Shown here in pieces: positions 1 through 64,000 of a stretch of DNA of 64,000 bases. Positions within the stretch are counted from its first letter, which is position 1. Each line of letters begins with the position of its first letter. This stretch comes from Chiloscyllium plagiosum (lineage: Eukaryota): the NCBI RefSeq assembly GCF_004010195.1, contig NC_057718.1, positions 61,835,318 through 61,899,317 on the forward strand. Direction: 5' to 3'. The position numbers and the translations under genes are program-made. The notes beneath the pieces were generated by a model that had not been told where the DNA came from, searched no databases, and saw only the letters and a program-made list of their open reading frames with translations.

Positions 1-197
1 AATGAGCATTTACCTTGGCCAAACCACCTGACCTGCACATCTTTGGATTGTGGTAGGAAACCAGAGCACCCCGATAAAACTCACAAAGACACGGTAAGAA
101 TGTGCAAACACCATGCAGACAATTGCCCGAGGCTGGAATTGAACCCAGGTCCCTGGTACTGTGAAGCAGCAGTGCTAATACTGAGCCACAGTGCCGC
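1..197 (-). mobile_element. HE1-type tRNA-derived SINE, cut by the window start
   Basis: Reverse complement matches the SINE copies at 23429, 46754 and 48064 (cacctgacctgcacatctttgga, ggaattgaacccagg B-box, gcagcagtgctaa); more diverged than those copies. Confidence 0.85.
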
Positions 198-3100
198 TTT
201 GCAAGGTTTGAGTTGATAATGAAACGAAAACATGGATTATGGATTATCCAGTGAAAGTGCCTATTGTCATCTCCATAAAAGAAGCTATAATCTCGCAATT
301 CTGGTAAAACTCCAATTTTGATAGAAATATTTCTGAGTTTCCCAGAATCAAAGAATTAAAATAGGAGCTAAGCGAAGATGTGTTGTTTAACTTTTTTGAA
401 GGTCTTCTGTTTATTGATGGAGACAAGTATTCAGTTTGGGAACAGACATCGATAGCATTGAGAGACAACAGGGGGTGATAGTAATTCAGATCTGCATTTC
501 AAGCAGAGAAAGTACTAACTTCATGATTCACTTCATGAAATGCAGCTGTGTCATTTCCTCAGTTTGGGTTTTGTGAGGAAAAGGCAGCTGGAAGAATTCC
601 TTTAGTTTGTAGATAATGGAACAATCAACAGTGATTCTCATAGACAATTGAGGTGCAAAGCAGTGAGCAGAGTTAGCTTGAAAAGCTGTGGGAAACCAGT
701 TGAATATTTGCTGGTAACCCATGCAAGAAGTGGAGACATCGCCAGGCATAAGGTCTATAAAGAAAAAGTGGACAGTCACATTGCTAAAATAGTAATGGGA
801 GGATCCCCATCTAATTTCCACCTCAAGGGATAGCTGGAATACTCAGAAGTGGCACAAGGCTGTGACACAATTTTGGGTTGATCACAAAAAATGTGAATGA
901 AACTTCCAAGATTTCATAAAGGAAACTTTGTAGTTGGGCATGTGGGTAAAAAAAGAACCAAGTCAACTGCATAACATAAGTAATTATAAACTATGTTGTT
1001 AAGTTAATTGTGTTTAGCGAATTATTTTATACAACATAGTTTGTTTTTGTTTCAAAATGTGAAATCATAGCCTTGTTAGTGATCGCTGGATGTTGAACCA
1101 CTGAAGTCCATAATAGGATCATAAACCTCATTTACCCAATGTGGGAAGGTAACCTTGAAAAACAGGCCTATCTCTCAGTATTCACTGACAGATTTTGCTG
1201 GATTATGTTTGCAGCTTTAGGACTGGAGCACAATGTTTAGACTTGTGGAGACATGGCAGGCAACTCATGAGAGGCTCATTTGGATTGGCCCCAAGACTCC
1301 GAGTTTGGTTGCACTTTCTGCACTGCATCAATTCTGAACCTGAAAAGTCCAGTCTAGAAAAAATTCTACCCATCAGAATCAAGGCAAACCTAATTAAATA
1401 CATTTCTTCATATAAAGCTAGATATCTTTCTTACCTAAATAAAACAGCACTCCTTCAATGCAAGCTCTAGATTGTGTTGAAATGTAATTGTTGTCATTCT
1501 AAGATCTGAATAGATTCATTATGGCTCTCTGTGAAGAATCTATTTATCTCTCTTTTGTTTCCAATATATTGGCCATGATTTTATTGAAGTTGGGACATTT
1601 GTTTGAGATCCTATCATATCACTGATATGTTGCTAACTGCATTCATTTTTGGGAAAGATTTTCAAAGACAAAAATGATTATTGTGATTGAGAAGGTAATC
1701 TCAACTACATATTAACATTAACTTGTTTGGTAACTCAACATGATAGGCAGAGTAACTCACGGGAACACAATAATCCAGGAGCTAAAATCAAAAACGGCTT
1801 TTATGTTGCAGTCTGGCTCAATTTCTACACTAACTGATGATCTAGATCACTGTGCACCACTAAGACATCTGCACACAACTTAGGCTGACATTTCACACAG
1901 TACTGAGAGCGACAACCCATTTTCCAAATAATATTAAATCAAAGTCCACCTGCCAATTCATAAAAGCCTGAACATCCACGAGGAGACAGGGTTGATCTGG
2001 GAATATATGTTTCCAGATTAAAATTACAGAAAATTGTGGAATGCGACTGTCCTAGTAAACTTAGTTGCAGGACTTAATCATTTCGAAAAAAAAAACAATT
2101 TCTGTCTCTTAGCAGCCAGCCAGATTGGGAGGCTGGCAGGTTGCCAATAGGGATATTCAGCAGTGGAAAGCCTTTGCTAGATTATCAATTCAAAGGGAAA
2201 GATCTAGGAGAGAACAGCAGGTCAAAGTAAAAGATTTTACAAGAGACTGGAAGAAGCGATGCTGGTCCTCTTGGCCCATAGCCATTTAAGCTCTTTAGCT
2301 GATGCATTAAACTTAAACTTACCAAAATTAGAGGAATGAAGCCTTATCTCAATATTAGAAACAAAGAGAAGTTTCACCAAAGCAGTTTATTCAGGAACCC
2401 AAAACCTGCCACAGTCACACTGGAAGCAGAATTGAGGTCACAAATTTACTGATTTGACATGCCTCGCACAGACTTCCTCCTGTCAGTCAGGAGAGATTGA
2501 ATTTGTTCCCTAAGAGACCCCAAGGTATTGTGGAAGAGCAGTGAGCTATGGCAGTGTCCTCAGCTTATTTATCTCCCAAATACATCGAAAGCAAAGTAAA
2601 TGATCATTCATCTCAATTTGCTATGGGACCTTGCCATTTCCAGGTTGGCTACTGTAGTAAACTGCAATTACACTCACTCTCACATTTTAAAATATGTTTT
2701 ATGGGTGTTGCGAAATAAACACATGCCTGGCTTTCTTTACTGTACCTTTGACTGAACCCAAAACAATCTCCCTATGTCACAATCTTCTTTCCATCTTTGA
2801 AGTCTGCTGCTAACTTTGTACAGGCCAATTAGATACTCAAGACAGGTAGTTATGTGGGTCATTTACAGATCTAAGAACAAATAGGCGTTCGCTGCCAGTT
2901 GAGCATGATTAGTCACTCTACAATGGTAGAGACATAAACTATGTTTGACCCAGCCATTGGAAGTCCCAACATCAACACTGCATAAAAGCAAATTATGTGC
3001 ACACGACTCATGAAGCAGCTTTAATAGAAGCAAGATGACAAACCCAATTGAATCATGAGGAATCAGAACAATTGAAATATGCCAACAGTTTAACAAAAAC

Positions 3101-3519
3101 AGCTTTGGAGCAATGAGATCTCTGGATATTCTAATTCATCACATTCTCCATACATTCCAAATTGTGGTGAGACCAGTTAGCCCTTCTGCCTTTTGAAACA
3201 CGTGGGTGGAAAAGCAGTTCTCTTTGGGGGGGGGGGGGTCCGGGAGACAGGGATATGGAAAAGATGATATTACATGAAATTTATTGCATTAAAGTAATGA
3301 CCATGAATTGAATGATGTTACTCACAAAAAAAACACATTAAGAGTTGGTTTAAATCCAATAATTATATACCTTTTTGAAAAGAGAAGCCAACAATTATAC
3401 AGCAGTCTCAAATTAACATCCCTCACTAGGTAACATAGCAATGGCCACAAACATCTCCCGTCAATCCACACAACTACTCCTCAATGCATTCACCTGTTCT
3501 GACGAGCCTTCAGTTTTTT

Positions 3520-3830
3520 TGTGTCAGATGACTGTGATTGAGATCTTGAGCACAGCATCTACGTTGGTACTAGCACTGATGGAAAGCTAAGATAGACATC
3601 AAACTGATGTCTCATTTGCCTACTCAGATGGATTTAAAGGTTTCCATGTTCTATTTGAAGAAAATCAAGGGCACTGTCCAATATTCTGACCAACATCTTC
3701 AGTCAACAACCATAGAACCCTTAAACATTACTGTGCGCGGAAACTGGCTGAAAATTAGAACAATGGCCATACTTTGAAAGTAAATCATGGTGAAAACACT
3801 TTGGGATGCACTGAATATCTAAGAACTATA
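3520..3830 (+). mobile_element. Highly decayed DeuSINE-like (SacSINE1/AmnSINE1-type) relic
   Basis: Remnant motifs cttgagcaca, ctcagatggatttaaagg, ctatttgaagaa, ccaatattctgaccaacat, actttgggatg resemble the Deu-domain SINE layout as I recall it; not verified by alignment. Confidence 0.35.
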
Positions 3831-6800
3831 ATACTGCAAATTCTTTGTTTATTTTTCAGCAATTATAGCTTGCATTCTTTTTTTCAAACCATTATATGGA
3901 CCTAGCTTTAAATCACAATAAATTTTGAAAAATATCCCCATAGTAGTCCTAGCCCACCCTCCAATTGGCCAGGTATCCACTGTTTAGTGTGAAAGGAGGA
4001 GTAAAACATTGCGGCAATTCAAAATCTGTGGAGGCTGAGATTAACCTGGCAAAATATTCTGAACAGGGACAAAGCTGCATTACCACCTTTACGATTTAAC
4101 TAAAATCCTCACTCAATCTTTGATTCAGTCTTGGGAAGCTCCTTTGGCATCATAAAGCCATACACTACTTCATTTAACATCTCACAGCAAAATTATAAAC
4201 AGCACTCCATCATAAAAATAACAAATTGAGGAGCTTAGACCGCATAATCAAATGAAATACTTAGGCTGGAATATAAACATATAGTAATGCAAAACAACTA
4301 ACAAAAGTTACAGTTAGGGTAGAGAGTCATTAAGTTAAAATTCAACAAGCTTTTTTTTTCTTTACAAAATGCAGTATTTTGATATTGCAGTGAAAATGAT
4401 CATAAGGTCAAACTGTAAATAAATAGCAAATGCCTTAACAGTCCTTTATCCAATGAACTCACATTTTCCTCAAGATTTTAAGCAATCCTAAACAAGAGCA
4501 GAGAGTGCAGAAATATACAGCATGCCCTCTGGCAAATGTAAAAAAAACTTAAAATTTCAGGTGCAACTCCTGAACTCTGCTGGAAAGCACTGATATCCTC
4601 CAATTGCATTGTATTTATATTGGCAATCACAATGAGCTGTACAGCTGATATTTCAACTAGATCCTCTCTTTGGAGTAGGTTTTCCAAGAATTTGCACCGA
4701 CAAGCAACTTACAAAATGTATCATCACCTTCACCTTACAAGCAAGCAGATTTTGACCTTAAATAGAAAATACAATTGAATCCAATAACTAAGTGATTTGA
4801 TTTATTTAAAATGTAACTTGATTCTCTGCTTAGCACAAGAGTACCAACAATAGTAAAAAAAAAGTAATGTTTACCAATACTTTTTGCAAATGTAAATTCT
4901 TCCCATTCACTTTGAGGAAGACAGCTCCTTTATAACAGGTATTTTTATATTACATCAAAATACTTTCAAAACAAGAAGTGAATTCTATTATGATTCAATC
5001 CTGGGCAAGGTTCTCCAGATTGATTTGATTCCAGCTCCTAGGTGTGGAGGGATGAATTGACTTCCCTTCTTTATTCAACCACCTCATCATCGAAATGAAA
5101 CAAGGTTAATTTGAAAGGGATTATTTCCCTCACTCCAATACCACATTAACTTATGTTTGAAAGGAGCCAAATTTATCCAGGTTTTCTTGAGTTAACCAAG
5201 AATGAGTTTATTAATATTAAATATGAGAAAAATCAGTAATGCCACATACATATGCACCAATTAAAAATAAAGAGACAAGTCCCAAAATGATGAGAGTTTA
5301 GAAAAAAAACACAGATCAATTTCTGAATTGTTCACAAAGAGCATTTAGTTTTACATGACAGCTGTTACACTGAAGGTTACCATTAGCGTTGACATTAGAA
5401 GTTGAATAGTTGGTTTCATGATCCTTAGTTTTGTAGATTGGTTGAGATTCTGTAGTTCTGATTCTTTGAGTGTGATTGAATTCTTGCATTCAGTGTGAAA
5501 TTTTTGTCCTGTTTTCCTTTGAGCTGGCTGCTAACTAGCTGACTTCAGGGAGAACAGGTAACACAGGGGGAGCTAGGCAATAGTTTTTCAACTGTGACCA
5601 AAACAGCATGTTAATGCTCAAACCCAGATTAGTTCATGCAAGAATGTTCAATCCCACTGGCACACTCCAGTACAGTTGAAATAGGTTTCTTTTAAACTCC
5701 TGGCCTCATGTTTTCTTCAAAGGGAAAAACACAGAACATGTCAGCCATTTGGAACATAATTTGCAGTGGACTGTCAGCCATGGTTAACTTTGTTGTGACA
5801 AGAGATTACAGTCCAGTCTTGCCAGTTTTGACTTTCCTCTTCACTCCTTTGAAGGGCTGTTCTTTGAAGGTCCCTTCTCATCCATAGTTAAAAACATCTG
5901 TGGATCTCTCCCTCCAGACAGCCTGTTAATTCAAATCTGCTGTAATTTTTAGCAATATTGGCCCTCTTTTCAAAAACACATTTTGGAATGACAAGTTAAA
6001 AATGCCACTGTACTTTGGATTCTGACCATTGTCACATGGTCAGAATTCTCAATGGGTTTTGATTTCAATAAATCGTTTGAATATTCAATGATTTGTTGAA
6101 ATTTATGAATTGAAAAGATCTATTTGTTACAAGAATCTATGTTACTTCTCTAAAAAAAATGTACAATTCTGTAATGAGAAGGATCACAGTTTAAATTCAT
6201 ACAGAAACCATTTCAAAAGGAAAATCGCTGTTTTTAAGGAGAAAGCACTGCTCTCTTGGGACAAATATCAACAGGAAAGTTTGTTCATTTATCTAAAACA
6301 AATCATGGCAGGTTCCTGACACCCAATCAAAACTGTTAACAAATCCTTCTGACAATGGAATTTAATTAGAGAAATGTCAAAGCTACAAGTGCATGCAGCG
6401 ATAGGCACCAAAATGGAGACAGCATGTAGAACATGCACTGAGCCAAAAGCAGTGCAAATTTATTGTATATTAATTGAATATTTAATTAAATGCAAATGGT
6501 GGGCATTACTTGGGAGGCTCATACTCATATATAGAACAAATTGAAGATTTGTAATATGCATCTCTGTAAATAAAAGTTTCAAGACAGTGTGTAAAGTTTA
6601 GATTCAAACCAGATCTTTCACCAGCTAGTTTCCTGGAATAAAATAATGTAGCATAGCACAGATTGAACCATCACAGGGGCATGCAGCATGGACTCCACAA
6701 GAGAAGCAGCTAGCTTAGATAAAACTTAGATTGCATGCTGAAAATATACAGAGAACAAACCTGGAAATCACAAAGGAAATGTTAGTCATAGACAAACTTC

Positions 6801-7604
6801 GAGACAGCATGGGCAAAATACACAATGAAGAAAGAATTTGAATCGTTCAATTCTCATTAATTAATGGGCTGGCAAAGACAAAGGTGATGTGTCCTATATA
6901 CAATTATACTGCAATGAGATCTGTGTTAATGCTGATAGTATTTGACTCATGGAGTTAACACGGTAGTTTGAAACCGACAAATAATGCTGTGGAGAATTAG
7001 TAAGTGAGCAAATCCAGGACAATCCACCAGCCTTAGCCAAACTTTCTAAATTTACCTTGGAATGCAGCACACTGCATCAGACCTGCTCACTGGAGATATA
7101 CCATTTGCATGGGTCTGACATAAAATGAATGAAACATCTATGGGAAACCAAACATTTCAGAATGAGAGGAGGATCTACAGGGCAATATAAAAGGTAGCAT
7201 CTACAGAATTGAGAAGCTGTATTAGGCTTAGCATTGAGTGGTGAAACAGTAGATTTTTATCAATATCCTCCGAAAATAATTTGGTAATTTGAGGCACTCA
7301 TGAAGAACAAAAAAATGTTAGATGCATTCCACATAAAGTGGTATGTTAGGTACATGTTAAGGAAATACCATCTACCAAACTTTGGACTCTTTTGGCTCAT
7401 GTAAGAAATAGGGACAGGACCAAGCCATTCAGCCCCTCAAGCCTGTCTTACAGTCTACAAGACTTTTATATTTGCAAAGCTCTAGGAGTGCATTTTTCTT
7501 TTCAGTAATTGGGCACAAGAATTTGACTGGGCCAAACTCAGGGGCCAGTTGTTCATAATTTTATCTGTTGAACTGTGTAAAGTATTCAGTGTAGTAGTTA
7601 ATGT

Positions 7605-7860
7605 TACATAAGAAAACAAGAAATAGGAGCAGGCCATTCAGCCCTTCTATAACACAATAGCTAGTTTGTCCCAGGCCTCACTCCTCTTTCATACCAGTTC
7701 CTCAGAGACCTTAATTTCTTGAAATTTCAAAACCTATCCATTTTCTCTTTAAATACTTTGCAATCTAGCCTCCACATCTCTTGGGGTAGAGCATTCCAGA
7801 CATGCACTGCCCTCAGAGAATAAATTCCTTTGCACTCAGTTTAAATGAACCGCCCCTTAT
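7605..7860 (-). mobile_element. Old CR1-clade LINE 3' end fragment
   Basis: cataagaaaacaagaaataggagcaggccattcagccc tail pattern, followed by a decayed match to the ctccac...ggggtagagcattccaga RT C-terminal segment. Confidence 0.5.
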
Positions 7861-8967
7861 TACACATTACTAGATCCAAAATACCTTATTCCTGGGTACA
7901 GTCTGCAAGCATATTTCTCAAAGAAACAATGCCTGATGCACTCTACAAATCGGTCTTTCACATTAGCTTTGCCTATTTGATTTGTCCAGTCAATATTGAA
8001 GATCAAGGTCACCTGTGACAACTGTAGAGACCTTCTTTCACATCTCCTGATCTATACTTTGCCCTATAGTCATGCAACTTTTCGACAGCCTGGAAATGAC
8101 TCCCCCTTGAGAGGTTTTTCTTTTCTATTTCTTAGTTCCATCCAAACGGATTCCACATCACAATTTCCTAACTAAACTCTTCTGACACTCTGCTGCCTTT
8201 TTAAAAAAATCATCCACTGCCACTACCCTTCTCATGCATGCCCAGTCTCCCAGTCTGCTTCACAGAGATGCGGATGTGCTGCATCTTCTCCCAGTCTCTA
8301 ATAATAACAATCTTCGGAGAGAAAGTACTCCATAAATGGAATCTGATATCAAAAGCTCTAAGCAATCACTCTCTATACCCCACTTTCCATCTTTTCTTGC
8401 TGTGAACATTCGCAAGGCAGCCATGGAATATACAATGTTCTCAAGCAACAGAGATTATTTACTGTTGTTGTCCAGCATTATTTATTCAGTTTCGCTTATG
8501 AATCAATTCACCAACTTTGTTCCAATTCTATTCTAAAGATCCATATCTCTGGGGGGAGCAAGTTCTGCAAATTCCTGCTCTTGATCAAGCCGTAGTCATT
8601 GTGAACCTGACTTCTTTCGATTCTTTATCCAGGATATACATTAACTTCATGCAAAAGTGAAAGATACTTCCACTGGTGTTGCTTAATGAAACAAAAATGT
8701 TTTAGGCTGTCAGGTCCTCTAAATATTAACCCATTTCTTAAAAATTCTTCTACCATTTATCACACTATATGCTTCAGGCCAGCAAAAGACTCCAAGAGAA
8801 TACAGTTGATTTATCCACGTTAATATGATTTATCAGTCTTTTTTCATTGCTACAATGCATTACTGTTTCCTTAATCTGCAAAGTTTCCATTTCCAAAAAA
8901 AAAATTTTTTTACTTACAAGTATGTTCAGGCTCTGATCAAAAATTGCCAAAGCCCAAGCAACCTCTT

Positions 8968-11900
8968 GATAGACTCAGATGTACAGCATGGAAACAGTCC
9001 CTTCGCTCCAACCCGTCCATGTCGACCAGATATCGCAACCCAATCTAGTCCCACCTGTCAGCACCAAGCCCATATCCCTCCAAACCCTTCCTATTCATAT
9101 ACCCATCCAAATGCCTCTTAAATGTGGCAGTTGTACCAGCCTCCAGCACATCCTCTGGCAGCTCATTCCATACACATACCTCCGTCTGTGTGAGAAAGTT
9201 GCTCCTTTAGGTCTCTTTTATATCTTTCCCCTCTCACCCTAAACCTATGCCCTCTAGTTCTGGACTCCCCGACCCCAGAGAAAAGACTTTGTCTATTTAC
9301 ACTATTCCTGCCCCTCATAATTTTGTAAACCTCTTTAAGGTCACCCTTCAGCCTCAGACATTCCAGAGAAAACAGCCCCGCCTGTTCAGCCTCTCCTTAT
9401 AGCTCAAATCCTCCAACCCTGGCAACATCCTTGTAGATCTTTTCTGAACCATTTCAAGTTTCACAACATCTTTCCAATAGGAAGGAGACCAGTACTGCAC
9501 ACAATATTCCAACAGTGGCCTAACCAATGTCCTGTACAGCCGCAACATGACCTCCCAACTCCTGTACTCAATACTCTGACCAATAAAGGAAAGCATACCA
9601 AATGCCTTCTTCACTATCCTATCTACCTGCGACTCCACTTTCAAGGAGCTATGAACCTGCACTCCAACATCTCTTTGTTCAGCAACACTCCCTAGGACCT
9701 TACCATTAAGTGTAGAAGTCCTGCTAAGACTTGCTTTCCCAAAATGCAGCACCTCGCATTTATCTAAATTAAACTCCATCTGCCACTTCTCAACTCATTG
9801 GCCCATCTGGTCAAGATCCTGTTGTAATCGGAGGCATCCCCTTTTGCTGTCCACTACACCTCCAATTTTGGTGGCTTCTGTAAACTAACTAACTGTACCT
9901 CTTCTGCTTGCAGCCAAATCATTTATGTAGATGACAAAAAGTAGAAGACCCAGCACTGATCCTTGTAGCACTCCACTGGTCAAAGGCCTCCAGTCTGAAA
10001 AGCAACCCTCCACCACCACCCTCTGTCTTCTACCTTTGAGCCAATTCTGTAACCAAATGGTTAGTTCTCCCTGTATTCCGTGAGATCTAACCTTGCTAAT
10101 CAGTCTCCCATGGGGAACCTTGTCAAATGCCTTACTGCAGTCCATATAGATCACATTGACCACTCTGCCATCATCAATCCTCTTTGTTACTTCTTCAAAA
10201 AACTCAATCAAGTTTGTGAGACATGATTTCCCACACACAAAGCCATGTTGACTATCCCTAATCAGTCCTTGCCTTTCCAAATCACCGATGTCAGGCTCAC
10301 TGGTCTATAGTTCCCTGGCTTGTCCTTACCACCCTTCTTAAACAGTGGCACCACATTAGCCAACCTCCAGTCTTCTGGCACCTCATCTTTGACTATCGAT
10401 GATATAAATATCTCAGCAAGAGGCCCAGCGATCACTTCTCTAGCTTCCCACAGAGTTCTCGGGTACACCTTATCAGGTCCTGGGGATGTATCCACCTTTA
10501 TGCGTTCCAAGACATCCAGCACTTCCTCCTCTGTAATATAGACATTTTGCAAGATGTCACCATCTATTTCCCTACAATCTACATCTTCCATATCCTTTTC
10601 CACAGTAAATACTGATGTAGAATACTCATTTAGTATCTCCCCCATTTTCTGTGGCTCTATACAAAGGCTGCCTTGCTGATCTTTGAGGGACCCTATTCTC
10701 TCCCTAGTTTCCCTTTTGTCCTTAATGCATTTGTAAAAACCCTTTGAATTCTCCTTAATTCTATTTGCCAAAGCTATCTCATGTCCCTTTTTGCCCTCCT
10801 GATTTCTCTCTTAAGTATACTCCTACTTCCTCTCTACTCTTCTCAGGATTCACTCAATCTACCCTGTCTATACCTGACATATGCTTCCTTCTTTTTCTTA
10901 ACCAAACCCTCAAATTTCTTTAGTCATCCAGCATTCCCTATACCTTCCAACCTTTCCTTTCACCCTGATAGGAATATACTTTCTCTGGATTCTCATTATC
11001 TCATTTCTGAAGGCTTCCCATTTTCTAGCCGTTCCTTTACCTGCGAACATCTGCCTCCAATCAGCTTTTGAAATTTCTTGCCTAATACCATCAAAATTAG
11101 CCTTTCTCCCATTTAGAACTTCAACTTTTAGATCTGGTCTATCCTTTTCCATCACTATTTTAAATCTAATAGAATTATGGTCGCTGGCCTCAAAGTGCTC
11201 CCCACTGACACCTCAGTCACCTGCCCTGTCTTATTTCCCAAGAGCAGGTTAAGTTTTGCACCTTCTCTAGTAGGTACATCCACATACTGAAGCAGAAAAT
11301 TGTCTTGTACACACTTAACAAATTCCTCTCCATCCAAACCCTTAACACTATGGCAGTCCCAGTCTATGTTCGGAAAATTAAAATCCCTTACCATAACCAC
11401 CATATTATTCTTACAGATAGCTGGAGATCTCCTTACAAGTTTGTTTCTCAATTTCCCTCTGACTATTAGGAGGTCTTTAATACAATCCCAATAAGGTGAT
11501 CATCCCTTTCTTATTTCTCAGTTCTACTCAAATAACTTCCCTGGATGTATTTCCAGGAATATCCTCCCTCAGTACAGCTGTAATGCTATCCCTTATCAAG
11601 AACGCCACTCTCCCTCCTCTCTTGCCTCCCTTTCTGTCCTTCCTGTAGCATTTGTATCTTGAAACATTAAGCTAACAGTCCTGTCCATCCCTGAGCCATG
11701 TTTCTGTAATTGCTATGATATCCCAGTCCCACGTTCCTAACCATCCCCTGAATTCATCTGCCTTCCCAGTTAGGCCCCTTACATTGAAATAAATGCAGTT
11801 TAATTTGTTAGTCCTACCTTGTCCCTGGCTGCCCTGAGTGTTTGACTTGCTTCTTTTCTGAACTGTACCAGTCTCAGATTGATCTCTTTCCTCACTATCT

Positions 11901-12005
11901 CCCTAAGCCCTCCCCATCACCTTACTAGTTTAAATCCTCCTGAGCAGCTCCAGCAAATTTCCCCTTCAAATTTAGGTGCAATCTGTCCTTCTTCTACAGG
12001 TCACT
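8968..12005 (-). mobile_element. HER1-type CR1-clade LINE, 5'-truncated, frameshifted ORF2 (APE endonuclease + RT)
   Basis: Minus-strand ORF pieces carry CR1 motifs: DFNFPNIDW (APE), KPGNYRPVSLTS, SQHGF..GKSCLTNL, KAFDKVPH, QGSVLG.LLF.IYINDL, MEFNLDKCEVLHFG, LEYCVQYWSP. Internal deletions near 9905 and 10280; ORF1 stop context actagtttaaa near 11925. Confidence 0.92.
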
Positions 12006-13493
12006 GATAATTAAGCATATTTCAAAAGAAAGTTGCTTTGAAAGAAAGGTACTATTTGGATGGCATTTTCCCCACTCTCTTTCACTCTTGTAGTCATTGA
12101 AACCTCAATCCCGAAGCTTGCGAAGTGACCAGCTAATGCCCAGTTAGTCATTGTAATATCACAGCTGTCCCTGTATCCCAGCAGAACAGCTTTCTCATTG
12201 TCCAATGCTTGATGCTTTGTTTGTGGTCAGTTACTCAGCACAAAACAAAAGCTTGTTTGACCAACAGTGGTTCCAAAACAAAACTGTTAGAGGAACTGTT
12301 GTTGTGGGCCATGAATTGATGTTCAGACAACTTCACATCCTAACAACGTTCTCCTCAAACATATATATTAACAAGCGCACAATAGCATTTGTTATCCCTG
12401 TTAAATGAAAATGGGCAACTTAAAGGGCTACAGCAACAACAAATGCTTGAGGACATTCCCTTGGCTTCTGCTGTGTTTTAAAGTTCAGATTTCCAAACAC
12501 TTAAGTGAAAGGAGTTGTATCCACAGGTATAAGCCATCAATAACTGCCAGAAAACGGTTCCACACATGGCCTTAAACCATCCTATCAGTTCATCCCAATT
12601 TAATTATCTTTCCGTCCCTCCTGATGGTAGGGATGTTATTGGTGTAGTTCCACCGACATTGGCAGTCTCTTCAATAAGTCCCTAGTAAGTGAGCACAGAC
12701 AGTGATGCTAGCAGACTAACAATAGTTGAACTCAATTTGCCCTCACCCAGAATCTGCACTTACAAACCTTTGGACAACAGAACCATAGCTGCTCCAGTCT
12801 CCTGCACTCCACATCCAAAATATCTCACTCCTCTGTTCATTGTTAATTACTAATTTCAGCTGTGGTGCAATCAGTCTATGTGGTTCATTCAATAGAATTA
12901 CTCCCTTTGTCAGGGAAGCAGTTCTACAAAATAATCATTTTGGTTTTGCTGATGGAATCCTTCCAGTCAGTAACAGTTGCTACCAGAAACTACTAAATTG
13001 CTGTAATAGCTTCTAATTAGATGATGATTTGGAGTATGGTGAACATTCAGTTACAGATTATAGGATCATTCTGCACAGGAGGTCATTCAGTCCATCTTGC
13101 CTCTGCCACATCTTTGGAACAGCATTCCAATTAAGCCCATCTCCCTGCTCTTTCCTCACAGTCTTACAATTTTTTTTTTGATTTTCAATTACATATCCAA
13201 CTCCCATTTGAAAATTACTGTTAAATCTACTTTCCCTGCTATTTTAAGCAATAGATTCCAGATCATAACACGCAAAGTAACTTCCATCTTCCCTCTAGCT
13301 TTTACCAATTATATTACATTATATATAGATAACATTCCAGATGTTAACATGCTTCTATTGAAACCCACTTGATTTGTCAGTAGAGATTTCACTGTTCCCA
13401 TTACAGAGGGGAGCTTTCATGCCTGTTCCAAGCTTGTTTCACACGAATACTACGACACGAGTGCGAGTTGTACAGATTCCAGACTCAGTTTAC

Positions 13494-13632
13494 CTTGCAC
13501 TGCAACAAAGCTGTCTGCTCGATTCCAACGTTAAAACACTGCCTTTAAAGCTTCACTTCGTTTACTGACAAGCTTAGAAAGGCTGCATTAGCTGGGCGCA
13601 GAAACAACGTCCAGAGCAGTTGGAAGTTTATA
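13494..13632 (-). promoter_or_regulatory. Candidate minus-strand TATA promoter and non-coding first exon
   Basis: Minus-strand TATAAA at 13632-13627, local CpG enrichment (about 9 CpG in 13444-13610), and a donor-like AAG|GTAAAC at 13494/13493. No obvious repeat similarity. Confidence 0.3.
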
Positions 13633-16549
13633 CTACACACTCAAAGCTTCACTTAAACCCTGGTTAAAGGTCCTCTAGAAAAGATTATTGTGTCAGGATT
13701 ATTAATTTAAACACATGCTCTTATATTTGAAAATGAATGCAATTTCCAGGTGGAAAGATTGACATACACAATAAATTAAATCTAACTAATCAACTGGACA
13801 TCTGTCTGCACAGTGAGGCCTAGATTTGAATTTTTCCCAGTCTTAAAGGGTAGGTCTCTAATGGCTGTTCGTCAACAACCAACTGCAAGGATGGGTGGTG
13901 TGAAAAATAAGATGACATTTTAGAAATTTTATTTGGCTTGGACAACTTGTGAAAAGTATTTATTCCACAAGTGGCCCACATTATGGATTGTGATAGTTGA
14001 GTAACAAAAAGCCAGTTATGGTACTGAATTAGCAAAATAAAAGTTCAGGTCAAATCCAACCATGGTATCAGACAAATCTTCACATAAAAGCTGCCAATAC
14101 ATTGGGGTAAAAAGGAACCAACTTGAAGTGATGACTTTAACATGCAATTGGGTGGCAAGCATGCATTGGGAATGCTGAAAGCAGCAGTGGGAAAAAGACA
14201 TTGACATGTTCACCTGAAATTGAGAATCAATAGCCCAGACAGCAGCAAAAGCAGGTAAACCCAGTGTCAAAACTATTTCATGACTTTTCCTTGAGTCTTG
14301 TCACATGCACTGTGCCAATCCTTCAGGCATACTTTATAGTGATGTCTCAATAGAAGGTAACTAATGGGATTTTACCTTGACAGGCAGAAAGGGGCTGTGC
14401 CAGCTCCTTTCCAGATTCTTCCCACTGTTTGTCTTCTAAGACATCTACTTGCAACTCCTTCCTTACTTTCTACTTTTGGAACTCAGGTTTTATATGAATC
14501 ATTTCTCCCAATCACATTCCAGCTAAATAAATCTGACCAATAACTCTTTGTTATCCACCACACTATAACCTTGTAACAAATTTCCTGAGTCATAATACAC
14601 ATAACAGAACTCACATCATTGGAAAAAGTACCTCAATTGCTCAGCAATTGTCGTCAATCCAGACGGCCTCCTGTACATTTTCAAACCCTCCATTTAGTAT
14701 CTTATGTTCCAAACTGATCAACAGAGAGCCAATAATCTGAACTAAACAAGATCACAAGCCTCTATTACAAAGTAACCATGCAAACTACAGGACTTTTCAT
14801 GACCCAGATACAAGATCTTTCCATCTTTTGTCACCACCTCCTGATCTTAATCATTACATGGTTGCCTGCTGCTGCCCAAGTCTAGTTTCCTGATTTATAG
14901 GCTCAACTTAAGTCACTCACATTCACTGTATAAGCTTAGCTCCTGCCACTCAAGTTAAGCCCACCCCTCCAGATTTCTTCTGACTTCAGCTCCAGACCTT
15001 AATCTAGACCCGAACTTCACTGGTTTGTTTCTTCATTCCCTCCAAGTGCAACATGAAAAACAAAACTGATGAGTGACCAAAGGTTAACCTAATAAACTGA
15101 TTTGAATATTCTGATTACGATCTTAAAATTGTGTATAATATTTTTCTGGGAACAATGTTACATGAGATTGAGTACAAATAATGAACTGCAGGTGTAAGTA
15201 TTACTCATTTATTTCAACAGCCACCAAGACAAACAGAATGCCAACAGCAGTAATTTAGGCCTAATCAGTAAATTTTATGATTAATTATAAAAAAAACTCT
15301 ATACATTTTTAACTGTTTCATTCACAAAGATGTCAAGCCAGATACTTAGCCACCATCAACTAACCATAACAAACCTATACCAACCAGAAGGAACAACAGC
15401 CTTTTTGCTTTTAAATTACTGTAGTTCACAGGATATTAGTGTAACAGGCTGGGCCAACACATATTGTTAATCCCAAATGTCCTTGGAAATGTGGTGTTAA
15501 ATTGTTTTCTTGAACTGCTTCAGTCCTTAGGGTGTAGGAACACCCACAGTGCTGTTAGGAAGACTGTTCTCGTATTTTGACCACTGAACAGAAGGAACAG
15601 CAATAGTTCCAAGTCAGGACAGGTGCAGGTCTCAGAGGGGAACTTGCAGGTGCTTGTAGTCTCATGTGTCTGTGATCTTGTCTTTCTAGGTTGCAAAGGT
15701 CATAAGTTTGGAAGCTGCCACCTAACCAGCCTGGGTGAGTTGCTCCATACCATCTTAGAAGCAGTACACACTGCTGCCACTGTATACCAGTGTTGGAGGG
15801 AGTGAATGTTGAAGATATTGGATGACGGGGCCAAACAAAGGGCTACTTTATCCTGGATGATGCTGAGCTTCTTCTGTGCTGTTGGAGCTGCACTATCCAG
15901 GCAAGTGAAGAATACTTCTGTGAAAAATTCCAAAACATCCTGACTTGTGCCTTGTAGATGGAGGAACGACTCTGAAGTGGTCAAGGATGCAGTTACTTGC
16001 CTCAGAGTTGCTAGTGTCTACCTTGCTCTTACAGAATTAAGATTATTCATATTTACATGGCAGATCCTGTTTAGTTTCTGGTCAGTTGTGACCCCCAAGA
16101 TGTTGATAGCAGATGTTTAGTGACGGTAATGACACTGAATGTCAATAGAAGATGATCAGATTCTGTCCTGTTGGAGATGGTAAATATCTATTACCTGTGT
16201 GGCACAAATTTTGCTTGCCTCTTATCTACCTAAGCCAAAATGTTGTCCAGGCTTTGCTATGAATGGACATGGACTACTTCCATAGTTGGGTTGAGAATGG
16301 TCCCAAACTTTGTGCAATCATCAGTGAACATCTCCACATCAGATATTAAGATAGGAAGATCACTGATGGTGCAGGTGAAGACAACTCAACCATGGAAGTC
16401 AGAGAAAGTCCCTGAAATTACATCCTAAGACTGATATGGTTGACCTCAAACAACTGAAACCACCTCCCTTTGGTCTAGAATTCAGTGCCAGAAGCGTGGT
16501 GGAATCAGAGTCAATTGAGGAGGCCAAGAAGGTATCAGATGATTACTTT

Positions 16550-18532
16550 GAGTCATAGAGATGTAGAGCAAGGAACCAAACCCTAAGTCCACCTGATCCA
16601 TGCCAACCAGATATCCAATCCTAATCTAGTCCCATTTACCAGCCCTTCACCCATATCCCTCTAAACCCTTCCTATTCATATAACCATCCAGATACCTTTT
16701 TAAATGTTGTAATTGTACCAGCCTCCACCACTTCATCTGGCAGCTCATTCCATATATAGAACATAGAACATAGAAGAATACAGCGCAGTACAGGCCTTTT
16801 GGCCCTCGATGTTGCGCCGATCCAAGCCCACCTAACCTATACTAACCCACTATCCTCCATATACCTATCCAATGCCCGCTTAAATGCCCATAAAGAGGGA
16901 GAGTCCACCACTGCTACTGGCAGGGCATTCCATGAACTCACGACTCGCTGAGTAAAGAACCTACCCCTAACATCTGTCCTATACCTACCCTCCCTTAATT
17001 TAAAGCTATGCCCCCTTGTAATACCCGACTCAATACGCGGGAAAAGGTTCATACTGTCGACCCTATCTAAACCCCTAATCATCTTGTACACCTCTATCAA
17101 GTCACCCCTAAACCTTCTTTTCTCTAGCGAAAAAAGTCCCAAGTGCCTCAGTCTTTCCTCATATGATTTTCCTTCCATACCAGGCAACATCCTGGTAAAC
17201 CTCCTCTGCACCCGTTCCAGTGCCTCCACCTCCTTCCTATAGTATGGCGACCAAAACTGCACACAATATTCCAGATGCTGCCGCACCAGAGTTTTATACA
17301 ACTGCATCATGACCTCAGGACTCCGGAACTCAATTCCTCTACCAATAGAAGCCAGTACGCCATATGCCTTCCTCACCGCACTATTTACCTGGGTGGCAAC
17401 TTTCAGAGATCTGTGTACATGGACACCAAGATCCCTCTGCTCATCCACACTACCAAGTATCCGACCATTAGCCCAGTACCCCATCTTTTTGTTATTCTTC
17501 CCAAAGTGAATCACCTCACACTTAGCTACATTGAATTCCATTTGCCACCTTTCTGCCCAGCTCTGCAGCTTCTCTATATCCTGCTGTAACCTGCCACATC
17601 CTTCCTCACTGTCAACAACTCCTCCGACTTTCGTATCATCATATGCACCACCCCCTGCATGAAAACGTTGACCCTTTGTCAATTTAAAATTTTTCCTCTC
17701 TCACCCTAAACCTATGCCCGCTGGTTCTGGACTCACCCCACCCCAGGAAGAAAGACCTTGTTTATTTACCCTATCCATGCCCCTCATGATTTTATAAACC
17801 TCTAGAAGGTCCCCACTCAGCCTCCGACACTCCAGGGAAAACAGCACCAGCCTATTCAGCCTCAAATCCTCCAACCCTGGCAACATCCTTGTAAATCTTT
17901 TCTGAACCCTTTCAAGTTTCACAACATCACTCCAATAGAAGGGAGACTAGAATTGCACACAATATTCCAAAAAATGGCCTAACCAAGGTCCTGTACAGCC
18001 ACAACATGAACTCCCAACTCCTATACTCGATGCTCTTACCAATACAGGAAAGTATACCAAACGCCGCCTTCATTGACCTACCTATCTGTGACTCCACTTT
18101 CAAGGAACTATGAACCTGCACTCCAAGGTATTTTTGTTCAGCAACACTCCCCAGGACTTTACCATCAAATTTATAAGTCCTGCCCTGATTTGCCTTTCCA
18201 AAATGCAGCACCTCACATTTATCTAAATTAAAGTCCATCTGCCACTCCTTGGCCCATTGGCCCATCTGATCAAAATCACGTTCTATTCCGAGGTAATCTT
18301 CTTCACTGTCCAGTATACCTCTAATTTTGATGTCATCTGCAAACTTACTAACTTTATCTCAAATATTCCATCCAAATCATTTATATAAATAATGAAAAGC
18401 AGTGGATCCAGCACCGATCCCTGTGGCATACCACAGTACACAGGCTTCCTGCCTGAAAGGCAACTCTCCACCACCACCCTCTGCCTTCTACCTTTGATCC
18501 AGTTTTGTATCCAAAACGCTAGTTCTCTTTGT
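16550..18532 (-). mobile_element. HER1-type CR1 LINE 3' part (RT), interrupted at 16756-17639
   Basis: Same 3' end as 8968 and 20298 (gtcatagagatgtagagca); ORF pieces QGSVLDPLLFIIYINDL, WQMDFNLDKCEVLHFG, LERVQKRFTRMLPGL. Confidence 0.88.
16756..17639 (-). mobile_element. Young 5'-truncated CR1 LINE (second subfamily) with an uninterrupted RT C-terminal frame
   Basis: Frame open from DDTKVGGVVDSEEG to the natural stop (part of ORF 16837-17682); (agaacat)n tail at 16759-16775; CpGs retained; probable catat TSD at 16751-16755 and 17640-17644. Confidence 0.92.
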
Positions 18533-20297
18533 ACAAAGGCTGAATAAATGCATTGAAACAATGTTTGTGAAAGCGCCAGTGCAGACACTACGGGCTGAAT
18601 GGCTTCCTTCTGTGCCAGGACAATTCAGTGAATCTGTGATTGTGCTATATATAATTCCAACCAGTGAAGAATCTTCTTCCTATTCTATTGACATTATTTT
18701 CACCTAGGCTCCTTGATACTATACTGCTTTTATCATTGTTACCTTCCCCCTGGAGTTCAAATCTTTTCTCAACATTAGGACCACAGTTGTAATGAGATCA
18801 GGAGCTGAGTGGCTGCTGGAGAAGCCAAAGTGAGCATCAATCAGCCTGTTACTAATGAGTAACTCATACAGTTACAGACAGTGTTCCATGAAGCATTGCT
18901 GACAACCCCTTCCACAGATCCTCAAGAGTAGACTGGTGAGCCATTTAATGTCTGTATTGGATATGTCCTGCTTTTTGTGGACAGGACATACCTGGGCAAT
19001 ACTTGGCAAGTTAGATACCACTGTTGTAGGTGTATTAGAATAGCTGAGCTACAGCATGGAGCTCAGGTATTCAATACTACTGCTGGAATATTGTCACCCC
19101 CATTGTCTTTGCAATATTGTATATAGTCAGTCATTTCTAATATCATGGAGAGTGAACTGTATTGGCAACAGTGAAGCTGGAGAATTCTGGAGGAGGAAAA
19201 ACTGACTCGTCGACTTGGGCACTTGTAGCTGTAGGTAGCTCTAAATGCTTCAGCAGATTCTTCTACATAAATGTGCTGGGCTTCACCATCATTGAGAATG
19301 TGGATACTTGTGGAGTTTCCTCTTCAAGTCAATTGTTTTATTGTTCACCAGTCCCACTTAGATATAAGTCTAATCCCTTGGTTGTGGGATCTCTTAGCTC
19401 TCTCCATTGCGTGCTTCCATGTCTGTCATGCAAATAGAATGGTGTTGTAAGTTCACGATTATTTTGTAAATAAGCCTAGTGACTGTCCGACATGCCCACT
19501 TGCACTCTTCATTGAACCAAAGTTGATACACAGCTTGATGATAATGGTTGAGTGCAGGATCTACCAGGCCATGAAGTTAGAGATTGTAGTCGAATACAAC
19601 ATTCAGTTAATTTCCTACAGCACTCTTGGATGCTCACTTTTGAATTGTTATATCTGTTTGTAGTCTGTCCTATTTAGCATTACAATAATGCCATGCAACA
19701 TGATGGACAGAATCCTCAATGTGAAAACATCTGTCTCCACAATAACTATGCAGAGGTCACCTACCAATCTTGGCATGGATGGGTGCATTTGAGGGAGTCA
19801 GATTGGTGAAGACAAGGTCAAAGAGGCTTTTCCCTCTTGTTGATTCTCTCACCAGCTGATGCAGACCTCATTGATTAGCTCTCTCCTTTCAGACATGGCC
19901 AGCTCAATAGGTGTGTCAGTGAGCCATTCTTGGTAATTGACAATGAAGCCCAGAGTACAGAGTACAATCTGTGAACTGCCATTGACAAACGGAGAATAAT
20001 GAGATGAGGTGTTGACTACAGGTGATGATCAGCAGGAATTATCATCACGTGATAATACAAAGCTTCATAGGGCCCACAGTCAATGCTGAGAACTGCCATG
20101 GAAACCTCCACCTGACTGTACACCACTGTATTGCCAATTCTTGTGGGCCTGTCCTGCCAGTGGAACAGGGCAAACTCAGGGATATGATGGTGGTATCTGG
20201 CACTTTGTAGGGTGTGACTTGGTAGGGAAGAATGCATCAGGCTATTACCTGTTAACTTTGTGGGGCAGCTCACAATTTTGTCAGGTGCCTCAGATTG

Positions 20298-23284
20298 AGT
20301 CATAGAGATGTACAGCATGGAAACAGACCTTCGGTCCAACTCATCCATGCCAACCAGATATCCCAACCCAATCTACTCCCACCTGCCAGCACTTGGCTCA
20401 TATCACGCCAAACCCTTCCTACTCATATAGCCATCCAGATGCCTTTTAAATGCTGCAATTGTACTAGCCTCCACCACATCCTATTGCAGCTTGTTCCATA
20501 CACGTACCACCCTCTGCGTGAAACAGTTGCCCCTTAGGCCTCTTTTATATCTTTCCCCTCTCACTCTAAACCTGTGGCATCTAGTTCTGGACTCTCCCAC
20601 TCCAGGGAAAAGACTTTGTCTATTTATCCATTCCATGCCCCTCATGATTTCATAAAACTCTATAAAGGTCACCCCTCAGCCTCCAACATTTCAGGGAAAA
20701 CAGCCACAGCCTATTCAACCTCTCCCAATAGCTCAAATCCTCCAACCCTGGCAACATCTTTGTAAATCTTTTCTGAACCTTTCCAAGTTTCACAACATCC
20801 ATCCGATAGGAAGGAGACCAGAACTGCACGCAAGATTCCAACAGTGGTCTAACCAATGTCCTGTACAGCTGCAACATGACCTCCCTACTCCTGTACTCAA
20901 TACTGTGACCAATCAAGGAAAGCATACCAAACGCCGCCTCCACTATCCTATCTACCTGCGACTCCACTTTCAAGGAGCTATGAACCTGCACTCCAAGGTC
21001 TCTTTGTTCAGCAACACTCCCTAGGACCTCACCATTAAGTGTATAAATCCTGCTAAGATTTGTTTTCCCAAACTGCAGCACCCGCATTTATCTAAATTAA
21101 ACTCTCAGCCCATTGGCCTATCTGATCAAGATCCCATAGTAATCTGAGGTAACCTCCTTTGCTGTCCACTACACCTCCAATTTTGGTGGCTTCTGCAAAC
21201 TTACTAGCTATACCTCTTATGTTCACATCCAAATCATTTATATAAATGATGAAAAGTAGTGGACCCAGCACCGATCCTTGTGGCACTCCACTGGTCACAG
21301 TCCGAAAAACAACCCTCCACCACCACCCTCTGTCTTCTACCTTTGAGCCAGTTCTGTATCCAAATGGCTAGTTCTCCCTGTATTCCATTAAACCTAACCT
21401 TGCTAACCAGTCTCCCATGGGGAACCTTGTTGAACACCTTACTGAAGTCAATATACATCATGTCCAACGCTCTGCCCTCATCAATCCTCTTTGTTACTTC
21501 TTCAAAGAAAACTCAGTCAAGTTTGAGAGACATGATTTCCCACGCACAAAGCCATGTTGACTATCCCTCATCAGTCCTTGCCTTGCCAAATACATGTACA
21601 TCCTGTCCCTCAGGATTCCCTCCAACAACTTGCCCACCACCTACGTCAAACTCACTGGTCTACAGTTCCCTGGCTTGTCCTTACTACCTTTCTTAAACAT
21701 TGGCACCATGTTAGCCAACTTCCAGTCTTCTGGCACCTCACCTGTGACTATTGATGATATTAATATCTCAGTAAGAGGTCCAGCAATCACTTCCCTAGCT
21801 ACCCGCAGAGCTCCAGGCTACACCTGATTAGGTACTGGGGATTTATCCACTTTTATGCATTTCAAGACATCTAGCACTTCCTCCTCTGTAATATTGACAT
21901 TTTTCAAGATGTCACCATCTATTTCCTGACTTTCTATATCTTCCATGTCCTTTTCCACAGTAAATACTGTTGCAAAGTATTCATTTACTATCTCCCCATT
22001 CCTGCGGCTCCACACAAAGGTTGCCTTGTCAATCTTTGAGGGGTCCTATTCTCTCCCTAGATATCCTTTTGTCCTTAATGTATTTGTAAAACCCTTTGGA
22101 TTCTCCTTAACTCTATTTGCCAAAGCTACCTCATTTCCCCTTTTTGCTCTCCTGATTTCCCTCTTAAGTGTGCTCCTACTGCCTTTATACTCTTCTAAGA
22201 GTTCACTCGATCTATCCTGTCTATACCTGACATATGCTTCCTTGTTTTTCTTAATCAAACCCTCAATTTCTTCAGCCTTTCCTTTCACCCTAACAGGAAT
22301 ATACTGTCTTTGGACTCTCGTTATCTCATTTCTGAAAGATTCCCATTTTCCAGCCATCCCCTTACCTGCGAACATCTGCCCCCAATCAGCTTTTGAAAGT
22401 TCTTGCCTAATACTGTCAAAATTAGCCTTCCTCTAATTTAGAACTTCAACTTTTAGATGTGGTCTATCATTTTTCATCACTATTTTAAAACTAATAGAAT
22501 TATGGTCGCTGACCCCAAACTGCTCCCCCAAAGACACCTCAATCACCTTATTTCCCAAGAGCAGGTCAGGTTTTGCACCTTCTATAGTAGGTACATTCAC
22601 ACACTGAATCAGAAAACTTTCTTGTACACACTTAAATTCCTTTCCATCTAAACCCTTAACACTATGGCAGTCCCAGTCTATGTTTGAAAGTTAAAATCCC
22701 CTACCATAACTACCCTATTATTCTTACAGACAATAGAGTTCTCCTTACAAGTTTGTTTCTCAATTTCCTTCTGACTATTAGGGGGTCTATAATACAATCC
22801 CAATAAGGTGATCATCCCTTTCTTATTTCTCAGTTCCACCCAAATAACTTCCCTGGATGTATTTTCAGGAATATCCTCCCTCAGTTCAGCTGTAATGCTA
22901 TCCCTTATCAAAAACACCACTCCCCCTCCTCTCTTGCTTCCCTTTCTGTCCTTCCTGTAGCATTTGTATCCTGGAACATCCCTGAGCCATTTCTCTGTAA
23001 TTGCTATGATCTCCCAGTCCCACGTTCCTAACCATACCTTGAGTTCATCCTTCCTTCCCAGTTAGGCCCCTTACATTGAAATAAATGCAGTTTAATTTGT
23101 TAGCCCTACCTTGTCCCTGTCTGCCCTGAGTGTTTGACTTGCTTCTTTTCTGAACTGGACCAATCTCAGATTGATCTCTTTCTTCACTATCTCCCTAAGC
23201 CCTACCCACCACCTTACTAGGTTAAATTCTCCCAAGCAGCTCTGGCAAATCTCCCTGCCAGTATTTTGTCCCCTTCCAATTTCA
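20298..23284 (-). mobile_element. HER1-type CR1 LINE, 5'-truncated, decayed APE + RT
   Basis: IWVELRNKKG...GLYYRPPNS...VGDFNF (APE); SGVPQGSVLGPLLFIIYINDL, SKFAEATKIGG, LESCVQFWSP (RT); colinear with 8968-12005. Confidence 0.92.
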
Positions 23285-23428
23285 GTTTTGGAGAAGGAAC
23301 ATTTTGCAGGCTTGACAGGTATGAGTTGTCCATTATTATTTCAGGTGCCAAGGTGAATGCCAGGCCTGAGACTTTGTAGCTGTCTGATACAACTTTGTGG
23401 CTTGCTCAGCCATTTTAGAAGACATTTT

Positions 23429-23745
23429 GGGTGGCACAGTGGCCCAGTGGTTAGCACTGCTGCCTCACAGCGCCAGAGACCCAGGTTCAATTCCCACCTC
23501 AGGCGACTGACTGTGTGGAGTTTGCACGTTCTCCCCGTGTCTGCGTGGGTTTCCTCCGGGTGCTCCGGTTTCCTCCCACAGTCCAAAGATGTGCAGGTCA
23601 GGTGAATTGGCCATACTAAATTGCCCATAGTGTTAGGTAAGGGGTAAATGTAGGGGTATGGGTGGGTTGCGCTTCAGCGGGTCGGTGTGGACTTGTTGGG
23701 CCGAAGGGCCTGTTTCCACACTGTAATCTAATCTAATCTAATCTA
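23429..23745 (+). mobile_element. Full-length HE1-type SINE (tRNA-derived, V-SINE-like core)
   Basis: A-box tggcccagtgg 23440-23450, B-box ggttcaattcc 23484-23494, core gtgtggagtttgcacgttctccccgtgtctgcgtgggtttcctccggg, HER1-like 3' end gggccgaagggcctgtttcc, (taatc)n tail, acattt TSD at 23422-23427 and 23746-23751. Confidence 0.93.
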
Positions 23746-24708
23746 ACATTTAAGAATCAACTACATTATAATGGAGGCACCTAAGAGATTTCCTTTTCTA
23801 ATGGGACAATCAAAATGGTCACCGTTACTGAGGTTAGATCTTAATTCCATATCTATTACACTTTTTAAACTTCCACCAGCTCCAATGGTGGGACATGAAC
23901 CGCTGTCCTTGGGTTCCTGGATTACTGGTCCAGTTAAATTACTATTGCGCCTATTGCAGTCTAAATTAAACCAATTCAGAAAGGTTCTGCACAAAACATT
24001 AGACATCCAGAAATAATTACTACACTAACTGCTTTCCAGCTGCAGACTTTACTCAACGATACATTCGTGGAATTGTGGAAAGATTCTTTCATCATAAGAA
24101 AATAAAAGCTGTAGGCCTTACACATCTGTACCAATGGATAGAAGCAGAGTGGAGCAGTGGAAGGAAAGGAGCCTTTCAAAGCTTAATTATTTTTTATTTC
24201 ACAGACAAAATAAGTGAATTAATTACTTTGGCAAACAAGATTGAGGTGGGAGAGAAGGAGAAAGTGGGGGTTTCAGATGCTGTAGATCAGAGTCGAAGAG
24301 TGTGATGCTGGAAAAGGACAGCCGCTCAGGCAGGATCCAAGGAGCAGGATAATTGATCTTTCAGGCATAAGCCCTTCATCAGGAATGAGATTTGTGGGGC
24401 TGGGTGGGGGGGTGACACCTCCTCCAGGCGTCAGGTGTTAGGTTTGGCGATGGAGGAGGCCATGGAGGAGTGGGTGGGGAATGGAAGTGTTCAGCCACAG
24501 GATGGGTGCAGTCAGGATGGGTATCCCAGAGATGTTCTCTGAAATGATCCACAAATTGGTGTCCTGTCTCCCTATTGTACAGAAGGCTACATCAGGTGCA
24601 ACTGATGAGTAGATGATGCATGTGGAAGTACAGGTACATCTCTGTCGGATGTGGAAGGATCCTTTGGGGCCTTGGGCGGAGGTATGGGTGCAGGTTTTCC
24701 CTGCGGTG

Positions 24709-25070
24709 GAAGGAAGTTTTCCTCCTCTCTCTACAAGAATCTCAGGGAGTCCCTCTCCCACTGCAACTCCCAGGTCATTTCCTCTGCTCTGAAGCTCTTC
24801 AACCATGTCCTGAACCTACCTGCCTATCTTCTTTTCCACCTATCCACTCCACCCTCTTCTCTGGCCTATCACCTTCAACCCCTCCCCCACTCACCTATTG
24901 TACTCTATGCTACTTTCTCCCCACCCCCACCCTGCTCTCATTTATCTCTCCACCCTTCAGGCACTCTGCCTGTATTCCTGATGAAGGGCTTTTACCCGAA
25001 ACATCGATTTTACTGCTCCTCGGATGCTGCCTGAACTACTGTGCTTTTCCAGCACCACTCTATTCCAGAT
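24709..25070 (+). mobile_element. Penelope-like fragment (same family) nested in opposite orientation
   Basis: Flanked by a cctgcggtg direct repeat (24700-24708 and 25071-25079); contains the terminal repeat ctgatgaagggcttttacccgaaacatcga...gcttttccagcaccact. Confidence 0.8.
24974..25008 (+). ncRNA. Minimal type I hammerhead ribozyme motif, degenerate
   Basis: CUGAUGA-A-GGG(CUUUUA)CCC-GAAA-CAUC at 24978-25005; stem III reads ACAU rather than the palindromic ACGU; stem I weak. Confidence 0.6.
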
Positions 25071-27164
25071 CCTGCGGTGTGAGGGAAAAGTGCCAGGAAT
25101 GGAGTCGGGGAGTGGTAGAGTGGGGGGATCCTGTCGAAAGAATCATGGAGGGAATGGTCTCTCTGAAACGCAGTTAGGGATGGGGAGGGAAATATATGTC
25201 TGGTGGTGAGGTCTGTTTGTAGGTGGAGGAAATGGCGGAGGATGTTGTGATATATCCAGAGGTTGGTGGGGTGGAAGGTGAGGACTTGAGGTTCTGTCCT
25301 TGTTGCGATTGGAGGCGGGGGAGGTGCAGGAAGTGGAGGAGATGGGCTGGAGGGCATCATCAACCAGGTGGGAGGGGAAATTGCAATCTTTGAAGGAGGA
25401 GGCCACCTGGGATATTCTATGGTGGAATTGGTCCTCCAGGGAACAGATGTGGTGCAGGTGGAGGAATTGGGAATAAGGCATAATGTTTTTACAGGAGGCA
25501 GGATGGGAAGAGGTGTAATAGGACATTTTTTCTTAGTAATCATATCAATTCTGAAAGTCAGTAATATGTTGCGGATGCTAGTGTGCACCCTTGCTAAAGG
25601 AATAATGGAGGAAAAGGTATTATATGGTTCTAACAGGTGGTGAACATTCCAGGTGAAAGCCCTTCAAATAGTTACGATCAAGGAACAGTTGATTAAACAA
25701 CTCACAAACCAATATCCTAACCAAAGATATCTGAAATCAGGCAAAATAGAAAGATCCAGACTGTTGAGCACCAAAACCACAATGAGTGATAAAGAAGCAA
25801 ATCTACTGCTGCACCCAGCAGAAATACATCCTACATACGGAGAGCTTTAATATTTTCTTTTGTCTGCAGGAAGGGAATGTGGTAGGAAACACAAGGCCTA
25901 CTACAGAATTTTTGTTAAATAACATTTGCAATTATGAAGGGACAAATCACATGTACAGAGGAAGAAAAAGCACATTCATGGAGATCAATACAAGATGGAA
26001 AAAGAGAATCTCTTCAGTGACTATAAATGTTCTGTAGCAAATTACACCAAGCAATAGCACTCTCAAAACACACAAGAGCTCAGCTATAAAATTAACGAAC
26101 ATAAATGTCCTACATGGAGCTGTTTGTATTTCTGCTCTTTGAGTGTCTGAGCATTTTTAATCAATTACCTGTTATGATACATTAATCATCCACTTGCTTT
26201 TACTCTACTTAGACCAATTTAGTGATTAATATGCATTAGCCACAGTAGCAAATATAAGTGGAATTTAATTAACTAAACAGATTGTGAACACTGATCAACA
26301 ACTTAAAAATGTATAAAACACATAGAATGGAATTGGTTACAATTACTGCTTCAGTTCAGAACATTGTCTGTCAGCCACTGATTTACCAAAGAAAGTCTGT
26401 GCAACAGGGTGAGTCCAGAAAAGAGCATTCTAATTGAGTGAGATTTGGACTTAAATTTAGAATGGACCCAGCTGCATCCAGCCATTTAACCATTTTAGTA
26501 TTTTACCAAATGATATTCACTTTAATAGTCTAATGGATAAAATATATCTACCGGTTTTTACAGGCAGAAGAAGGCCATTCAGTCCAACCACGCCTTTGTC
26601 AGTTTCTAAGTTGAGAGTGTTATTTTTAAAAAATGTTTGCTGAAAAGGCCATCAGTTATAATTATCATGAGTTACACAAATGTGAATAGAAATTAAAAAC
26701 AAACGTGGGGTAGGTTTTTGGCTCACCCAGGGCAGTGGCAGAAGCAGCTGGAGGGGATGAAAATTAGCCATGCAAGCTGGTGTCAGATCCCAGCTCCATT
26801 CCATCTCTGGGCCAGTTTTCACCAGAGGTGGGATTGTGGGCCAGCAGGGCTATCACCTGCAAGTGGTGGGTAGATATTTCTAATCATCCTGGTCAGATAT
26901 GTCGAAGCAGCTGGCACTTGACCCTGAGCCCGCATTCCTAGAAGGAGTGACACTATCACTGCACCATAACAGCCCCCATATGTGGACCAATAAAGCTCTC
27001 AATGAGTCTGATTAAGTCCAGTTAAAGGCAGTGAACTCAGTTACTAGTGTGGACCTACAGACCTTAGGTGGGAGGTGGGGTGAGGAAAGCTCCTGGAGGC
27101 CTTCCTTTTCTGCCTTGATGCACAAGTCACCCACGAGAGGGATACTCTCCACCCACCATACCTC

Positions 27165-27835
27165 CTCAGCACCTCACATTTATCTAAATTAAACTCCATC
27201 TGCCACTTCTCAGCCCATTGGCCCATCTGGACAAGATCCTGTTGTAATCGGAGGTATCCCTCTTCGCTGTCCTCTACACCTCCAATTTTGGTGTCTTCTG
27301 CAAACTTACTAACTATACTTCTTATGCCCATTGGCTCATCTGATCATGATCTGACCTCACCCTTTCCTCATAAGATCTACCCTCCATACCAGGCAACCTC
27401 CTAGTAAATTTCCTCTGAACCCTTTCCAAAGCTTCCACATCCTTCCTATAATGCGAGCACCAGGGTTTGTACACCTGCAGCATAACCTCGTGGTTCCGAA
27501 ACTCAATCCCTTCACCAATAAAAGCTAACACAAGCCTTCTTAACAAACTTATCAATCTGGGTGGCAACTTTCAGGGATCTACATACATGGACACATATCT
27601 CTCTGCTCATTTGCGCTACCAAGAATCTTAACATTATTCCTGTTACTCCTTCCAAAGTGAATCACCTCACACATTAAACTCCATTTGCCACATTCCAGCC
27701 CAGCTCTGCAGCTTATCCATGACCTTCTGTAATCTGCAACATCCTTCAGCACTATCCACAACTCCACTCATCTTAGTGTCATCTGCAAATTTATTAACCC
27801 ATCCTTCTATGCCCTCATCCAGGTCATTTATAAAA
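27165..27835 (-). mobile_element. Two abutting CR1 RT fragments (HER1-type about 27165-27350; second subfamily about 27360-27835)
   Basis: VSKFAEDTKIGGV...WQMEFNLDKCEVL and EALERVQRKFTRRLPGMEGRSYEER; multiple deletions. Confidence 0.8.
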
Positions 27836-30166
27836 GGTCAAGTTTTCTTTGGGAAATGTCACACGCTCTTAAAAGGAATTAGTAAATGTGGACATGGGAG
27901 TGTGTAAAAGGTGGGTAAACTCATTCTAACTAACTGTCAAACTGTAAGGCATTTACATCCATAAGTACTTTAAAAAAGTTTGCTGTGACTACTTGCAGTT
28001 TCAATTATTGACATAACTCTGAGGCTATCATCTGAGGATTAGTGCTGCACTACAGATTCTAATTTATCCTTTACAGTTTGATTGGCAGTTTCATGGTACA
28101 GGGCCAGATGGAGTGGGTATGGCATAAATAAAGAAACAAAAGATATTTCTAAAGGAAGTGTCAATAGAAGCTGTGGGAATCTGCGGCTTGGTTATAAACC
28201 TGTCCCCAGAATCCTCAGAGACAGAGAAGGAAACAATCAGATATGGACCAAATGAGGGCAAGCAGAAGCCTGAAAATCGGAAAGAAAGTTCATGAAATTT
28301 TCCTGTTCAATGAAAGAGCAGGGACTGGCGCTAATGTAAACTTTAATATACCAGAAAAAAGGTAATCAGGACCCTGAACAGGACTGGAACAAATAATGTT
28401 TCACATGTCACATAAAAATGTACACAAAGCTAGATCCTTGCAACAACTTTTATGCTTTTTTTTTCAAAAATAATGTCTATTTTTGATATGCGATGGTTAA
28501 GTGGTATTAACATGGTCTCATTTGATACAGAACACAAGCAAAATTACTCAACATAAAGCATTTTAAAAATGTATCGCTCCATATTAACTCTTCAACATTG
28601 AGATATCAGAGAGGCTTATGAAAGAGAGATAATTCAAAAGCTGTAAACATAAGCTCCTTTAAATTTTAAAAGCACAATTTTAACAGGTGAATTCAAGAGA
28701 CTGATTGTTTCAATAATTGAATTCCTAACTAAAAATGAAACTTTGCCACTTCTTAAAAAAAGATACAAAAATGGGTAATGCTCTGGCACTCAATGAGTTA
28801 ACTATTAAATACCAATGATGGTTTCCACAAACACATCAAATTAATTAAAAAGATATGCACTGATGCGCAAAGCCCCAGGGGTTCACTCCCTGAACAATTT
28901 TCTTGTACAAAAATAGATATTGCAAAGTACGAGGTAATAGCAGTCTTTTAAGAGAAGGTACAAGTCATTTTAAAGATGTATTTGAAGCCTCTTACTGGTA
29001 ACAGGAAGAACCCTGTGGCAACGTCGATGTTCCCTTTGCAGTTAAACAGTGTTGGGAATGAATAAATAAATAAGTGACAATCATCTTCAAATATACATTC
29101 TCACTTATTGATCATGTTTTTATTTCTCTCTCTCCCAGTTTATCTCAGATTATTTAGAAAGCCAATATTAACTTTAAACTTTTACTTTCTGAATGGCTCA
29201 GCAAATAAATACATTGCAATCTGTGGGGTTTAATCACACAGACTTCACATTCCCGGTTTAGTCACTGATTTTTGATAGGTTTACTGGAAGCTCTCAACTT
29301 TTAATCCCCTGTATGAGGAGAAAAGGGATGAGGGAAGTCTAGATTTCCATAGTTAATTGCAAACAATTGATTCATGTTGTAATGGATGTTTCAAGGCCAG
29401 GATCAAGGTTGCTTGCCCTCCATAGTCAAATAGCTTGCTGGTTCTCACTATTTAGGCTGTGATATGAGGAACAGTAACATGGCCAGGATGCCAGCAAGCT
29501 GTCACAGCCTGTGGAAATAAACAGGTACCACCGACCGAGCAGAAAATTGGAGGGGAAAAAAAAATTAAACCCTCTTCATATATCATCTTTCTAACAAATC
29601 AGTTTTATTTTTAAAATTAAACCTCAAAGTTTCCAACTTTGGTCAGCATTCAGAGACTGGGATAAAAGTTATGCTTATAAAAAAAAATCATCTGCTTAAA
29701 GCAGTGTCAGAGATCCTTGGAGAAATGCCCAATTACACCGTGCCTTAACATAACTGCTTACCACAATAAATAAAACATATCAGCTTTGTTAAGTCAGCAG
29801 TACTAGAGAAATGTAAGATGTATTCGACATAATGCAACAGGATTTTGTCTTGAATCCTGTATTTGTAGTGTGCAACATTCTCACAAAATCTATTTGGTAG
29901 TGCCAGCCAAAATTACAATTTGCTTGGCATTCCTGAAATTTCTAGGGTGAGAAATACATTTGGCTATTGATATTAAACCTTAAATCATTGTTCCTGTGAC
30001 AAAAAAAGGAAAGGGGATTTAAAAACAGATCTTTTTAGTTCAATGCTTGCAAATGCCCACAAAACGTGTAATAAATACAGTCGTCATAGTCAGCATACTG
30101 TGAAAACACACAGGCTTTACTGCATGGTGCCTGAGTGTCAGATTATTGCTATTTATTTTCAGTATA

Positions 30167-30383
30167 CAGGCGGTTCTTCTAGAACGCGGGTTGTGTTCTT
30201 GAGCAACCCCGCATTATAGAAAAATCGCGCCTTAGAAACAGCACTTAAAGTGCTGATGATGTAATCGTGCTACAGCCAACACATGTTTTAAAAGTTTGCA
30301 CTTTAGAAACTGTTTCCCCAATTCATCAATTGCATGACAGCGAATTCGCATTAATGAAACGCATGTTATAGCAGAATGACCTG
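30167..30383. mobile_element. 217-bp MITE, Tc1/mariner-pogo (Tigger-like) type
   Basis: TA on both sides (30165-30166, 30384-30385); imperfect 26-bp TIR caggcggttcttctagaacgcgggtt vs reverse-complemented right end caggtcattctgctataacatgcgtt (18/26 by eye); no ORF. Confidence 0.75.
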
Positions 30384-33300
30384 TACCACAAAATAAGTAT
30401 GGAATTGCAAATTGCAATGGGATGGGGAAAAAAAGAAAAAATAATGTAATTTCAATCATCCAAACTACTTAAACTATTTGCTTCAAAAAGCAACAGCACA
30501 AGAGTATACTACCATTACTGTAAGAACAGAGACAAAATAAAACTAATTGAGTCCATGTATACTCAGTGATAAGCTAGGAGCTAGTTTGACGTGGATATGT
30601 CACAACCTCCAATATGCCATTTATAACTCTCTCAAATACAGAAACCACAGGAAAAGATGCTTTTTGTAAGATGACTCTTCAAAAATGACATTTTTAACAA
30701 ATCCTTCAAAGTCAGTGTTAAGCTTTCCTATGGTTGGAAAATTCAAATTCAGGGGGATTGATTAATAAATATGTACAACAGCACTTCATTTATTTTAATA
30801 CCAGCAGTGAAAATTGTTTGTGTAAACACACTCCCATAATTACTTAAATGTCGTTTCTTTCTATTAAGCAATCGAAGCTTCTCAAAAAAAAGAGTTTTTG
30901 TTAATCACCATACAAAGGATACAAAACTGCTATTATTTTCAGTTATTTTCTATCTTCCTCCTCTCAGGGCCAAAGTTAACCAGCTTAAAAAAACATACAA
31001 CGGCAGCCCTCAATATAAACAACCAAAGCAGCATTTTGTTACAACTAAACAGGAATTCGGCCCAAACTAACTGAACGATCATTTTGAACTTTATTTTACA
31101 TATTTTGGGGGGGGGGGGCAGCAATAAATATTTATAAGTCTCAGATTTATATAAGTTCCATTAGTGAAGTGATAGGAGATGGCTACTGTCACTCTATGGG
31201 AAGAGGGCAAATAGTTGCACATTGTTATGTGCAATTAAAAGTTTTGTTTGCCATTGCAAAGTGAATGACATCATCTTGTCACACATTTACCAACCACAAA
31301 ATTGTTTGACAACTGCTTTTCAGCAATTTCCTTTTAAATGTCAGTTTTGAGAAATTCAAGGACTCTCAAATGAGAGTCTTTCATCATTAGTGCAGGAGCA
31401 TTGTCTAAAGTCAGGCTATCCAGAAACTACAGATGTCTGAAAATGAAATATTTATATAAGCTGCGGGAATATTAAATCGTATTAAATGGTTAAATAGCTT
31501 TATGGCTTATTCAACTAAGTGTTTGTTACTTTGAACATCCCATTAATACTAAAGAATGCAATGGAGGAATTAACTTGCATCACCACCATATTTAATTTAT
31601 AGAGATTGTCTAATCAACCTATTCAGAGATGACCATTCAAGAAACAGGCTACAGCATTAATTGAACCATCTCCAAAACAGGAAACACCTTAGTATTTCAA
31701 CTAGATTAAGCAGAAAATTATCAATTCTGCCTTTGAGGCAACTTCGTTTCAGAAGATATCTCAAGAATTTCCCAGTATTTCAAAAGAAGTAGACAGACTA
31801 TTTGGTTAAATACCCTAAATGCGTTATTATATGTCACAAAGTACACACACCCTTCCATCTTAGGAAGTTTGCCAAAACCACATTTCAGTGATAGAGATTC
31901 ATGGCAACCAGTGTCCAATTACATTTAACCACCATATTGAGCTTCCTGGCTCAATATAAAAGGTACAAGAGTTTTTTTTAATCACAAGATATTTAGAGTC
32001 ACTGAGTTTTTAAACTTATTTCTACTATTTACGAATATATCAAATGTCAACGTGCAACTGTAATAAGTTTAAACTAAAGCAGGTGTCGCACAAGTTACAT
32101 GACTATATTTTGTAATTAAACATGCTGGCTGAATTATTCTATTCTTACATCATGTTACAAGGTAAACAATGAAACACATACACTTGAAAAGTATATATTT
32201 CTGAAGAGACCATCTATACCCTAAAAATTAGACTTAATTCAGACTGAAATTAAATGATCATAAGGTGTGTAACAAGACAGACAGCTCATTAAAACAAATG
32301 TAAAGCACCTAATTATTAGCCCATTCCAAGGGGGAGGGGAAATTCACAAGGGTCATGCATATTACCATAAAAAGATTCACGTCCAATTAAAAAGAAACAG
32401 TTTGAAAATGCTTAGCTCATCCAGCACACTATCACCATTACCCGAAGGGGAGGTATACAATAGAAGGACAGCAAATTAGGCTAGGACCCAGATATGCTGG
32501 GTCACAACTTGTGTCTTTTTTTTTAATTCAGAATGGGTGGGAGACAAGTCTATTCTGCAAAGGACCCTCATGGAGCTATATTAAAACATCCAGGGAGTGT
32601 GAATGGATTCACCATCCTCTGTATTTCAAGTAGGCACTTTGATGCACCCATATTGATAAGAATATTAGGTAACCTCATTGAATTCCACAATTGACAATGG
32701 AGTGAAGATTAATGGCAGGGCTGATTCAATGTATTGGAACTTGAGAATTGGAATTCTGTTCAGGCAAATAAGGAGCTAGGTTCTTCAGCCTACCTAATAC
32801 ATAAACTTGAGCCCATCCATCTGCTGCTTACATCCCAAAATGCAGTAGGTCTCATTTACCCATCTCTCCTATTTTTGATGACTAACATTGACTTCAAATC
32901 ATCTAAACCTTAATGTTAACAATCTCATCCTGATTTTCAAATCCCTCTGTGGTCTACTCCTCCCTATCTCTGCTCCTCCACCAGACCTACCATCATCCAA
33001 GATAACTGAACCCCTGAAATTCTGCCCCTCTTAGACAGTTCCAATATCAATTGTTTCACCACAGGCATTGTACTGACATGACTTATAGCTTTCAACTCTT
33101 ATTCAGAGCTAATTTTATTGGAGTATTCCTCTGATAACTTTTCTCCACTGAATTCAAGACAGCCAGTTGCACAAATACTTAGTCTTAGATCTGTAGAATT
33201 TACATAACCATTCAACAGGGAAAGAAGCTGCCTGAGAATATGCCTTCCTCCAGATAGCCTGCTTAATTTCAATAAGCCTGAGCTTATCGATAAATCCCCA

Positions 33301-33880
33301 GATATTTTAAGGGTGCAGGATTTCTCTCCCCATAATATATATTTGACCACTCAAGGAGTATATCGTTTGTTATACTTGCAACAGAAAATCTTAAGTGAAA
33401 CAATTTATTAATTTTACAATATCAAATAACAGTAACTTACAAGTGATACACTTTGTGTGGTCAAGTTGACAGCTATGTGAAAAACTTTCAAAAGGTGTAA
33501 CCAAAATCTTTAAAAACTATTTTGCCATTATGTAAAACTATTCAAGAATATCTAATAGTACCTCAGAATATCCAGGAACATCAAGGTCCAGCAAAACCAA
33601 GGAACAGAATAATCTAAGTGTAGAATATCCATTAACGTTTAAAATTTTGCCTTAAAGCACAGAGCAAAAAGAAACCACAATAAAGACAAGGTCAGGGTTC
33701 AAGCTCAGTGTAAACACTGTAGATAACCACTTTATGGTTTCTTCAATGTGTAAGAGCGAACTAATCGCCCAATTAACTATTTTGTTTTGTCTGTGGTTTA
33801 TGTTTTGGGGATCACTTTTGAAGGGTTTATAGCACATCATAGAAATCAGTCGAGAATAACTTGCATGTTTTGAACTTACA

Positions 33881-35767
33881 GGCGGATTTTTTTTCCCTCT
33901 CCCTGGCGCGGTGCAAATAATATCAAGAAAAGTGGGAAAATATTAAGAGAATGAAAACTGATTCTCAACTTCGTGAAAATTCTACCTAATTTTGCCCTTC
34001 AGCCATGGATGGTGACTTCAAAATTTCATCACTGAGTGGCAATCTCATTAAACCCCAACTTGCCTTATTTATATGTCACTTTCAATTCTCCTCTCTGTCA
34101 CAAAGAAACTAAACAATAGAAATTATGATATAACTTAGAACCAGGATCACCAAATGCTTACCCCAGCCATCAGAACTGCTTCTGCAGAACAACTTCCCTG
34201 TGTGCTGCATGGTACTATCCTCCTCATCCCATTATTTATGCAAGTTGGCATCAACAAATCACCAGCTTCACCATATCATCGTGCTTGTTCTCTGGCCAAC
34301 TCACACCCCAATTCAGCCCTTCAACACTCTGGAGTTCAAGGACACCAATAACTTGCATTCTTCTGCCAGGTCACCTTTTGTGTGTGAGGACACACATGTT
34401 CTTCCTGCACCTGCACAGGCTACACCGCAGGACTCTTAGCTTGCTTTCTCAGTGCTTGCTCATCTTACCGCTTCTTGCAGATGGCCAACCTTAATGTCAG
34501 TCACATTTGTTTCTCAGCACACCAGATTAGCACACCAGATCTTCCCTGCTCACTTGGAGGTTGCCACCCTCTGCAGCTCAATGTTTTGTGGTGCAGGTGG
34601 AGAAGTGGGCAGCTTATGATAGGGAGGAGCAGCATTCTCCTTAAGTAACCACTGGGCAGCCCCAGGTACATCAATTGTCATTCCACTGTACGACTTCCAA
34701 TTCTGAGCACAAACTATGAAGGGATTTGCAGAGGCAGGACAAATTAGTGGAAATGTTGGTAAGGATCACTGAATGGTCAATCGAGCGATCAACTATGTGG
34801 CATACATGTCGCTGTGTGGCACTATACAATGCCAATGTCAAAGCTACAATATTGGCCAGGAGCTTTACACTGCAAACACGTTACAGGTGCTTCAAGTAAA
34901 TAGCCATATACAAAAGTCAAAGGAGCTGCTTTATCTCCCTTTCCAATATTATTTTGATTTAATCCCCTTCCAGTCTCCATACCCTTCCCTTGCCTTTGAT
35001 GTCACTGCACTGTTGAGCTTAGCAGGTGAATTAGTTATCAATTGAAAACACAGGTAATGTCATAGTGGTGGATAACAAGTGAAAAGTAGCAGGTGACTTA
35101 GTAGAGGGAAATGTTCAGTTGTACATGAAAGCACTTCTGGGTATAAAAGAAAGACAAAGGGGGGCAAAAAAACAGTCAAGGTGTGTCAGCACAGTTAGTC
35201 AAAGAGCTTGTCTGATGACACTACAGTGAATTGGCCACAGTCAATCAAGTACTTCATACGTTGGGAGCCTGGGATCCATATCTTTGCAGTCCAGGGATTG
35301 GTCAGTCCTGTAAGTCAAGTGCCAAGCAGCTCAGGAAATATAGGTAGGTCACTTGGGGTACTGCTAAGAGATCAAGCCTCCGGTGGCGGTCTGCTGAAAA
35401 AAGCATGGCCCTCCTCTCCACCACCCGTCCATTAACATCCCCAGGTCATTGTTTGTGAAGAAAGGAGCAAACTGTCCTTTCCTTTCAGCATGTCATCAAT
35501 AATAATGATTGAGCACGAATGTGCAAGTGCCAGTTCCGGGCTTGCAACATCTGAAGCAGTATCCAGCTGAGCTTTAAGCATGGTGCCAGTACTAAGCACT
35601 TGCACATTTACAGCTATGTGATTTACCAAGACACATGTCCAGGAGCCCCAACTGCCTTGTGAATAGCAGAAGACTGCCTGAGAAAAATCACTGTGAGCCA
35701 AGACAGCCTAGGCAAAATGAATTTCACTCGCCAAAACACTTTAACTGCAAATGGGAAAATTCCACTC
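33881..35767. mobile_element. Putative ancient PIF/Harbinger-type DNA transposon relic with a Myb/SANT-like remnant on the minus strand
   Basis: Imperfect terminal inverted ends (ggcggattttttttccc / gggaaaattccac). Minus-strand 35490-35375 reads, with frameshifts, AERKGQFAPFFTNNDLGMLMDG/VVERRAMLFSADRHRR, resembling the N-terminus of Harbinger Myb/SANT-like proteins. Confidence 0.4.
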
Positions 35768-36099
35768 AATTTGTTTTTTTTTTATATTTACAAAGCGCAT
35801 TCCTGGAATTAATCCAAAAAAAAAACAATTTTTAAAATTTAAAGAAAGAAATGCTTGAATGAAAGATGGCTCTCAAAACACTTTGCTGTGCCCTTCTACA
35901 CCACAGGGATAGAGGGAGAGCATTTGTGTGAAACAGGACTTAAAATGTTTATGCAGTATTAGGAGTACAATAATTAAGGGCAAGTTTCTTAGTTCGGTTT
36001 TGCACATTCAGCTTTGGAACTAGTCTGAACATTTTGATCATTCATTATCAAGCATAAGACGAAGATCAGTTTCACCAGTTAGATGTTCAACATAAGGTA

Positions 36100-36960
36100 G
36101 AGAGAATTAGTAAGAAGCACTTAGCATGGAACCAGACTGGGAGAGGTAAACAGCCTGACAAACTCTCCTTGCCAACTTTTGAGTGGTAAGCCAAGAGGTC
36201 CATGGTAAACCTTTCAATCTCAACAGATCTACTGCACTTGGATTTCCAAAGGTAGTTGATAAAGATCCACATGAAAAGCTAATTATTAAACTTAAAGTGG
36301 TAGGAAAGGTTATGCAAATTTTAGAAACAGATATAAGTTGACTGTTGGGTAGAAAATAACAGGTACAGGTGACAGGAGTTTTGTTTTCAGGGTTGAGAGA
36401 AAGGTGATGAGCCTCAGAGTTCGACTGATGAGACCACAACTGTTCCAATTGACATAACGGACTACAAATCTCAATGGCTAATAAAATATTCAAATGCCGC
36501 CATATTAGGTCAGTGATATAGCTCAAAGGTTAGTCCTTTAGACAAACTATGTACATGAACAGAAATGGCAAAGGAATTTGCCGGCAAATGCAAAATACTT
36601 TATAAGAAAAAGTAACATGCATACTTTCAAAGCAACTTGGGTTGAGGGGTCTTGATGGATTCAATATTGTGTACAGCAGTTATTAATAAAGCTAACAGAA
36701 GGTTGAACAAAAAGCCAAAACAGTAAAATACGTATCAGAAGGAGGACTGATCCAACTCTATTCTGGTTAGACTGCACTTAAATTCTGTTCCAGTTGCCAA
36801 GCAGCAAAGAAAACTCTTAAACACTGGGGACAGACTGGAGAAGAGCCACAAGATTGATCATTAGTGTCAAAACATCTACACTACATTTTACAAAAAAAAA
36901 CGCCAGTGCAGATTAAACTTTCCAGCTTGGCAAGGAGGATTGAGGAGTTATATAACTTGA
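36100..36960 (+). mobile_element. Very decayed CR1-group RT fragment
   Basis: ggatttccaaaggtagttgataaagatccacatgaaaagcta (DF.KAFDKVPH-like) and later decayed ctggttagactgcactta and gaagagccacaagattgat segments. Confidence 0.45.
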
Positions 36961-37124
36961 TATCAGTACCTCTGCAATAAACCAAAAAAAAACAAACGTT
37001 TTGTTTAACTAAATCATTTGAAGGTCTTCTTTATTTCTCAGCAACTAAAATTCATCACTGCTGTACAGCTTGAACACAATTTCTTCTGGTTTCTTTTCCA
37101 CCGTTTTGGCTATGTAGCTCAAGA

Positions 37125-37625
37125 TTCTACAACAGCTAAATACTGTGGAAGCTAAATCAGGAGTTTTATGGAATACTGTCTGCTTGCCTGGATAGGTGCA
37201 GCTCCAACAACATTCAAGAAGTTTGACACGATCGAAGACGAAGCAGCCCACATCCACAAACATCAACTCACAGACACTCAGTAGCATCTACTATCTACAA
37301 GATACACTGCAGAAATTCGCCAAAGATTCTTTTGTCAGCACCTTCCAAATCCAGAACCATTTCCATCTAGAAGAACAAGGGCAGCAGATACATGGGAATA
37401 CCACCGCCTGCAAGTTCCCCTCCAAACCACTCAACATCCAGACTTGGAAATATCTCACCTTTCCTTCAGTGTCGCTGGATTAAAATACTGGAATTATTAT
37501 GGGTATTATGGGTCTAACCTACAGCACATGGACAGCAGTGGTCCAAGAAGGCAGCTCACCTCCACCTTCTCACAGGTAATTAGGGACTAGCAATAAATGC
37601 TGGCCCAGCCAGTGACACTCATGTC
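37125..37625 (+). mobile_element. 3' fragment of the old LINE family seen at 15425-23955
   Basis: ggataggtgcagctccaacaacattcaagaagtttgacacg matches the reverse complement of 15850-15900; tail gcaataaatgctggcccagccagtgacac. Confidence 0.7.
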
Positions 37626-37644
37626 GATTGAAAATAAGGATCCA

Positions 37645-37740
37645 GGAAATCTGAGTGAAACTGAAAATGCTGGAAATGCTGAACAGTGCTGGCAGAATCT
37701 ACAAGAAGAGATACAAAATTTACATTTCGCATCAGTGACA
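37645..37740 (-). mobile_element. Old Penelope-type terminal-repeat remnant
   Basis: aaatgctggaaatgctgaacagtgctggcagaatct resembles the gatgctggaaaa..cagcaggtcaggcagcatc block of the PLE repeats at 24300 and 41120. Confidence 0.35.
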
Positions 37741-38051
37741 AAAGGATGGAAGAAGTAGCAGTGGGGGAAGCAGCACAGACTTGATAGAAGTCACCAACAG
37801 TGTTGCTAGAAGGCAAAGAAGGCGAGAGAGCAGTAGAACATAGCAGTGCTGCTTGGAGGGAGCAAGCAGCAGGGGGATAAAGCAGTGTACTTCAGAAAAA
37901 AAAATAAGGAATAACGTTGCACTTATGTAATTGGTTAGAGACTATTAAGGTTTTGTTTCTAAGCTAAAGCAGTGATTTAGGTAGAGGAAACTACAAACTA
38001 GATAAATTAATTAATCTAAATACAAATAATCTTTAATTAATTTTCTTTTCA

Positions 38052-38380
38052 TTCACAGGATGAGGGCATCACTGGCATTTATTGCCCAACCATAATTGCC
38101 CAGAGAACAGCTAAGAGTCAACCACATTGTCGTGGGTCTGGAGTCACATGCAGGCCAGACCAGGTAAGCGTGACAGTTTCCTTCCCTAAAGGACATTAAT
38201 GATCCAGGTAGGTTTTTCCAATAACCAACAATGGTCACCATTTGACTTTTAATTATGGATTTGAAATGAATCCAAATTTTACTATCTGCTGTGGCAGGAT
38301 TTGATCCCAGGTCTCCAGGACATTGTCTGGGTCTCTGGATTAACAGTCCAGCAATAATATCATTAGGCTATTTCCCCCTC
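38052..38380 (-). mobile_element. Short tRNA-headed element (SINE-like) sharing both its head and its tail with the old LINE
   Basis: Minus-strand A-box-like tagcctaatga and B-box-like ggatcaaatcc (38297-38307); body taagagtcaaccacattg shared with 23750-23770; tail gggcaataaatgccagtga matches the LINE tail at about 37590-37620. Confidence 0.7.
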
Positions 38381-41077
38381 CTAATTGGAGGAAAATGTGG
38401 TTGAGGCACAGCAGCACGGACAGACTGAATCAAGCAGGAGGAAAAGCACAATAATATAATAAAATGACATTATAAATCATGGAGTCACGCATGTGAGATA
38501 CTGGCAAGTATTGATTTTTAATTTAAATGAATTGACTATTAGTTAGGAATAGATAAAAGAAATAGTAGAAATGTTAAAGCTAAATTGTCCATTTACATTA
38601 TTGTGTTCAATTAATTAATCAAGTCCAGGAGAAAAAGAACTTAAATTAAATAACAAGAAACACAAACACTAAAAATGTTCTAAACTTTTTCAGTCATTTA
38701 AAATTTGAGATATTTGTAGATAATAGAAAGGAGGTGAAATATCAAAATTAATTCCACATAAAATAAGAGAAATCTGAACAAGGGGAGCAACAAATTAACC
38801 AGTGATTCGTTTGTTAACTCTTATGACTATTTCTGTTAAATCAATTATTAATCCAAGAGAGAGAGGCATGGTAGGATATCTCAGTCCCATAGAAGGAATA
38901 CAACCTGTTTACATGGGAGCTCCAGATCACGACACATAACTCCGAAGTCCACATGAGCAGGTATTGTCATCAGGTCCAGCTTTGGGAGCTTCAGCAAGAG
39001 CTGGCATCGCTACTGTGCATCTGCAACGTTGAGAGTATTATGGCTAACACATGGTCACTCTGCAGCTCCGAGGAGTGCAGGCAGCAAGGAAATGGGTGAC
39101 CATCTGATAAAACAGGAGGGGTTGGTATGAAGTACAGAATTTCTGGAATGCATCTCACTCTCCAGCCTACTCTGAACACTAGGGAATAATAGTTCCTCTG
39201 AGTAGTGCCCGAAATAAGTCCGTAGCACCACAATTGTCTAAGGGGTGCAGAAGGAAGATTGGGAAATAAGTAGCTGAAGGGAATCCTACTGTTGGGGCAG
39301 TCAACTGGTATTTCTGCTCCCATAGGTATGAACCCAGAGAAATATGTTACCTCTCTGGTGACAGGTCAAGTATATCACTGAATGGCTGCAGTGGTGATGG
39401 TGGGTGGGAGGTGGCAGGTTGTGGGGGTGGGACATTTGGCGAAAGATTGGGTTAGAGTTAGGGGGTGGGGGTGGGGGAGAGGAATGAACAGCTAACGGTC
39501 ATGGTCAAAATAGTATAGCAACACAGATAGACAAAGGGAAAAGATCAATCCAAACAGATTTTAGGGAGCTGCAGTTGTAATCAGGGCCTCAAAAGGTAGC
39601 AATTCAATACCGATGCCATCTGCTAGTGAGTATAGAAACAGAAGGGCAGAGAAGGTGAAAATGTGGCTGCAGAATTCGTGCAGGAGGAAGGGCTTCATAT
39701 TCTTGAGATATTGGTACTCATTCAAAGAGATGGAACCTGAACAGCAGAAGGAATAATGTCCTGGTAGGGGATTTGCTTGTGCTGTTGGAATATGTTTAAC
39801 CTAAGTTGGCTGGGAATGGAAATCAAGAAGTAACATTAGTGATGGCAAACAAGGTGCACAAAGAATCTGGAACGATGGATAGCACTACAGAAATAGTGAG
39901 GTCATTGTAAGAGGAAATACAAATAGATCTAAATTACATTGACCGGGCATGTTTGTGAACTCACAAAGTGGGTAAATAACATGGGTGACCTAGAGATGCA
40001 GTTAGCCATGTGGGAGGATGGTGTTCTGATGATGAAGAGTTGGCACAGAAAGAACAAGACTGGGTGTACAGTCCTAGATACTAGATATTTCTGTAAGATA
40101 CAGAAGAAAATAAAGGAAATAAGGTGGCAGTGCTAACTTAGGATAATATTACAGTGCTGCACGCAGAGAATGTTGTCAAATAAAGAAACATGCTGGGTGT
40201 TATCTATATTTTTCCAACTAGTAGAAAAGATATTGAGGAACAAATTAGTAAAATGAAATTATGAAGAGATGCACAAATCTACTTAGTAATTATTTTGGGG
40301 AACTTTAATTATCTTAATATAGTTTGAATTAGTAGCAGCGTAGAAAAAGGCAGAAAGAGGTGAAAAGTTTGTTCAGAGAAGTTACTACATCAAGAGGTTT
40401 CTAGTCCAAAAAGGAGGGAGTTGGATCTTAATCCACAATCTCAGTTCATAGAACAAGTGTCAGGGGGATCATTAGGGAACAGTATCATAAAGATTGGGTT
40501 AACTATGAAAAAGGATCATGTTAGCTATTGAGTGAGAATGGATCTGGCTTAGGTAAGTTGTAATCAAAGACTAGCAAAACTGTAAAAAAGGTCAATGGTC
40601 TGTTTGTAAAAGAAGAGATGGTTTGGGTGTTGTCAAGCTTCATTCCTACAAGGGTGATAGGTTGGACAAACAAAGTCAGTGCTCCAAACATTACAGAAGA
40701 AATAAAAAATAAGATAAAACAGATGAAGGGTGAATAGAACAGACATCAGGTTAATCGTACAAGTATGAAACAATCTAAATATAGAAATTTCTGAAGGGAA
40801 ATGAAAAAAGGAGAGAGAATATGAGCAGAGAGACTGATAGCTAACAGAAAAGAGAATCCAAAAATGTCTTCTATAGATAAATTAAAAGTAACAGGATAGA
40901 AAGAGGAGGAGCCAGGTCAATTAAAGACCAGATAGGGATTTTTGCACAGAGGCAAGGGCCATGGTTGAGATACTAAGTGAGATTATCTTGACCAAGGAAG
41001 AAAATGCTGCCAGTGCATAGTGGACAAGGAGCTAGTTGATAAATTTACAAAGCATTGCTTAGTCTATGTAACTAAGA

Positions 41078-41263
41078 GAAAGTGAGGACTGCAGATGCTG
41101 GAGATCAGAGCTGAAAAATGTGTTGCTAGAAAAGCGCAGCAGGTCAGGCAGCATCCAAGGAGCAGGAGAATCGACGTTTCAGGCTTATGCCCCGAAACGT
41201 CGATTCTCCTGCTCCTCGGATGCTGCCTGACTTGCTGCGCTTTTCCAGCAACACATTTTCCGG
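41078..41263. mobile_element. Palindromic Penelope-type mini-element (inverted terminal repeats plus 32-nt tail)
   Basis: 75-bp arms 41110-41184 and 41189-41263 (about 6 mismatches) around a ttat loop; 14-bp TSD ctatgtaactaaga at 41064-41077 and 41264-41277. Confidence 0.9.
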
Positions 41264-41319
41264 CTATGTAACTAAGAATCCATTTGCCATGTTAAAGCTA
41301 AAAATTGATAAAGAGGACC

Positions 41320-41475
41320 TGGATGTAGGTTTGTTCACTGAGCTGGAAGGTTTGTTTTCAGATGTTTCATCACCATACTAGGTAACATCATCAGTGAGTC
41401 TCCAGTGAAGCACTGGTGGTATGGCCCGCTTTTTTATTTACGTGCTTAGGGTTCCTTGGGTTGGTGATACCATTT
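41320..41475 (-). mobile_element. Terminal-repeat fragment of a second Penelope-like family with a hammerhead motif
   Basis: Minus strand 41397-41358 reads uca-CUGAUGA-U-GUUACC(UAGUAU)GGUGAU-GAAA-CAUC-uga; stem I uca/uga pairs. Confidence 0.7.
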
Positions 41476-41877
41476 CACTACAGCATCAGAGGCTGAGGGG
41501 TGACCTTATGGAGGTTTACAAAATCATGAAGGGCATGGATAGGATAAATAGACAAAGTCTTTTCTCTGGGGTCGGGGAGTCCAGAATTAGAGGACATAGG
41601 TTTATGGTGAGAAGGGAAAGATATAAAAGAGACCTAAGGGGCAATTTTTTCACACAGAGAGTGGTAAGTATATGGAATGAACTGCCAGAGGAAGTGGTGG
41701 AGGCTGGTACAATTGCAACATTTAAAAGGCATTTGGATGGGTATATGAATAGAAAGGGTTTGGAGGGATATGGGCCGGGTTCTGGCAGGTAGGACTGATT
41801 AGATTGGGATATTGGTCAGCATAGGCGAGTTGGACCAAAGTGTTTGTTTCCGTGCTGTACATCTCAATGACTCTATA
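41473..41877 (+). mobile_element. HER1-type CR1 LINE 3' end
   Basis: RLRGDLMEVYKIMKGMDRIN...FFTQRVVSIWNELPEEVVEAG; 3' UTR ends gctgtacatctcaatgactctata. Confidence 0.9.
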
Positions 41878-42752
41878 AAAGAGAAGGTTGGTTAGAGTAA
41901 TGCAGTTGATATGGTGTACATGGACTTTCAAAAGATGTCAAATGTACCACATAACAAGCTTATCCACAAAGTTGAAGCCCACAGAGTAAAAGAGACACTG
42001 GCAGCATGCATACAAAGTTGGCTGAGTGACAAGAAAATATGGTGAATGGTTTTCATGGACTGGAAGAAGGCAAATAGTGATTCTACAGGGTCAGTGTTAG
42101 AACTACCATTTCTTTTGAACTATATGAATGACCTAGACTTGGGTACACAGGACACAATTTAAAATATTAACATGACACAAAACTTGGAAGTATTATTGCC
42201 CGTAAAGACTGGAGATAAATTTCAAGAGGGCATGCATAGGTGAGTGGGATGTTGGAAGGTGACAGGTTGAAGTTAATGCTGAAAAATTTGAATCAATATA
42301 CTTCAAAATGATGTGTAGGAGCAGAAAGGTCTGGGAGAATATTCTGGGTGCATTATTCATTGAAAATGGTAGGGCAAATTAGGAAACTGGTTGATCAGGC
42401 ACACAGAATAAATAACCCAGATGCTGCAGAACCATAATAACGGCTATAATTAATATAAAAAATAAAATAGAATTTCATAACTACTACCTAGGATAATTTG
42501 GATCAAGGATGTTCCATAAATTGCACATGGATGTTTCAAAAGCATCAGCCACATCTTGACTTAAACACCAAGCATAGAGATTAAAGACTTTAACCAACTT
42601 GAAAATGGACCAACTTTACAGCAGCACGAAATCTAATCTATATTTGTTTAATTTATATTCACATGGACTTCAAAAGTAGTGCAGCAAAAAGGTGATTTTC
42701 TCTTACCCACAGCAAATAGATAGCACTAAAAGGAATAAGACAACAGTACAAA

Positions 42753-42846
42753 GAATACCTGATGAGGGCTTATGCCTGAAACATCGACTCTCTTGCTCCT
42801 CGAATGCTGCCTGACCGGCTATGCTTTTCCAGCACCACACTCTTCG
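42753..42846 (+). mobile_element. Solo Penelope-type terminal repeat with a degenerate hammerhead motif
   Basis: ctgatgagggcttatgcctgaaacatc at 42759-42785; aacagtacaaa direct repeat (TSD) at 42742-42752 and 42847-42857. Confidence 0.82.
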
Positions 42847-42857
42847 AACAGTACAAA

Positions 42858-43070
42858 AGGTAGTAAGTGTATGGAACAAGCTGCCACAGGAATTGGTGGA
42901 AGCAGGTACGATTACAACATTTAAAAGGCATCTGGATGGATACATGAAAAGGAAATGTTTGGAGGGATATGGATCAAATGCTGGCAAATGGGACTAGATC
43001 AGTTTAGGATGTCTGGTCAGTGCGGATGAGTTGGACCAAAGGGTCTGTTTCTATTCTGTATAACTCTATG
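42858..43070 (+). mobile_element. HER1-type CR1 LINE short 3' end
   Basis: tggaacaagctgccacaggaattggtggaagcagg...gatgagttggaccaaagggtctgttt...ctctatgtctc. Confidence 0.85.
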
Positions 43071-43654
43071 TCTCAATTACGCTATAGAAACAGATTAAAG
43101 CAACCATAGGTAATCGAGGACAACAAGCCTGATTTTTGCAATACTGACAGTGATGTACCATGGCATGGTATGCTCGCCATGTTGATTCTGACCTCAATAG
43201 TTCTTGTTTCATGATGTAATCCAATTGCAGTGACTGATAGGAATTGAGCTGACTGTGGTAAAGCTGTACCCACCAACCAGTTTTTATGTTTAACAGAGTC
43301 TGCTGCTCAAAGAGATATATTTTGACTACTGAAGTAAAAGAACTCACCACACTTTGATGGTCGCCACACTGTTCCCTCTGGGATGGCAGTCATTAAAGAA
43401 AGAATATACAATCAGCTGGGAGCAGCTAGCTGACTGCAACACTGGCCATTTATCCCTATTTCATGCTACTGCAAATTGCTCATATGAATAAAATAGACAA
43501 AGATGTTGTCCTATCGATCAGCCAACAGAACGAGGCATTACGTCTTCTTAACCCCACCAGACAAATTATCACATTTTAAAACTACAAATTGTCAAATGTG
43601 TATTTGCAAGACACGATGATAAAGAAAAGCAACATACTGAGATATGCTGGACAT

Positions 43655-44050
43655 CTTTCAGCAATTGTAAAGAGAAAGGCTGGCCACTGTTTTAAGCACT
43701 GGCCTATAGAATTTCTACTGCTGGTGCAGCATAGCAGCAATGTGTACCATCTACAAGATGGACTGCATGAACTTATCAAGTCTCCTTCATTAGGACCTTT
43801 CAAACTCAGGACCTCATATCACAGTGAAGATCAAGGACAGTAGACATAAGAAAATACCACCATCTATAAAGTTCCCACCAAATCACAAACAATTCCATCT
43901 TGGAAATAAATTGCCATTTCGTCTGTGTTAAATCCTAGAACTCCCTCCCTCTACACATGGATTCCAATGGTTCATATAAGCAATGCCTTACTACTCTCTC
44001 AAGGAGAGATAGCAATTGACCAGAAATACTGGTCTTGCTGACTCACTTGT
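43655..44050 (+). mobile_element. Decayed 3' fragment of the old LINE family
   Basis: catagcagcaatgtgtaccatctacaagatggactgca and aagttcccaccaaatcac match 37280-37430. Confidence 0.55.
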
Positions 44051-46753
44051 CATGATAAAAATGACTGGACCAAAATATTAATCAGTATATTCTCTTTATT
44101 CCAAAAGAACGCAACTTACCAAAGTGGTATGTTTTGCTGTTAAATTATAAATAGTAACACAAGCTTAAGGCACTGTATAAATTATTACAAAATAACTGAA
44201 TGACATCTTCACATCCAAAACTGAATTGCTGTGCATTTAGGTTAAATTTTACTTTTTCTTTGAATCTTATGTTGCCTGAAAACTATTCTTGATCTTGTCT
44301 CCCATCACAACACCATAGGAGATCATCTCGTATGATTATTGTGCATGTATCTTTTTGATCCCTTCTTGTAAGAACATGCCCAGAAGAAAGTTAAAATTGC
44401 TAAAATAAACCATGAATTCAAATAACATTTATCAACTGCTTAAGCTTTCCTGTTGGATTTATTAATGTCATTGGAACCTTTTATCAAATTAGTGTGTTCC
44501 AACTGCCTCACTGGTCGATATTATTGTGTGCGAGATTGGCATTCGCAAGTGGATGGGATGTGAAGTGTTTGCTTTTAAACATACTGCAGAATCAAACAAA
44601 ATTTTAAAAATAAGTCACTGTGTCAATGTCATCACAATTATCATTGCATGGTTTATTTAACCAGCTTTTCATTTTTGCGTTCTGAAGCAGCCAATGAAAA
44701 CATTAAGAACAAGGGCTATTAATCAGGATACCAAAGGACCATTCATTAAAGCACTGATTAAACAAATATTGCTTTTAGGTCAATGATATGCAATCTAGTA
44801 TTGCTAAGCTGTAGAGTAGGTATAACTTTCAAATCTCATTGTTTAGGTAGTTTAGGAATAGAAGTTGTACACCTTTTATAAACCCAAATACCAGCCCCAC
44901 ACATGTTAAGTGCAAGGTAAGCCTCACAGCCATCATCCCCTTTCCCCTTTATGGCTGTTCAAATGCTGAAATATTCAAAGGACAAAAAGTGAGTAACAAT
45001 ATGGATCTTTAACAGTAAAGGAGAGGAACATTCATTTCTTTGGATACAGATTTAATTAGGAAATATAAATTTTTAAAACAAAAAAAGGGTGTTGTAAACT
45101 TTCAAAAGAAATAAAGTTTCATAACTTGCACTCTTGACACTTCCACGTTTGTACATAGCAAATTCTAAATAACTGTTTGCACATTATTTATAAAATGTAC
45201 TGTACAACTTAACAAGGAATAAGACTTATGAAATCCAAAAGGAACAGATTACACGAACAAGCTTTCACCACTGAATAAGAAAAATATTCAAATAGGTAGG
45301 TTTATTTCAACTTCCTTCTTTGTGGTTAGTTTTGTCTGCTCCTTCCAAGCTGAGCAAAGCGAGGACGATGGTTGTATTGGTATTAGCACATCTGGATGAT
45401 AATGCTAATACAACCATTTAAATGAAGCAGTAGGTATGCTTGCTGATTTTGAACAGTGACTATACAACCATACAGCAGAGATTATAAGCATGTGGACCCT
45501 TGAGTAAACTCTGGTGAAGAAAAAAAAACACTAATCACCACAAGTTACACAATCTTCAGAAAGGCCAGACCTGGAGTTTTGTGGCTCGGCAGCATTTCTA
45601 ACCTCAGCAACAATACCACAACTGTGCGCTGCAATTCCTCAGTCAGTCTCAACAAACCACCAGTATGCTACAGTTGTGGTTGTTTTGACATCACACAGAC
45701 CTTTCTAAAAAATGTCATATTATGGGGTTAAATGTCATAAACAGTAGCTCAGTTCGCACATAATACTATTCTGAAACATTGGCTCTGTAAAACAAATTCT
45801 TAAAGAATGTTTCATTTCAAAAGTAATTTTGGTTTTGATTTTCCATTTCAAAAAAAGTGAAACAAACCATCCATGGACTAAATCCAAGAGTTGCACAGGG
45901 GCCCTCTCTCCTACATAAGCACATGGGTAAAATAATGGTTCATTTGAAAATAACTGAATGAAATGGGTTCTGTACAAGAAGAAAAATCTCAGGTATGAAT
46001 TATAGGTAAAGGCACATTAGAATAGGAGCACACCATTCAACTGGTGTCTATTCTACCTTTCAATTAGATGATGGCTGGTCTATATCTCAAATTCACCTCC
46101 CTTGGTTCCATATCGGTTTATTATCCTTACTTAACAAAGACCTTTTGATCTCAGCTCTCCCTCCCTCACAGACTGCTGGAGATGCCAGGCTGAGGTAAAT
46201 AAAGCTGATGTGAGTGATAAAAATACTATTCTTATTCAAATGAGGTGAGTTCCCCATTTACTTTTGCAGCTACTCTGAACCCGACAATTACCCACAATAA
46301 TGAAGGTTCTCTACCATTAAACAGCTGGAATGTCCATAATATCTTCTAAATACTGACACAGCCTTCTTACTGTAAGATTCAACCACATCGGTAAGTTTCT
46401 AAAGCTCAGTACGAACAAAGAACAAAGAAAATTAAAGCAAAGCAACAGGCCCTTCAGCCCTCCAAGCCTGCACCAATCCAGATCCTCTACCTAAACCTGT
46501 CACCTATTTTCCAAGGATCTGTATCCCTCTGCTCCCTGCCCATTCTTGTATTGGTGTAGATATATCTTAAAAGACACTATTGTGCCAGCATCTACCACCT
46601 CCACTGGCAACATTCCAGACACACAGCACCCTCTGCGTAAAGAAAATTCCACTTATATCTCCCTTAAACTACTCCCCTCCCGCCTTGAACTCATGACCCC
46701 TAGTAATTGAGTTCCGCATTCTTGCTATCCACCCTGTCCATACCTCTCATTAT

Positions 46754-47060
46754 TAGATTAGATTACTTATAGTGTGGAAACAGGCCCTTCGACCCAACAA
46801 GTCCACACCGTCCCTCTGAAGAGCAATCCACCCAGACCCAATTCTCTACATCTAACACTAGGGGCAATTTAGCATGGCCAATTCACCGAACCTGCACATT
46901 TTTTGGACTGTGGGAGGAAACCGGAGCACCCAGAGGAGACCCACGCAGACACGGGGAGAATGTGCAAACTCCACACAGACAGTCGCCTGAGGCGGGAATT
47001 GAACCCGGGTCTCTGGCGCTGTGAGGCAGCAGTGCAAACCACTGTGCCACCGTGCCACCC
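46754..47060 (-). mobile_element. HE1-type SINE inserted in a CR1 LINE
   Basis: Reverse complement of the 23429 SINE (gggaattgaacccggg B-box, ggaaacaggcccttcg 3' end, tagattagatt tail); small internal deletion. Confidence 0.92.
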
Positions 47061-48063
47061 ATTTGTAGACCTCAGTCAGATCCGCCCCTCAACCTCCATC
47101 TTTCTAATGAAAATAATCCTAATCTACTCAACCTCTCTTCATAGCTATTGCCCTCCATACCAGGCAACATCCTGGTAAATCGCCTATGCAACTTCTCCAA
47201 AACATCCACATCCTTTTGATAATGTGGCAACCAGAACTGTACGCAGTATTCCAAATGTGGCCAAACCAAAGTCTTATGCAATTGTAACATGACCTGCCAA
47301 CTCTTGTACTCAATACCCCGTCTGATGAAGGAAAGCATGCCAGATGCATTCTTGACCACTCTATCAACCTGCGTTACCACCTTCAGGGTACAATGGACCT
47401 GAACACCCAGATCTCCCGGTACCTCAATTTTCCCCAGCGCTTTTCCATTTACCGTATAGTTCGCTCTTGAATTGGACCTTCCAAAATGGAACACCTCACA
47501 TTTTCCCAGATTGAACTTCATCTGCCATTTCTCAGCCGAAATTTCCAACCCATCTGCTGTATTCTCTGACATCCCCTTCACTATCTGCTACTCCACCAAT
47601 CTTGGTGTCATCTGCAAACTTGCTAATCAGACCATCCATACCTTCCTTCAGATCATTTATGTATATCACAAATGACAGTGGTCATAACACGGGTCTCTTT
47701 GTAACATCACTAGTCACAGTTCTCCATTTTGAGAAACTCGCTTCCTGTACTACACTCAGCCTTCTGCTGCCTGGCCAGTTCTCGATCCATGTAGCTAATC
47801 CACCCGCGACTCCATGTGACTTCACCTTCTTTATCAGCCTACCATGGGGAACCTTATCAAACACTTTACTGAAGTCTCTCTATATGACATCTACAGCCCT
47901 TCCATCAATCAACTTTGTCACTTCCTCAAAATATTCTATTAAGTTGGTAAGACATGACCTTCCCTGCTCCAAACCATGCTGCCTATCACTGATAAGCCCA
48001 GTTTCTTCCAAATGGGAATAGATCTTATCCCTCAGTATCTTCTCCAGCACCTTCCCTACCACT

Positions 48064-48377
48064 TTTTTTTTAGATTACTTACAGTGTGGAAACAGGCCCT
48101 TCGGCCCAACAAGTCCACACCGCCCCACCGAAGCGCAATCCACCCATACCCCTACCTTTACCCCTTACCTAACACTACGGGCAATTTAGCAAGGCCAATT
48201 CACCTGACCTGCACATCTTTGGACTGTGGGAGGAAACCGGAGCACCCGGAGGAAACCCACGCAGACATGGGGAGGAATGTGCAAACTCCACACAGTCAGT
48301 CGCCTGAGGCGGGAATTGAACCCGGGTCTCTGGCGCTGTGAGGCAGCAGTGCTAACCACTGTGCCACCATGCCGCCC
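48064..48377 (-). mobile_element. HE1-type SINE inserted in a CR1 LINE
   Basis: Near-identical to the 23429 SINE, CpG-rich; tail agattac plus a T-run; host LINE sequence resumes at 48378. Confidence 0.93.
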
Positions 48378-49191
48378 ACGTCAGGTTCACCGGTCTATAA
48401 TTACCTGGATAATCCCTGCTACTCTTCTTAAACAAGGGGACAACATTAGCAATTCTCCAGTCCTCTGGCACCTCACCCATGTTCAAGGATGCTGCAAAAA
48501 TCTCTGTTAAGGCCTCAGCTATTTCCCCTCTCACTTCCCTCAGCCAAGCTGAGATAGATCTCATCCTGACCTGGGGACTTGTCCACTTTAATGCCTTTTC
48601 GAATACACAACACTTCCTCCCTCCTTATTCCGACCTGACCTCGAGTAATCAAACATCTATCCCTAACCTCAACATCCGTCATGTCCCTCTCCTCAGTGAA
48701 TACCAATGCAAAGTACTTGTTAAGAATCTCACCCATATTTTCTGACTACATATAACTTTCCTCCTTTGTCCTTGAGTGGGCCTTTCTCTCATTACCCTCT
48801 TGCTCCTTATACATGAATAAAAGGCTTTAGATTTTCCTTCACCCTTTGCTAAACATATTTCATGACCCCTTTTAGCCCTCTTAATTCCTCATTTCAGATT
48901 GGTCCTACTTTCCTGATACACCTTCAAAGCTTCATCTGTTTACAGTCGTCTAGACCTTCTGTATACTTCCTTTTTCCTCTTAGCTAGTCTCACAATGTCA
49001 CCTGCCATCCATGGTTCCTTAATCTTGCCATTTCTATCCCTCTTTTTCACAGGGTCATGTCTGTCCTGCACGTTAATCAACCTCTCTTTAAAAGCCTCCC
49101 ACATAATATGAATTTACCTTTAAACAGCTGCTTCCAATCCACATTTCCCAGCTCCTGCCAAATTTTCATATAGTTGACCTTCCCCAGTTTA

Positions 49192-49412
49192 TGATTTGGA
49201 GATGCCGGTGTTGGACTGGGGTGTACAAAGTTAAAAATCACACAACACCAGGTTATAGTCCAACAGGTTTAATTGGAAGCACACTAGCTTTCGGAGCGAC
49301 GCTCCTTCACCTGATCACAATCACCTGATGAAGGAGCGTCGCTCCGAAAGCTAGTGTGCTTCCAATTAAACCTGTTGGACTATAACCTGGTGTTGTGTGA
49401 TTTTTAACTTTG
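49192..49412. mobile_element. Young palindromic Penelope-type mini-element (third family): 34-nt tail plus a perfect 84-bp inverted repeat
   Basis: Arms 49226-49309 and 49329-49412 are exact reverse complements; 19-nt spacer; 14-bp TSD ccttccccagttta at 49178-49191 and 49413-49426; CpGs intact. Confidence 0.93.
49322..49356 (+). ncRNA. Minimal type I hammerhead ribozyme, core apparently intact
   Basis: cac-CUGAUGA-A-GGAGC(GUC)GCUCC-GAA-AGCU-A-gug: 3-bp stem I, 5-bp stem II, palindromic AGCU stem III, predicted cleavage after CUA (A49353). Confidence 0.8.
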
Positions 49413-52400
49413 CCTTCCCCAGTTTAGCACTCTTCCTTTTGGACCACTGTCATCTTTGTCCATGAGTATTCTAAAACTTATGGAATTGTTATCACTATTC
49501 CCAAAGTAATCCCCTGCTGTAACTTCAGCCACCTGGCTCATTCCCCAACGCCAGGTCCAGTATAGCCCCTTTCCTATTTGAATTATTTATATACTGATCT
49601 AGAAACCCCTCCTGGATGCCCCCTACAAATTCTGCTCCATCTTGAACTCTAACACTAAGTGAATCTCAGTCAATGTTGGGAAAATTAAAATCTCCTACCA
49701 CCACCACCCTGTTGCTCCTACACCTTTCCCCAATCTGTTTACATATTTGTACCTTTATCTCACACTGGCTGTTGGGAGGCCTGTAGTACTGCCCCAACAT
49801 TGTTACCACACCCTTTCTATTTCTGAGCTCGGCCCATATTGCCTCACTGCTCGAGTCCTCCATAAGGCCCTCCTTCAGCACAGCTGTGCTATCCTCTCTG
49901 ACCAGTGATAGAACTCATCCACCCCTTTTACCTCCCTCTCTATCCCACCTGAAGCATCGATATCTTGGGATATTTAGTTGCCAACCTTGCCCTTCCCTCA
50001 ACCAAGTCTCAGTACTTGCAATAACATCATACTCCCATCAGACTAATCCAAGCCCTAAGTTCACCTGCCTTACCTCCTACACTTCTTGCATTAAAACAAA
50101 TGCACCTCAGACCTGTCCCTCTGCGTTCATTATCTGCTCCCGCCTACTCTTCCCCATGGTTACACTGGCTTCATGACCTAGTTCCTTACAGGCTTTAGTT
50201 ACTACCTCCTTACTGTCCACTAACCTCTTCAATTGGTTCCCATCCCATTGCCGCACTAGTTTAAACTCTTCCCAACAGTGATAGCAAAAGCATCCCCAAG
50301 GACAGGTTATTGAAGTAACTGTAGTGAAGATTTTAGTGCAGCTTTTCATTCAGTATAATCCCCAAAGTCATCCCAACATACCTGACATTGAAGTGACAAA
50401 ACATATCCATTTGCAGGAGATCTGTTAACTTGCCCCCAAGTATGAAGATCACTCTGGTGTTTAATGAGTCAAAACATATTTATTTTTCAATGATTTTTAG
50501 GAAGAGAAAATAATCATATACAATAATGGAATCAAAAGCATATGGGAACAAAGAAAATCATTTCAGTAAACATTACTGTGCACCCAGTATATTCCTTTCA
50601 CAAGTCCAACAGAAAGCGACAAGCAATTAGTTTTAATGAGAGAGGTGTGGAAGACAGTAGCATGAATTGAATATTCCCATTTGTCGCATACAGCACACGT
50701 TAGCAATTCTACCAACAACACGAGAGGCCAGCCATAGCCAAAGCTTTGTTGGATCTTGCAGATTCTGTTGAGGCAGCCTAAAAGCAGCTGTCTGACCAAC
50801 AATCACTCAACAACTACAGCAACAGGGTGAGCTGAGCTCAGCTCAGGCTGGACAAATATTTCAATCAAATTAATTCATGCAGTACTTCCTACCCTTCTAA
50901 TACTGCAGGCTCCACCTTTCACTTTAATCTTTCAATCAGCACTGCATACAGGTGATTTTTATTCTGCACTGCAGTGATGAGCATTCATAATGCAAACACA
51001 CATGATAGAGGTAGTAGGTATAGATGGCCTTAGCACAACCAAAGAGACAGGATGTTTTCAGAAATAAAACTTTCTTTCCTAGGACATTCCACTCTCACAT
51101 ATGAGCTTTATTTTGTATGCTTTTCTAATCTTCACAGGTTACCTTCCATTTCTTTGTTTAAACAGAACTTGCATTACAAATTTAGTTGCTGCATTTCAAT
51201 ACAAACTTTGACTGCATATTAGAGGCTGAAATATAGATTAATTTATTCAGGAAGCAATTTTAGACCTATATATAGACTATTCAGCTGCACTACTTTAAGC
51301 CTTCAGAAATCAAGACTACACATTTTCGGCAGGTCTCTTAAATAACAGGGCAAATAGTAACAAAAATTAAAGTACCTGAAATAATCTCTTTCACTATCTT
51401 ATTTACCAGAGGGTGTAATCATTCAAAAATAAATGCTAAATTTCCACTACAGTTGGAGAAGGAAGAATTTTTGTGCAGAGCATTAAGCACAGCATTAATC
51501 TCATTTTATTCATCATGAAGGTGCAATTTGATATGTATGGAATGGTTCTACAAAACTCTGAAGAGGAATTCAGTATTTTTTGATAACCTACAATCATTCT
51601 TGGAGAAAAGCCTCCACATCATGTTTAGCAGGTATTTAAACACTTTTTTCAAAAATGTTACATCCATTAACTATTCCATGCATGAAAATAAAGAGAATTG
51701 AGTATGAAAGACAGACACATGGGGGCATTATGAATTAATGCAAGTCAGAGTTACGAGAATAATATTCCATTTTATGAAAAGACTTGTATTCTCAAAAAAA
51801 AATTCGTGTCCAGGGACTGAACGTTTGTGACTGAGAGTTGTCATGGAATCCAGATACATTCTGACTTAGAATATATGTTCTACCAAAATCTTAATCTGTG
51901 GAAAGCATCATTTAACATAATCATGACTTGTGATTGATCAGATATTTCAGTTGCAAAACAATTTGTGTACGATTGGATGATTCTGACTTTGAATATCTGC
52001 AAGTCAATGTAGGAAACGGAATGGAGAAGATATTGACCAAGTTTGATTTCAACATTAGTAACTTTAACAGAACAAAATAATTATACTAATAACCATGAGT
52101 AGCCAAATACTTATCTTCTATCTTTAAAAGGATTTGGTTCAAATAGTTGGGTGTTGGACAAAAGCCAAAAAAGAATTGAATTGCGGCCTGAATGACTTTT
52201 GGCTTCAGTTCTTGTCTGGGCTGTCGAATCGAGAAGACTGCATTGTCAACTAGGGAAGATGTTGCTGCACGAATGGGGAAGGTGGGTGGGGAGAACAGGA
52301 GAAATAAGAGTAAAGTAGCATGGTTTGTCTGATATCACAGGACCATACTAAACATACAGCATGAGAAAGCAGTTACATCACTGATTGTTGTAATGGGAAA

Positions 52401-53647
52401 AGCAACAAAAAAATCACCATAGGAAAGCAGGGAACAGTGCTGTAACCATATTATAAAGAATAAAACAGGACATTTCTTTCCTTATTGTGATCTTAACCAA
52501 ACTGATGAGGGTTTCACTGTATTCATAAGTTCTGAGTACTATGGTCATTTATAAGTTTGAATGTTTCATGAGTGAACTTGTGGAAAATGATGATGTAGAG
52601 TGGAGTCAGAAAGAGAAGGAACATAAAGGGAGAAATAGGAGGGCACAGCAGGAGTAGAGAGGGAGGTACAGGGATGGGGGAAAATGGTGAGTGACAAAAG
52701 GTGGAACAGAGTTAGGGGTCAGAGATGGGGAAACAAGGTGGACAGAGGGGATGCCAGAGACAATGGGGAAAGAGACATGGAGTAGTGGTGGTTTGGGGAT
52801 AGATGGGTAAGGCACAGGAGTTGATGAGAAGACAGACAGAGGTGAGTAAAAGAAGATCAGAGAGAAAATATCAGAGAGAAGGGCAATGGGATTTTGAGAT
52901 CGAGAAAAAGAGAGACACTTCCAACTTGTCTTTCAAATGGACAATGATCATTTAGCTGGGTAATGTTGTAAATTAGCCTTTGACTCAGATGGATCTTCCC
53001 TGCTGAAGTCTGGAAGACTGGAAATGGTTCACCTGTCTCAGGTGGAAAATTGGTTTGAACAGAACCTTGATAAAGTCAGATAAACTTGACATATTAGTGG
53101 CCTTACACTAGATAAGGCAAGAACAGAGTGGAGGGAGGAAACTGATTTGATCATGTGCCAAATCACTCAAAACAGCATTGTTCTGTTAAACTGATTGCCC
53201 TTTTTCTGCATAAATACCACTTCAATCAGTTCTGCTTCCACATTTCAAACACCTGCATAAATCCCTGTAGACAAAGCTCCACAAGCAAGATTGCTCACAC
53301 ACGCACCAATATATTGAAAGAAGAGTCACGTGTGTTTTGACCCACAAAACAAAGAAAATTTCAAACAAGCAAAAGAAATGCTTTAACACTGGAATTCTAT
53401 TTATTTCTAAAAAGAATTCAAAGATTTCCTGTCAATTTCAACTTTTCCAACTTATTTACAATCACTATTCCTCCCCAAAGAATCATTCTTGTGACCCATG
53501 CTTTAAATCTAGTCTTAAAGAAATAAAAAACTGCTTACCCACCCATTAAACCATCAAAAAAAAGTCTCAATTTGGAATGAGTTTGCCAGAGATTCTTAGT
53601 AAATACTGCATTAACTTTTGAAAGCCCTTCCCCTATAGAAATATAGC

Positions 53648-53792
53648 TTTATGACCAAGCTGCTAAACTTCCCATTGAAACAGGAAGTGGAACCACATAG
53701 GTTTCGGCCTGTTGGCAGGCCCGTGATGTCATTTGCACATTTAAGTTCCCATACAGGTTGTCAATCACCACCTCCAGTTAAGTAAACAAACA
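53648..53792. promoter_or_regulatory. Candidate enhancer: dense transcription factor motif cluster in unique sequence
   Basis: ETS acaggaagtg 53680-53689 next to RUNX aaccaca 53691-53697; tgatgtca 53724-53731; octamer-like atttgcac; forkhead gtaaacaaaca 53782-53792. Confidence 0.3.
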
Positions 53793-54559
53793 TTACCTAC
53801 AAATCTGAAAATAGAGCACAAACAAGTCCACACTGGTATCTGAGGCAGGAAGACTTTGTTTTAAAACATCAAATGAATTGAAACAGCAGGGGATGGGAAT
53901 AATTTGTACTTACTTTTCCAGCTTGTGTATAGGCTTTCTAAAGCACCCTCCCGTCTGAAAGGATTTGACACTCTATGTACAGCAAAAAACGTCAACATAA
54001 GAAACACAAAAATCGTGGTCAGAAGAACAAAAAGCATTATAATAACAGAAAACATAAAAAAAGACTGTATCACATATTACGTAGGTTAATGTTTTACCTT
54101 GAAAAGGTCAAGCAATTTAAATTATCAAATTAGTGAGTATAAACATGTTTTGACCTACTCTCTTGCAATGTGATCCCATAACACACATTATTTAAAGAGA
54201 AAACAAAGAATCTCACAATGACTTGTTTGGAATTTTGGTAGAACAATTATAATGTAAATGTACTAAAAAATCCTGTCAGTCCTTATGTAACAAATACCAT
54301 CAGCTAAAGTCTTATCAAAACTGTGAATGGAAATTTTCACATTAGTCAGCTTGAATCAACTAATTTGTTGCAGTCAATGAGAATGAAAGGAGGTCACTAA
54401 TTTGCCTCGGTGTTATGGTGGAAAGCTCCATTACTCATTCATCACATTCACAAACTATTCTATTGCTGTATTATATACAAGAATGGTATTGGTGAAATCC
54501 CACACTAACCCAACTAAACCCACACCATTAATGCTCAAAGCAAGTGACTTGTTATCACT

Positions 54560-55830
54560 CAAATCAGCTTATCAGTAATGGGCAGCATTGTTTTGTGCAG
54601 CCAAGGTCATGTCTTACAAACCAAATAGAATTCTTTGAGGAGGTGACAAAATTGATTGATTGGGGAAGGGCTGTAGAATGCATACACATGGATTTTAGCA
54701 AGGTGTTTGATAAGGTTTCTCATGGTAGGCTGATGGAGAAGATGAAGTCGCAAGGCGTCCAGGGTGTTCTAGCTAGATGGATCGAGAACTGGCTGGGCAA
54801 CAGGAGACAGAGAGTAGTAGTAAAAGGGAGTTTCTCAAATGGAGAACTGTGACCAGTAGTGTTCCACATGGATCCGTGCTGGGACCACTGTTGTTTGTGA
54901 TTTGGAGGAGGCTGATTAGCAAGTTTGCAGATGACACCAAGATTGGTGGAGTAACAGATAGTAAAGGGGACTGTCAGAGAATATAGCAGAACATAGATAG
55001 ATTGGAGAGATGGGCAGAGAAATGGCAGATGGAGTTCAATCCAGGTAAATGCAAGGTGATGCACTTTGGAAGATCTAATTCAAGAGCAAACTGTACAGTA
55101 AATGGAAAAGTCCTGGGGAAAATTGACATATAGAGATCTGGGTGTTCAGGTCCATTGTACCCTGAAGGTGGCAACGCAGATCGATAGGCAGATCAAGAAG
55201 GAAAATGCCATACTTTCCTTCATCGGACAGAGTATTGAGTACAAGAGTTGGCAGGTCATGTTACAGTTGTGTAAGACTTTGGTTCGGCCACGTTTGGAAT
55301 ACTGTGTACAGTTCTGGTTGCCACATTACCAAAAGGATATGGATGCTTTGGAGAGGGTGCAGAGGCGGTTCACCAGCATGTTGCCTGGTATGGAGGGCGC
55401 TAGCTACGAAGACAGGTTGAATAAATTAGGATTATTTTCATTAGAAAGACAAAGGTTGAGGGGAGACCTGATTGAGGTCTACAAAATCATGAGAGTATAG
55501 ACAGTGTGGATAGCAAGAAGCTTTTTCCCAGAGCGCAGAACTCAATTACTAGGGCTCACGAGTTCAAAGTGAGGGGGAAAGGTTTAGGGGAGATATGGGT
55601 GGAAAGTTCTTTATGCAGAGGGTGGTGGGGGCCTGGAACACATTGCCAGCAGTGGTAGTAGAAGCGGGAACGATAGTGTCATTTAAGATGTATCTAGACA
55701 GATACATGAATAGGCAGGGAGCAAAGGGATACAGATCTTTAGAAAATAGGCAGCAGGTTTAGATAGAGGATCTGCTTTGGAGGGCCAAAGGACCTTTTCC
55801 TGTGCTGTAATTTTTTGTTCCTTGTTCTAG
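54560..55830 (+). mobile_element. CR1-clade LINE 3' part (same subfamily as 46412-50304)
   Basis: RSCLTNQIEFFEEVTK, DFSKVFDKVSHGRL, SVPHGSVLGPLLF, SKFADDTKIGG, RLEYCVQFW; tail ttttttgttccttgttct. Confidence 0.92.
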
Positions 55831-58800
55831 AAGGCACCATTTTTACTGTCTGTGATTTTTTAATGCATTACAGAATACAATGGTAACAACCCATAGCAAA
55901 TATAAACATTTGCAGGATTTGTCAGATTACATTACAAACACTAGGCCCAAATATGAAATATATTTTTCACTGCAGTGAACAGAAAATACAAATCTAATAG
56001 GCATAACCAGTGTAGATCAGACACATTAATTTGATACGCTGATCCATATGCATTTTTCAAGACCCTGGTGAGGATCATGAAACTTAGTTCCAGCCTCCTC
56101 TTCTGAAACTAACATTTCAGTCCACAACATTCAAGGAGTCGTAATTTTGAATCCTGGTTACACAAGTCTAAACCTGTGTCTCTAACTCACTTTCAACTCT
56201 TCCAGTCCTTGTTGCACCATGATGATCAATCTCATCAGGAATTGCTGGCAACAGAATGTACAACTGCACTGAAAAGACCATCAGGAATTTGGAATAATAG
56301 GTCACTTTGCCACAGCTTCAAATGGAAAGTCAGGCAAAGTCCATTACAGGCAAGTTATTTTCTATGCATACTTTTCCCTTCAGCCAGGTCATCCTTTACT
56401 ACTCAACCATCACCCCTAAAAGAGAGGAATCTGCCCTTGTGAACTCTTGCCAAGAAAAGATCAGAGCAATTTTGCACTTTGGCGCATCGAGTAAAGAGAC
56501 TGAAATAGCATACTGTGCCACAAGTTCCTAATATGTCTTGAGTTGAGTTATCTCCTCCATCAGAGAGGGAGCTAATGGAATAGCCACATTACCCAGTGAT
56601 CTACAGAGAGGAGCATAATGAGGCAGGATTCCCAAACCTGGTCGCTAAACAGTGACCTCTGCTCAAAAACGAATGTTTGCATGGGCAACAGAATTGGGTT
56701 TCGCTGGGGTATTCCGTGAAGATCATATAGCCAGCAAACACTCACCATCTAGGCTTCTACAGGAGGAACGGCCACTTGGGCAAGGCACCTAAGGGCTTCA
56801 TGAATCACTCCCAGTATGAGTGTCTGCCGCCAGGGGAGAAAACTGGGAAAAAGAAAAGAAGTTTTGAATCAAGCCTAAATAGCCATAAGTCCTCACCTTC
56901 CCCTTCAGAATGGATTGGTCACATTTGCGCACTGAACAAAACAACAAAGTTAGAATAATGTTTAGACCTGAACTTTACTCAGCTTGAGTAAAGTAGGTGC
57001 CTCTGGCAATATTGTTCTTCGTAACAGAGACAGACATTTCAAGAGGTTTGGATTAAAGCTATCCCATGGTGCTGAGCACACTGATGACATTGTAGCAGTA
57101 GCCAGACAAACAGGTTTTCGGCTTTATCTGCTGCCAGAAAATATTTTATAGCTGCTCCTCAGGAGCAGCTGTCTACTCTATACCATGTCATAACAGAACA
57201 TGCACCATTTGTGGCTCTTCACGAATACAAAAACCGGAAAATATTCCCAGCCACTACACAACGGTCACTATAGTACAGGTGAGGTAGAATTTCCATCACA
57301 GCCTTATCTAGCCACTTTGTACCATGCACATAAACTTTGTACAACAATATAATAATAAAATGGAGGTCAACAGTACAACAGTCCATTCAGATGTCGTCTG
57401 TAGAATACAACAGGTCAAACGAGCATAGCTCTATCTTGTGCCCCCTTAACCCCTGTTGAATTAATAGTTTTAATTCAGTATCATAGGACATAAATCAGCA
57501 CGCATGAAGTTTCCCATATTTATGGCTTCTGATTTTTAATTTGTTTACTGGTTCTTTCTTCCAATTTATGAAAACATGTTTCTTTTCATATCTATACCTC
57601 AGCTACTTTTTTCATTTAAAAGAATGATATTTTTCCCCAAAATAATCATCTAGCCAACATGAACCAAAAGTTTTCAACTGTCAGTCCTCACAAATTTTCA
57701 ACTAAAGACTCCACAGCCATTTTACAAATCCTTCCCAATGTTACCACGTCACACATAATAACGAATAACTTGACTTGCAGATTTAATTCCGGTGTTAGCA
57801 TGTTGAATATCCTATCTGCTGCAAGTGATAATAAAAAATTTTTACTGCACAATGCAAGGTGCTAGCCAACTATGACAGTAAAGGCTTCAATAAATTACAA
57901 ATCAGAGAGATAGGAGTAAATACTTGGAGTATTTCCTGCCTGTAATTTAACAAAAGAAAACAGGACAAAAAATTTTCACACAATAGTGTTCCAATCTCTT
58001 GCTAAATAGATAACCAACCCACGTTCATGGATGTAACAATTTCACATTTACCATTAAAACACAGCCAAAAATGCTTTCCAATCATCAATTAACATTTATA
58101 GAAAATAGAGTGCAGAAATATGAAAATACTATTAAAATACAAAGAGATTGAAGATTAAGATTATAATGTGAGCAACATGAAACTACACACATTTGTCCAC
58201 TGCAGTGACAAGACATTCTATACAGTGGATTAGTCCAACATTGCAACCAGTATGCATTTTGAATGTGAAATTTAACACAGATTCTTGTTGCTGGAAAAAA
58301 AAAATGTGTGAAACGCAGTAAAATTGCATTCACTCTCAGACAGAAAAGTAAGGTACAATTATTTCAAGCAAAAGTAAAAGTTTCCTAAAGTGTAAACTAA
58401 GGTTATGAATAATGAGATGTGCAAAAATGGAACATTACTGAAACATCATATATTAACTTCTATATATTCATCAACTGATTAATAAAATGATGAAGGTTTA
58501 CACCACTGCTTAAATTGAGATTTGAAAACTAGGATTAAGTGTATTTGGTTCAGGGTTAGCATCAGGTTAGCAGCATTTCAAAACATTATAAACTGAGATT
58601 TTTCTCTCCAAAGTTCACAAGAATATCACCAGATACACGGTCAAAAAAGTGCTTCAATACCATCATCTATCCCCACAACAGGTTTACCGATCGTGGGCAA
58701 AGGAATGGGGAAAGTGGTCTACTCCAAGCAGTGGTGATTATTAAAAATGATCATTCATGCCAATTTCATATGTACAAATTTCACAAGTGATTTTGTTTAA

Positions 58801-59334
58801 CTGCTGTCACCAAAAAATTTCCAAATTATAAAATAAATAAAATCAACTCTGAAACCCACTCCTCTTGGTTATTGGGCAGACAGGAGCTATATCTCTCAAT
58901 TTTATGAATTTTAGATCCACATTGTCACCTTGACCATCACTGTACCAATATTAAGAGTGCTGACTGTTTAGTGTCTCAGATTGACTGGAAAGTGTGTCTA
59001 TGTGTATCAAATGATAAGTCCCAGACAATAGAAACTATGCCCCAGATTTTCCAATAGCCAGACAGACCGTCATTATTCCAATGTAGATAGGTGTGCAAAA
59101 GGACCCTGCAGAATCCCCATCCAAGCAGACTCCGAAGGGAATGGCCAGGAAATCATAGATTCTGTTGGCAAATTCCTCTTCCGTGAGGTACTGAAGGAGG
59201 ATTGCACTTGTCATAGGTGCCAAATTTCCACTGACTTGTCTGGGCAAAGTCCAATCTGGCCTCCCAGATGATGCTAATGCTCTGATGCCATTATTTAAAG
59301 ACGAGCATTTTTGTGAGCACGATTTCTTCTTTTA

Positions 59335-61935
59335 CAGAGCGGCGAGGAGAAAGGGCAGAGAGAAGCGGGGACTGCCGGGAAGGGTAAGTTTTTTTTTAAG
59401 TGGGTGAGCAGCCAGAAATCGTGGTACATATTGGCACCAATGACATAGCCAGGAAAAGGATTTGAGGATCTGAAAAGTGACTACAAAGAGCTAAGCTGAA
59501 AAGCAGGACGAATAGAGTCACAAAAGTGCCACAAAAGTGAGGTGATGAGTGCAGCTTAACACGTGGCTGCGCAGCTGGTGCAGGAGGGAGAACTTCAGAA
59601 ACTTAGATCATTGGGATGCCTTCTGGGGAAGGTGGGACCTGTACATGAAGGACAGGTTGCACCTGAACTGGGGGGACACTAATGTCCTGGGTAGGAGATT
59701 TGCTTGTGTGGCTCAGGAGGGTTTAAACTAGTTTGGCAGGGGGTTGAAAATCAGATCCACATGTCTGAGAGGGGGGCAGTTGTAGATTCACTACATCTAT
59801 CAGGGAGATTTTTCATGTGATGAAAAAAAGGGATCAGTTAAAGCGTGTCTGCTTTAATGAAAGGAGTGTCAGAAATAAGAGTGATGAACCTAGAGGATGG
59901 ATCAGTACTTGGGACTATGACGTTGTGGCCATAACGGAGACATGGGTCTCACAGGGGCAGGAATGGTTGCTAGATGTTCCAGGGTTTAGAACATTTGAAA
60001 AGAACAGGGAGGGGGGAAAAAAAAGAGGAAGGGGTGGAGCATTGCTAATCAGAGAGTGCATCACAGCTACAGAAATGAAGGTTGTCGAGGAAGGTTTGCC
60101 TACTGAGTCAGTAAGGATGGAAGTTAGGAACAGCAAGGGAGCAGCCACCTCATTGGGGGTTTTTTTACAGACCCCCTAATAGCCATAGGGAGATCAAATA
60201 ACTCATAGGCCAGCAGATTTTGGAAAAATACAGATGTAGCAGGGTTGTTGTTATGGATGACTTCAACTTTCCCAATATTGACTGGAACCTCCATAGTGCA
60301 GATGGTTTAGATGGTGCCATTTTTGCTAGGTGTGTTCAGGAGGGTTTCCTTACTCAGTATGTAGACAGGCCGACAAGGGGAGAGACCATTTTGGATTTGG
60401 TGCTCGGCATTGAGCCACGACAGGTGTCAGATCTCATGGTGGGAGAACACTTTGGTGACAGTGACCACAACTGCCTCACATTTACCATAGCGTTGGAGAG
60501 GGAAAGGAGCAGTCACCGTGGCAAGATTTTTAATTGAAGAAAAGGAAATTATGACGCTATTAGACAGGAGTTGTGAAATACAGAAAGGGCACAATTTGGA
60601 AACTGTTTAAGGAGCAGTTGTTGAGAGTGATTCATAAGTTTGTTCCTCTGAGATAGGTAAGAAGGGGTAAGACTAAGGAGCCTTGGATAACGAGAACAGA
60701 GGAGCTTCTCATCAAAAGGAAGAAGGCAGCTTACGTAAGGTGGAGGAAGCAAGAGTCTAGCACAGCTTTTCAGGATTACAGACTTACTAGAAAGGAGCTC
60801 AAAAATGGACTGAGGTGAGCCAGGAGGGAGCACAAGAAAGGCTTGGTGGGAAGGATTACGGAGAAACTGAGGGCATTTTACTCATACATGAGGAATAAGA
60901 GAGTGATCAGGGAGAAGGTAGGGCTGGTCAGAGATAGCATAGGGAACTTGTGCGTGGAGTCTGAGCAGAGAAGGGAAGCTGTAAATGAGTTTTTTTTTGC
61001 TTCGGTTTTCACTAAGGGACCTTGTTGTGAATGAGAACTTTGAGCAACTGGGAAACAGGCTTGAACAGATCGAGGAAGTTGATGTGCTGGAAAGTTTGAC
61101 AAACCTTAAGATTGATAAGTCAGACCAGATTTATCCTAGGTTGCTCCGGAAAGCGAGAAAGGAGGTTGCTAAGCTGCTGGCAAAGATCTTTACTTTCTCA
61201 CTCTCCACGGGAGTCATACCGGAGGATTGGGAGGTGGTGAATGTTTTTCAAGAAAGGTAATAGGGAAATCCCTGGCAATTACGGACCAGTCATTCTTACA
61301 TCTGTGATCAGCAAGATTTTGGAAAGAATTCTGGGGGATAGCAATTATATTTGGAAAAGCAGAGCATGATTAAAAGCAGTCAGTATGGCTTTGAGAGGGG
61401 CAGGTCATGCCTCACAAATCTTACTGAGTTCTTTGAGGAGGTGATGAGACAGGTCAACGAAGATAGAAGGATGTGGTGTATATGGACCTCAGCAAGGCAT
61501 GGGATATAGGGAGATTTGGCTCTCTGGATTCAGAATTAGTTGGCTGACAGAAGGCAGAGAGTGGTTATAGATGGAGGTGTACAAGGTAATGAAAGGTATG
61601 AATAGAGTCAATAGCCAGAGACTTTTCCCCAGGGCAGAACTGACTGCCACAAGGGATCATAGTCCTAAGGTGTTCTGAGGAAGGTATAGAGGAGACGTCA
61701 GAGGTAGGTTCTTTATTCAGAGAGTTGACAGTGCATGGAATGTGTTGCCAGAAATGGTGGTGGAAGCAGAGTCATTAGGGATATTTCAGCGACTGCTGGA
61801 CATGCATATGGACAGCAGTGAATTGAGGGGTGTGTAGGTTAGGTTATTTTATTTTAGATTAGGATTAATCCTCAGCACAACATCGTGGGCTGAAGGGCCT
61901 GTTCTGTGTTGTACTTTTCTATGTTCTATGTTCTA
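59335..61935 (+). mobile_element. CR1-clade LINE with ORF1 SGNH-esterase remnant, APE and partial RT; large internal deletions
   Basis: EQPEIVVHIGTNDIA (about 59406-59450) and WDLYMKDRLHLN...EGLN (ORF1 esterase); DVVAITETW and DFNFPNIDW...SDHN (APE); RT breaks at about 61575 and jumps to the 3' end; (ttctatg)n tail like the 16756 copy. Confidence 0.9.
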
Positions 61936-64000
61936 ATTTGGAGGGTTCCAACGAAATTAAGTAAACTTACCACACAAATGCCCAAATACGCTTCTATCTC
62001 TACAAAACCCTTACATCGACTTGACCCCAATGAGACAAACCCTAAGGCCCAACATCCCTACTCTGGATCCAACATTACTTACCAAGATCCAAATCCAACC
62101 ACTCCTCAACAATTTGTGAGGAGAAATCCTTTCACCAGCTTCTGACCTGGCACCCATTTGCTTGCTCTGGACCCAGCAGTAATCTCCTTATCTCATAAGG
62201 GATGCTCAAAAATTGAAATTGTCATGATTCTTCACTGTTTTAGTATATTTTGTTATTAAAATAATCTGAAAAAAAATCAAGTATATAGAGTACTATCAAA
62301 AATCTTCGAAACACTAACCTAGTGTTTCTTCAAAAATCTTCAAAACCCAAACAACCCCCTTCCCCACCCTCCGGGAGTCAGCCCCCTAATCCAGGATTCA
62401 GCTTCAGACATAGCATCTCTTCCCCTCTCAGGGCCCAACGTCCTCACCACCCCTTCCCAGGATCTTATATTCCTTCCTCTGTGCTGGATACTCAGCAGCA
62501 CGGCCTCTCTCTGAGACTAAAACACCCCTCCCCCTCCCACTGTGTTCTGCCACTGACACACACCTTTCCTCCAACCCAACACCCACCCTCCCCTGCCCTT
62601 ATTGCATCTGATTACTAGACATTCCAACCACTGTAAACACTGGCATCACTTACCTGATCAACCTCTCCCTGCCATCTTACATCCAACCCACTTCACATCC
62701 TACCCATCTGGTACCCTAACCCCATATTACCTTATATACTTATAGTTTGACAGCAGTTCTCAAAGTGACTGTCAGTGATTCAGGACCTTCAAAGATCACA
62801 ACAGGACACCTGCAAAAAGGGGTATGGTTTACATTCTGTATTAAATACATCTGCAGGAGATTACTATTCCCTAGGAACCTAACCCAATATCTGCTTTTCT
62901 AAAAAGGGATTCCAGATCAAGGCTTAGCATTTTCTCGATGTTGACTTTGAGATCACAAAGGAAATCACAAGTCTGAGATCAAAATGAGGCTCGTTTCAAT
63001 TCCTCATGAACAATTGGACAATTTACAACTTCCTACAAGTTCCAGGGCAAAGTACACAATAAATAGGCAGATCAAGACTTTGTATTATTGGTATTTGACA
63101 CTGTCCACATTATTTTCAACCAATGTAACTCAAGTGGAATAAAAAAAGTTTAGGGTATGTAATGGTTTACAAAATATCTCTTTACATTTTCTACTCATGT
63201 GTGCCCAATAAATTCAACACATTGTGAATCCTACAACTTAAGCCTTCAATAGTGATTGAAGTTACTCCTAAGACATATATATGCATGATACATTTGGTGC
63301 CTCAGTGGACGGATGCATCATTCAATTTTGCACTCAACCATTAGAAAAGTTTAAGCACTAATTCCTAGTCTACAGTACTTTAACCAAAGACTTTTGAGTT
63401 AATAATGTAAACCATTACAATAGTCTTCAATTTATTTTTGATTTGCAATTCTCCCTACTGTGGAACAGGCTGCTGACATGAAATGTTTCAGCTAACATCT
63501 TGACAACTACCACTTGGACAAAGGAAGGACTGACAGCTCCTTAGCATTAGCCAGTATTTCAAGTGAGGGGATCACAGTGGAATCATGAATGCCACAAACT
63601 CCAGTAAAAATTGTTCTTATCTCTGCCACGATCACCACCTCCATCCTTTCACTCACTTCACCCCACTGATCTGTCATGCCATATGTCAAAGTTCCTACGC
63701 ACTGCAGTATTTTGAGTAAATCTGCACTACTTAATAAAGACTATAGCTGATTTAAAACTGTCTGGTTTTAAAAGGAAATTCTAAAATCAATTTGTTAAAT
63801 AGTTTAATCAATGACAAATTAAATAAAGGATCTGTCATGATGCCAGCAGGTATTGGCACAGCACAAAGCTGTGTACACACTGGACCTAGTCATTCAGATC
63901 CTGTTCTACAGGAAACAGCTGATGTTAAGCTAACAAAATGATCACTGAAGTTGATTTCAGATCTTCAACTGGGCAATTAATATACATGCTGGCCAAAATG

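Follow-up and report, generated by a model that had tools for sequence, protein, structure and literature searches.

Penelope-like elements (PLEs) typically show a neighbouring inverted copy that is truncated at its 5' end, together with a tail of 30-40 bp, as set out in the available part of Craig et al. 2021 (PMC8557442). The accessible sections of two earlier reports describe inverted pLTRs with a 31-bp tail, 8-10-bp target-site duplications (TSDs) and microhomology junctions (Arkhipova et al. 2013, PMC3846280), and a 34-bp repeat with inverted termini (Schostak et al. 2008, PMC2377424). The former interprets junction palindromes as self-priming and states that pLTRs alone can mobilize cargo in trans. 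The minimal hammerhead ribozymes (min-HHRs) of metazoan PLEs are characterized by an extra nucleotide, a G10.1-C11.1 pair and a palindromic stem III (Cervera and De la Pena 2014, PMC4209133); in the portion of that paper available to us, a Schistosoma motif shows no activity as a monomer and low activity as a dimer, min-HHR pairs lie on opposite strands ~100-700 bp apart, and most motifs are solo, from truncated PLEs.

Two further systems bear on the locus described here. The Poseidon PAc protein of Anolis carolinensis cleaves and extends both target strands, and two RT start sites bracket the tail inside a stem-loop that is AC-rich (Frangieh et al. 2024, PMC11167929); according to the excerpts available, its ribozyme is protein-assisted and dispensable for insertion in vitro, and no RNA-seq ends occur at the cut. 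Retrozymes, by contrast in layout, repeat in tandem from head to tail, contain two or more complete ribozymes and yield circular RNAs (PMC7229834; Li et al. 2026, preprint 10.64898/2026.07.22.740005, each as far as its text was accessible), and the preprint derives animal retrozymes from pLTRs.

The unit analysed here is a 221-bp insertion at 49192-49412 of the window, the whole 64-kb stretch of DNA under study (Table 1). A sequence-only reading had described a 14-bp TSD, a 34-nt tail, perfect 84-bp arms, a 9-nt repeat and a hammerhead, and every one of these features was reproduced to the base. The insert resembles EN+ PLE insertions in its head-to-head inverted 5'-truncated copy, one-ended tail, short TSD and junction microhomology; it differs in that both halves measure only ~100-120 nt, so that no ORF lies between them, and in a TSD of 13-14 bp against the published 8-10. 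Its tail of 34-35 nt falls within the optional 30-40 bp given for PLEs and compares with the 34 bp recorded for D. virilis Penelope and 31 bp for Adineta Pen2a in the parts of the sources at hand.

Table 1. Features of the insertion and its surroundings (window coordinates)
Feature	Position	Strand	Remarks
Host CR1-type LINE ORF2, decayed, interrupted by the insert	48700-49894	-	extent is the span of BLAST hits
TSD, left copy	49178-49191		CR1 sequence; final base doubles as the tail-end base of the family; pile of loose ends at 49191
Tail, unpaired, 34 nt	49192-49225	-	confined to the inverted copy; sense strand AC-rich; the commonest 3' end of the family is its outer end
Left arm, 84 bp	49226-49309	-	inverted 5'-truncated pLTR copy, 118 nt including tail, cut inside the hammerhead core
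Mirror poly(A) hexamer	49268-49273	-	mirrored poly(A) position 49253
Junction-specific bases, six	49310-49315	+	copy of 49324-49329; 3-nt microhomology to left-arm end
Sense 5'-truncated pLTR copy, 97 nt	49316-49412	+	starts 9 nt upstream of the hammerhead core; stops at the second 3' end of the family
Minimal type I hammerhead motif	49322-49356	+	predicted cut after A49353
Right arm, 84 bp	49329-49412	+	part of sense copy 49316-49412
Cleavage/polyadenylation module	49365-49408	+	ATTAAA 49365-49370; poly(A) at 49382/49385 in family RNA; GU-rich 49389-49408
TSD, right copy	49413-49426		

The two TSD copies are identical over 14 bp, with identity extending on neither side. Base 49191 is common to target and element, family contigs and reads aligning on to it, so that the TSD measures 13-14 bp and the tail 34-35 nt once this shared base is counted. 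Alignment to all three CR1 copies in the window favoured one TSD copy over two (142 v 133, 128 v 114 and 97 v 90), and both flanks read as a single decayed LINE ORF2 on the minus strand; the TSD is therefore a true duplication. The host LINE is presumably CR1, a label taken from the look of its protein rather than from a library search. Between the arms lie 19 nt, and the arms themselves show zero mismatches over 84 bp. From this a very recent insertion had been proposed, a claim that we weaken to a bound on age, since zero mismatches still allow up to 3.5% divergence at 95% confidence.

Beyond the right arm, target bases 49417-49423 match the family tail at 49215-49221 over 7 nt in exact register, a match equalled by 54 of the 127,972 14-mers of the window. 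Primer-template annealing could account for it at this single site. As a family rule, target-tail homology was set aside, since the flank consensus of other family copies, drawn from contig and read loose ends, contains no such match.

One complete hammerhead is present in the insert, the minus-strand copy ending inside the core. It is built of stem I (CAC at 49322-49324 with GTG at 49354-49356), CUGAUGA at 49325-49331, the extra A49332, a 5-bp stem II, GAAA and the palindromic AGCU of stem III. Checked against the min-HHR features in the accessible part of PMC4209133, it shows the conserved core, the extra nucleotide that follows position 9 and precedes 10.1, the G10.1-C11.1 pair and the palindromic stem III. 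With core, A49332 and stem III all in place, the motif conforms to the minimal, putatively dimer-type hammerhead that had been proposed. It departs from metazoan PLE min-HHRs in that stem II is 5 bp, stem I 3 bp and the second ribozyme cut, leaving no partner in cis. An Rfam search returned no hammerhead match.

Pattern scans covered viral contigs (scanned twice), prokaryote genomes and metagenomes, with 0 matches in the first two and two loci, L001 and L002, in the metagenomes. Their ribozyme is identical to the insert motif at 34 of 36 bases (49321-49356); outside it both loci diverge from the insert, the downstream sequence being unrelated, and they belong to another family. In L001 an inverted RT fragment (RVT_1, E 4e-5, below Pfam's cut-off) abuts a sense copy. 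L002 has a C-terminal domain lacking a Pfam hit, which we take to be GIY-YIG, and both loci match protein P0002, which carries PF00078. A motif sharing 34/36 nt with that of the insert thus adjoins RT/endonuclease coding sequence, which ties this ribozyme type to RT-bearing elements via L001 and L002 rather than via the family's own partner. The window and the viral, prokaryote and metagenome sequences scanned yielded no autonomous member of this exact family, with telomerase-like RT and C-terminal GIY-YIG endonuclease. Within the 64-kb window, BLAST found no second copy of the family, and the upstream family motif, as a lead to an autonomous member, gave 0 matches. Together, the tail, the TSD, the inverted truncated copy and the minimal hammerhead shared with L001/L002 argue for the Penelope-like origin suggested earlier.

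The marine-metagenome PLE at L002 also repeats its coding linker (1-109) in antisense beyond the ORF's downstream end, at 983-1091 (109 nt, 94.5% identical), and the two could form a long-range RNA duplex.

Four public runs, chosen among 24 runs listed, were aligned to 48980-49639 at 90% likeness. X1, X3 and X6 consist of contigs from organisms A, B and C, respectively, and X21 of raw poly(A)-selected single-cell RNA reads from organism A (~2% of the run); they are best taken as coming from relatives, since none shares more than 0.40 of the stretch's words. Aligned contigs numbered 45,547 (X1), 84,971 (X3) and 82,919 (X6), mostly on the element, and aligned X21 reads 2,037. Summed depth on the arms is ~100-fold above that on the CR1 flanks in the contig runs, a figure that is not a copy number; edge effects of the alignment account for part of a depth trough at 49288-49331. 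The family is very abundant in related organisms. No RNA run with the 1.2-kb stretch occurred among the runs listed, and no empty-site joint among the 15 of 912 joints listed, the flanks being repeats themselves.

Loose ends pile up at 49191/49192 (313 contigs in X1, 989+369 in X3 and 842+322 in X6; 119 reads in X21), with a second pile at 49225-49230 and its mirror at 49408-49413, and the flanks beyond them are AT-rich and of low agreement (0.33-0.38). The family has two preferred 3' ends ~34-38 nt apart, about one tail length, both seen in the three DNA-type runs, and the insert uses one of them on each side. Two 3' ends bracketing an AC-rich tail, AT-rich flanks and the lack of an RNA-end pile at the ribozyme cut are likenesses to PAc as described in the available text. 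The loose-end consensus before 49191 has a few bases common to all four runs, indicating that some copies run slightly past the tail end (near 49188-49192). A sense-strand ATG that falls at 49188-49192 might be the start of the next ORF.

A 9-nt direct repeat, at 49307-49315 and 49321-49329, marks the centre of the hairpin. Loose ends show that family sequence from farther upstream attaches at 49316 (81 contigs in X1, 91 in X6 and 642 reads in X21); the right half from there on is consequently a plain sense copy, and 49310-49315 alone is junction-specific. What had been called a 19-nt spacer is 13 nt of ordinary pLTR plus these six bases, which are likely a templated insertion. The template switching put forward to explain the repeat finds support as a templated-jump junction, with 49324-49329 recurring at 49310-49315.

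Among the head-to-head junctions listed for X1, X3 and X6, all 18 distinct ones differ from each other, so that the inverted, 5'-truncated adjacent copy is accompanied by a variable junction. The 18 comprise the arm-to-arm joints among the 15 of 912 listed (11, with one flank-to-arm and three element end-to-end joints) and further arm-to-arm rows of a second table; flank-to-arm and end-to-end joints and one end-type row were left out. Those 11 rest on 1-2 contigs per run, and the junctions of the second table carry 1-13 extra letters. Two of the 18 restart at 49353-49355 and eight at 49316-49325, the latter partly forced by a reference in which the family begins at 49316. None of the 24 pieces listed (211,980 further exist) crosses 49309-49316; assembled contigs can break at perfect hairpins, which limits the junction survey, and with 15 of 912 joints listed a small subfamily with this same junction is possible.

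Element ends are in some cases joined directly to element ends (49191-49227, 49191-49229 and 49408-49229; 7-10 contigs in X3, 4-5 in X6), which suggests insertion beside existing copies.

These junctions weigh on the idea of the 221-bp hairpin as a non-autonomous mobile unit in its own right, retrozyme- or SINE-like, transcribed and re-inserted whole by PLE proteins. Short end-pieces of the family are extremely abundant, and the hairpin keeps the tail, which the accessible part of PMC11167929 links to RT initiation; the mobilization of cargo by pLTRs and the derivation of animal retrozymes from them, cited above from PMC3846280 and the preprint, point the same way, and the insert shares with non-LTR retrozymes, as far as the sources describe them, a protein-free make-up, a type I hammerhead and an origin in, or mobilization by, PLEs. 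However, no listed junction recurs, none of the listed pieces spans the junction of this insert, and its ribozyme is predicted to be buried in the duplex. Retrozymes, moreover, are tandem with at least two complete hammerheads in the available descriptions, whereas the present locus is a single head-to-head scar with one complete motif and no other family copy in the window. We therefore regard a mobile unit of this kind as improbable. The sequence-only reading had offered as its first option a replicating retrozyme-like family, which the differing junctions and the head-to-head, single-ribozyme layout speak against, and had named as its second option an extreme 5'-truncation product, which is the one that the data support. 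It had also reasoned that a different junction in every copy would leave truncation products alone; the listed junctions come close to this, within the 15 of 912 joints listed.

We accordingly assign a probability of roughly 0.85 to the hairpin being what a single insertion by an abundant Penelope-like retrotransposon left behind, with two 5'-truncated terminal-repeat copies lying head to head between a duplicated target site. In the proposed sequence of events, the GIY-YIG endonuclease of the element would nick both target strands 13-14 nt apart, and each nicked 3' end would prime reverse transcription on family RNA, the top strand starting at the tail end and gaining 118 nt, the bottom strand starting at the arm end and gaining 97 nt. 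Both syntheses would stop at or inside the hammerhead; one cDNA end would then slip and add six templated bases (49324-49329 again), anneal to the other through the 3-nt microhomology and be sealed by repair.

A variant with the same origin would have a single cDNA, or antisense RNA, snap back near the hammerhead and be copied. It would account for the two arms carrying the same letters where the family is polymorphic (e.g. 49338-49339 and 49366/49272), although a single source element would equally give identical arms; a 4-bp mini-hairpin at the centre (49312-49323) offers a place for the fold, and PMC3846280, in its available part, favours self-priming for junction palindromes. Neither half, however, is fully mirrored in the other, since the left alone has the tail and the right alone has 49316-49328, and both outer ends coincide with the two family ends, as expected if both were RT start sites of the kind described in the accessible text of PMC11167929. 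We consider fold-back unlikely, though a serious contender. Two-primer synthesis and fold-back self-priming are both compatible with the data.

The insert hairpin folds at -168.8 kcal/mol (z -26.6), and none of 200 shuffles folds as well. The predicted probability of stem II is 5e-18 in the full hairpin, compared with 0.99 in the sense copy alone, that is, without the left arm, so the duplex is predicted to be a permanent block on the ribozyme rather than a switch; the term self-silencing switch, applied earlier to a read-through transcript, is too strong. Designed active dimers reach -16.3 to -18.9 kcal/mol, against a minimum of -31.7 for an inactive dimer, the latter for a fragment 2 nt longer. 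The product lacks an ORF, its only ribozyme depends on a dimer partner, and the 84-bp duplex would bury that ribozyme; a dead end is therefore predicted. Any residual effects are likely passive: each strand would carry a poly(A) signal, and transcription of the locus would give a dsRNA hairpin.

Long inverted repeats flanked by a TSD could also indicate a MITE, that is, a DNA transposon, or a microRNA hairpin, and Rfam MIR845_1 indeed matches at 49.5 bits. That score lies far below the gathering cut-off of 81 and is equal on both strands; all Rfam matches (MIR845_1, mir-143 and others) fall below their gathering scores and were rejected as generic hairpin matches. In a MITE both termini carry inverted repeats and the interior is common to the copies, whereas the left repeat here lies 34 nt inside the insert, behind the tail, the centres differ between listed copies, and family copies end at two fixed 3' points with the other end variably truncated. 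Either identity is very improbable.

The layout is not peculiar to this family. A second Penelope family with a different ribozyme shows the same TSD, tail and hairpin at 41065-41277, ~8 kb away, with a 13-nt TSD, arms differing at 7 of 78 positions and a centre inside the ribozyme stem II; this hairpin is older than that at 49192-49412. Since the second family repeats the arrangement with a different centre, the TSD-tail-hairpin layout is routine in this window. The same family is further represented by inverted arms at 24295-24386 and 24974-25065 around ~590 bp, and by a solo stub at 42742-42858 (about 42755-42845) that starts just before the ribozyme core and has an 11-12-nt TSD. Judged by eye, 24441-24815 resembled an endonuclease remnant, which Pfam (no match), tblastn (no match) and BLASTP (E 0.011) did not confirm.

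The RNA run adds a feature of the family as a whole. X21 reads bear an A-run after 49382 (315 reads) or 49385 (342), and in 86 a T-run precedes 49253, the position that mirrors 49385 exactly; together such ends make up 743 of the 2,037 aligned reads, a total that includes duplicates and mates and is family-level, not locus-level. The hexamer, ATTAAA here, is AATAAA in other copies (variant 49366 T>A). A hexamer followed by cleavage and then a GU-rich stretch is the usual geometry of a poly(A) site, and the two sites fall 12 and 15 nt past ATTAAA, ahead of the GU-rich stretch. These reads place a 3'-processing site past the ribozyme and its cut, yet ahead of the inferred RT start sites and of both family ends. 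They could alternatively stem from internal priming on A-runs in the genome; no matching A-run occurs among the 18 DNA loose-end rows listed (1,385 further exist). On their upstream side, loose ends of the X21 reads most often consist of the family's own upstream sequence (642 reads, against 159 with another); longer copies are hence the likely source of many poly(A) reads.

At the ribozyme cut, neither RNA starts nor RNA ends pile up in X21, and depth across the site does not drop (1068.8 v 979.8); this library cannot reveal short 3' cleavage products, and the depth means that the spanning reads are uncut and no more. The hexamer recurs in L002 as AATAAA, 19 nt past its cut site. The second window family has no such hexamer in the stretches inspected, so the feature is not universal among Penelope-type families. 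A poly(A) site between ribozyme and tail sets the family of this insert apart from PAc, for which the accessible text reports none; there, the ORF starts at ribozyme stem II, whereas here the core ATG reaches a stop after 8 codons. A comparable order of ribozyme and then poly(A) signal is described for a host 3' UTR in the available part of PMC6765202, and in the open-access full-text literature we found no report of a poly(A) site between PLE ribozyme and tail.

The hairpin had also been proposed as an ADAR substrate. Places with A>G or T>C make up 43 of the 120 listed in the RNA, compared with 17/82, 21/89 and 17/80 in the three contig runs (Fisher p 0.028, 0.069 and 0.029), a comparison that mixes individuals, data types and many loci. 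This is a weak hint of A-to-I editing of family hairpins, and the proposal survives as such a family-level hint and no more.

As a single locus, the insertion carries little weight beyond being a clean example of the published PLE insertion structure. As a mechanistic record it is useful, since its outer ends coincide with the pair of family ends, in keeping with what the two-start-site result obtained in vitro for the anole element would predict, as far as the accessible part of PMC11167929 describes it. For the family, we tentatively suggest, at somewhat less than even odds, that the pLTR holds a working poly(A) signal between the cut site and the RT starts: polyadenylated RNA, having lost the RT start sites, would be translated only, read-through RNA would serve as template, ribozyme cleavage 12 nt upstream of the hexamer would act as an off-switch removing the poly(A), and stubs would be two-way poly(A) cassettes and sources of dsRNA. 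If this is true, the stubs, very numerous across a genome that looks shark-like in its repeat content, could bring host transcripts to an end, whichever way these run. Confirmation would point to a way in which a PLE keeps its mRNA distinct from its template, and each stub would be a mobile poly(A) signal.
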